Source of the DNA: Promethearchaeota archaeon
GTDB taxonomy: Archaea > Asgardarchaeota > Lokiarchaeia > Sigyniarchaeales > SOKP01
Length of the DNA stretch: 32,000 bases
Assembly: GCA_030606485.1 (NCBI GenBank)
Contig: JAUWGH010000005.1
Coordinates: forward strand, 120,001 to 152,000
Direction of reading: 5' to 3'
Of this stretch, positions 1 through 32,000 are shown one piece after another; positions within the stretch are counted from its first letter, which is position 1; every line of letters starts with the position of its first letter. A program made the translations under genes and the position numbers. The notes beneath the pieces are model-generated. The model was given only the letters and a program-made list of their open reading frames with translations. It made no database searches and had not been told where the DNA came from.

Positions 1-2
1 AA

Positions 3-1289
3 GAAAAAATAAACGAGGAAAAAAAATCTTACATTTTCTTGGCTAAAGATATTCCTCCAATCGGTTATGCCTTATATTCCATTAGGAAAAACCAATCTTC
101 AAATCAGGAACAATTTAATTTGGAACAAAAAAAATTCAACATTCTAACTATTGAAAATAATCTTCTAAAATTGAATTTTAAAGATGGAAAATTAATTAGT
201 ATTTATAATAAAAAAGATAAATATGAGCTGAATTCAAATGGCAAATATTCAATTGGAGGGTTAAGAATCCATAATGATCGAGGAGATGGTTATTATATTG
301 GAAGAATTGGAAAAGTCCATCATATGTATGATTTTCAACTAGAAGTTGTCGAAAAAGGACCAGTTAGAACCGTCGTTAAATTAAATGGGAAATTAAAATG
401 CAAAAGTAAGATTTTATTTAAATCAATTAACGAAATCACTCAATATATCATAATTCCTAATTTTGGTGATGTAAGAATTGATTTTATTACTATCTTTTAC
501 AATAACATAAGAAACATTCGTATTCAAGCCTGTTTTCCAATTCCTATATCAAACCCTACTATAAGATCAGAAATTCCATATGGATTTATTGAGCGAAATA
601 TTGAACCAAAAGTGGGAAAATCATGGAAGGAAATAAATAAACATTTTGAACATTATGATAGAATAAAACCTGTTATTAATTGGATGGACTTTTCGAATAT
701 TAAGGAGAAAAAAGGAGTTTCAATTATGAATTATGGAATACCAGAATATGAAATTGGTAAAAATAAAGACTCTTGCTATCTGACTCTCATGCGAAGTACT
801 GGATTACTTTCAAATATAATATACGGAACCGTTCCTGCCATAGCTGGCCCTTTTTATCGGATTCCTAAAGCTTATGCAATTGGAGATCATACATTTAGAT
901 ACTCTTTATATTTATATAATGGTGATTTTCCTAATAACCTTATAGCTAAAAAAGCTCAAAATTTTAACATACCCTTGATTGTTCGGAAGATCAAGCATAA
1001 TAAGGGCAAATTAGGAAGTGAATTTAGTCTTTTTTTAATTGAACCTAAAAATTTTATAGTATCATCAATAAAAAAACCTGAAGATGGAAATAATAGCCTC
1101 TTAATTAGATTATTAGAAACATCTGGAAAAAAATCAACAGGGGTAGTAAAATTCAATCAAAAAATTAAGAATGTTATAAAAGTGAATTTATTAGAACTCC
1201 CAATTGAGGAGATAAAGATTGAGAATGATAATTCCTTTACTTTTGGATCAAATCCACAAGAGATATTGAGTTTCATTATAAAAATATGA
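3..1289 (+). CDS. Glycoside hydrolase family 38 (alpha-mannosidase-like), C-terminal part; 5'-truncated by the window edge
   Basis: The frame is open from nt 3 (EKINEEKKSYIFLAKDIPPIGY...), so the TTG at 39 is not the real start. GH38 C-terminal beta-sandwich features: 'VVEKGPVRTVV', 'SEIPYGFIER', 'PVINWMD', 'LTLMRS', 'GDHTFRYSL', 'LLIRLLETSG', 'VNLLE', 'PQEILSF'. The catalytic N-terminal domain is outside the window. Confidence 0.85.
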   Translation, partial: EKINEEKKSYIFLAKDIPPIGYALYSIRKNQSSNQEQFNLEQKKFNILTIENNLLKLNFKDGKLISIYNKKDKYELNSNGKYSIGGLRIHNDRGDGYYIGRIGKVHHMYDFQLEVVEKGPVRTVVKLNGKLKCKSKILFKSINEITQYIIIPNFGDVRIDFITIFYNNIRNIRIQACFPIPISNPTIRSEIPYGFIERNIEPKVGKSWKEINKHFEHYDRIKPVINWMDFSNIKEKKGVSIMNYGIPEYEIGKNKDSCYLTLMRSTGLLSNIIYGTVPAIAGPFYRIPKAYAIGDHTFRYSLYLYNGDFPNNLIAKKAQNFNIPLIVRKIKHNKGKLGSEFSLFLIEPKNFIVSSIKKPEDGNNSLLIRLLETSGKKSTGVVKFNQKIKNVIKVNLLELPIEEIKIENDNSFTFGSNPQEILSFIIKI

Positions 1290-1310
1290 AATATTAATGC
1301 AACTAAAAAA

Positions 1311-2912
1311 TTAAATCAAAGAGCTTCCAACCATACTTGGATGTGCTTTTCTACCTAGCATTTGTAATAATGTTGGAACAATATCTGTTGTCGCACAATA
1401 AGGAATTTCTTTATGAGGAATTTCTGAAGAACCTCCAATTAATAAAGGCACAATTGCACAGTCTCTAAGACCCAAATCATGGAAATGAATATTGTCACTT
1501 TTTTGCTTACCATGGGCAATATTAAAAATAACACTCCCATCGGTGCTCAGGATAATATCACCACTTCGAGGGTTTTTAAAATGACGTGGAATTAAATCAG
1601 GATACATTGGAAAATCAAGATGATATGTGGCGTCCATCCATTCGTGATTTGAATGAAATTTACCATCTAGTAATTTACTGGCAGTTTCATCCTTTAAATA
1701 ACCAAATATATCATTATCATCATCTTCAGAAATGTATTTAGTCTTATAATCTATGTTTGTCCCTTTATATTCTATTTTACCAGTGTATATCTTTCCAGTT
1801 TTCTTATCTTTTCGTTTTAAATATACAATCCCTTTACGATGAGTATTGTTATCATCTTTATAATACATCAATTGACTGTGTTCAATATTAAATAATTTAT
1901 CTAATAGATTAACCCGTTTTGGTCCAAAATTTTCAAGCTCCTTCAAAATAGGCAGTCTCCATTGATATTTATTCTCTTGAAGTAAATTATTGCGTCCTCT
2001 GAAATAAAAAAAGCCAACGCCACCAAATTCAGCCAAATTGAAATTTCCTTTATAATTTGCACGTGGTTCATATGGCTTCAAACCATTTTTTAAATAAATA
2101 GAACTTAAATCCCCAACTTTATTCGCTCGATAATTTCCATGATCAGATGTAATTGATAGGGCAGTTTCGTCTAAATAACCCAATTCTTCTAATCCATCTA
2201 ATAGAACCCCCAAGACTTTATCAATATGCATCAAGTTTAACTTATACAAGTGGCTATCGTATCCAAAAACATGCATTAAAAGATCAGAAGATAAGAAATA
2301 GATTAAACTCCCAATTGGAGGTTCTTTGTTTCGAAAATACTTTTTTGGGTTTTTAAAATTATCTAACAGTAAATGTATCACTTTTGAATTGAATCTAGCA
2401 ATTGCTTTTTTCAAATTTGGGTAATATTTTAATAATAAATAATAAAATCCTATTCTTATTTTGGATTTGGGGAAAAAATAAGATGTTCCCCGATTGCAAA
2501 ACTGAGTGATACTTGTTTTATTTCCATCTCCAACCATTTCAAGAAGAGTTTTACAATTTTTGCCTAAATCTTCATTCATTTTAAAAGCATGAATGACATT
2601 AGAACCATAACTTCTGAGGATTGGAGGTGCTACATCGCGACCCATCCAATTAAAAGTAGGGATCCCATGACAATATTCTTTCCGATAATCTCCAGTATAT
2701 GTGCCCGTTATTATCGTTGGTTGAGTAGGCAACGTTACTGATGGAAAATCAGTAATACAATTTTTAGAAAAAATCCCTTCATCCTTTAATTTTTTTAAAT
2801 TCGGAAGTAAGCCGCTATTGATAAATTTAAATAAATGTTCTGCTCGAAGACAATCAATTATGCATAAAATTACGCGATTTATTTTATTCAAATTTTTTCT
2901 TTTGCCGCCCAT
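1311..2912 (-). CDS. Alkaline phosphatase superfamily protein, nucleotide pyrophosphatase/phosphodiesterase (NPP)-like
   Basis: Metal and nucleophile motifs occur in the canonical order: 'IIDCLR' (Asp), 'FPSVTLPTQPTIITG' (Thr nucleophile), 'DLLMHVFG', 'TSDHG', late 'HFHDLG', and C-terminal 'TTDIVPTLLQMLG'. No obvious signal peptide. Confidence 0.8.
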   Translation of the reverse strand: MGGKRKNLNKINRVILCIIDCLRAEHLFKFINSGLLPNLKKLKDEGIFSKNCITDFPSVTLPTQPTIITGTYTGDYRKEYCHGIPTFNWMGRDVAPPILRSYGSNVIHAFKMNEDLGKNCKTLLEMVGDGNKTSITQFCNRGTSYFFPKSKIRIGFYYLLLKYYPNLKKAIARFNSKVIHLLLDNFKNPKKYFRNKEPPIGSLIYFLSSDLLMHVFGYDSHLYKLNLMHIDKVLGVLLDGLEELGYLDETALSITSDHGNYRANKVGDLSSIYLKNGLKPYEPRANYKGNFNLAEFGGVGFFYFRGRNNLLQENKYQWRLPILKELENFGPKRVNLLDKLFNIEHSQLMYYKDDNNTHRKGIVYLKRKDKKTGKIYTGKIEYKGTNIDYKTKYISEDDDNDIFGYLKDETASKLLDGKFHSNHEWMDATYHLDFPMYPDLIPRHFKNPRSGDIILSTDGSVIFNIAHGKQKSDNIHFHDLGLRDCAIVPLLIGGSSEIPHKEIPYCATTDIVPTLLQMLGRKAHPSMVGSSLI

Positions 2913-2935
2913 TAATTTAAAAAATTAATAAAAGA

Positions 2936-3008
2936 AGCCTCCGAAGGGATTTGAACCCCTGACCGTCAGATTACAAGTCTGACGCTCTACCAGCTAAGCT
3001 ACGGAGGC
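2936..3008 (-). tRNA. tRNA-Thr(UGU), intron-less, CCA not encoded
   Basis: Reverse complement GCCTCCG TA GCTT AGCTGGTA GAGC G TCAGA CT-TGT-AA TCTGA CGGTC AGGGG TTCAAAT CCCTT CGGAGGC T folds into a full cloverleaf. Acceptor stem is a perfect 7 bp, anticodon TGT, discriminator U (typical of archaeal tRNA-Thr). Confidence 0.98.
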
Positions 3009-3272
3009 ATATTTTTAAAATTTAAACACTTTTTAATTCATGTATTTTTACTGAACAAATCTAAATTCTATAATTATTTAGAGATTTAATATCTATTAAT
3101 TTTTCTTTTCCTATTGTTTTGTTTCACGATTTATGTATTTATAGAATTTAAAAAAATCATTTTCTAAATTAAAAAAATTCTTAAAGAAAATTTAAAATCA
3201 AAAATACTAAAATTTAAGGTGAATCCATTATTATAACATGTAATTTTCTAAATAAAAATTTATATCTCTAAA

Positions 3273-3677
3273 GTGGTCGAAATGATTGAAGTATTTAATA
3301 AAAAATATAAAAGAACAGGATATATTGATGGAAAAAAATATTTGAATAAAAAGAAAAAATTATTAGGTTTTTTAGAAAAAAATGTTGTAAAAAAAATGGA
3401 TGGCTTTGCGTTACTTATGCTTGATAACCATAATACGATTAGAGCTAACGATGGTTTCCAATATGGATTTATATTAGAATCAAAAATTTGTGATAATAAT
3501 GGACCGATCTTTATGTTTTCAAAGGAAAAAGGAGAAATTCTCAATTCTGATGGAGAAGTTATATTATATTTAGAAGGAGACATTGAAAATATTGAAGATT
3601 TAGATTTTTTTGGAATTGCAGCAATTTATCTAAAGTCCGTATGGAGTGAGAGGATATTTGGTGTCAAGTTTATTTAA
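3273..3677 (+). CDS. Hypothetical protein, beta-hairpin repeats plus a C-terminal hydrophobic helix
   Basis: Repeated G-x-I/L/F beta-hairpin units and a terminal helix 'DFFGIAAIYL'. The start is GTG at 3273 or ATG at 3282. Confidence 0.65.
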   Translation: MVEMIEVFNKKYKRTGYIDGKKYLNKKKKLLGFLEKNVVKKMDGFALLMLDNHNTIRANDGFQYGFILESKICDNNGPIFMFSKEKGEILNSDGEVILYLEGDIENIEDLDFFGIAAIYLKSVWSERIFGVKFI

Positions 3678-4009
3678 TACATATATAAAAAATAAATTTT
3701 ACACCATATATGCATTTTAGATGGATTTCAACTAACCTAAACATGATTATTTAAATACATTATCTAACTTTCATAAATACTAATCTCATGTCTCGTTCAT
3801 AATATCCTTGAGCATTATTTGCGTTATATCCAAATTTTTCTTTGCTAATCGTAAAAGAAATAAAAATTAACAGAGAGGTGGGGTTAAAAAATTTTTATTA
3901 AAAATTAAGGAAACCCTTGATTAAAATACGAATTTGTTATAACAACAAGAACTTTTCTTAAAAACGTAACAAATATATATTAAATTTACTTCAATTTATA
4001 GGAAAAATT

Positions 4010-4342
4010 GTGCCGATTAAGAAAGAAGACATACAGATATTGGCTTACCGACAATACAAATATAATGAATCTTACGAACATATTTGCTGGCGTTTAGCTG
4101 AACTAACGGAGACTATAAAGATAAATATCACTAATGGACATGACGTTGAGGCTTTAGAGTCTGAAAATTTAGTTTTCTTTTTAAAAAATGATACGTTAAT
4201 AGAGCCAAGCCGTGATGATATTGCAGAAACTGCAGAAAAAATCTATCACAACTCTCCAGAGAAATCAAAATTACACTGGTTTATCGCTGAAAAAACTTTA
4301 TTGTTAGAAGAGATTAAAAAAGCTTTAGTCAGAAATGGCTAA
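4010..4342 (+). CDS. Small protein with two tandem DUF2934-like repeats
   Basis: GTG start. Gapless internal repeat D-I-x3-A-x3-Y-x10-W-x-[LI]-A-E at 'DIQILAYRQYKYNESYEHICWRLAE' and 'DIAETAEKIYHNSPEKSKLHWFIAE'. Confidence 0.7.
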   Translation: MPIKKEDIQILAYRQYKYNESYEHICWRLAELTETIKINITNGHDVEALESENLVFFLKNDTLIEPSRDDIAETAEKIYHNSPEKSKLHWFIAEKTLLLEEIKKALVRNG

Positions 4343-4383
4343 AATAAATTAATTTTTTTACATGAAATTAATTAATTTATTTT

Positions 4384-7323
4384 TTAAAAAAATGAATCCA
4401 TTTTTTTTATTCCTCTAATTTCTTCATAAGATATGCCCAAAGCATCAAGGAGTTGTTCAACTGCATTTTTTAATAAATTTCTATACGCTTTTCCATCAAT
4501 ATCTTCGAGTTTGGCTAATTCTACTGGTTTAACACCTATACTATCTCTTGTTTTAACAAATGAAACTATATCTCCCTTTTGTAGTTCCTTCTTTGTAACA
4601 TTTTGCATGATTCGTGCAGCTTTTACGTGTTGAGGTGTAGTTTTAATATATTTATCTAAAGGTCTTTGTAATTCTAAAGAGATTACATAATCATCTTTTG
4701 TAAATCCGTCCTTTTTTCCAATCGCATTTTGATCTTTTCTGATAATATCAATAATTTTTTGACGTGATTTATCAAATTCTTCGTTATTAGTAATATCTCT
4801 TAATATTTCAGTTAATTGACCAAAAGTTTTCTTGATAAAATTAGGAGTATTACTCTTTTTAGCCGTCATACCTTTAATATCAATAGTTTTTGTACCTGCA
4901 TAAACTCCTATATAATTCTTTTTTCGTTTTGATAGTGCTAAAAATTGATAAGTTTTTTCTTCTTCTAAATCTAAATCCAATTCATCTTTACTCCAATTGG
5001 AAATTTCATTTAATTGGCTATTTGTTGGGCTTTTTAAGAAAATTGAGTCAGTATCGCCGTAAAGAACCTGAATTCCGAGGCTTTCCGCTTTCTTTACCGC
5101 AGATTGAATCGAATATCGACCAATACCTGTTGTGCTTTCAGCAACTGGTAAACAAAATAAGGGGAAATTGGGGCTTCCAAATACACCGTATGAACCATTA
5201 ATAAACACTTTTAGTGCTTGTTGTAAAACCTGGAATATATTTCTCTGTTTTTGGGGTATTAATTTATCTGATGATTTTGGTTTAAAATATTTAACCCTAA
5301 CATCTCTGAAAAATCCAGTTACATAAGAAAATATGCCGGTTCTTTTATTGCAAACGTGATAAGAAATTCCTTTTATAAAATTTTCTTTACAAGTTTCATG
5401 GGGACATTGAACTGTTTCGTAAGATAAGTTATATTCTTTTATTATCGAAGGATAAAGGCTAGCAAAATCCAATACCACCACATTATAATGGACACCTGGG
5501 ACGGGATCTATAACTATAGCACCTTGAAATCCTTTCCCTTCGATTATTGACTGCGATCTCCCTCCCTTTTTTAAATCACTTATTTCAGATCTTTTTGGGA
5601 TTAGATAATTTTTTTCCCTATGTTCAAAATAAAAGATATTTTTTATCCACGCAGAAATTTGGTGTCGAATTAAATCATGAAGGGGCATTTTTGTCATTCT
5701 TAAAAGTATCGTAATAAGGTTCATCACTACTGCATCATTGAACCTTGTTAGTTCCAATGTAATTTCAGAATCTTTATAATTATAATAAATAAGTCGATTA
5801 TATGTCATCTCATGGATTTCTTCATCATGTTTAAATTTTCCTTCACCTAATAAAGCCGTTGTTATCATATCTAATGAATTCCTTTCATATGCCCCTCCAA
5901 AAGCATAACCTTTAATACTCCTATTTGAAAAAAAGCTATATAGATCAATATGTAATCCTTTCTTTAAATTGCATTCTGCTTTCCGCATAGGTCCAAAACC
6001 GGCTCTAACAAGAATAGGATTTAATTGTTCAGAAATTTTAAGCCTTTTTGCTCTATGGAATAAGTAATTAAGATCAAAATTATCACCATTAAATGTTATA
6101 ACTATGGGGTATTTCCACATGATTCGAAAAGTTTCAATCAATAAATCCTTTTCATCCTCAAAAAATACAATTTCTAAATCATCTGGCATTTCCTCTATTT
6201 TTTCTCCCATTGAGAAACCTTCTCTTTCTAATACATAGACCTTTTTTAATCCATCTATCCCAACAAAAGATATACTAATTATTTTGTTTTTAGATTTACT
6301 TGGATCTGGTATTCTCTTCTCATCAGGATTCATATTTATTTCGATATCAATCGCAACCCTTTTTAAATCAATAATAGGCGTATTAAAAATCTCAAGATAC
6401 CTATTAGCAAAATCTTTTAGTGCTTTACTCTCATCTTTAAAGATATCTGAAAGTTCTTTCGCTCTTTCAATTGTCTCCTTTGTACTACCGCTAAAATCTT
6501 TTTTAATTAATTTATTATTTTTTATTTGATAAATCAATCCTGGTATTAATCCTTCATCATAAATATAATTTTGATGATATCTAATATCAGCTTCCCAAGC
6601 ATTTTCTTTTTTTAGAATATCCCTTATAGCTTTTCCTCGAGCACCGATACTTGTGGGTGTTTTTCCGTAGACTTTTGCCATTTCAATTTCCTTATCAAAT
6701 AATAAATCATATCGCTTAATTGTCTCATTTCTGACAAATCCGTCGAAATTCGTTAGATCAATATCATTATCAAGATCAGTTATGCTTCTTTTACTTAAAC
6801 AATAAGGTGTATGACCAGTTGTATCAATCCAAATTTTGATCTCTTTTGATTCTAAATCATAAAATTTACAGTATGCCTTATTTTGCCCTCCATCGTAATC
6901 AACATCTAGTAAAACCCCATTTTCCAAATTCGTGGTGATCTTCCCATTTTCAATAAAAAACCTAACATAAGCAGCTTCTCCAGATTCTCTTTCCTTCTTT
7001 TTGAATTGAGTGTTTTTTTCAAGTAATCCAAAATTAGTGGATTTAGGTTTATAATATAAATTTTTAGGAATCTCTCCTAATGTTTCTTTTTTTGACACTT
7101 TTTCCCCAGATTCTATAACATTAATCTCTTTTTTTGCAATAGTTTTTAGCGGTTCCTTTATCCCTAGAATTTCCCTTTCGATTTGCTCTTTTGTAACCAT
7201 TTGCGGCTGTTCTTCTTCAATAATTTCTTTTTTAGGTTTTTTTTTTTCAATAAATGAAGAAAGAGATACTTGTTCACTCACTTTCTTCGTTTCCTTTTTA
7301 CTTTTCTTTTTGGGTTGAGCCAA
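4384..7323 (-). CDS. polB1: Family B DNA polymerase, PolB1 type (Sulfolobus Dpo1-like)
   Basis: ExoI 'RVAIDIEI', ExoII 'TFNGDNFDL', ExoIII 'YNYKDSEIT'; motif A 'DFASLYPSII', motif B 'QQALKVFINGSYG', motif C 'YGDTDS'. Segments 'LLDVDYDG..KAYCKFYD', 'GHTPY', 'LHIDLY.FF.N', 'ISAWIKN..Y.EHR' and 'TPQHVKAA' match recalled PolB1 sequences. TTG start. Confidence 0.95.
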   Translation of the reverse strand: MAQPKKKSKKETKKVSEQVSLSSFIEKKKPKKEIIEEEQPQMVTKEQIEREILGIKEPLKTIAKKEINVIESGEKVSKKETLGEIPKNLYYKPKSTNFGLLEKNTQFKKKERESGEAAYVRFFIENGKITTNLENGVLLDVDYDGGQNKAYCKFYDLESKEIKIWIDTTGHTPYCLSKRSITDLDNDIDLTNFDGFVRNETIKRYDLLFDKEIEMAKVYGKTPTSIGARGKAIRDILKKENAWEADIRYHQNYIYDEGLIPGLIYQIKNNKLIKKDFSGSTKETIERAKELSDIFKDESKALKDFANRYLEIFNTPIIDLKRVAIDIEINMNPDEKRIPDPSKSKNKIISISFVGIDGLKKVYVLEREGFSMGEKIEEMPDDLEIVFFEDEKDLLIETFRIMWKYPIVITFNGDNFDLNYLFHRAKRLKISEQLNPILVRAGFGPMRKAECNLKKGLHIDLYSFFSNRSIKGYAFGGAYERNSLDMITTALLGEGKFKHDEEIHEMTYNRLIYYNYKDSEITLELTRFNDAVVMNLITILLRMTKMPLHDLIRHQISAWIKNIFYFEHREKNYLIPKRSEISDLKKGGRSQSIIEGKGFQGAIVIDPVPGVHYNVVVLDFASLYPSIIKEYNLSYETVQCPHETCKENFIKGISYHVCNKRTGIFSYVTGFFRDVRVKYFKPKSSDKLIPQKQRNIFQVLQQALKVFINGSYGVFGSPNFPLFCLPVAESTTGIGRYSIQSAVKKAESLGIQVLYGDTDSIFLKSPTNSQLNEISNWSKDELDLDLEEEKTYQFLALSKRKKNYIGVYAGTKTIDIKGMTAKKSNTPNFIKKTFGQLTEILRDITNNEEFDKSRQKIIDIIRKDQNAIGKKDGFTKDDYVISLELQRPLDKYIKTTPQHVKAARIMQNVTKKELQKGDIVSFVKTRDSIGVKPVELAKLEDIDGKAYRNLLKNAVEQLLDALGISYEEIRGIKKMDSFF

Positions 7324-7521
7324 CTTTAAGACCTTATTTTAATTTTCTTTATATTTCCAAATATAGTATAATCAAGGTTTAATAAAATATACTCTTATTA
7401 CAATTTTAATATAAAAAACAATTTGAAAATTTTTTAAGAAAATTAAATTGAAAAATTATAAAATTGAAAAAGAATTTAAATCCAAAATTAAAGAATTTTA
7501 ATATAAATTGGTGAATAGAAG

Positions 7522-8007
7522 TTGAAAGAAAAACATGGACCTCCCGTAGGTAAAGAGTTCCCTCGCGCGCATCTTATACATACTATCCTTCCAATTATTT
7601 TTACAATAATATGGATGTTAGATACTTTTATTTTTCAATTCTCAACAATACTTAATTTATTTATCCCTGATGTGATTCGAATAATTATATTCATAATAGT
7701 ACTGATTATCTCTTTTACATTAATGAGATTAGTGAGTAAAGCTTTATTTCAAGGAAAACAAGAGACTCCAACATTAATAACAAATGGTATTTTTGCTCAT
7801 GTTCGTCATCCTATGTACCTTGGTGTTCTTTTAATTTATATAGCATTTATCTTTTTATCAATATCGATTATCTGCATTATTCTATGGATATTTATCCTCA
7901 TCCCCTATAATATTATGGCAACTTATGAAGAGAAGGATCTTGAAAAGATATTCGGGGAGGAATATCTAAAATATAAAAACAAAGTTCCAAAATGGATTCC
8001 AAGATAA
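7522..8007 (+). CDS. Isoprenylcysteine carboxylmethyltransferase / PEMT family membrane methyltransferase
   Basis: About four TM segments, signature 'LITNGIFAHVRHPMYLG' and C-terminal 'EEKDL...FGEEY..YK.KVP.WIP'. Confidence 0.85.
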   Translation: MKEKHGPPVGKEFPRAHLIHTILPIIFTIIWMLDTFIFQFSTILNLFIPDVIRIIIFIIVLIISFTLMRLVSKALFQGKQETPTLITNGIFAHVRHPMYLGVLLIYIAFIFLSISIICIILWIFILIPYNIMATYEEKDLEKIFGEEYLKYKNKVPKWIPR

Positions 8008-8201
8008 TTTATACTAAGGGTGCAAAATTTTAAAGTAGGATTCAATAAAAAAAAACAACTCACTTGAAATCTCTTTAAAAACCACTCATTCTTTTTACTT
8101 CAAATAATAAAAATAATAATATAATCTTTAATTCTATCACATAATTCAATTTAAAAGTTAAGTAAAATCTTAAAGATAATAAATCTAAGTTGATGATATT
8201 A

Positions 8202-9398
8202 ATGGAAAGAAAAGATGTTTATATATGCTATGCTAATAGAACTGCTATTGGTGCTTTTGGCGGAGGTCTTTTGCCATATAATGCGGGAAGATTACTAAGC
8301 TTTGTGATAAAGGATTGTGTAGAGTCCACTGGAATTGATCCATCCATCATTTCCGATATAAAATCAGGATGTTGTATGGAATATCAAGAAGAAATGAATA
8401 CTGCTAGAGTAGGTGCGCTTATGGCAGGAATTCCACAAGAAGTACCGGCTATGACAATTAATAGAGTCTGTACATCTGCTATGGAAGCCGTAAGAGCCGG
8501 AATGGTTGATATCCAAATGGGTTATTCCGATGTTGTTTTAGCGGGTGGGGTCGAATCAATGAGCAATGTTCCGTATTATCTCCCCTCCTTGCGATTTGGA
8601 GCAAGATTAAGAAATACGGAAGCAAAATGCGGATTAATGGAAGGGCTGCATGCCGGGAGTAAAGTTTTTGCTCCCCCTGGGTATATTATGGGTCTCACTG
8701 CAGAAAGTTGTGCTGAAAAATATGGAATCACGCGTGAAATGCAAGATGAAGCGGCTTTAAGATCACATAATAATGCAGAAAAGGCAACAGTATCTGGTAG
8801 GTTTAAAGATGAAATTATCCCAATTGAAGTAAAAACAAGGAAAAAAACCTATATATTTGATAAAGATGAACATTTTAGACCTGGTTTAACTATGGAAGCT
8901 TTGCAAGCATTAAGACCTGTATTTAGTAAAGATGGAACGGTAACTGCCGGTAATTCTTCGGGAATTAATGACGGTGCATGTATGACACTATTAACAACTA
9001 AAGATCGAGCAGAAGAACTGGGACTGACTCCCTTAGCAAAAATAATCACGATCTCATTAACAGGTAATGATCCGGCATACATGGGAATGGGACCAATGTA
9101 TTCAGCTCCAAAAGCTCTTAAACAAGCAAATATGGAATATAAGGATATTGATTTGGTTGAATGCAATGAAGCGTTCGCTGCACAATATATGGCCGTTGCA
9201 AAACAATTAAATTGGGATATTGAAAAAACCAACGTAAATGGCTCAGGAATGGGTTTAGGGCATCCAGTGGGTTGTACGGGTGCAAGAATAATAGTAACTT
9301 TGATTCATGAGATGAAAAAAAGAAGTGTTTCTTATGGGCTAGCCACATTGTGTGGTGGAGGCGGCGTCTCAGAAGCAACAATCATAGAAAATATATAA
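8202..9398 (+). CDS. Thiolase (acetyl-CoA C-acyltransferase family)
   Basis: Nucleophile 'NRVCTSA', 'GGVESMS', 'TVTAGNSSGINDGA', 'NEAF', 'GHPVGCTGAR' and 'LCGGGG'. ATG at 8202 (MERKDVY) is preferred over TTG at 8190. Confidence 0.95.
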   Translation: MERKDVYICYANRTAIGAFGGGLLPYNAGRLLSFVIKDCVESTGIDPSIISDIKSGCCMEYQEEMNTARVGALMAGIPQEVPAMTINRVCTSAMEAVRAGMVDIQMGYSDVVLAGGVESMSNVPYYLPSLRFGARLRNTEAKCGLMEGLHAGSKVFAPPGYIMGLTAESCAEKYGITREMQDEAALRSHNNAEKATVSGRFKDEIIPIEVKTRKKTYIFDKDEHFRPGLTMEALQALRPVFSKDGTVTAGNSSGINDGACMTLLTTKDRAEELGLTPLAKIITISLTGNDPAYMGMGPMYSAPKALKQANMEYKDIDLVECNEAFAAQYMAVAKQLNWDIEKTNVNGSGMGLGHPVGCTGARIIVTLIHEMKKRSVSYGLATLCGGGGVSEATIIENI

Positions 9399-9440
9399 AA
9401 ATAGCAGAAATTAAAATTATCTTTTTCTATTAATTTTTTT

Positions 9441-10790
9441 TTATTTATTTCTTTGTAATCTATTTCTAATTGAACGTTTCATAAAAAGTAAAATCTTAGG
9501 TATATAGAAAATTAGTAGTCCTATTAAAATTACAATGCCTTGGATTAGGATTGTTAACAAATCAAAAGTAAATAACAGCCCAATACAAACAATTGCACCA
9601 ATTAATGCCACAACTGGTACCCAGCCAATATTTGGTCGAAGTTTAAATGGTCTTTTATCATCGGGATTCTTCTTTCTTAGCACAATAACGCATATATTCA
9701 CGATGAGAAAATTGATTAATACTCCAAATACAGTTGCATTTGCTACGATCGAAATATCAGTAAAAAGTGTAAAGACCATTGTTAGAATCATTGTTAAAAA
9801 CACAGAGATAATGGGTGTGCGATGTTTTTCCGATACCTTACATAGAGATTTTGGTAAGGCTTTATCTCTAGCCATTCCGTACATCATACGAGAGGTAACT
9901 ATTAACATTATTAGTACCGTATTAGCGGTTGCAAAAAGTGCAATCAATGACATTATTAAACCCCCAACGGGACCTAAGGCAGCTGTTGTAACAGCACTTA
10001 AAGGATCAGGTGATGCAGCAATTTCTGAATAAGGCAAGATACTTACAACGGCTATTGCAGTTAAAAGATATAAAATTGTTGTAATAATTAAAGAATAGAT
10101 TATTGCCTTAGGTAAGTTTTTCTCCGGTTTCTTAACTTCTTCAGCAATATTAGCTATATCCTCAAAGCCAATATAGGCGAAAAAAATTAGTGCAATTGAA
10201 GAGAAAACTGCTGTAAAAGTTGCCCCAACTGGAAGCTCAATATAATTAACTGAACCAAAATAAGGTATTCCTATTATAATAATAAATATAAGACCGGCAG
10301 CTTCTATTAAAGTAAATAAAATATTTGTCCATGTTGAGCTTTTTATACCCGCAAAGTTTATCATACCAAGAATTCCAACTAAAATTATTGCAAATAGAAC
10401 GATTAGAAATGTAGAATCTATGCTGATCAGCGCAGCTAAATATTTCGCAAAGCCTAGTGCAACCGTCGCACTAGAGAAAAGGCCTGAAAAAATTATAATC
10501 CATCCTAAAATGAATGATAATCCGCGTTTGTTGAAGGCTTTCTCCGCATATACAAATTCAGCAGCACTTTTTGGATACATGGCTGAAAGTTCTGCATAAG
10601 ATAAGCCAGTTAAAGCTCCAGTAATTGAAGCTAAAACGAATGAGAGCCAAGATAAATTTCCAGTGATACCTACTACTTCACCTATTAGGGCATAAATACC
10701 AGCTCCTAAAATATTACCAACTCCATACATAGTAACAGCGAATAAAGAGACCCTTCGCTTTAATTGGGGTGTTTCGCTTTCTTTTTCCAT
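9441..10790 (-). CDS. APC superfamily amino acid permease
   Basis: TM1 'GVGNILGAGIY', 'YAELSAMYPKS', TM6 'FFAYIGFEDIANIAEEVKKPEKNLP', 'SRMMYGMARD..LP', and about 12 TM segments. Confidence 0.92.
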   Translation of the reverse strand: MEKESETPQLKRRVSLFAVTMYGVGNILGAGIYALIGEVVGITGNLSWLSFVLASITGALTGLSYAELSAMYPKSAAEFVYAEKAFNKRGLSFILGWIIIFSGLFSSATVALGFAKYLAALISIDSTFLIVLFAIILVGILGMINFAGIKSSTWTNILFTLIEAAGLIFIIIIGIPYFGSVNYIELPVGATFTAVFSSIALIFFAYIGFEDIANIAEEVKKPEKNLPKAIIYSLIITTILYLLTAIAVVSILPYSEIAASPDPLSAVTTAALGPVGGLIMSLIALFATANTVLIMLIVTSRMMYGMARDKALPKSLCKVSEKHRTPIISVFLTMILTMVFTLFTDISIVANATVFGVLINFLIVNICVIVLRKKNPDDKRPFKLRPNIGWVPVVALIGAIVCIGLLFTFDLLTILIQGIVILIGLLIFYIPKILLFMKRSIRNRLQRNK

Positions 10791-11010
10791 TATTATAATC
10801 GCTCCCTATGGGATATTGTTTTATATTTAAGAGTATAAAAATTATTAGAATGAAAAAGTTTTAAGTATAATCATTTAAAATTGCGAATTTTTTTAATTGT
10901 TTTCAAAATTGTTTATAAAATTTTAATATAGGAAATAAATTTAAATTGAATTGATTAATATTTTCTTAGATTTACTGAGAAAAAAAAGCTGAAAATTAAG
11001 ATAATATATT

Positions 11011-11820
11011 ATGAAAGAGACCGGAATAATATTTAACATCAAAAAATTCGCAATTCATGATGGTCCCGGTATTCGAACTACAATTTTTCTAAAAGGGTGT
11101 CCATTACGTTGCTGGTGGTGTCATAACCCTGAAGGTCTTAGATTGGAACCTCAAAAAATAACTATTGAAAACAAGAATGAAAAAGAAAAACTTGCATCCT
11201 GGGAAACTCAAGAGATAATCGGACGGGAAATGTCTGTAAATGAGATAATGGAAGAAATTAAAAAAGATATTATTTTTTATGAGGAATCAAATGGAGGAGT
11301 CACATTTTCTGGGGGAGAACCTTTAATGCAACTTGAATTTTTGTATTCATTATTACATGAATGCAAAAAGCAGCACATCCATACCGCCTTGGATACTTCT
11401 GGATATTCATCTTTAGAAGATCTAAAGAAAATTAATAATTTTGTTGACTTATATCTATATGATTTGAAAATCATGGAAGATCAAAACCATATTAAATATA
11501 CAGGAGTGTCCAACAAACAGATTATTAAAAATTTAAAGTATTTATCACAAAATGGTAAGCAAACATTGATTAGGATTCCTATAATTCCAGAAATTACTGA
11601 TACAGCAATAAATATTACACAACTTGGAGAATTTATCTCCTCCTTAAATAACGTTAAAAGAGTAATTTTTTTACCTTATCATCGAATCGGGAAAAATAAG
11701 TACGATAAATTGAAGATGGAATACAAAATGAAAGACATACAATCTCCAACGAATGAGAAAATGGAGGAAATAAAAAATGATTTTGAAAATTTTGGTTTTC
11801 AAGTGAAAATAGGTGGATAA
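11011..11820 (+). CDS. Glycyl-radical enzyme activating protein (radical SAM), short type without ferredoxin insert
   Basis: 'HDGPGIRTTIFLKGCPLRCWWCHNPEG' (CxxxCxxC), 'GGVTFSGGEPL', 'LDTSG', 'YDLK', 'RIPIIP', 'LPYH..G..KY'. It ends 3 nt upstream of the GRE gene. Confidence 0.95.
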   Translation: MKETGIIFNIKKFAIHDGPGIRTTIFLKGCPLRCWWCHNPEGLRLEPQKITIENKNEKEKLASWETQEIIGREMSVNEIMEEIKKDIIFYEESNGGVTFSGGEPLMQLEFLYSLLHECKKQHIHTALDTSGYSSLEDLKKINNFVDLYLYDLKIMEDQNHIKYTGVSNKQIIKNLKYLSQNGKQTLIRIPIIPEITDTAINITQLGEFISSLNNVKRVIFLPYHRIGKNKYDKLKMEYKMKDIQSPTNEKMEEIKNDFENFGFQVKIGG

Positions 11821-11823
11821 ATT

Positions 11824-14187
11824 ATGAATGAAAGAATAATAAAACTACGTGAGCAGAGTCGTAAGGCAATACCAAGTTTTTCCCCCGAGAGAGCGTTATT
11901 AATTACAGATTTTTATAAAAGTGGTGCAGCACATAAACTTTCTGCTCCAGTTGCAAGAGCTTTTGCTTTCAAATATATTTTGAAACATAAAAAAATCTGT
12001 ATTAACGATGGTGAGCTTATTGTAGGAGAAAGAGGTCCCGAACCAAAAGCTACACCAACATATCCGGAAGTATGTTGTCATAGTCTTAAAGACCTTGATA
12101 TTCTCAACTCTCGAGAAAAGATTTCTTTTATAGTAAGTGATGAGACAAAACAATTAACTAAGGATATTATTATCCCGTTTTGGAAAGGGCGTTCAATTAG
12201 AGATAAAATTTTTGAAAATGTAGATTCAGAATGGATAGAAGCATATGAAGCAGGAGTTTTTACTGAATTTATGGAACAAAGAGCACCTGGTCACACAGTG
12301 GGCGATAAAAAAATCTTTACGAAAGGATTTCTGGATTTAAAAAAGGAAATTAAAGAAAGTATTGAAAATTTAGATTTTTATAATGATCCCGATGCTTTCA
12401 ATAAAAGAGAAGAATTAAAAGCAATGGATATTTGTGCAGATGCGTTAATAATCTTTGCTAAACTTCATTCTGAAAAAGCAAAAGATTTAGCAAGAGATGA
12501 AGAAAATGTCAAGAGAAAGCATGAATTAGATAAAATAGCAGAGATTTGCGAGTATGTTCCGGCACATGCACCTAGAACTATATGGGAGGCACTGCAACAT
12601 TATTGGTTTATTCATCTTGGGGTGATCACAGAATATAACACATGGGATTCCTTTAATCCAGGCCATCTTGATCAACATTTATATCCCTTCTATAAGAAGG
12701 ATCGGGAGAATGGAACAATCACATATGAAGATGCAAAAGAATTATTAGAAGCTTTCTGGGTCAAATTTAATAACCAACCTGCTCCTCCAAAAGTGGGGGT
12801 TACAGCTGAGGAAAGTAATACTTATACGGATTTTTGCAATATAAACTTGGGTGGCTTAAAAGAAGATGGAACAAATGCTGTTAATGAACTCTCATATATG
12901 ATTCTTGATGTTATAGAGGAGATGAGAATTGTTCAACCAAGTTCCAATGTGCAAATCAGCAAAAAAACACCGAATGAATTTTTAAAGCGGGCTCTTCAAA
13001 TCGTCAAAACAGGATTCGGACAACCATCTATATTTAATATTGATGCTATTATTCAAGAATTAACTAGACAAGGGAAATCAATTATTGATGCTCGAACTGG
13101 TGGTGCCAGTGGTTGTGTTGAAGCAGGTGCTTTTGGAAAGGAGGCTTATATTCTTACGGGTTATTTCAATCTCGTAAAAATATTAGAGATTACATTGAAT
13201 AATGGTATTGATCCAATAACTGGTATAGAGATCGGGTTGAAAACTGGTGATCCAACAAAATTTCAAATTTTTAAGGAAGTCTTTGAAGCATTTTCAAAAC
13301 AAGTAAATTATTTTATTGATATTAAAATTAAAGGAAATAATATTATCGAGCAGCTATGGGCTCAAACACTGCCAGCACCTTTTATGTCCTTATTAATAAA
13401 TGATTGTATCTTAAAAGGAAAAGATTATAATAATGGTGGAGCCAGATATAATACATCCTATATTCAAGGCGTTGGTTTGGGTAGTATAACTGATTCTTTA
13501 GTTTCAATTAAATATAATGTATTTGATAAGAAACGGATAAATATGCAGCAAATGTTAGGGATTTTAAAAGATAATTTCAAGAATTCGGAAACCTTACGAC
13601 AACTATTTATAACTGATACACCGAAATATGGAAACGATGATGATTATGCAGATGAGATTACGCAACAAATTTTTGAATTATATTATAAAGCTATTGATGG
13701 ACGACCTAACACTAAAGGTGGTCATCATCGCGTGAATCTTCTTCCAACAACGGTACATATTTACTTTGGTAGCGTAATCGGGGCAACTCCTGATGGTCGA
13801 AAGGCATATACTCCATTATCCGAAGGAATCTCACCTGTTCAAGGGGCAGATACCCATGGTCCTACAGCCGTTATAAAATCCGCAGCAAAGATTGATCATC
13901 TTCGAACTGGGGGCACATTACTAAATCAAAAATTTACACCTAAATTATTAGCTGACGATATCGGTATTGAAAAACTGGCGCATTTAATCAGGGCTTATTT
14001 TAAAATGGATGGGCATCACGTTCAATTTAATGTAGTCTCAGCAGAGACTTTACGCGAAGCTCAAAAAAATCCAGAAAAATATAGAAATTTGATAGTGCGA
14101 GTTGCCGGTTATAGTGATTATTATGTTAATCTTGGTGTTGATTTACAAAATGAAATCATTGAAAGAACAGAACATTGCGCTTATTAA
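11824..14187 (+). CDS. hypD: Glycyl radical enzyme, trans-4-hydroxy-L-proline dehydratase (HypD) type
   Basis: Radical Gly 'RVAGYS' and thiyl loop 'SGCVE'. HypD-type motifs match the recalled C. difficile HypD nearly throughout: 'TYPEVCCH', 'EFMEQRAPGHTV', 'WDSF', 'KFNNQPAPPKVG', 'ESNTYTDF', 'QPSSNVQIS', 'LTGY', 'LPTT.HIYFG', 'DHLRTGGTLLNQ'. Confidence 0.9.
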   Translation: MNERIIKLREQSRKAIPSFSPERALLITDFYKSGAAHKLSAPVARAFAFKYILKHKKICINDGELIVGERGPEPKATPTYPEVCCHSLKDLDILNSREKISFIVSDETKQLTKDIIIPFWKGRSIRDKIFENVDSEWIEAYEAGVFTEFMEQRAPGHTVGDKKIFTKGFLDLKKEIKESIENLDFYNDPDAFNKREELKAMDICADALIIFAKLHSEKAKDLARDEENVKRKHELDKIAEICEYVPAHAPRTIWEALQHYWFIHLGVITEYNTWDSFNPGHLDQHLYPFYKKDRENGTITYEDAKELLEAFWVKFNNQPAPPKVGVTAEESNTYTDFCNINLGGLKEDGTNAVNELSYMILDVIEEMRIVQPSSNVQISKKTPNEFLKRALQIVKTGFGQPSIFNIDAIIQELTRQGKSIIDARTGGASGCVEAGAFGKEAYILTGYFNLVKILEITLNNGIDPITGIEIGLKTGDPTKFQIFKEVFEAFSKQVNYFIDIKIKGNNIIEQLWAQTLPAPFMSLLINDCILKGKDYNNGGARYNTSYIQGVGLGSITDSLVSIKYNVFDKKRINMQQMLGILKDNFKNSETLRQLFITDTPKYGNDDDYADEITQQIFELYYKAIDGRPNTKGGHHRVNLLPTTVHIYFGSVIGATPDGRKAYTPLSEGISPVQGADTHGPTAVIKSAAKIDHLRTGGTLLNQKFTPKLLADDIGIEKLAHLIRAYFKMDGHHVQFNVVSAETLREAQKNPEKYRNLIVRVAGYSDYYVNLGVDLQNEIIERTEHCAY

Positions 14188-14189
14188 AA

Positions 14190-14651
14190 GTGCAAAACGA
14201 GTTATTAAAAGAGGAATTTGAGAGAATAGCTTTTAATAATTTAATGAAAGGAAAGAACATCACCTACGAAGATTTTGTGATTGAAATTCCAGGTTTAACT
14301 ATTTGGGGGATACATACTAAAATGTATAGTTACTTCGGGGGGTTAAAGGAATTGATGAAAAAAATAAGAAGACCAATAGCAATCGCTTTAGTTTTAGAGA
14401 ACCTAAATGGTCAAAAAATATGTCAAATACTTGGTTATAGCAAAAAAAACACACCAACTCCAAAATTATTTTGTAAACTTTTTTGGGACTTATCATTAGG
14501 TGAATTCAGAAATTTAGGTAAAGGAATTATGATTGAATGTAAGCATTGTAAGAATAAACAAACTTATACTATAAGAGATGTCAAAAATCCACCAAAAATA
14601 CCTCAAGCAAGATGTGCAAAATGTGGTAAATCTATTTATCCAAAACTTTAG
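14190..14651 (+). CDS. Putative transcription regulator: divergent AraC-like double HTH plus C-terminal zinc ribbon
   Basis: GTG at 14190, 2 nt after the hypD stop, is preferred over the overlapping TTG at 14175. C-terminal CKHC-x21-CAKC. The preceding ~85 aa align by eye with the AraC HTH consensus. The CDS is well supported; the function is tentative. Confidence 0.55.
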   Translation: MQNELLKEEFERIAFNNLMKGKNITYEDFVIEIPGLTIWGIHTKMYSYFGGLKELMKKIRRPIAIALVLENLNGQKICQILGYSKKNTPTPKLFCKLFWDLSLGEFRNLGKGIMIECKHCKNKQTYTIRDVKNPPKIPQARCAKCGKSIYPKL

Positions 14652-14704
14652 TTATTCACTCATCATATGGTAAAATATTAAATAATAAATGGTTTTTATT
14701 ACTA

Positions 14705-15553
14705 ATGTTTGATCTCCTCAAATTCATCATACTTTCTATATTGCAAGGTCTGACAGAGTGGTTACCTATATCTAGCTCTGGACAGGTTATGATCTTTTCA
14801 ATCAATGTTTTTGGAATACCTCCAGATCAAGCATTCAGTTTGGCCATATGGCTTCATTTAGGAACAACAATTGCAGTTCTTTTGAAATTTAGGACTGATT
14901 ATATAAAAATAATTCAATCTTTTTTGCCCAATGTATTTAAAGTAGAGGAAATTGATATCAAAAAAAGAAATTGGGTGATCTTTGCAACCATTGGAACAGC
15001 TATAACGGCTTTACCGCTCTATTTCTTAATTAAGGATAGTTTTTCTGCATTTCAAGGAGATTTAATAACTTTGATCATTTCAGGATTTCTAATTATTACC
15101 GGTATTATTTTACTAAAAATGAGAAAAGATTATGCAAAGAATGCAATAAATGACATTGAAGATCAAAAAATCTTCAAGCATAGTTTCTTAGCCGGGTTAA
15201 TTCAAGGATGTTCTATTTTACCGGGTATTTCTCGTTCTGGTGTCACTGTTTCGACAATACTTGGAGAAAAATATGAGCATTCTTCTGCATTGAAATTAAG
15301 TTTTTTAATGTCAATTCCTGTAGCTATTGCTTCCATTGGAGTAGATATTATATTCGGAGAGGGATCTATCTTGGGAACTTTAGATCCGATAGTTATAGTT
15401 TTATCAACATTGATTAGTTTTGGAGTCGGATACTTATCTATTGAGTTTTTAATAAGAGTTGCTCAAAAGATACAATTTGGGTATTTTTGCATATTATATG
15501 GGATAATTTCTATTATAATAATAATCCCGATATTATTGATATCTTCATTTTAA
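14705..15553 (+). CDS. uppP: Undecaprenyl/polyprenyl-diphosphate phosphatase (BacA/UppP family)
   Basis: 'ILQGLTEWLPISSSGQ', 'WLHLG', 'PGISRSG.T' and 'SFLMSIP' motifs; multi-pass membrane protein. Confidence 0.93.
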   Translation: MFDLLKFIILSILQGLTEWLPISSSGQVMIFSINVFGIPPDQAFSLAIWLHLGTTIAVLLKFRTDYIKIIQSFLPNVFKVEEIDIKKRNWVIFATIGTAITALPLYFLIKDSFSAFQGDLITLIISGFLIITGIILLKMRKDYAKNAINDIEDQKIFKHSFLAGLIQGCSILPGISRSGVTVSTILGEKYEHSSALKLSFLMSIPVAIASIGVDIIFGEGSILGTLDPIVIVLSTLISFGVGYLSIEFLIRVAQKIQFGYFCILYGIISIIIIIPILLISSF

Positions 15554-15560
15554 TCTTAAA

Positions 15561-16931
15561 TTATTTATTCTTTAATTTTTGAGTTAATTCTTTGATTCCA
15601 TTTGATAATTCTATTCTAAAAAGATTTAATTGTTCTAATTTTTTGTATTCTTCCGGCAATTTTTCCATGGTTTTAAAATAAAACTGTTGAATCTCATCTA
15701 ATGATAGTAAATCAGAGATTAATTCCCCTTTTTTCATTATTGGGATCATAAATGGCTCAGATTTATTAGGTGGAGTTTCATTTTCTAGCATTAGTATATC
15801 TTTGGTAAATTTTCCATTTTCATCATATACTCTATAGACTTGTTTTTTTCCGGGATATGTGATTTTCCCTTCGCTAATTTTAATCTTAGGAATTCCATTA
15901 TGTTGTATCAATTTGTAAACGCTATTCACAACAGGATCATCCCGACTTGTAACCATTTCAGTACCTACACCAAAAGCATCAGCGGGCGCCCCTTTTTCAA
16001 TTAAATCTTTTATTTTATACTCATTTAAATCGCTACTTAATGTAATAATTGCATTCTTGAGACCATTTTCATCCAATATTTTTCTTACAATTTTCGAATT
16101 TTCCACAAGATCACCCGAATCAATCCTCACACCTCTTATATCCTTAGCTGTCTTACATGCATTTAGTGTACCTTTTTTAACATCATATGTATCTATGAGT
16201 AGAATTGAGTTCTTTCCGTAAATTTTATAAAAGGCTTTAAAACTCTCTAGCTCTGTAGGGAATCTTTGAACCCATGAATGAGCCATTGTTCCAGATGCTT
16301 TAATACCCAACTCCAAATCCGCCACACAGTTGCTTGTACCATTAAAACCTGCAATATAACTTGCTCGAGCAGCGTAAACCCCTGCTAATGGGCTATGAGA
16401 ACGTCTCGTCCCAAAATCTACTATTATTCGATTTCCAGCTATATTTCGTATTCTAGATGCTTTAGATGCTACTACAGTTTGATAAGTAATCACATTCAGT
16501 ATGTATGTTTCAGCTAACTGTGCTTGAAATGTAGGCCCTTCAATTCTCATGATTGGCTCATTTGGGAAAAAAAATTGTCCTTCTGGGATTGACCACACAT
16601 CGAGATCAAATTTAAAATTAGGTAAATACTCGTCGAAAAATTTAGGATTTATATTTTTAAAATCTTCTCTACTTCGGAAGTATTCAATCGTTCTTTCATT
16701 AAATCGTGCATTTTGTAAATAATGTATGATTTGTTCAAGCCCAGCAAAAATTAGATAATTTCTGTTTCGAGGAAGTTTTCTTACAAATACTTCAAAAGTT
16801 GATATGTCATTTTGATCATCTATAGAATTCTCTAAATTATATTGGAAATATCCGGCACTCATTGTCAATTCGTAAAAATCAGTCGCTAAAATAATATTAC
16901 TATCAGTTAAAAAACCACTTTTAGGGATAAT
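15561..16931 (-). CDS. pncB: Nicotinate phosphoribosyltransferase; true start uncertain, upstream of the ORF-track start at 16868
   Basis: 'FEVFVRKLP..RNY', 'AQLAET..LN', 'DFGTRR', 'GTMAHSW' (phospho-His), 'LIDTYD', 'GVRIDSGD', 'SSDLNE', 'FGVGT', 'VYKL', 'K.T.PG.KQVYR'. The conserved N-terminal 'LATDFYELTM' is in frame upstream of 16868. Position 16931 (ATT) is a provisional start. Confidence 0.9.
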   Translation of the reverse strand: MIPKSGFLTDSNIILATDFYELTMSAGYFQYNLENSIDDQNDISTFEVFVRKLPRNRNYLIFAGLEQIIHYLQNARFNERTIEYFRSREDFKNINPKFFDEYLPNFKFDLDVWSIPEGQFFFPNEPIMRIEGPTFQAQLAETYILNVITYQTVVASKASRIRNIAGNRIIVDFGTRRSHSPLAGVYAARASYIAGFNGTSNCVADLELGIKASGTMAHSWVQRFPTELESFKAFYKIYGKNSILLIDTYDVKKGTLNACKTAKDIRGVRIDSGDLVENSKIVRKILDENGLKNAIITLSSDLNEYKIKDLIEKGAPADAFGVGTEMVTSRDDPVVNSVYKLIQHNGIPKIKISEGKITYPGKKQVYRVYDENGKFTKDILMLENETPPNKSEPFMIPIMKKGELISDLLSLDEIQQFYFKTMEKLPEEYKKLEQLNLFRIELSNGIKELTQKLKNK

Positions 16932-16996
16932 ACCTAATCAAATCCTTTTTTCAATTTTCTTAAAATATCTAGAAGCTTTTAAATAAAAAAAGTTAT

Positions 16997-18031
16997 TTAT
17001 TTATAGATCTTGCCGGCTCCAGCATATGTGAGTTTTTCCCCTAATGCTAATCTCACTAAGTTGCTAATGATGTATGGTTCCAATCCTTGGGCTTTTGCTC
17101 GACTTCTAAGGGGAAGAACGCATAATGGGCATAAGAAAACCATTGCTTCAGCTCCAGCTTCCTTCGCATCCATAATATTGCTCATCCGCCATTTATTTGA
17201 TTCTTCTTTACCTAAATTTAACATTACTGCTATAACTCCTCCACAGCACTGGGCATCAATTCGATCGTATTTTCTATCTACTCTTTCAACCCCTATAAGT
17301 TCAAATAGTTCATCAAGTATTTTGTCATTTTCTTCAAAGGCATACCTTGAAGCGCAGGGTTGCTGGTAGGCAACTTTCATGTTTAATTTTTTTATCTGGT
17401 CATTATGCTCCTTAACATAATCTCGTAGATATTCTAATATATGAATCGGTTTAAATGGCAAATCTATCCCGAATTCTTTGACCTTATTGGTTAACATCGC
17501 ATAGCAGTCATCATGATAACATATTATTTCCTCAGCACCAATCTTGGCGAGATTATCTACAAAGATTTGGGCATTTTCACTAACCATACTTGGTTTTCCT
17601 GCATGCACCCAACCAAAATAACAAAAATAATCACCTCCTTTAAGAAGTGTCATTCCATCGAAGAGTTGCCCTTCAATAACTCCGGGAAGTATATCACCTA
17701 CTGAACAGAGATTCATAATTGGTTTTTCAGGATCACCTTTAATAATTTTGGATGGCAATTTTGAAGCCATTTTCATCATACCTATCCATTCATTAGTAAC
17801 TTTAAATGTTCCAGTTTCTTCTTGCCTATCATTAATTAAATCAAAAGGATTGGCACCTTCAGGACAAAACATATTACAGGCAGCACATGTAATACACTCC
17901 GCAGTTATTGGAGTGGGCTCACCATCTATCAATTTTTTAAACTCTTCCTTAGCTTTCTCCTCGGAATATGCCAAATAGGGGCATTCCATCAAACATACTC
18001 CACAAACGGTACATCTATCTTTTAAAAACAT
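16997..18031 (-). CDS. (Fe-S)-binding protein with a 4Fe-4S dicluster and CCG (HdrD/GlpC-like) domains
   Basis: N-terminal 'CTVCGVCLMECP' and 'CITCAACNMFCP'. C-terminal CCG motif C-x35-CC-x37-CPLC. The first CCG domain is degenerate ('CYFG', 'CYHDDC'). Confidence 0.88.
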   Translation of the reverse strand: MFLKDRCTVCGVCLMECPYLAYSEEKAKEEFKKLIDGEPTPITAECITCAACNMFCPEGANPFDLINDRQEETGTFKVTNEWIGMMKMASKLPSKIIKGDPEKPIMNLCSVGDILPGVIEGQLFDGMTLLKGGDYFCYFGWVHAGKPSMVSENAQIFVDNLAKIGAEEIICYHDDCYAMLTNKVKEFGIDLPFKPIHILEYLRDYVKEHNDQIKKLNMKVAYQQPCASRYAFEENDKILDELFELIGVERVDRKYDRIDAQCCGGVIAVMLNLGKEESNKWRMSNIMDAKEAGAEAMVFLCPLCVLPLRSRAKAQGLEPYIISNLVRLALGEKLTYAGAGKIYK

Positions 18032-18038
18032 TATTATT

Positions 18039-18045
18039 CCTCCTT
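18039..18045 (-). promoter_or_regulatory. Shine-Dalgarno sequence AAGGAGG
   Basis: AAGGAGG lies 7 nt upstream of the ATG at 18031 on the minus strand. Confidence 0.75.
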
Positions 18046-18120
18046 AATAATTCATTAATTGATGTTAGATTATTTAAAATTATTAATTAGATTAGGAGAG
18101 AATGCTTTATAATTTTTAAT

Positions 18121-19059
18121 TTACTTTTTTTGAATTTTTGTTACTCTTTTTAATACAAGAGCATCCAAAAAATTGTCTTTAGTAAGGGAACCATTTAAGG
18201 ATATTTTATCTCCTACCTTTAAATATGCATCAATATGCTTTTTTTCGCTGATTCTTGCTTTAATTTCTTCAAACTCTTCTAATTCATTTTCATTAAAATC
18301 TGATTTTTTTTTAATTTGAGGCCCTAACTTACCATTTTTTAGTGTTGCAATATAATATCTAGTAATATTGCCTTGAAAATCGTCCTCTTTAAATTCTAAA
18401 TCTGTGACAGTTCCATCATAAACAGTTGTTCTTGAATTTAAAAATTTTAAAAGTCTTACATCATCAGAAGTTACATCAAAAATCCTTAATTGTTCCATTG
18501 ATTTATCTTTTGATATAGTAGAAATTTGAATATTTTTTATTCGCTTTCCGAAATCTTTAGGTAATTTAGTAGTAGTCCAATTTTTCAAATCAAAAAACCC
18601 TTTTTTTAAGGAAACCATAAATCCAACCCAAAAATGGGGACAAAAACCTCCAGCGGAACCTATTCTACATTCACAAATTCTCTCCGGATCGAAAATATTT
18701 GTGTCTTTAATACTAAGGTACAATTCATTCGTCCACCTAAAGCCCTTAAATTTAATCTCAATTTCATGTTCCCTAGGGTTTATTATCTTAATATTTTGCA
18801 CGGATTCACGTTCATCACCTCTAATGATATTAAATGCTCTATTTATTTCCCTAGAAATAATATTCATCTCTCTTTCTTTTAGTAATTCCGCTACTTCTTC
18901 TTCAGCTAAACTGTCAATTAAAAAATTAGTTAAATCTTCCTTACCAAACTTTGAAAAGCCTTTTATATTAAAAGCTCTACATATTTCTTTTAATTCATCT
19001 TTATTTAAGGATAATAAAAGATATTTTAAATAAACTTCATCAGATATTTTGCGAGACAT
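18121..19059 (-). CDS. HeH/Rho-N(SAP-like) + SWIM zinc finger + OB-fold-like protein
   Basis: N-terminal 'LNKDELKEICRAFNIKGFSKFGKEDL', central SWIM 'CECRIGSAGGFCPH' (CxCx8CxH), and C-terminal OB-like 'GTVTD...RYYIATL...LKVGDKISLNGSL'. Confidence 0.7.
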   Translation of the reverse strand: MSRKISDEVYLKYLLLSLNKDELKEICRAFNIKGFSKFGKEDLTNFLIDSLAEEEVAELLKEREMNIISREINRAFNIIRGDERESVQNIKIINPREHEIEIKFKGFRWTNELYLSIKDTNIFDPERICECRIGSAGGFCPHFWVGFMVSLKKGFFDLKNWTTTKLPKDFGKRIKNIQISTISKDKSMEQLRIFDVTSDDVRLLKFLNSRTTVYDGTVTDLEFKEDDFQGNITRYYIATLKNGKLGPQIKKKSDFNENELEEFEEIKARISEKKHIDAYLKVGDKISLNGSLTKDNFLDALVLKRVTKIQKK

Positions 19060-19113
19060 TTTTGCTATTATTAGATTTTGTTTATATTGATATAATTATT
19101 ATTTTTTTCAATT

Positions 19114-19278
19114 TTAATTTCTTTCTATAAAATGAATGTTAAGATTTTTTTCCCTTGCAAGTTGAATTGCCCCTACATCGTGAACAATAACTGCATCAAT
19201 ATCTAGAGCCGTTGCTTGATCCAATACTTGGGAAAGAACCTCTATTTTATTTTCATAAATAATAACACTACAGCAAAA
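19114..19278 (-). pseudogene. Internal fragment of a peptidase U32 family (RlhA/TrhP/UbiU-like) gene
   Basis: Missing from the ORF track. The frame reads FCCSVIIYENKIEVLSQVLDQATALDIDAVIVHDVGAIQLAREKNLNIHFIERN*, matching the U32 pattern 'N.ii.e.....l.......vDAviv.D.g.i.lare.....H-STQ'. It diverges exactly where STQ is expected, has an upstream in-frame stop at 19314-19312 and no start codon before the homologous part. Confidence 0.75.
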
Positions 19279-19302
19279 ATTAAAAAAGAAAAGGAAAAAA
19301 AG
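19275..19302 (-). terminator. Oligo-T/pyrimidine tract, probable archaeal terminator of the surface-protein gene
   Basis: Minus strand CTTTTTTTCCTTTTCTTTTTTAATTTTT begins 13 nt after the stop of the 19316..21112 gene. Confidence 0.5.
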
Positions 19303-19315
19303 ATTAATTTCTTAT

Positions 19316-21112
19316 TTAAAGTTCAGTACCGCAATTACTACAAAATTTCTCTTTATCACTTATTTTAGTTCCACACATAGGGCAAAAAGAAGTAGTAATT
19401 TCCACTTTTTGAACTTCATCGGGCGTTGCCTCTTGGGGAAATATTTCTCGAGGCTTTTCTGGTATTATTTCCCCTTTTTTTGGGGGTCTACGATGCATTA
19501 TCATAGCAGCTATTATTATTCCAACAGAAAGTGATGCTATAATAGCTACAATAATAAGAATTGGCCAGGGTGACACATATCCTTTTTTGACTGTAACCGA
19601 TTTAGATGCCGTGTTATCAGCATTGTCTCTCGCATATAAGGTGATGATGACATCACCATTCTCTAATTCACTCCATTCTGTTGCATCAATAGTACCATTT
19701 GATATAAAAATATTATTTTCACCTCCATTAAGAGTATACCACATAGTATTTACTCCGCTGCTATCAGTTATCGTAACAACGTAATCAGGTGCAGTTTGAC
19801 CAAATAACTCATTAGGAACAGGTGAATTAATTACAATAGTAGGTGCCTCAATATCTTTTCTAACTATAATCGATTTAGATGCTACATTACTAGCATTGTC
19901 ATTCGCATAGAATCTAATTATAACAGTGCCATTTGGCATATTTCCCCATTCTGTTGAACTAAAAGTACCATTATTTTCAAAAAGGAAATCTGTTCCACTA
20001 TTTAAATCATACCACATAGTATTTACTCCAACGTTATCAGTTATCATAACACTATAATCAGGTGTAGTTTGCCCAAATAAATCATTAGAAACAGGTGAAT
20101 TAATTATAATAGTAGGTGCCTTAACATCACCAATTGTAAAAATTCTTATGTCAGACAAATAATTTATTCCCACCGAATCGTTTCCAAACACTTGAATTGA
20201 ATGTGTGCCACAATCTGGCACAGGAATAGTAGTGTTTCCCATAATTGTAATTTTATCTTGTGTATCTAACGAATAACCAACCCAATTTAATTCTACATTT
20301 GATATAAAATTAAGAAATAATCCTTCTTCAGTGTTGCTTCCAATATTATAGTTCGAATCCCAAGAATATCCGACAGCATCAATATAGAAAGAGTAATCCC
20401 TGTGGGAATACCATGTATTCAATCTAAAAAAACTAAGAGCACTTCTCTTATACCTAAATTTTGCATTATTAGCTTGCAAAACTCCATCAATATACCAATC
20501 AAAAGAATTATTACTGCAATTAAATACAATCTTATGATGATACCATTGGTCTGAATTTACTAATGTGACAGTATGACTAGTTCCGCTTAAATCATCATAT
20601 TGCAATTGATTATAAATTGACCATCTTAAAGTTGGACCATCCCCAATGATCACATGACTTGCAACATACCCACTTGATTGCCGCCACCACCACTCAATTG
20701 TCCCAGATGTCTGTGGTAAAAAATTATTATATATTTTAGAATATCCAGTTCTTTTTTTGTCCCACAATTCTAAAACTTTTTTATGTCCATCAAGCTCAGA
20801 AATAACTTGAGTTCCACATCCATCATGCGAATAATCAGTCCAACCAACAGGCACATTACCATTTTTATCATTTTCAAATCCATAAGTAGATGGGTAATAG
20901 CCGCTCATCGGTTCAGTATAAGTTTTATTTTCTGGTGTAGTTATATTGATATTTTGATTGTTCAGTTTTGGTAAAATTTCTTCCTTAAAATCTGGGTCAA
21001 TATAATTGATTTCAAGATGGACAAATAATATAAGACCGCTTAAGTAAAGAAGAAAAATAACCCCTAAAATTACACACTTATTTTTTAAATTCTTCATATA
21101 ATTTCGCCACAA
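19316..21112 (-). CDS. Single-pass cell-surface protein: N-terminal signal/TM, lectin(ConA/LamG)-like region, Ig-like repeats, TM helix, cytoplasmic double zinc ribbon
   Basis: Hydrophobic N-terminus; 'DQWYHHKIVFNC...FDWYIDG' beta-sandwich; two 91-aa Ig-like repeats; TM 'WPILIIVAIIASLSVGIIIAAMI'; terminal 'CPMCG-x-FCSNCGTEL'. The start is GTG at 21112 or ATG at 21097. Confidence 0.8.
   Translation of the reverse strand: MWRNYMKNLKNKCVILGVIFLLYLSGLILFVHLEINYIDPDFKEEILPKLNNQNINITTPENKTYTEPMSGYYPSTYGFENDKNGNVPVGWTDYSHDGCGTQVISELDGHKKVLELWDKKRTGYSKIYNNFLPQTSGTIEWWWRQSSGYVASHVIIGDGPTLRWSIYNQLQYDDLSGTSHTVTLVNSDQWYHHKIVFNCSNNSFDWYIDGVLQANNAKFRYKRSALSFFRLNTWYSHRDYSFYIDAVGYSWDSNYNIGSNTEEGLFLNFISNVELNWVGYSLDTQDKITIMGNTTIPVPDCGTHSIQVFGNDSVGINYLSDIRIFTIGDVKAPTIIINSPVSNDLFGQTTPDYSVMITDNVGVNTMWYDLNSGTDFLFENNGTFSSTEWGNMPNGTVIIRFYANDNASNVASKSIIVRKDIEAPTIVINSPVPNELFGQTAPDYVVTITDSSGVNTMWYTLNGGENNIFISNGTIDATEWSELENGDVIITLYARDNADNTASKSVTVKKGYVSPWPILIIVAIIASLSVGIIIAAMIMHRRPPKKGEIIPEKPREIFPQEATPDEVQKVEITTSFCPMCGTKISDKEKFCSNCGTEL
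19583..20128 (-). repeat. Two tandem 273-nt (91-aa) diverged intragenic repeats encoding Ig-like domains
   Basis: Units 19856-20128 (DVKAPTIIINSPVSNDLFGQTTPDY...SKSIIVRK) and 19583-19855 (DIEAPTIVINSPVPNELFGQTAPDY...SKSVTVKK) align without gaps. Confidence 0.92.
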
Positions 21113-21279
21113 AATTATTTAGGTTTTTTCTATTATATTAAATAAATTGATATTTAACTCTTAGGTATAAGTAATATTTAATTCTTTGTTCAATTGAATT
21201 TTTTAGATTTCAAAAAGGGATAAAAAAATTTTCTTTTTTATATAATTTGGAAGAGGAAAAAAATGAAATATTTTATAAT

Positions 21280-23043
21280 TTATGGGACTCCAACCCATAT
21301 TGGTCCAACCCACGCAGCATAACCACTGATATCACGAGTTCTAATATAATAGTAATCAAAGCCACCGGTGTTTAATTCTTCTGGGTTAACAGGTTTTAAT
21401 GAATTTTGGTGTATATACCATTTACCATCTTTTTTTTGGATGCAGTTTTCATAGCTGGTACCAGTGATTGTTTTATTGTCTAAAATTGATATTTTAAAGA
21501 ATATATCATTAATTGATTTATTAGAATACCATAATTCTGAATTTTTATAAATCTCAACCTCTGAGATGTTATTGATATTATTTGGGCCGAAAGATACTCC
21601 GTCAGCACAAATAAAGATATTGATTTTTCGATGAGTTTTATTAGATGCAACATTTAAAGTAGAATTATTATCTCCCACTGTAGTTCCATTAATATTAAAT
21701 TCAATATATGGGCGACTCACACCTGTAGTTGCAAAGCAAGTTTTTGTTTTTAATGCTTTAAAAACCGATTTTCTTGTTAAATTAAATGCAAAAATACCTG
21801 TCAAACCGTTTGGGTGAGGATGACCTAATCTATATCCTGCTAATGTGTAAGGATATTGATTATAAGCAGAAGCTTCTGTATGACTAATACTATGCCCAAG
21901 TCGGCCATCATGAGTATCTCCCGAAGCCGTAAACCCAAATCTTCTCCCCATCTTTAGAGCATCTCTCACAGAATATCCTGGTTCGTTAGTGGGAATTTTA
22001 GATACTTCTTCAAAATAAGTATCATTTCCTAAGGTCTCACATGAACCATGAACCGAGTAAATTTCAATTAAAGTATTTATATCCTCGTGATAAAATGCAT
22101 AATCCGATGCATAATCCTTTCTTATTGTATGATGAGTCCATGAGATAAAATCATCATCACTATTTTCTTCAAGGTATTCAAATAACACATCAGGTGTAAG
22201 ATGCGTAAAAGTAGAAAAGAAAGGCATGTTATCTCCCTCAAAATATACGTTTAAATGGCCAAAAACAATATCTGCTCCCCTGACTACATAACGGGGTGTC
22301 CATTCTAAAGCAACAATTGTCACAAATTTTTTTGGTTCATTAAAGCTATTAGTTGTTTGAATGTAATTATCGAAAATATTGAAAATATCAATGTCGCCCA
22401 TTCTTGGGAAGTGTTCACAATGATCTGTTAAGGCTGCAAAATCTAATAATGAAACATCACGAGCAATTTGATATGATTCAACGGGTAAACCAGATCCATC
22501 TGAAAAAAGCGTATGACCGTGAAGATCGCCCCAATATAATTTCAAATACGAATCTCCTTTTGATTTGACTATTATTGGATTACTCCTATATCGATTATGA
22601 TTATTTTTCTCCTCTACTACAACGTAATGAATTCCGGGAGTAGAAATTTTCATGTTAAACGTTTTTTTTCCATTATCAGCGCCAGGTATTATATAAGCAG
22701 GCAAAATGCCACTCCATATAAAATTAGAACTGAATATATAGTCAGCTGGTGATGTATGATCAGAACTGATCCCTTCAAGTGTGGTGAAATTATACGATTC
22801 TATACTAAAGGAGATCTCACCCGTAAAACTCCCTGCTAATCTTTCAAAAATATCCCATGCTTCTACAGTCAAGCTAAATTCTTCATCCTCTTCTACTATT
22901 GAAGGACCATGAATCCATAATGTTACCTTATCATTATTGAACATTACATTGAAGTCAATATATGAATAAGTCCAGAGCCCAAGAGCGAAAATAATAAGAA
23001 AAATTTTCCCAATTAACAACATTTTATCTCTATCCATATTCAT
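21280..23043 (-). CDS. Membrane-anchored PHP-like metallohydrolase (DUF3604 / CehA-McbA type)
   Basis: N-terminal TM; 'WGDLHGHTLFSDG', 'FAALTDH', 'LEWT', 'GHLNVYF', 'HH', 'EIYSVHG', 'FGFTASGDTHDG', 'GLTGIFA..LTRKSVFKAL', and C-terminal 'YYYIR......AWVGPIWV'. Confidence 0.85.
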   Translation of the reverse strand: MNMDRDKMLLIGKIFLIIFALGLWTYSYIDFNVMFNNDKVTLWIHGPSIVEEDEEFSLTVEAWDIFERLAGSFTGEISFSIESYNFTTLEGISSDHTSPADYIFSSNFIWSGILPAYIIPGADNGKKTFNMKISTPGIHYVVVEEKNNHNRYRSNPIIVKSKGDSYLKLYWGDLHGHTLFSDGSGLPVESYQIARDVSLLDFAALTDHCEHFPRMGDIDIFNIFDNYIQTTNSFNEPKKFVTIVALEWTPRYVVRGADIVFGHLNVYFEGDNMPFFSTFTHLTPDVLFEYLEENSDDDFISWTHHTIRKDYASDYAFYHEDINTLIEIYSVHGSCETLGNDTYFEEVSKIPTNEPGYSVRDALKMGRRFGFTASGDTHDGRLGHSISHTEASAYNQYPYTLAGYRLGHPHPNGLTGIFAFNLTRKSVFKALKTKTCFATTGVSRPYIEFNINGTTVGDNNSTLNVASNKTHRKINIFICADGVSFGPNNINNISEVEIYKNSELWYSNKSINDIFFKISILDNKTITGTSYENCIQKKDGKWYIHQNSLKPVNPEELNTGGFDYYYIRTRDISGYAAWVGPIWVGVP

Positions 23044-23084
23044 TTCTACTATAACCTCATATAATTTTTTTTAAAATTCATTAT

Positions 23085-23345
23085 TTAGAGTTTTAAGGCT
23101 GGACCTAAGACTAAAATTTGGATTATTTGAGAAATTATTAAAATAAATCCAGCTATATTTGACTTTTTATTTTTTTGGAATAAAAGAATTGCTGAACAAA
23201 TAAGCCCAAAAGGGAAAACGGTTGGATAAGAAAAGGGTATTCCTATTATAAATATCAAGGCTAAGATAACCTTTCTTCTCTGTGATAAAACAATAGGATG
23301 TGATGTAGGTTCTCGATTCTCATTTACTGAACGATTTTCGATCAT
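23085..23345 (-). CDS. Small hypothetical membrane protein
   Basis: ATG start, 86 aa, two to three hydrophobic segments; co-oriented with and 41 nt upstream of the DUF3604 gene. Confidence 0.6.
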   Translation of the reverse strand: MIENRSVNENREPTSHPIVLSQRRKVILALIFIIGIPFSYPTVFPFGLICSAILLFQKNKKSNIAGFILIISQIIQILVLGPALKL

Positions 23346-23463
23346 AATATAAACATATTTTGAAGAATTTATTTAATAATTTATTTCAATATTCTTTTAA
23401 ATAAATTTAAAACTAATTACTTAATTAATAATAAAATGAATTACCTAAAAGGAAAAAAATAAC

Positions 23464-23913
23464 ATGATTCCATTTAATTTATTACCAGGATTAACCTTTT
23501 TTGAAATTCTAATCTTTGAAATTATTCAAACAATCCTTCATTTTATTGTATTCGAAGGTTTTTTGTATTTAGGACTTTTCCTTCATTATAGGGATAAATC
23601 TCAAATTAATATAAAAAAGATTTTAATAACAGGTTTAATCGTTGAAGTAGTAGAAGGAATTACCGCTTTTTATTCAATATTTTATGTTATTGGAGGAGGC
23701 TTTGCTATAATATCTAATCTCTGTATAACTTATACAGCTGAATTCCTTATTTTATACTTAAGATATTATGAAAAGAATAAACTTTCTGTAAAATGGGTAT
23801 TCATATTATTTTTAATCACATTCCCGCCAGCTTACTTTATAAGCACTTTTTCAACAAATATTATTTTCGGACTATTTGGAATCCCCAATGCTTATTCCAT
23901 TAGTTTTCTTTAG
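23464..23913 (+). CDS. Hypothetical four-TM membrane protein
   Basis: ATG start, 149 aa, four hydrophobic segments containing intramembrane Glu residues; fills the gap upstream of the VIT1 gene. Confidence 0.7.
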   Translation: MIPFNLLPGLTFFEILIFEIIQTILHFIVFEGFLYLGLFLHYRDKSQINIKKILITGLIVEVVEGITAFYSIFYVIGGGFAIISNLCITYTAEFLILYLRYYEKNKLSVKWVFILFLITFPPAYFISTFSTNIIFGLFGIPNAYSISFL

Positions 23914-23983
23914 AAAGAATTATTAAATTACTCCCTTTTAATCTTTCAGTTTATTTTAAATCTATAAATACTTAAGAAAATAT

Positions 23984-24703
23984 TTGATTAGTATGAAAGA
24001 AAAAATTTCTATACGATTCCAAAAGTTATTGTTCTCAGAAAGCGGAGATACCTTTAGGAATTTTATTTTTGGGTTTCAAGACGGTTTGATCTCTACGTAT
24101 GTTTTACTTGCAGGAATTGCAATTCTTGTTTTTTCCAATCCTACTCTATTATTGATCACGTTATTAGCTGAAATAGCAGCAGGTGCTATTTCAATGGGTT
24201 TTGGTGCATTTACTTCAACAAAAACAAAAAATGAATATCTAATTAAATCACCTTCGAATGATAAAAATGAAACACTACGTAAAGAAAAATTTACAAAATT
24301 TTCCCAAAAAATTGGATTAAATAGTAAAGAAATTGAAACTATTGAGAACTCTTTTAGAACAAATCCAGATCTTTGGGAGAAAATAATAAAATTTCAACTT
24401 GAAGATTCTCAAAAAAGAGATCCAGTAAATAATGCAATATATATGGCATGTGCTTTTGTTTTAGGGGGTATTCTGCCAGTAATTCCATATTTTATACCAA
24501 TAGCAACAATTTCCTTTATTATCGCAACTATTTTGTCCTTTTGTGCATTATTCATAGTAGGTATTTTTAGAAGCTTTTTTTCTGAGAAACATTGGCTTAA
24601 ACCTGCGCTGGAAATGATTCTAATTGGTATTTTAGCAACAATTATTATCGAAATATATCTCTATATTATCACCATATACTATGGATTGGTCCTTATATCA
24701 TAG
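23984..24703 (+). CDS. VIT1/CCC1 family iron/manganese transporter
   Basis: TM1 'IFGFQDGLIS', TM2 'AEIAAGAISMGFG' and C-terminal 'AFVLGGILPVIPYF'. The start may be ATG at 23993. Confidence 0.88.
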   Translation: MISMKEKISIRFQKLLFSESGDTFRNFIFGFQDGLISTYVLLAGIAILVFSNPTLLLITLLAEIAAGAISMGFGAFTSTKTKNEYLIKSPSNDKNETLRKEKFTKFSQKIGLNSKEIETIENSFRTNPDLWEKIIKFQLEDSQKRDPVNNAIYMACAFVLGGILPVIPYFIPIATISFIIATILSFCALFIVGIFRSFFSEKHWLKPALEMILIGILATIIIEIYLYIITIYYGLVLIS

Positions 24704-24726
24704 CAATAAATTATTTTATGATCTTT

Positions 24727-25209
24727 TTATTTTTGAAAATACTTGTGAATTTTTCTAGCGAAATCTTCTTGTTTTTTAGTCTCAAGTGAGCATGGTCGTA
24801 ATTTTCTTAACCACTTTATAGGATCCATGCCTTTTGGAATTTGATCATTTTTAGATGCCCACACGATAATCATTTGACCAGTTCTACCACAGCCAGCCAC
24901 ACAGTGCGTAACCATTGCTTCTCCATTTTCACCGTGTTTATCTGTGATCTCAATATATTTCAATATTTGTGATTCAGTTGGTAATCCAAAATCCGGGATA
25001 TTGATTTGATAATAATGAAAATTACCCGGGATATCGTTGCGATTATTAAATTCGCTGCAATTAATAATTACCTTTATACCTTCTCTTTTATAGATTTGAA
25101 AAACTTCTCTATCAGGCCACCAAGAAACCGCCATTTTCCCCTCAATTATCCAATTAAAAGGGTCGGCCCTGTGTTTATTTTCTTCCACTGACCAATACCA
25201 TGGTCGCAA
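24727..25209 (-). CDS. Dual-specificity protein phosphatase (DUSP23 / archaeal PTP-like)
   Basis: P-loop 'HCVAGCGRTG' (CX5R), general-acid loop 'IPDFGLP', N-terminal 'FNWIIEGKMA...P', and C-terminal 'RKLRPCSLET..QE'. TTG start. Confidence 0.92.
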   Translation of the reverse strand: MRPWYWSVEENKHRADPFNWIIEGKMAVSWWPDREVFQIYKREGIKVIINCSEFNNRNDIPGNFHYYQINIPDFGLPTESQILKYIEITDKHGENGEAMVTHCVAGCGRTGQMIIVWASKNDQIPKGMDPIKWLRKLRPCSLETKKQEDFARKIHKYFQK

Positions 25210-25339
25210 TTAAACATCCAATCCTTTTTAAGATTTTATATTTTAAAAGATAAAAAATTTTAATTAATAAAAATATTAAGTTACATAAGAAATTAAATTT
25301 TAATTAAAAAATTAAATTGCGTGGCACGAGCTTACATTA

Positions 25340-25789
25340 ATGCAGAACAATAAAAATTGGACGTTTAAAATTGATTGGCTTAAGATAGTTCAAATGCTTT
25401 CATTAAATTCTATCGAACAAATTCCGGAATATAAAAAACAAAAAGCATTTTCGAAATTAGAAAAAGAATTTGGCTCAGAAAACTTGGCTGAAATGGATCC
25501 TGAGTATTTAGAAGAATTAATTGGCGTTGAACTTCGAAAATTAATGCAGAAAGAATTATTTGATATTAAAAAAAAGGAAAAAGAACTTAGAAAGAAAAGT
25601 AGAATAATTCCTCTAAAACACGGAGGTATAATTAAAATTGACGCCTCTGATTTTAAAGATCTGAAAAATATGGAAGGAGATATTCAGGATATGTTAAAAG
25701 GATTTCTTGATAAATACTTCAATCAAGAAGATGATGAATCAGATCCAGGAGAGGATTCCGGAGAAGATTCTACTGGTTATTATATCTAA
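25340..25789 (+). CDS. Hypothetical helical protein with an acidic C-terminal tail ending TGYYI
   Basis: ATG start, 149 aa; charged helical core and tail 'QEDDESDPGEDSGEDSTGYYI*'. Confidence 0.75.
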   Translation: MQNNKNWTFKIDWLKIVQMLSLNSIEQIPEYKKQKAFSKLEKEFGSENLAEMDPEYLEELIGVELRKLMQKELFDIKKKEKELRKKSRIIPLKHGGIIKIDASDFKDLKNMEGDIQDMLKGFLDKYFNQEDDESDPGEDSGEDSTGYYI

Positions 25790-25812
25790 ATTTTAATGAA
25801 ATCTTCTTTCAA

Positions 25813-27825
25813 GTGATAAAAATTTTATATCATTTAAAAAAAAACAGAAAAAAAATCTATTTTCTAATATCCCTTTTTATCTTAATATTTACTTCTTCTT
25901 ACTTTACCAATATTTTAATCGAAAAACCTAATAATTCTCTTTCTAATGAATACCTCCAAAATAATATTAAATCAAGAATTGCTTCTGATGATCTCATACC
26001 TTCAGGAGAAAGAGTAACTGTTATGAATGACCCAAGAACTACGACAGTAATAAGTTGGAACACAAAGGAATACCCCTCAGAGCCAATAATATCTTATGGA
26101 GAAACAGAAAGTTTAGGTATTTTTAAAGAAGCATCCATTTACACAATACAAACAGGATATTTATGTTCTGCAGAACTCACTGATTTAAAGCCAAATACCT
26201 CATACTACTATCAAGTTGAATCTAATTCTTCCTATAAAGGTGAGATTATGAATTTTAAAACAGCTCCGGAGAGAAATGATCCGACTGTTAGATTTTTAGT
26301 ATGGGGTGATAGTCGAACAGACAGAAATACTAGAACTATACTTGCACAAAAAGCTTCCCAATTAAAAAATTTTTCATTCACCATTCATACAGGCGATATC
26401 GTAGAAGATGGAACAATACAGGAGCAATGGGATAATTATTTTAATGATACAAAAAAAATGAATGCATTCCATCAAAGCTATTTTATTGCCGGTAATCATG
26501 AATGGTTTGATCCTACAAGTCAAACGCTTATGTATGATAATATTCCTATGCCTTCAAATATGAGGGATTCTACATATTATTCATTTAACTATGGACCTAT
26601 TTCTTTTGTTGGATTAGACACTAACAAGCAGCTACCCATTCCATATATAAAGATGAATTTACAATGGCTTGAAACCGAATTAAAGAAAATGGAAGCTGAT
26701 AATTATTCCCTATGGAAAATTGCCTATTTTCATGAACCAATTTTTAATTCAATGCCAGGGCTAGATCGGCTTGACCGAGAGGATTTAAAAACAACTTGGT
26801 ATCCTCTATTTGAGCAATATCACCTTGATATAATGTTCGTGGGGCATAATCATTATTACGAAAGGACCTATCCAATTAATCATACTGGTGAATTTAATAA
26901 CTCCCAAGACCCAAATTATATTAATCCACAATATCCAATCCAAATTATTTCAGCTGGAGCTGGAGCACCTCTATATGATACAGCTGGGTGTAATGCATCA
27001 TATTCTGCCTATTTTAATAGTACTTATCATTTCAGTATCGTCGATATTGGTGTTAATTTAGGAGATAATACTACGAAATTAACATTAGAAACTTGGGCAA
27101 TGAAAAATTTTACATCTGTAAATTATAGTGATTTATTTTTAATTGATAAAATTACAATCACTAAAGATTTACCAGAAAAATATCTAAATATAACATATAC
27201 ACCATCAAAAATAGATGAATTTGTTCTAAAACCCGATTGGATTTATTATTTGGCTTATATTGGAGTTATTGCTGCGGTAATAATTTTTGCTGATTTGCCT
27301 ATTTTCTATAGATATGGTAAAAAGTGGAAAAAGCGAATTACTGAAAAAATTATCAACATTAAGGATGAAAAATTCAAACTATTCATTTCACTCACTCTTT
27401 ACATTTTATTTTCCATAGGCATATATTATATTCTTGTCGGAATTAATTTAACAAATCAAGTTTTTATTAATCTAATTTTAAGTTTTTCCGCAAGTTTTTT
27501 GCTCTTATCAATTGTTAATGGAATATTGTGGCAAAAAAACGGGTTCATTTTAACCTTTGGATTATTCATTAATTCTCTTGTGTTTATTGCAATTCTCTAC
27601 TTATTTCTTTTTGAACCTATACTATTTGATTACAACCCATTATTTATTCTTCTCTTCTGTATTATTGGTGTTGGGATTTTAATTGGATCAGCATATTTAT
27701 CTAGAAGTACTAAAGTATCAAAAGTATCTCATAGAGATTTCTTCCTACTTAGTGGAAATCTCTTATTATTGGGAAATCTAATTACAATACTTTCCTTTAT
27801 TAAAATAGTCACCTTAATTATTTAG
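25813..27825 (+). CDS. Purple-acid-phosphatase-like metallophosphoesterase with FN3 domain, N-terminal anchor and about six C-terminal TM helices
   Basis: FN3-like 'TTVISWNT...LTDLKPNTSYYYQV...F.TAP'; metal motifs 'WGDSR', 'HTGDIV', 'AGNHE', 'YFHEP', 'VGHNHYYER'; hydrophobic C-terminal third. GTG start. Confidence 0.88.
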   Translation: MIKILYHLKKNRKKIYFLISLFILIFTSSYFTNILIEKPNNSLSNEYLQNNIKSRIASDDLIPSGERVTVMNDPRTTTVISWNTKEYPSEPIISYGETESLGIFKEASIYTIQTGYLCSAELTDLKPNTSYYYQVESNSSYKGEIMNFKTAPERNDPTVRFLVWGDSRTDRNTRTILAQKASQLKNFSFTIHTGDIVEDGTIQEQWDNYFNDTKKMNAFHQSYFIAGNHEWFDPTSQTLMYDNIPMPSNMRDSTYYSFNYGPISFVGLDTNKQLPIPYIKMNLQWLETELKKMEADNYSLWKIAYFHEPIFNSMPGLDRLDREDLKTTWYPLFEQYHLDIMFVGHNHYYERTYPINHTGEFNNSQDPNYINPQYPIQIISAGAGAPLYDTAGCNASYSAYFNSTYHFSIVDIGVNLGDNTTKLTLETWAMKNFTSVNYSDLFLIDKITITKDLPEKYLNITYTPSKIDEFVLKPDWIYYLAYIGVIAAVIIFADLPIFYRYGKKWKKRITEKIINIKDEKFKLFISLTLYILFSIGIYYILVGINLTNQVFINLILSFSASFLLLSIVNGILWQKNGFILTFGLFINSLVFIAILYLFLFEPILFDYNPLFILLFCIIGVGILIGSAYLSRSTKVSKVSHRDFFLLSGNLLLLGNLITILSFIKIVTLII

Positions 27826-27919
27826 AAATTTTTAAAAAATTAAGCACTTTATTTTCTTTAATTAATAAAAAATCTTTAAAAAACTTTATATATTCCATTC
27901 TACCTCCCATCCCTTCTTT

Positions 27920-28249
27920 CTAAGGCCATTCAAGGTGCACTATAAATCGTTTAGCTGTTGTATGATAATATTTTTCTTTGATTCCATATTTATTAATGAC
28001 AATACGAGGCTCAGCGACTAATTTTTTACCCCGTAGATCATCCAAATGTCGTTTTATAGTTCCTGGGTTCATTTTTAATTCTTTTTTCAAATCCATAATA
28101 TTTTTTTCCTCATGTATTAAAATCCGCAAGATCATTTGCTTTTTCTCATGAAATAACACAGAAACCACATCAGGATCTGAAATTTTTTTTTCAAGGGGTA
28201 TGTTTTTATCAAAATCTATCTGTGAGGACAATTTATTTTTATTCTTCAA
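27920..28249 (-). CDS. ArsR-like winged-helix transcription regulator
   Basis: 'KKQMILRIL...NIMDLKKELKMNPGTIKRHLDDLRGKKLV' HTH and wing 'KYGIKEKYYHTTAK'. Its TTG start overlaps the 3' end of the upstream membrane gene by 11 nt. Confidence 0.85.
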   Translation of the reverse strand: MKNKNKLSSQIDFDKNIPLEKKISDPDVVSVLFHEKKQMILRILIHEEKNIMDLKKELKMNPGTIKRHLDDLRGKKLVAEPRIVINKYGIKEKYYHTTAKRFIVHLEWP

Positions 28250-29135
28250 CCTTATTATCCCCCATCTTCAACGAGTTGTAAATACGGGTACTAACCAATG
28301 CTAACATAGGAATTGCTAACAAAAAGATAAATATCGTCTGTGCTAAAAATTGGATTAAAGGAAATATTATTGAATAACTTTGAATAAAGTTTTGATACCA
28401 CACCCATCTCATTTCAACAGCTAGGATTCTCATCGATAAATCCAGGATCTGTAAAAGTGTCCATGAAAAATTGAAAATCAAGAAAAATAATAAAAGAGAA
28501 CTTAAAATTCGTTTTGAATTAACACGTAATAATTTAAAATTCTCATGAAGTGCATTTTTGATACTTCCTTGTGAAGTTAAACTTGGAAATGTTTGTAGAA
28601 TAATTGTTATCCAAAAATACATCAAAACTTTATAAATAATTATAATTGTAATATTAAGAAATAGAACATAAAGTGCGTCTTCTATTGGTCCAGAGAAAAA
28701 TAAACCGTAAATAAATGAACTAAGAAAGGTTCCAGATACGAGCAGTAATGATAATAAAATATATTGCCACCAATATTGCTTAAAATAGTGGAAAAAACCT
28801 CGGAGTTCGGTGAATTGATCTCCACCCGACATGATATCGTAAGAAAGACCAAATGAACTCCCAAAAAATATTGATATTAAAAAGCCTCCAATTAAACTTC
28901 GAATATTAAGGAGAAGTGTGATATTATAATTAAAATCGATACCAAAAAAAAACATAAGTATCAATTCCCATGGAAATAACAAAAATGTATAGACTAAAAT
29001 ACTAATTATTTGAGCTCCTAAAAATACCTTAAAGTTGGACTTATACAATCTCCAACTTAATCTGATATCAACCAACGCCTCGTGTATGTAACTGTGTTTT
29101 TTCGAACCTTTTTTATTCATTAGATTAAAAATCAC
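28239..29135 (-). CDS. Hypothetical multi-pass membrane protein
   Basis: Six to seven hydrophobic segments; probably co-transcribed with the wHTH gene. The start is GTG at 29135 or ATG at 29120. Confidence 0.75.
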   Translation of the reverse strand: MIFNLMNKKGSKKHSYIHEALVDIRLSWRLYKSNFKVFLGAQIISILVYTFLLFPWELILMFFFGIDFNYNITLLLNIRSLIGGFLISIFFGSSFGLSYDIMSGGDQFTELRGFFHYFKQYWWQYILLSLLLVSGTFLSSFIYGLFFSGPIEDALYVLFLNITIIIIYKVLMYFWITIILQTFPSLTSQGSIKNALHENFKLLRVNSKRILSSLLLFFLIFNFSWTLLQILDLSMRILAVEMRWVWYQNFIQSYSIIFPLIQFLAQTIFIFLLAIPMLALVSTRIYNSLKMGDNKVEE

Positions 29136-29195
29136 TTTTTTTATTAATTTATAAGTTTAATATTTTTACAAAATTATAATTGATGCAGATCTTTT

Positions 29196-29272
29196 ATTTT
29201 GCAGTTTCTGCAAAATGAAAATAGTATCAAAAATATTTAAAGATTTGCATTTGCAAAAAAAGCAAAATGAGA
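29196..29272. promoter_or_regulatory. Cluster of TGCAAA-based inverted repeats, candidate operators
   Basis: ATTTTGCAG-TTT-CTGCAAAAT at 29196-29216, TTTGCA-TT-TGCAAA at 29244-29257, and GCAAAATGA at both 29210 and 29262. All lie 60-135 nt upstream of the membrane protein/wHTH operon. Confidence 0.45.
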
Positions 29273-29468
29273 ATTTTTCATCTATTTTTAACTTTAAAAG
29301 ATATTAAAAAATGAAGATTTCTCCCTTTCCGAAAACACTCAAAAACTATATGATTTACTACAAAGAAAAGGATACGATATAACTCCTCATAAACTTACTA
29401 ACCTCTATCCTTCCGGATATCAGCCTTCTAATGATTAAAATAAAAATAAAATAAAAAATTTTTAAAAA

Positions 29469-30857
29469 TTATTTCTTTTTCTTCTTGCCTCGTTCAAGCT
29501 TCTGAATTATTACCTTCTCTGCATGTATCTTGCAATTTATAAGAGTTACTTTGAAACCACCAATTCCACCAGCTCCAGGAATCATCATCGTCTGCGTCCC
29601 CGCCGGAATCATTGCTCCTTCCTCTTCCCACTCTTCCTCTTCTTCCCAACGTTCGACAATCGGGTGGTTTTTCTCTCTGAGCCAGTCCCTTAATTTACTT
29701 AATTCATCAACTTCTTTCTCCGTTGCAATTAAATCACGCCACTCCTCAGGTAACAGGTCGTACATACGATCTTTTATGTTGGTTACCATCCAAACACATC
29801 TTGAGAACCCCCCGTCGACCTGTTGAAATTTAGGTGAGGCAAGATATTGCACTGAAATTCCGTTAAAACCGGGCAATTGTTTTCCCCCACCAGTTTGGTT
29901 TGCCATCGCGCTGAAGGGAAGTCCATTAATTGCAGGACCATCAAACCCTCGATCAACAATTCCAAATCCATCTACTTCGGGAATGTAGAAATATACCGCC
30001 TCAAAGCAACCGCAACTTGTATGCGGATTAGTCATCGAAGAATAGATCCAAATCTTATCGACTTCACCCAAAGACCTTTTTTTTAATGTTTCATTTACTC
30101 CCGTATATTCTCCGGCAAAATCATCTAAACATTCGCCGGGTGGAATTTCAAAAATAGGTCCCTTTGGATCCACTTTCGCCGCAGCTCTTGCATCAAACCA
30201 ACTGATTGAACCACACGAACTGGTTCTATCTGGCGTTATGCAACAACAATGGCTCGGGGCAAAACTCTGGCAGAGCACACAGCCGTAAAACATATCAACA
30301 TCCTCATCGTGTAAGCCACGTGCTCGCTCGTCCCTTTGATCATAAATTATCATTGCTTCTTCATATGGTTTAGCTATTGCATCCATCGTTGTGTAAAATG
30401 TCACTTGTGCTTGTTTTACAATTGGAAGTTCCGCTTTATATAAACGAATGATGATGGTCCCTAAAAACTTCAAGGAATTGAATCCATCCTGGTAAGCTTT
30501 TTTAGATAATCGCAACCAGTTTGTATATCTTTGATTGAGATGCATAATCCCATTAACGAAATTACAGAATTCATGTATTCTTCTTTCGAGAACGGCTTCA
30601 ATATCGACCTCTAATTCTGGACCGGCGGTTTCAACAAGAATTCCAATAGGATATGCTTTTCCTTCTTCCATATCTGAAAGGTCGGGTCCAACTATTTTTA
30701 CATCTCCATCTTTTATCTCTTTTGGCTCTTTAACTCTAACGAGTTCAAATTTCTTTTCAATTTTTGGACCGCCCAGTTCAACATACATTTGCTTAGCTCT
30801 AATTCTTTCTCCTTCATATACGGGTCCAACATCAACGGGTAAATCACTAAAACTCAT
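29469..30857 (-). CDS. cdhC: CO dehydrogenase/acetyl-CoA synthase complex, beta subunit (acetyl-CoA synthase)
   Basis: 'YEGERIR', 'LERRIH.F.N..NG.MHLNQR', A-cluster motifs 'FYGCVLCQSFAPSH..CITPDR...CG.ISW' and 'HTSCGCFEA', 'GLPFSAMANQTGGG', and the acidic linker plus 'IHAEKVII' tail of archaeal CdhC. Confidence 0.97.
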   Translation of the reverse strand: MSFSDLPVDVGPVYEGERIRAKQMYVELGGPKIEKKFELVRVKEPKEIKDGDVKIVGPDLSDMEEGKAYPIGILVETAGPELEVDIEAVLERRIHEFCNFVNGIMHLNQRYTNWLRLSKKAYQDGFNSLKFLGTIIIRLYKAELPIVKQAQVTFYTTMDAIAKPYEEAMIIYDQRDERARGLHDEDVDMFYGCVLCQSFAPSHCCCITPDRTSSCGSISWFDARAAAKVDPKGPIFEIPPGECLDDFAGEYTGVNETLKKRSLGEVDKIWIYSSMTNPHTSCGCFEAVYFYIPEVDGFGIVDRGFDGPAINGLPFSAMANQTGGGKQLPGFNGISVQYLASPKFQQVDGGFSRCVWMVTNIKDRMYDLLPEEWRDLIATEKEVDELSKLRDWLREKNHPIVERWEEEEEWEEEGAMIPAGTQTMMIPGAGGIGGFKVTLINCKIHAEKVIIQKLERGKKKKK

Positions 30858-30911
30858 CTTTCTTTACCTTTTTATTATTTTTTTTAATATAATGATTTTT
30901 AATTAATTAAT

Positions 30912-31442
30912 TTACAATTTTACGGTTAATTTTTCTAAAAAATCTTTCCATTCTTCGTCGCTTAAATTAGCTAGGGAAAATCTCGCATTTGGATGGGAAA
31001 ATTTATCTAAGTCAATTGTTCTTAAATAAGTAGTGAAATTTTTCAGATTACTTAAGGTTTGACTCACATAAAAAACGATATGTCCTCCAAAAATAGCCAT
31101 GTCATATTGACCGTTACCATCAATTCCTTTCCAGTTTGGGTCTGAGAGTCTTTGCGTAATATTGATTAGAGACATCATTGTAACTTTGTCTTTCCCGAGT
31201 TTTTCAGATACGTATTTATATGAATGTCCAGTAGCAACGACCGGTACATCTAATTTTTTAACAATTTCGATGAAGTAATCCGCGAGTTTTTTACCATCGA
31301 GTTCCCAAGTTAATGATTCTGCACCAATTACGAAAAGCTTACGTTTTCCTTGAACTTTTAAGATATTTGCCATAGTCTCCGGTTCGAAGACTGTAACCCC
31401 CATATCGGGGTTTATATTTGGTTTTTGGTAGGGTTTAACCAT
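30912..31442 (-). CDS. cdhB: CO dehydrogenase/acetyl-CoA synthase complex, epsilon subunit
   Basis: 'KRKLFVIGA', 'PVVATGH', 'L.DPNWKGIDGNGQYD..IF.G...Y..SQ.LS.LK.F', 'L.TI.LDKF.HPNA..S..NL'; lies directly upstream of cdhC. Confidence 0.92.
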   Translation of the reverse strand: MVKPYQKPNINPDMGVTVFEPETMANILKVQGKRKLFVIGAESLTWELDGKKLADYFIEIVKKLDVPVVATGHSYKYVSEKLGKDKVTMMSLINITQRLSDPNWKGIDGNGQYDMAIFGGHIVFYVSQTLSNLKNFTTYLRTIDLDKFSHPNARFSLANLSDEEWKDFLEKLTVKL

Positions 31443-31703
31443 TTTTATATTATCTCAGTAAATCATTAAAAATATATCAAATCGATTGTTTAAAATCAAT
31501 TGTCAATTATTTAAAAAAATTGTTTTTAATGCACATTATTGATATTGAAATTTTAATTTTCAGAAATAAAATAAATCACATGATTAATTTTTTTTTCTTA
31601 CAATATTGGAATTATTAGATAAAGTTAGTAAATCTAATCTCGATTAGCTTAATTGAATTTAAGTCATCAAATTTAATCAATTGAATTTAATTCAAATTTA
31701 ATT

Positions 31704-32000
31704 TTAAGTTGGTGTAATCCTTAAAACTAATGATTCATTTCTTGAAAAAATTTCAACCTCACACTCTTTCTGAGTTCGTAATAACTCATTGAAATAATTG
31801 CCCCAAAAATCGCTAAATCTTTTTTTATGGAAATCGTGATAAAATGACATTTGATATGTTCCTTTACTCCCAATTTCAATATCAATTTTATAAAAGTAAT
31901 TTGCTACTAACCATATGTTTTTAATTGATAATAAAAGCTCATTGAGAGTTAAATCATCAATGTTTTTCCCTTTATACCATTCTATGAGTTCAATCGCAAT
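31704..32000 (-). CDS. 3' part of a hypothetical protein, truncated by the window edge
   Basis: Not in the ORF track. A 98-codon open frame from 32000 reads IAIELIEWYKGKNIDDLTLNELLLSIKNIWLVANYFYKIDIEIGSKGTYQMSFYHDFHKKRFSDFWGNYFNELLRTQKECEVEIFSRNESLVLRITPT* and has globular-protein-like composition. Confidence 0.75.
   Translation of the reverse strand: MAIELIEWYKGKNIDDLTLNELLLSIKNIWLVANYFYKIDIEIGSKGTYQMSFYHDFHKKRFSDFWGNYFNELLRTQKECEVEIFSRNESLVLRITPT

Follow-up and report, generated by a model that had tools for sequence, protein, structure and literature searches.

Eukaryotes are nearly the sole producers of hydroxyproline, which makes it attractive to suppose that their archaeal relatives use it. 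The reference for the glycyl radical enzyme HypD and its activase is the pair from C. difficile (PDB 6VXC, 6VXE; Levin 2017, Backman 2020), and the essential residues of HypD have been established through structure and mutagenesis (PMC7077986). Hydroxyproline use by Asgard archaea has already been raised: hypD is among the genes given for Promethearchaeum syntrophicum MK-D1, an Asgard archaeon in culture (PMC7015854 supplement), and orthologues are present in many Asgard MAGs, several of them already named HypD by NCBI (PGAP). The MK-D1 enzyme (DSAG12_03102) and these PGAP-named proteins are 68–78% identical to the HypD described here and come from the same taxonomic order of Asgard archaea; MK-D1 has the same activase–HypD pair, and this short type of activase lies directly upstream of hypD in G038, G040 and G032. 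HypDs of sediment bacteria (Aminicenantes, Calditrichota, Ignavibacteria, Bacteroidota) are 65–72% identical to ours, and their loci carry M24 prolidase, GntR regulator, EamA carrier, M16 peptidase, proline-racemase-like and OCD-like genes, none of which occurs in the window, by which we mean the whole 32,000-nucleotide stretch of DNA that was analysed.

The window comes from a Loki-type Asgard archaeon of marine sediment that shares its order with Ca. Harpocratesius repetitus, in agreement with the host proposed by an earlier sequence-only reading. The positions which that reading gave for four open reading frames, and the divergence of the permease from the glycyl radical enzyme unit, are likewise correct:

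9441–10790, minus strand: APC-superfamily amino-acid permease, 449 residues (PF13520, 191.7 bits)
10791–11010, no strand: divergent AT-rich intergenic region of 220 nt between permease and activase
11011–11820, plus strand: glycyl-radical-enzyme activating enzyme, short form, 269 residues (Radical_SAM, TIGR02494), ending 3 nt upstream of hypD
11824–14187, plus strand: glycyl radical enzyme, HypD, 787 residues (PFL-like and Gly_radical domains, NF043068)
14175–14651 (likely GTG start at 14190), plus strand: small fourth ORF with a C-terminal CxxC...CxxC zinc ribbon (weak Zn-ribbon matches)

The identification of the glycyl radical enzyme as HypD, first made from its motifs, is well supported. 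It scores 1334.6 bits against the NCBIfam HypD equivalog NF043068 (cut-off 1100), and the next NCBIfam families reach about half of this (660 for a PFL2-3 subfamily, then 571). When compared with solved glycyl radical enzymes, it aligns with C. difficile HypD (6VXC) over residues 3–784 at 1083 bits, followed by GD (562), HpyG (494), PD (474), HpzG (455), CutC (about 430–447), IseG (425), HplG (404) and IslA (399); these margins and that of NF043068 take the place of a tree with named CutC, PD, GD and IseG references. The enzyme has all 15 of the published active-site residues, the native C. difficile number being the window number plus 3, and the residues known to be essential are conserved in each of 87 relatives as well. 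The motifs GHTV, WDSF, ESNTYTDF, GCVE, TGY, LPTT and RVAGYS, quoted from the sequence beforehand, are all in the translation and align to the named HypD residues, with the glycyl radical at Gly762 of RVAGYS and Cys431 and Glu433 in the Cys loop GCVE. Asp278, Asp339, Ser334, Phe340, His160, Tyr450, Thr645, Phe152, Trp277, Arg156 and Lys326 (C. difficile numbering) are identical in the window enzyme and these 87 relatives; three paralogous glycyl radical enzymes of the same genome and one of G014 (genus g11) depart at the HypD-specific positions Phe152, Arg156, Trp277, Asp278, Ser334, Asp339 and Phe340. The window system shares with that of C. difficile the Gly loop, the CXE Cys loop, all hydroxyproline-binding and acid-base residues and an activase directly upstream. 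It differs in being archaeal, in having neither a linked proC nor one found elsewhere in its genome, and in carrying His for Arg in the GRxDQ motif. This last feature, also remarked on earlier, is genuine and rare: the motif reads GHLDQ, 4 of the 87 relatives have His where 82 have Arg, and the His variant is restricted to a few sequences inside a clade that otherwise carries Arg.

These observations make it probable, as far as sequence can indicate, that positions 11011–14187 encode a two-gene HypD system producing delta-1-pyrroline-5-carboxylate (P5C) from trans-4-hydroxy-L-proline. The radical-SAM activase would place the radical on Gly762, and HypD would then dehydrate the substrate with Cys431 and Glu433, using the HypD-specific residues His157, Asp275, Ser331, Asp336, Phe337, Tyr447 and Thr642 (window numbering). 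The pair is genuine and well supported; it is also fairly ordinary as a finding, because HypD genes have already been annotated and discussed for Asgard archaea.

The activase also departs from its C. difficile counterpart. It passes the activase subfamily model TIGR02494 (294 bits, cut-off 174) but falls below the HypD-activase equivalog NF043069 (333 against 425); its match to that model is split in two and skips about 30 model positions. The radical-SAM CX3CX2C motif lies at residues 30–37, the linker from there up to the GGE motif has 63 residues and no Cys, and the protein lacks the ferredoxin-like domain whose eight Cys serve auxiliary clusters; by comparison, reconstitution of the C. 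difficile activase used 12 equivalents of Fe and S. Its only PDB matches are the PFL-activating enzyme (best, 3C8F) and a related one. The window activase and 3C8F are alike in consisting of a radical-SAM core without an auxiliary cluster domain; by score, however, the window activase is of the eliminase-type subfamily (333 bits for the HypD-activase model, 228 for PFL-AE) and holds its Cys-free linker at the place of the ferredoxin-like domain. The same trait is found in the 11 other scorable Asgard HypD activases, which have 0–1 Cys in the linker. A short Cys-free form is also common to Calditrichota, Ignavibacteria and Bacteroidota, whereas the Aminicenantes-type activases keep the 8-Cys domain, in linkers of 96–97 residues with 7–10 Cys. 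The ferredoxin-like domain is borne by the “vast majority” of glycyl-radical-enzyme activases (PMC13450708), and its role is given as unknown in a 2026 review. That the examined Asgard HypD activases do without this domain is a modest new point, and the locus contributes a clean collection of naturally occurring HypD activases that lack the auxiliary-cluster domain. Given the score below the HypD-activase cut-off and the missing domain, the competence of the activase is an assumption.

The sequence-only reading had described a complete-looking hydroxyproline utilisation locus with its own transporter and regulator, a description that is not supported: there is no recognisable regulator, and the synteny of the transporter fails outside the genus, an outcome which that reading had itself named as refuting. 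The permease passes the Pfam AA_permease_2 model PF13520 far above its cut-off of 27 bits but is well short of every NCBIfam subfamily or equivalog (TIGR00909, 291 against 557; BcaP, 245 against 690). It is the divergent permease that the window's genus adds to the arrangement seen in MK-D1 and other Asgard MAG loci, and it may import hydroxyproline. We would give even chances, however, to its being an unrelated amino-acid transporter and a chance neighbour in this genus, the substrate entering as peptides or through another carrier. The permease adjoins activase–hypD only in the near-identical same-genus genomes G001–G003; the orthologues of the sister genera g2 and g11 (66–71% identity) are on contigs other than that of hypD, no orthologue was found in seven HypD-bearing genomes of the sister family f2, and no homologue lies within 8 kb of hypD at any of 80 other hypD loci. 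In G023 and G024 the orthologue adjoins an NrdG-type activase, and bacterial sister loci tie HypD instead to M24 prolidase, M16 peptidases and EamA carriers. On the other side, both units run divergently from the common 220-nt region, and the permease orthologue and HypD co-occur in exactly the same 3 of the family's 13 genera, which by PolB identity are not the nearest kin of the window's genus. In g2 and g11, genera of the same family, hypD has no adjoining activase and sits behind genes for enoyl-CoA hydratase, beta-eliminating lyase and acyl-CoA ligase. The activase-like gene that adjoins the permease orthologue in G023 and G024 was considered as the missing HypD activase of those genomes and ruled out, being of NrdG2 type (157–160 bits, cut-off 131).

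Across three genomes of the genus the intergenic region has a column identity of 96%, which does not exceed that of the flanking genes, and these genomes are so nearly identical that the comparison gives no usable conservation signal. No operator can be claimed within the 220 nt, whose imperfect inverted repeats are what AT-rich DNA would be expected to contain. Two runs labelled RNA-Seq (X19 and X20), which we judge to be probably DNA, yielded only a handful of short contigs that partly cover hypD, the permease and the thiolase.

The fourth ORF, which had been labelled the regulator, is a strain-variable orphan outside the HypD system. Its Zn-ribbon matches in Pfam and NCBIfam are weak and under cut-off, neither collection gives an HTH or regulator family match, and no function emerges from these, the ESM Atlas or a homologue search; among 5.8 billion proteins there is one homologue, frameshifted at an A8 run, and the window's genome has no paralogue. 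The body of the ORF is missing from the same-genus genomes G001 and G002, and in one metagenome run (X10) 136 nt stand in its place, while it is present in another (X5).

It is also worth asking where the P5C would go. The absence of proC from the window, noted before, extends to the whole 3.75-Mb, 100%-complete genome, in which TIGR00112 and PF14748 find no match, so the usual enzyme cannot reduce P5C to proline there; the proA models are likewise without a match. The syntenic proC site is cleanly empty (C6:22932–22984) where the sister genome G001 has the gene. Sister genomes (G001, G002, G004) carry proC, away from hypD, and the lack of a proline route is therefore a trait of the strain and not of the lineage; the window's strain is one that lost proC yet kept HypD. 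Since ProC is not matched, P5C, in equilibrium with glutamate-5-semialdehyde, would most likely enter a hub on another contig (C6), where an aldehyde:ferredoxin oxidoreductase (AOR; C6:31096–33285) heads a cluster with proline-dehydrogenase-like subunits, OTC, carbamate kinase and ornithine aminotransferase (OAT). OAT passes TIGR01885 (536 bits, cut-off 378), and OTC and carbamate kinase pass their own equivalogs. Three other genera, belonging to two families, preserve the gene order of the cluster, and in three further genomes the orthologue of this AOR is found two genes away from proC. The persistent link of this one AOR group to P5C-metabolising genes is a second modest new point. One route from P5C would be transamination by OAT to ornithine; another would be oxidation to glutamate by the candidate tungsten-type AOR or by the single aldehyde dehydrogenase of the genome, which matches no equivalog, with glutamate dehydrogenase, present in the genome, next in line. 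The earlier suggestion that P5C is oxidised to glutamate and not reduced to proline is thus partly upheld: the missing ProC and ProA matches and the candidate glutamate and ornithine routes speak for it, but the proC of sister strains does not. The link between HypD and the hub is inferred, the metabolite they share being all that ties them together; the locus offers the AOR and OAT hub as a concrete candidate P5C route in an Asgard archaeon. A proline-racemase homologue was not found in the window's genome by tblastn. PF07355 (D-proline reductase) also gave no match, a silence that is not evidence of absence because the control genomes were equally silent.

The same genes can be read as a true HypD system that serves salvage and not energy. 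Hydroxyproline from peptides would then pass through P5C to proline, ornithine or arginine where glutamate cannot supply them, in sister strains by way of ProC and in the window's strain through OAT and an ornithine-cyclodeaminase (OCD)-family enzyme. We lean away from this possibility. The missing proA fits it, as do the occurrence of proC in most relatives, HypD-bearing or not, and the presence of both OAT and an OCD-family protein; MK-D1, moreover, cannot synthesise the majority of amino acids and showed no growth when 1 mM L-hydroxyproline was offered as energy source (PMC11316595), and in medium with casamino acids and milk its HypD is transcribed at an ordinary level (RPKM 252; PMC7015854 supplementary table 3). 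However, the window's strain, without proC, has an intact HypD that is 98–99% identical to those of its sister strains, the OCD-family protein is under its equivalog cut-off (408 against 438) in a family that includes non-cyclodeaminases, and the neighbours of OAT, catabolic OTC and carbamate kinase, point to degradation.

To return to a HypD system feeding the P5C hub, a broader scheme can be drawn for the Loki-type Asgard archaea, although we think it unlikely. Hydroxyproline, proline, ornithine and citrulline/arginine would converge on P5C/glutamate-5-semialdehyde, a dedicated tungsten-type AOR, of the group of C6:31096–33285, would replace the missing P5C dehydrogenase, hydroxyproline oxidation would feed reduced ferredoxin to syntrophic H2 or formate production, and the activase would work without a ferredoxin-like domain.

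That the Asgard enzyme, while of the HypD clade, acts on a different or broader substrate, such as a hydroxyproline-containing dipeptide or another ring-hydroxylated imino acid, is very unlikely: the related HplG, HpyG and HpzG do handle other hydroxyprolines (PMC13450708), the Arg-to-His change in GRxDQ is rare and MK-D1 does not grow on the free amino acid, but those three enzymes reach only 404–494 bits against 1083 for HypD, all substrate-contacting residues of the hydroxyproline-bound structure are identical in the window enzyme, and His turns up in just a few members of a clade that otherwise carries Arg.

The HypD gene is real and well conserved, but the growth test is negative in the one cultured relative. 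The system is long resident in these archaea and patchy in its distribution. Transfer from anaerobic bacteria had been thought plausible, and a tree of 80 loci, the nearest among more than 592, rooted on paralogues via long branches, is compatible with a bacterial origin; such an origin would be old, however, and the tree does not settle the direction of transfer. An AU test of a single clade for the HypDs of family f1 gave p = 0.035, which is only a hint of transfer within the Asgard archaea because the group was defined after the first tree had been seen. The G+C content at the hypD locus, 0.30–0.35, is that of the surrounding DNA.

The glycyl radical enzyme (GRE) encoded at this locus has the features expected of a dehydratase of trans-4-hydroxy-L-proline (HypD), the product of which is P5C, in equilibrium with glutamate-5-semialdehyde. 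ORF calling gives the following arrangement, with a spacer of 220 nt between permease and activase:

9441-10790, minus strand, permease
11011-11820, plus strand, activase
11824-14187, plus strand, GRE of 787 aa
14175-14651, plus strand, small fourth ORF

Specifically, the GRE scores 1334.6 bits against the NCBIfam HypD equivalog (cut-off 1100), no other NCBIfam GRE family scores it at or above its own cut-off, and its best match among all PDB chains is the Clostridioides difficile HypD structure 6VXC (1083 bits, residues 3-784), followed by glycerol dehydratase (562 bits). In this PDB search, scores are lower for the newer GREs related to hydroxyproline: 494 (HpyG), 455 (HpzG) and 404 bits (HplG). 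The structure paper on HypD in eLife names the hydroxyproline-binding and acid-base residues, most of them essential by mutagenesis (PMC7077986), and every published residue is present here: Phe149, Arg153, His157, Trp274, Asp275, Lys323, Ser331, Asp336, Phe337, Cys431, Val432, Glu433, Tyr447, Thr642 and Gly762 (window numbering; native C. difficile numbers are higher by 3). The same residues are invariant among 87 relatives, except for Val435 (native), which is nearly so, and the HypD-specific positions differ in this genome's three other GREs and in one from a sister genus. At the level of sequence, the assignment as HypD made in the sequence-only reading holds up well. That reading had also remarked on GHLDQ in place of the usual GRxDQ; the substitution is real, the Arg being retained by 82 of the 87 relatives and by all paralogues, and this Arg is not mentioned in the structure paper (PMC7077986). 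The locus is a sound new addition to a known enzyme system, one already annotated in this lineage. The paper on the isolation of strain MK-D1 lists DSAG12_03102 as HypD, with an RPKM of 252 (PMC7015854, supplementary table 3), and according to the species description the strain did not grow on 1 mM L-hydroxyproline, a potential energy source postulated from the genome (PMC11316595). Beyond these two papers, a full-text literature search found none treating HypD and Asgard archaea together. The three further PFL-like GREs of the genome, at C8:187283-189637, C6:86457-88826 and C1:169514-171472 (contig:position; loci L002-L004), are without the HypD-specific residues, and only the C1 copy has a GRE-type activase nearby (C1:173199-174059, 37% identical to that of the window).

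The activase carries the CX3CX2C motif and scores above cut-off with the subfamily model for GRE activases. With the HypD-activase equivalog it reaches 333 bits (cut-off 425), a shortfall due to some 30 model positions that it lacks. Between its cluster motif and its GGE motif lie 63 residues with no Cys. When this activase (11011-11820) was compared with those of loci within L011-L086, the 62 activases adjoining related hypD genes fell into two sharp classes by linker: a short class of 48-64 residues with 0-2 Cys, and a long class with an insert of 96-97 residues and 7-10 Cys (ferredoxin-like, 8-Cys type). All 12 Asgard activases scored, including the present one, are short, with 0-1 linker Cys, as are those scored from Calditrichota, Ignavibacteria and Bacteroidota; in contrast, Aminicenantes-type hypD loci carry the long form. 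According to a 2026 review, the great majority of GRE activases have the ferredoxin-like domain, the function of which is unknown, and the exceptions are limited to PFL-AE and class III RNR-AE (PMC13450708). The short HypD activases are thus a real, if modest, variant.

The sequence-only reading had noted that no proC lies in the window, and this absence extends to the whole genome (100% complete, 13 contigs), in which two ProC models and ProA find no match. Most relatives have proC, including three of the same genus (G001, G002, G004); it was not found in G003 of that genus. In G001 the gene (275 aa; TIGR00112, 285 bits; L107:8158-9229) has flanks collinear with contig C6 of the present genome, where about 50 bp (C6:22932-22984) stand in place of some 1.07 kb, so that the absence is a genuine indel rather than a gap in the assembly. 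A proline-racemase homologue was likewise not found by tblastn, and the single ALDH matches no equivalog. The genome does encode an OCD-family protein, glutamate dehydrogenase, ten AOR-family genes and an ornithine aminotransferase (OAT) that passes TIGR01885 (536 > 378). The OAT gene ends a cluster outside the window, at C6:31096-39880 (L109:1096-9880), with the order AOR, SoxA/PDH-alpha-like, DAO (PDH-beta-like), ornithine carbamoyltransferase, carbamate kinase, OAT. The best PDB match of the DAO protein is 1Y56_B, the beta subunit of Pyrococcus horikoshii L-proline dehydrogenase. This order is conserved in three other genera of two families (G017, G006, G030), in G012, G022 and G016 the AOR orthologue and proC are two genes apart, and several enzymes in the neighbourhood produce or consume P5C; together these suggest that the AOR may oxidise glutamate-5-semialdehyde/P5C. 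In Pyrococcus, the C4-C6 semialdehydes derived from Arg, Lys and Pro have reportedly been suggested as substrates of FOR-type enzymes. HypD-derived P5C could enter the P5C pool of this cluster.

The reading of the host as a probable Asgard archaeon is supported. The nearest HypDs (68-78% identical) belong to MAGs that bear the labels Promethearchaeota, Hermod-, Heimdall-, Hod-, Thor- and Odinarchaeota, and Ca. Harpocratesius repetitus FW102 encodes a HypD identical to that of G032, a genome assigned to the same order as the present one. DNA of the window turns up in metagenomes from cold seeps, marine sediment and the subsurface, in several studies. HypD has a patchy distribution, being present in 16 of 41 relatives and in 6 of 23 genera. 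When a tree was built from the 80 nearest loci and the relatives, most Asgard HypDs formed one clade (SH-aLRT 99), which also includes one Bathyarchaeia sequence and one labelled "uncultured bacterium"; a small clade of Heimdall HypDs groups with two sequences from bacteria, and bacterial lineages surround these clades. The window's HypD falls apart from those of its own family, the monophyly of which gives p = 0.035 in an AU test on a group chosen post hoc, after inspection of the tree. This pattern fits an old acquisition, whichever its direction, that may have been followed by movement within Asgard archaea. In 2018, archaeal HypDs were described as a clade of their own near thermophilic bacteria (PMC6219649).

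Other hypD loci are arranged differently. No activase adjoins hypD in the sister genera g2 and g11 of the same family or in many Promethearchaeota, Hermod and Thor MAGs; there the gene comes after those for an enoyl-CoA hydratase, a conserved small protein of 104 aa, a beta-eliminating lyase of 537 aa and an acyl-CoA ligase (L008, L013, L014, L016, L021, L023, L033, L035, L089, L094, L096). Bacterial sister loci (L020, L026, L030, L050, L061, L067, L071, L072 and others) combine hypD with M24 prolidase, a GntR regulator, an EamA carrier, M16 peptidases, and proline-racemase-like and OCD-like genes, and look like clusters for the use of collagen-type or hydroxyproline-containing peptides. This use presumably extends to 3-hydroxyproline, as in the Pyr2C pathway.

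Description of the locus as a complete utilisation locus was too generous. The permease is an APC-superfamily carrier to which family profiles assign no substrate. In each of the three further same-genus genomes that carry it, it lies beside the activase gene and hypD, which says little because these genomes are 92-99% identical here. Its orthologues in g2 and g11 (66-71% identity) lie on contigs other than that of hypD, those in G023 and G024 adjoin an NrdG-type activase, none was found in seven genomes from the sister family that have HypD, and no homologue lies within 8 kb of hypD in any of 80 loci from other genomes. These observations speak against a dedicated link. In favour of one, HypD and the permease orthologue occur in exactly the same three of the family's 13 genera. 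PolB identity is 57-62% for all genera, and the sharing genera are not the nearest kin of the window's genus. This co-occurrence, in few and related genomes, hints that the two may be linked. In g11, a further PFL-like GRE (G014:C31, L090:7715-10129; 804 aa, 32% identical to HypD) is encoded about 5 kb away from the permease orthologue; it matches no equivalog and is close to the C6 paralogue of the window's genome.

The regulator claimed after hypD is not borne out. The fourth ORF has zinc-ribbon matches only, all sub-threshold; it is wholly missing in G001 and shares only its final ~25 codons with G002. Its one homologue among 5.8 billion proteins begins at GTG 14190 and is frameshifted at an A8 run (near 14441-14448), no paralogue was found in the genome, and the Atlas gave no lead to its function. 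A marine-sediment metagenome contig has the same version as the window, and in a subsurface contig (run X10) 14192-14586 (395 nt) is swapped for 136 other bases. The segment 3′ of hypD (14190-14651, compared with L087:8099-8356 and L088) hence differs between strains.

The locus is compositionally unremarkable in an AT-rich window (G+C ~0.22-0.37 per kb). Its flanks encode a thiolase, a PEMT-like methyltransferase, family-B DNA polymerase, undecaprenyl-diphosphatase (UppP), nicotinate phosphoribosyltransferase (NAPRT) and an HdrD-like CCG protein, unrelated housekeeping or catabolic functions; archaeal CODH/ACS subunits are encoded beyond these. The neighbourhood is indel-prone. The thiolase and PEMT-like genes (7522-9398, between permease and DNA polymerase) are in this genome and G001 and missing in G002 (compared with L087), and in G001 an additional ORF of 477 aa lies between the genes for NAPRT and UppP.

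Follow-up and report, generated by a model that had tools for sequence, protein, structure and literature searches.

A candidate ATT start codon for the nicotinate phosphoribosyltransferase gene pncB of a Lokiarchaeial Asgard archaeon

Introduction

Where does translation of a gene begin when no canonical start codon precedes the residues that its product needs? This question is raised by pncB, the gene of a nicotinate phosphoribosyltransferase, in a member of the Lokiarchaeia (order Sigyniarchaeales). The gene lies in a window of 32,000 nucleotides (assembly GCA_030606485.1, contig JAUWGH010000005.1, positions 120,001 to 152,000), in which all features described here are on the minus strand and are given in window coordinates. 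The host assembly comprises 3.75 Mb in 13 contigs with 29% G+C, and pncB is single-copy in it; the source names attached to related proteins point to a Loki-type archaeon of cold-seep sediment. After an in-frame TGA at 16940-16938, the pncB frame reads L G I I P K S G F L T D S N I I L A T D F Y E L T M. Between this TGA and the annotated TTG start (16866..16868), ATG, GTG and TTG are absent from the frame, and the next canonical codon is the internal ATG 16862, which is the start used by other gene callers (called proteins P0122 and P0123). An earlier note on this DNA had reported that pncB has no canonical start between the TGA and 16868, and our reading of the frame agrees with it in every detail. 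Reading through the TGA, as an alternative genetic code might permit, offers no way out, as the pncB frame upstream of it also contains no start. The note had proposed initiation at ATT 16931 behind a Shine–Dalgarno (SD)-like element, a +1 frameshift at a CCC-TAA string, or a single-base assembly error or recent mutation, and had seen in the first two a translational control point on NAD salvage. Here, we weigh these proposals against the congeners and more distant orthologues of the gene, its pattern of substitution and the start codons of the whole genome.

Results

The protein read from ATT 16931 to the stop codon (15561..16931, 456 aa; P0151) is matched by the Pfam domains NAPRTase_N, NAPRTase and NAPRTase_C, of which NAPRTase_N begins 7 codons upstream of TTG 16868. 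Against NCBIfam NF006696 (cut-off 503), it scores 512.6 bits when read from ATT 16931 and 494.9 bits when read from TTG 16868; the ATT-start protein also reaches 478 bits with NF009131 (cut-off 330) and 466 bits with TIGR01513 (cut-off 297). It lies above the curated equivalog cut-off for nicotinate phosphoribosyltransferase (type II PRTase) and has all three domains of that enzyme. The frame is intact across 456 codons, and orthologues comprise 456-463 aa. The closest solved structure is that of the E. faecalis NaPRTase 2F7F (E = 3.7e-81). In the alignment to 2F7F, the histidine of the GT(x)AHS stretch, which we take to be the phospho-histidine, is kept, and the tyrosine of the TDFYELTM motif (codons 16860..16883, including the internal ATG 16862) aligns with Y17, the equivalent of human Y21. 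Compared with the E. faecalis enzyme and human NAPRT (4YUB), to which it is homologous, the archaeal PncB has a short and variable N-terminal tail ahead of the motif. In human NAPRT, Y21 stacks on nicotinate and the alanine mutant loses activity (PMC4442680). The nicotinate-stacking tyrosine is present in the product only if translation starts upstream of 16868, whereas a start at 16868 or 16862 yields a product without it and without 21 profile positions. The earlier view that TDFYELTM is a substrate-binding motif which would be lost from the TTG 16868 start is therefore borne out by the alignment with Y17 of 2F7F, by the NAPRTase_N boundary and by the human mutant (PMC4442680).

The 5' end of the gene was compared among the window genome (G000) and three genomes of the same genus (G001-G003; protein 92-93% identical). 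In G001-G003, an in-frame TTG stands at the position of window TTG 16941, followed by ATT-AGT-ATT and then by the conserved P-K-S-G-F. The window differs from these relatives at three places: it has GG at 16933..16934 where they have a single G, which amounts to a one-base insertion; a T at 16927 (coding strand) where they have A, which turns an AAC codon of the pncB frame into ATC and, in the frame of the mini-ORF described below, a TAA into TAT; and TTG at 16868 where they have TTA, so that the annotated start codon goes back to a synonymous change specific to this species. As a consequence of the extra G, TTG 16941 is out of frame and opens a mini-ORF of six codons and a stop (16921..16941; TAA at 16923-16921) that ends in CCC-TAA (16926-16921), where a +1 slip enters the pncB frame.

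The extra G is a real allele. It is present, with zero differences and no gaps, in Logan contigs of four runs from four studies (X1, X5, X6 and X8, at depths of 14, 70, 54 and 4.5, respectively), two of which are independent of the assembly, not being candidate sources of it. An assembly error is thereby excluded as its origin. Hence the check for a spurious indel that the earlier note had envisaged at read level, run here on the contigs of these runs, came out against an artefact, and of its proposal of an assembly error or recent mutation only the one-base insertion relative to the congeners holds. A minor contig of run X6 (depth 8.75) carries the congener-type allele, without the extra G and with the relatives' base at 16927. 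None of the sequencing runs listed as containing this stretch is an RNA run. When metagenome contigs were searched for close variants of the pncB 5' region, none above 64% identity was found among the matches listed.

In an alignment of N-termini read from stop to stop, the start codon of 10 of the 11 family-level orthologues outside the genus (ATG in nine, GTG in one) shares its column with ATT 16931 (16929..16931), the third codon past the in-frame TGA. The fourth-codon ATT of G001-G003 sits in that same column, and the proline two residues on is shared by some of the orthologues. ATT at the position of 16931 is kept in all four same-genus DNA sequences. What the comparison reveals is an in-frame AUH codon at the position of the orthologues' canonical start, in a gene where no canonical codon preserves the essential N-terminus. 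Of the two elements for which an alignment of related 5' regions had been recommended, the ATT is conserved in the genus, whereas the CCC-TAA is not. The start is not in this column everywhere: in L012, from one related genus, the ATG aligns with the TTG position and not with the ATT, and TTG may be a genuine start in some relatives. Genus variants with MINPK and MNNPK N-termini must use a canonical codon beside or instead of the ATT, and the position of the start codon is evidently fluid in this clade. Four other lineages of the genus (P0011, P0012, P0124 and P0133) are called from the same internal ATG (MSAGYF...), are otherwise full length and are scattered over the protein tree. Such calls are to be expected if the TTG is dispensable, and these lineages may carry an out-of-frame or lost TTG of their own.

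Upstream of the ATT lies an SD-like element of 10 nt (16937..16946), which matches the anti-SD complement at 8 of 10 positions when the genome's own 16S tail, ending GGATCACCTCCT, is taken as the reference. The element ends 5 nt before the ATT, and its part in the GGTGA register ends 6 nt before it. The latter spacer, which is 5 nt in the congeners, equals the mode for ATT/ATA/ATC starts in the genome. The predicted duplex, with two central mismatches, has an energy of -8.6 kcal/mol, a value that about 5% of random in-frame positions reach as well, and the element is more degenerate than those in the typical ATT/ATA/ATC-start cases. Anti-SD duplex scoring over all starts gave hardly any distinction between real starts and background, and the genome-wide analysis was therefore based on statistics of exact 5-mers and their spacers.

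The whole of G000 was scanned for sequence that looks coding but lies ahead of the first canonical start. In many intact genes, essential N-termini (P-loops, a Rossmann motif, the AFOR N-domain) are encoded before any ATG, GTG or TTG. About 36 long intact ORFs have in common an in-frame ATT, ATA or ATC that is preceded by a strong SD 5-mer at a distance of 4-9 nt (mode 6); the first canonical start follows 12 or more codons later, and in most cases the codon stands 0-7 codons past the upstream stop. Among codons 1-8 of long leads, 19 of 362 ATT/ATA/ATC codons have a strong SD at a spacer of 5-8 nt, compared with 23 of 2070 other codons (Fisher p = 2e-6). The spacer distribution of GGTGA has a sharp peak at 6 nt, with neighbouring codons giving echoes at 3, 9 and 12 nt. 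Candidate starts include ATA in an SDR gene (L111:151), ATT in a Ras-like GTPase gene (L112:151), ATA in an AFOR gene (L114:151), ATT in a UBC-like gene (L115:151), ATC in a MIPS-like gene (L116:151) and a further ATC at L121:807 (minus strand). In proteins read from ATT or ATA, Pfam profile position 1-2 falls within residues 1-7 in SDR, Ras-like GTPase, AFOR and SMC, and the first canonical start of these four would remove the nucleotide-binding or N-terminal domain. In the MIPS-like gene, the ATC of G000, G002 and G003 aligns with an ATG in G004 and G007. Public gene calls would truncate all of the approximately 36 candidate genes. Judged by these regularities of the sequence, AUU, AUA and AUC very probably serve as routine start codons in this archaeon. 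A few CTG start candidates were also found in G000.

For the SMC gene (L113/L125, G000:C8:382004-383416), G000 and G002 have no canonical start before the Walker A motif, in a lead of 100 codons. The ATT at L113:151, which we had considered as its start, is probably too far downstream: G001 (L128) has an ATG 12 codons upstream of it, and the residues in between are conserved in G000. In G000, translation of this gene probably begins instead at an ATT that follows GGAAGGA and lies two codons past the upstream stop.

On the window's own branch, pncB has acquired 7 nonsynonymous and 17 synonymous private codon changes (omega about 0.11), compared with about 19 and about 5, respectively, under neutrality. 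This shows that the gene has been under purifying selection on that branch. Pairwise dN/dS among the four genus sequences is 0.11-0.18. No other lesion was seen in pncB, and neither of the marks that would identify a pseudogene, relaxed selection or further lesions, was found.

Discussion

Based on these comparisons, we consider it probable that translation of pncB starts at ATT 16931 and that the gene is intact, neither broken nor frameshifted. We infer actual initiation by ribosomes at AUU 16931 from the orthologue start column, the register of the SD-like element and the genome-wide AUH candidates, which together support the first of the three options of the earlier note. We propose the following hypothetical course of events, in which (i) the genus ancestor would have changed the family's ATG at the start position to ATT; (ii) the TTG three codons upstream of this ATT would be a fortuitous in-frame codon within the SD-like element; (iii) the extra G in this species would have lengthened the spacer from 5 to 6 nt and put the TTG out of frame, leaving the gene unharmed; (iv) the SD-like element (16946-16937) would pair with the 16S tail in the GGTGA-N6-start register and so position the small subunit; (v) the initiator tRNA would read AUU 16931 as a near-cognate start; and (vi) the product would be a 456-aa enzyme beginning M-I-P-K-S-G-F, with TDFYELTM kept. 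According to this scenario, the extra G most likely lies in the untranslated spacer of pncB.

The same insertion could instead be taken as a lesion. Were pncB a young pseudogene or silenced gene, the extra G would recently have knocked out a TTG-initiated reading frame, leaving at most a product without the tyrosine from TTG 16868 or ATG 16862, and the loss would be tolerated through de novo NAD synthesis. The insertion is indeed specific to this species, within-species diversity is so low across four studies that a lesion could be recent, and 8 of 41 genomes searched, two of them 99% complete, have no pncB match. An argument that pncB is essential, and hence functional, was rejected, as nadA, nadC and nadE of the de novo pathway and an isochorismatase-family gene are present; with the three nad genes in place and some related genomes without a pncB match, loss of the gene would be tolerable. 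Nevertheless, we regard the pseudogene as unlikely. Without a second lesion, and with 7 against 17 changes on the branch, a neutral phase is limited to approximately its last 8% (Poisson estimate), and only about 0.7% of random frameshifts would hit the 10-nt interval that separates the TTG from the ATT. A truncated product would lack the nicotinate-stacking tyrosine and the 21 profile positions, and the ATT occupies the place of the orthologues' start in a genome where such starts appear to be in wide use.

Two further readings retain UUG 16941 as a working start. If initiation were coupled, the UUG mini-ORF would be translated, and ribosomes terminating at UAA 16923-16921 would reinitiate backwards at AUU 16931, or the mini-ORF would interfere, so that pncB output would depend on it. 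The 8-nt overlap of the mini-ORF with the ATT would suit such an arrangement, as would an upstream context identical to that of relatives with the in-frame TTG. We nevertheless hold it to be improbable: there is no sign that the UUG is used, only one species has the arrangement, which argues against its selection as a regulator, and independent SD-led AUU initiation explains the data without the mini-ORF. The lowest probability of all, a very small one, we assign to a corrective +1 frameshift, in which translation would start at the ancestral UUG 16941 and proceed for five more codons, whereupon the peptidyl-tRNA-Pro, with UAA in the A site, would slip from CCC to CCU, giving a product that begins M-I-R-Y-Y-P-K-S-G-F. 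The geometry for re-pairing of the P-site tRNA at the shift-prone CCC-TAA (16926-16921) is exact. Without the A>T change at 16927, the mini-ORF would stop at a TAA two codons short of the CCC; the loss of this stop is suggestive, with a chance probability of about 9% by a rough estimate. In E. coli, ribosomes are prone to a +1 shift where a stop comes directly after CCC, generally at no more than 2%, and the phages SPP1 and Q54 use CCC_UAA (PMC3082878); compensatory frameshifting over indels is a recognised class (PMC5009743). However, the shift site and the two-frame layout are not conserved, G001-G003 and the 11 family-level orthologues with readable 5' ends being single-frame, and L002 has no CCC at the site. 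The CCC-TAA string arises simply because a codon ending in C precedes Pro-Lys. UUG 16941 itself lacks a usably spaced SD (only 1 nt separates it from the end of AGGA), no stimulator is evident, and a yield of at most a few per cent is to be expected. In the literature consulted on archaeal frameshifting, no cellular +1 case was found. Above all, nothing requires a shift, since the ATT provides an ordinary alternative. Of the second option of the earlier note, therefore, the shift-prone context is real in bacteria and phages (PMC3082878), whereas the site lacks conservation, the layout occurs in this species alone and no shift is needed. Compared with known CCC-then-stop systems, the locus has the same CCC-stop string and a +1 frame that continues into the main ORF, but it differs from them in its unconserved site and two-ORF layout, an ORF1 of only 6 codons, the lack of a stimulator and its single-frame relatives. 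The complete version of this reading, in which UUG still initiates, full-length PncB arises only via the CCC_UAA slip after a six-codon leader, this state is fixed across cold-seep populations and the A>T change at 16927 was selected, has the same very small probability; if correct, it would be, as far as we know, the first corrective +1 shift of a cellular gene to be described from an Asgard archaeon.

Initiation at ATT 16931 would have precedents in bacteria. SD-led initiation at AUU is used by infC and pcnB of E. coli, and ATT, ATC and ATA are listed as alternative starts in NCBI table 11. As in the bacterial cases, gene finders call a codon further downstream, and a candidate near-cognate AUH start stands here at normal spacing behind an element that is, in pncB, a degenerate match to the anti-SD complement. 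In contrast to bacteria, the Asgard host has initiation factors that resemble those of eukaryotes (aIF1, aIF1A and aIF2), and the habit seems to touch dozens of genes rather than one or two. An autoregulatory logic like that of infC is not evident for pncB, and the suggestion that its start constitutes a special control point on NAD salvage finds no support, ATT/ATA/ATC starts having the appearance of a genome-wide habit. Literature searches found no published report of ATT, ATA or ATC starts in Asgard archaea and no experimental demonstration of AUU initiation in any of them. A 2026 review describes SD sequences as rare in Lokiarchaea (PMC12993045).

For annotation, the reading proposed here would give a PncB of 456 aa from ATT 16931, whereas public records hold proteins of 435 or 433 aa that lack a substrate-binding residue. 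The locus can serve as a natural test case, in that a real one-base insertion takes the only nearby canonical codon out of frame in a gene that is still under selection. More broadly, SD-led initiation at AUU, AUA and AUC seems to be widespread in Lokiarchaeia. If this is confirmed, standard gene callers systematically truncate Asgard proteins, and a relaxed choice of start codons in archaea closely related to eukaryotes would bear on the evolution of start-codon stringency with aIF1/eIF1.

Some further features of the gene and its surroundings may be recorded. The pncB proteins of the genus (P0002-P0013, P0122-P0150) look mosaic, with N-terminal types (MISINPK, MINPK, MNNPK, MININPK and MDLISINPK) and C-terminal segments shared across different lineages; a large part of the window's C-terminal segment, for instance, recurs in P0130 and P0131. 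The pattern points to recombination within the genus together with a fast turnover of the first few codons. Outside the Asgard archaea, the nearest metagenome relatives of pncB are 38-43% identical (L032-L110, among the matches listed), and several of them come from contigs labelled gut, bioreactor or fermentation metagenome. Directly past the stop of the upstream Fe-S/CCG-domain gene (16997-18031) lies a T-rich, TATA-like stretch (16975-16992, minus strand) that is kept in 4 of 4 genus genomes and could be the terminator of that gene, the promoter of pncB, or both.

What the first reader, a model, noticed from the sequence alone, without database searches (positions are those of the whole stretch)
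25340..25789. Orphan protein ending in an acidic flexible tail and TGYYI: candidate ATP-independent 20S proteasome cap (HbYX motif)
Seen: a helical, coiled-coil-like core, then DDESDPGEDSGEDS and terminal G-Y-Y-I-stop. There are no Walker motifs. Established: a C-terminal hydrophobic-Tyr-X motif docks into 20S alpha-ring pockets (PAN, Rpt2/3/5, Blm10/PA200, archaeal PbaB), and actinobacterial Bpa/PafE ends in GQYL on a flexible tail. Inference: this may be an undescribed Asgard proteasome activator or adaptor. Penultimate Tyr can also occur by chance, so conservation is decisive.
Basis: inference. Interest (0 to 1): 0.65.

Follow-up and report, generated by a model that had tools for sequence, protein, structure and literature searches.

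The report
Asgard protein with proteasome-docking-type tail
A small, previously undescribed protein found in only one family of Loki-type Asgard archaea always ends in the same eight residues (E-D-x-T-G-Y-Y-I) on a floppy acidic tether; the last three match the tag that known regulators use to plug into the 20S proteasome, so it is a credible but unproven new proteasome partner.

Summary
Window 25340-25789 (+) encodes a 149-aa protein with a helical core, an acidic stretch and a terminal TGYYI-stop. It has no Walker motif and no Pfam, NCBIfam or PDB-sequence relative.

Among about 70 full-length homologues, position -1 is I or L in all, -2 is Tyr in all but one, -3 is Tyr or Phe in all, and E-D sits at -8/-7. 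The 10-19-residue acidic linker in front varies in sequence and length. Every motif codon shows synonymous turnover.

The gene is single-copy and present in 61 of 68 sampled genomes of one GTDB family of Lokiarchaeia. It was not found in sister families. The N-domain (residues 6-86, pLDDT 93-96) matches no solved fold.

The same genome's PAN, two Cdc48 paralogues and one PAC2/Pba protein end in LYS, FYK, LYG and LYI. Both 20S alpha subunits keep the pocket lysine. PDZ, PUB and PUL receptors are essentially missing.

Against this reading: gene context gives no proteasome link, one lineage has lost the tail, and binding is untested. No complex prediction was possible.

Verdict: a new protein family carrying an HbYX-type tail. 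Docking to the 20S is the best single reading (about 0.4). This scan had not met the family before, but it has flagged unrelated Asgard orphans with HbYX-like tails.

The parts
25340..25789 (+). Whole gene: 149 codons plus a TAA stop. The product is 17.5 kDa, pI 4.9, with no Cys, no signal peptide and no TM segment.
   Evidence: The start codon aligns with the first residue of nearly all homologues.
25210..25339 (.). 130-bp AT-rich intergenic region between the divergent DSP-type phosphatase gene and this gene. It is the presumed promoter region; the gene appears to be transcribed on its own.
   Evidence: In 24 loci the upstream gap is 69-556 bp whatever the upstream gene is. Promoter function is inferred, not shown.
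25355..25597 (+). N-terminal all-alpha domain, residues 6-86 (six helices). Invariant residues are W7, W13, L49 and E64; nearly invariant are D12, I16, L20, L22, I25, I28, E30, K32, A36, L57, L60 and L65. No known fold matches.
   Evidence: pLDDT 93-96 with the 62-sequence alignment. Conservation. Foldseek found no match with E <= 0.001 and the best VIA Z is 5.1.
25598..25720 (+). Conserved basic hairpin-plus-helix segment, residues 87-127, with consensus ...IP-F/L-K-x-G-G-I-I-K-I-D-P-R-D-x-K-D-L... followed by helix 115-127. Residues 71-106 carry net charge +6. It probably orders only on oligomerisation or partner binding.
   Evidence: Strands 89-91 and 97-99, helices 103-106 and 115-127, at pLDDT 52-57. 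Conservation. Charge. The folding-on-binding idea is inference.
25721..25762 (+). Acidic disordered linker, residues 128-141. Across the family it is 10-19 residues long, 55% D/E, rich in indels, with low per-column information.
   Evidence: pLDDT below 50.
25763..25786 (+). Invariant C-terminal octapeptide E-D-S-T-G-Y-Y-I. The family consensus is [E/D]-D-x-[T/N/S]-[G/H/S]-[Y/F]-Y-[I/L]-COOH, and the last three residues form an HbYX-type motif.
   Evidence: 3.4-4.3 bits per position, equal to the buried core positions. 57 of 77 retrieved proteins end in TGYYI and the variants are conservative. Synonymous codon turnover occurs at every position in 24 loci. The DNA pattern hits once per genome and only in this family.
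25787..25789 (+). TAA stop directly after the motif. No homologue extends past the motif, so the free alpha-carboxylate is kept.
   Evidence: stop is TAA in 23 of 24 loci and TAG in one.

Best explanation
The gene encodes a cytosolic 17.5-kDa protein invented within one family of Lokiarchaeia (Promethearchaeia). It has four parts: a compact all-alpha N-domain of unknown fold, a conserved basic hairpin-plus-helix segment, a 10-19-residue acidic disordered linker, and an invariant C-terminal octapeptide ending in Y-Y-I-COOH.

Proposed mechanism (inferred, not shown): the tail acts as an HbYX-type plug. The two aromatic residues and the free carboxylate insert into an inter-subunit pocket of the 20S proteasome alpha ring, with the carboxylate paired to the conserved pocket lysine (Lys66). 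This tethers the body of the protein to the face of the core particle without ATP. Once docked it could open the gate, deliver or hold a client bound by the N-domain or basic segment, or compete with PAN and Cdc48 for the same pockets.

Shown here: the gene is real and under purifying selection; the motif, its terminal position and the tail's flexibility are conserved; the receptor and similar native tails are present in the same genome. Inferred: binding to the 20S, the oligomeric state, and any effect on gating.
For: (1) The motif sits at the extreme C-terminus in every tailed homologue. Position -2 is Tyr in all but one of about 70, -3 is Tyr or Phe in all, and -1 is Ile or Leu in all, down to 26-38% overall identity.
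(2) Motif positions carry 3.4-4.3 bits, as much as the buried core, while the linker is variable and has indels. All motif codons show synonymous turnover, so selection acts on the peptide.
(3) The tail is predicted disordered, with pLDDT below 50. Its length (linker 10-19 residues plus 8) is like the disordered 19-23 C-terminal residues of PbaB (PMC3605417) and the variable 15-20-residue stretch before GQYL in Bpa (PMC4254994).
(4) Y-Y-X is a structurally validated HbYX: PA200 uses YYA (PMC7077846).
(5) The same genome's established 20S dockers end in LYS (PAN), FYK and LYG (Cdc48) and LYI (PAC2/Pba). It has 2 alpha and 3 beta subunits, and both alphas keep the pocket lysine.
(6) Alternative readers of such tails are scarce. 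The only PDZ is a sub-threshold one inside a membrane M50 protease, and no PUB or PUL was found.
(7) [YF]-Y-[IL]-stop occurs in 0.04-0.1% of ORFs in this genome, so chance is excluded.
Against: There is no direct evidence of binding, and no tool here predicts complexes. Gene neighbours are housekeeping genes (NAPRTase, a Rho_N-domain protein, an alpha/beta-hydrolase, a PHP protein, CdhBC) with no proteasome link. The proteasome is universal in archaea, yet this protein occurs in one family only and was not found in the sister family (0/7 by profile, 0/14 by tail pattern). Co-occurrence, the argument used for Bpa, therefore cannot be applied. Conservation spans eight residues (E-D-x-T-G-Y-Y-I), more than HbYX docking is known to need, and -1 is restricted to I/L although the 'X' position is normally free. 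Both hint at a more specific receptor. One member has His at -2 (P0020), and one lineage seen in three independent assemblies has no tail at all (P0021/P0078). Other Asgard proteins with Tyr-containing tails in this scan were judged not proteasome-related on follow-up.
Confidence: 0.4

Rival explanations
1. The octapeptide is a short linear motif for a different, still unidentified receptor. Candidates are a TPR-type carboxylate clamp or a lineage-specific partner that arose together with this protein. The match to HbYX would then be coincidental.
For: Conservation covers eight residues, including an invariant E-D pair and a near-invariant T-G, and the last residue is restricted to I/L. The gene is confined to one family, as expected if the partner is lineage-specific too. 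A motif of class Phi-x-Phi-COOH also fits the tail.
Against: The classical readers of such ends are missing. The 100%-complete genome has only one sub-threshold PDZ, inside a membrane site-2 protease, and nothing with the PDZ or PDZ_6 models. No PUB or PUL was found, although those two searches lack positive controls. The motif occurs on no other protein in 400 Asgard genomes, so there is no sign of a shared docking system. No candidate partner is conserved next to the gene, and the small neighbour c5 is missing from the window's own genome.
Confidence: 0.28
2. The tail works within the protein or between its own subunits. The acidic linker would mask the basic hairpin segment, which may bind nucleic acid or another polyanion, and the Y-Y-I tip would anchor in the protein's own N-domain. 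This resembles the acidic, hydrophobic-tipped tails of bacterial SSB and phage T7 gp2.5 (own knowledge) and would give autoinhibition or head-to-tail oligomers.
For: The charges are complementary: +6 for residues 71-106 (family median +6) against -9 for linker plus motif. The hairpin segment is conserved yet modelled at low confidence, as if it needs a partner. A tail-less lineage keeps the body.
Against: AlphaFold2 did not dock the tail on the body in either run; the tail stays below pLDDT 50. However, the alignment is shallow (hhalign Neff about 3). No nucleic-acid-binding fold or family was detected. Strict retention of the free C-terminus and an aromatic-Tyr-X end is not required by a purely electrostatic mask.
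Confidence: 0.18
3. The body is a diverged copy of the N-terminal half of archaeal/eukaryotic-type ribosomal protein uS19, and the protein is ribosome-associated.
For: The family profile hits eukaryotic uS19/RPS15 residues 5-83 co-linearly at E = 0.01, 18.8 bits.
Against: Profile-profile comparison gives probability 0.2% against the organism's own uS19 and 0.09% (E = 0.57) against a 29-sequence Asgard uS19 profile. BLASTP finds nothing. uS19 is not among the top 50 rows (Z 3.6 or more) of either VIA search.
Confidence: 0.03
4. The ORF or its tail is a chance feature of an AT-rich genome.
For: Tyr and Ile codons are common in this genome (Y 4.1%, I 11%).
Against: About 75 homologues exist. The gene is single-copy and syntenic in 61 of 68 genomes of the family, with synonymous turnover and a confidently folded domain.
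Confidence: 0.01

Closest known systems
Bpa / PafE (Rv3780), the ATP-independent bacterial proteasome activator of actinobacteria
   Same: It is a small helical non-ATPase protein with a conserved core, then a variable stretch of 15-20 residues, then a fully conserved terminal motif (GQYL) whose penultimate Tyr docks into the alpha ring. It was discovered by the same logic, a conserved C-terminal HbYX (PMC4254994).
   Different: There is no detectable sequence relationship: the profile search of PDB sequences finds no Bpa chain. Bpa co-occurs strictly with proteasome genes, a test that cannot be applied in archaea. Bpa's ring oligomer is demonstrated, whereas the oligomeric state here is unknown. 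The motif here is longer (8 residues) and preceded by a strongly acidic linker.
PbaB (archaeal PAC2 family, PF09754)
   Same: It is an archaeal ATP-independent 20S activator that binds through a C-terminal HbYX on flexible 'tentacle' segments; the last 19-23 residues are disordered in the crystal (PMC3605417). One PAC2 paralogue of this genome ends in L-Y-I, close to Y-Y-I.
   Different: The fold is different: PbaB is a three-layer alpha/beta/alpha protein, while this protein is all-alpha plus a hairpin. There is no PF09754 match. The genome already has three PAC2 genes, so this is an addition, not a replacement.
PA200 / Blm10
   Same: It uses a terminal Tyr-Tyr-X (YYA) as its HbYX, with both tyrosines inserted in an alpha-ring pocket (PMC7077846).
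   Different: PA200 is a monomeric HEAT-repeat dome of about 200 kDa, eukaryotic and unrelated in sequence and size.
C-terminal tails of PAN and archaeal Cdc48/VAT
   Same: They carry the same class of terminal tripeptide and target the same receptor. In this genome they end in LYS, FYK and LYG.
   Different: Those are AAA+ unfoldases. This protein has no ATPase domain and would act without ATP, possibly as their competitor.

Membership tests
HbYX-dependent 20S proteasome interactors (a functional class, polyphyletic) | Hydrophobic-Tyr-X tripeptide at the extreme C-terminus with a free carboxylate | tested here: met
   The protein ends in Y-Y-I followed by a stop. No homologue extends beyond the motif.
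HbYX-dependent 20S proteasome interactors (a functional class, polyphyletic) | Penultimate Tyr conserved among homologues while the preceding tail varies | tested here: met
   Tyr at -2 in all but one of about 70 tailed members (His in P0020). The linker is variable in length and sequence. Synonymous codon turnover is seen. One lineage lacks the whole tail.
HbYX-dependent 20S proteasome interactors (a functional class, polyphyletic) | Motif carried on a flexible segment able to reach the alpha-ring pockets | tested here: met
   Residues 129-149 have pLDDT below 50 in two predictions. This is an in-silico result only.
HbYX-dependent 20S proteasome interactors (a functional class, polyphyletic) | Receptor present: a 20S alpha ring with the pocket lysine (Lys66 in T. 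acidophilum numbering) | tested here: met
   There are two alpha and three beta genes. The Lys is kept in the E/D-K-[IL]-x-K-I-D segment of both alphas and aligns to the A. fulgidus alpha. The identity of Lys66 rests on established knowledge.
HbYX-dependent 20S proteasome interactors (a functional class, polyphyletic) | Motif-dependent physical binding to the 20S or alpha ring | not testable with these tools
HbYX-dependent 20S proteasome interactors (a functional class, polyphyletic) | Gate opening, i.e. stimulation of peptide or unfolded-protein degradation | not testable with these tools
   This needs a biochemical assay.
Bpa / PafE | Sequence homology to Bpa | tested here: not met
   phmmer and the family profile against all PDB chain sequences return no Bpa/PafE chain at E <= 10.
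Bpa / PafE | Four-helix-bundle protomer forming a ring | tested here: inconclusive
   Fold searches list no Bpa chain, but weak or missing matches do not exclude a fold. The oligomeric state was not testable.
PAC2 / PbaA-PbaB (PF09754) | Match to the PAC2 domain model | tested here: not met
   There is no PF09754 hit for this protein, and it is not among the listed top 25 families in the 62-member scan. The model finds three other genes in this genome.
Class II PDZ ligands (Phi-x-Phi-COOH) | A cytosolic PDZ-domain receptor in the same organism | tested here: not met
   The only hit is one sub-threshold PDZ_2 (24.9-26.4 bits against a cut-off of 27) inside a 702-aa membrane M50 protease. The PDZ and PDZ_6 models find nothing in a 100%-complete genome.
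Ribosomal protein uS19, N-terminal region | Significant profile-level homology | tested here: not met
   hmmsearch gives E = 0.01 against eukaryotic uS19, but hhalign gives probability 0.2% and 0.09% against Asgard uS19.

The most novel reading that the evidence does not exclude
The protein assembles, through its novel N-domain and hairpin segment, into an oligomeric ATP-independent cap that opens or regulates the 20S gate through its Y-Y-I tails. That would be a further independent invention of an HbYX activator, after PA200/Blm10, PbaB and Bpa. It would be the first one specific to Asgard archaea, it would have a new fold, and its extended eight-residue docking motif could itself serve as a minimal gate-opening peptide.
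Probability: 0.22. Interest if true: 0.7.

Novelty: new variant of a known kind. Interest (0 to 1): 0.55.

Why it matters
ATP-independent regulators of the archaeal 20S proteasome are few. PbaB is the only well-studied one, and none specific to Asgard archaea turned up in the literature searches run here. If this protein docks to the 20S, proteasome regulation is still being reinvented within narrow archaeal lineages from unrelated folds that share only the terminal plug. It would also provide a short, strictly conserved natural peptide for studying gate opening.

The claim can be tested directly with a synthetic octapeptide and a recombinant 20S. If the tail instead binds another receptor, it defines a new C-terminal docking motif in Asgard archaea. 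Two limits apply: the family is confined to one uncultured lineage and is missing from the sister family, so it says little about the origin of eukaryotes.

Tried and rejected
(1) Known families. Pfam, NCBIfam and PDB-sequence searches with the single protein found nothing, apart from a sub-threshold TatA match at E = 0.018. Scanning all 62 members against Pfam gave only scattered weak hits. The commonest was S_100 in 13 members (best E = 0.022), attributed to an ELKELMKKEL-type helix.

(2) Fold. Foldseek and VIA-align on two models gave no match with E <= 0.001 and a best Z of 5.1, within noise for helical models. The ESM Atlas gave no usable hit.

(3) uS19 lead. A borderline profile hit was rejected by profile-profile comparison.

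(4) Gene context. A conserved synteny block exists (NAPRTase, Rho_N-domain protein, small protein c5, alpha/beta-hydrolase, X, PHP protein or CdhC/CdhB), but it contains nothing proteasome-related and is rearranged in the window. The small neighbour c5 was rejected as a partner because the window's genome has no convincing copy.

(5) Fusions. No longer proteins contain this domain, though this is weak evidence.

(6) Cryptic orthologues or a portable tag. The back-translated pattern for EDxTGYYI-stop hits nothing outside the family, apart from one stray contig.

(7) The Trp-containing docking module of RNA polymerase A' noted earlier in this genome shows no sequence resemblance to the N-domain by eye.

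(8) Other receptors. PDZ, PUB and PUL were essentially not found.

(9) Apparent absences in the home family. G104 is a contig break inside the upstream gene. G267 has no copy at its hydrolase hit. The genome of the tail-less variant P0021 is not among the 400 representatives searched.

Full report
OBSERVATION. Window 25340-25789 (+) is an ATG-to-TAA ORF of 149 codons. Its product ends ...NQEDDESDPGEDSGEDSTGYYI. It has no P-loop, no Pfam or NCBIfam family and no relative among PDB sequences. In a crude ORF set of the whole 3.75-Mb genome, 3.4-3.6% of ORFs have a penultimate Tyr, 1.2-1.4% end in hydrophobic-Tyr-X and 0.04-0.1% end in [YF]-Y-[IL]. This is the only ORF ending in G-[YF]-[YF]-x. The description is accurate. 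Only 'coiled-coil-like' and 'orphan' need qualifying, as explained below.

THE FAMILY AND THE DECISIVE TEST. A word-indexed search of 5.8 billion proteins found 8 close full-length relatives plus one fragment. An exhaustive phmmer over 1.84 billion cluster representatives found 17. A profile search raised the total to 64, and translated genome loci added more. None carries a name other than 'hypothetical protein', and all labelled sources are Asgard MAGs.

Of the 77 proteins retrieved, 57 end in TGYYI. The other full-length tailed members end in NHYYI, THYYI, AGYYI, DGYYI, NSYYI, SGFYI, ASYYL or TSYHL; genome loci add SFYYI and TGFYI. Position -1 is therefore always I or L, -3 always Y or F, and -2 is Y in every case except one His (P0020, whose sister P0076 has Tyr). 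E-D occupies -8/-7 almost invariably.

In a subset made non-redundant at 70% identity (30 sequences), the motif positions carry 3.4-4.3 bits. That equals the invariant core residues W7, W13, L49, L57 and E64. The preceding linker drops to about 1-2 bits at several positions and contains indels. The motif persists at 26-38% overall identity. In 24 loci every motif codon shows synonymous alternatives (TAT/TAC, ATT/ATC/ATA, GGN, ACN, GAA/GAG, GAT/GAC) with the residue unchanged. Selection therefore acts on the peptide, not on a DNA element.

ANATOMY. With a 62-sequence alignment, AlphaFold2 gives a very confident all-alpha domain for residues 6-86 (pLDDT 93-96; six helices). It gives a low-confidence but conserved segment with a beta-hairpin (89-91, 97-99), a short helix (103-106) and a longer helix (115-127) at pLDDT 52-57. 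The tail from residue 129 is disordered, with pLDDT below 50 (the 20-sequence run agrees). Net charges are about -2 (residues 1-70), +6 (71-106; family median +6), -2 (107-127), -7 (linker) and -2 (motif). The linker is 10-19 residues long (median 15) and 55% D/E. Foldseek and an exhaustive VIA-align search of 48,161 PDB representatives give only noise, with a best Z of 5.1. The confident domain is thus a compact helical bundle without a recognisable relative, not a long coiled coil.

DISTRIBUTION AND CONTEXT. A profile search of 301 Asgard genomes found the gene, single-copy, in 61 of 68 genomes of one GTDB family. It found none in 7 genomes of the sister family, including a closed 4.4-Mb genome. 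Elsewhere there were only two hits, on short contigs of bins with 7-9% contamination.

A back-translated DNA pattern for E-D-x-T-G-Y-Y-I-stop hits exactly once in 67 of 134 genomes of the family; the others carry the variant tails. It hits nothing with the reversed control pattern, and nothing in 265 genomes of other families apart from the same stray contig. There are therefore no cryptic orthologues that kept the tail, and the motif is not a portable tag.

Of the apparent absences in the home family, one is a contig break inside the upstream gene. In another genome no copy lies at the hydrolase hit.

The gene sits in a conserved block: NAPRTase, a Rho_N-domain protein, a small repeat protein c5, an alpha/beta-hydrolase, X, then a PHP-domain membrane protein or CdhC/CdhB. 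In all 22 loci where an upstream neighbour could be read, the gap ahead of X is 69-556 bp (most often about 200 bp), whatever the upstream gene is. In the window the block has been opened by insertions, a DSP-type phosphatase upstream and a purple-acid-phosphatase-like membrane protein downstream. Nothing in the neighbourhood relates to proteolysis.

RECEPTOR AND NATIVE LIGANDS IN THE SAME GENOME. The genome encodes two alpha-type and three beta-type proteasome subunits. Both alphas keep the lysine of the E/D-K-[IL]-x-K-I-D segment, which aligns with the corresponding segment of the A. fulgidus alpha. Its equivalence to Lys66, the residue that pairs with the carboxylate of HbYX tails, is established knowledge. 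PAN ends in L-Y-S. The three Cdc48 paralogues end in F-Y-K, L-Y-G and F-F-V. The three PAC2/Pba paralogues end in L-Y-I, L-F-M and Y-F-R. A Y-Y-I end thus fits the set of tails this 20S already accepts. Tyr at the 'Hb' position is validated structurally by the YYA of PA200 (PMC7077846).

RIVALS TESTED. A Phi-x-Phi-COOH end could be a class II PDZ ligand. However, the complete genome has only one sub-threshold PDZ, inside a 702-aa membrane M50 protease. PUB and PUL domains, which read the acidic ...DDLYG tail of eukaryotic p97 (own knowledge), were not found, although these searches lack positive controls.

A borderline, co-linear profile hit to the N-terminal region of eukaryotic uS19 (E = 0.01) was not confirmed. 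hhalign gives 0.2% against the organism's own uS19 and 0.09% against a 29-sequence Asgard uS19 profile.

No longer fused forms exist in the protein collection, which is weak evidence. The Trp-containing module on RNA polymerase A' noted by an earlier agent is unrelated in sequence.

One reading cannot be excluded: the acidic tail may mask the basic hairpin segment of the same protein. AlphaFold2 did not dock the tail on the body, but the alignment is shallow.

EXCEPTIONS. P0020 has His at -2. P0021/P0078 come from three contigs in three sources, the longest 158 kb. They keep the N-domain and hairpin but end just after the last helix, with no acidic linker and no motif. The body can therefore persist without the tail. 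The genome of this variant was not among the 400 representatives searched.

MECHANISM AND COMPARISON. The architecture is a folded core, a variable disordered stretch and an invariant terminal motif with a penultimate Tyr. That is the architecture described for Bpa/PafE, which has a 15-20-residue variable stretch before an invariant GQYL and was itself found by searching for conserved HbYX ends (PMC4254994). PbaB also fits it, with HbYX-dependent binding and 19-23 disordered terminal residues (PMC3605417).

The best single reading is that the Y-Y-I-COOH tip plugs into an alpha-ring pocket of the 20S and tethers the body there without ATP. Whether it opens the gate, delivers clients or competes with PAN and Cdc48 cannot be decided here.

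The protein is not a member of the Bpa, PAC2, PA28 or PA200 families by sequence. It would be a new, unrelated carrier of the same docking device. Three things temper the reading: the eight-residue extent of the conserved motif, the restriction of the last residue to I/L, and the narrow phyletic range. Each would also fit a dedicated lineage-specific receptor.

I put 20S docking at about 0.4, another receptor at about 0.28, an intramolecular or self-association role at about 0.18, and the remainder on other readings.

PRIOR NOTES. This scan had not seen the family before. It has flagged unrelated Asgard proteins with HbYX-like tails, some judged credible and some (zinc-ribbon proteins ending in LIYE) judged not proteasome-related. 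Those notes are unchecked and were used only as context and as a caution.

Noticed in passing
L083:1447-1995 (-) = G000 contig C2:207555-208103: Ribosomal protein uS19 of this genome is 182 aa, with an acidic N-terminal extension of about 45 residues (rich in E/D/K). The four other genomes of the same family that were sampled share it, at varying length. In Asgard genomes of other families the match starts at about residue 45-50 of this protein.
   Followed up: partly
L011:3750-3971 (+), L032:5602-5838 (+), L041:8790-9035 (-): A small protein (70-82 aa, no Pfam) made of two internal repeats (FGEIKF[GA]E...DF..SF..YF) lies upstream of the gene in about half of the 24 loci examined. It has no convincing copy in the window's own genome.
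   Followed up: partly
G000 contigs C6:190833-193091, C10:208444-210723, C4:59815-62052 and C2:22701-23492, C6:57246-58052, C10:764543-765322: There are three Cdc48 paralogues with different tails (FFV, FYK, LYG) and three PAC2/Pba paralogues with different tails (LFM, LYI, YFR). Only some keep a canonical HbYX, which suggests a division of labour among 20S partners.
   Followed up: no
L002:1387-2097 (+) = G000 C1:422599-423309: A third beta-type proteasome subunit (236 aa) has about 38 residues before the Pfam proteasome domain (a presumed propeptide) and lacks the alpha N-terminal signature. The genome therefore has 2 alpha plus 3 beta genes.
   Followed up: partly
window 24727-25209 (-) and 25813-27825 (+): In this genus the gene is flanked by a divergent DSP/PTP-type phosphatase. 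It is followed 23 nt downstream by a 670-aa purple-acid-phosphatase-like protein with a long multi-pass membrane C-terminal half. Both are insertions relative to the family's usual synteny.
   Followed up: partly
L047 (G218:C267:1-2786) and L053 (G295:C363:1526-3298): The only hits outside the home family lie on contigs of about 2.8 and 3.3 kb in bins with 7-9% contamination. L047 keeps the home family's synteny (c5, hydrolase, X). Mis-binning is more likely than transfer.
   Followed up: partly
L041:7680-8588 (-): In one genus a 302-aa HEAT-repeat protein replaces the alpha/beta-hydrolase directly upstream of the gene, on the same strand.
   Followed up: no
window 25300-25339: A short G+C-rich island (GCGTGGCACGAGC) lies about 20 nt before the start codon in an otherwise very AT-rich intergenic region. 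Its conservation was not examined.
   Followed up: no
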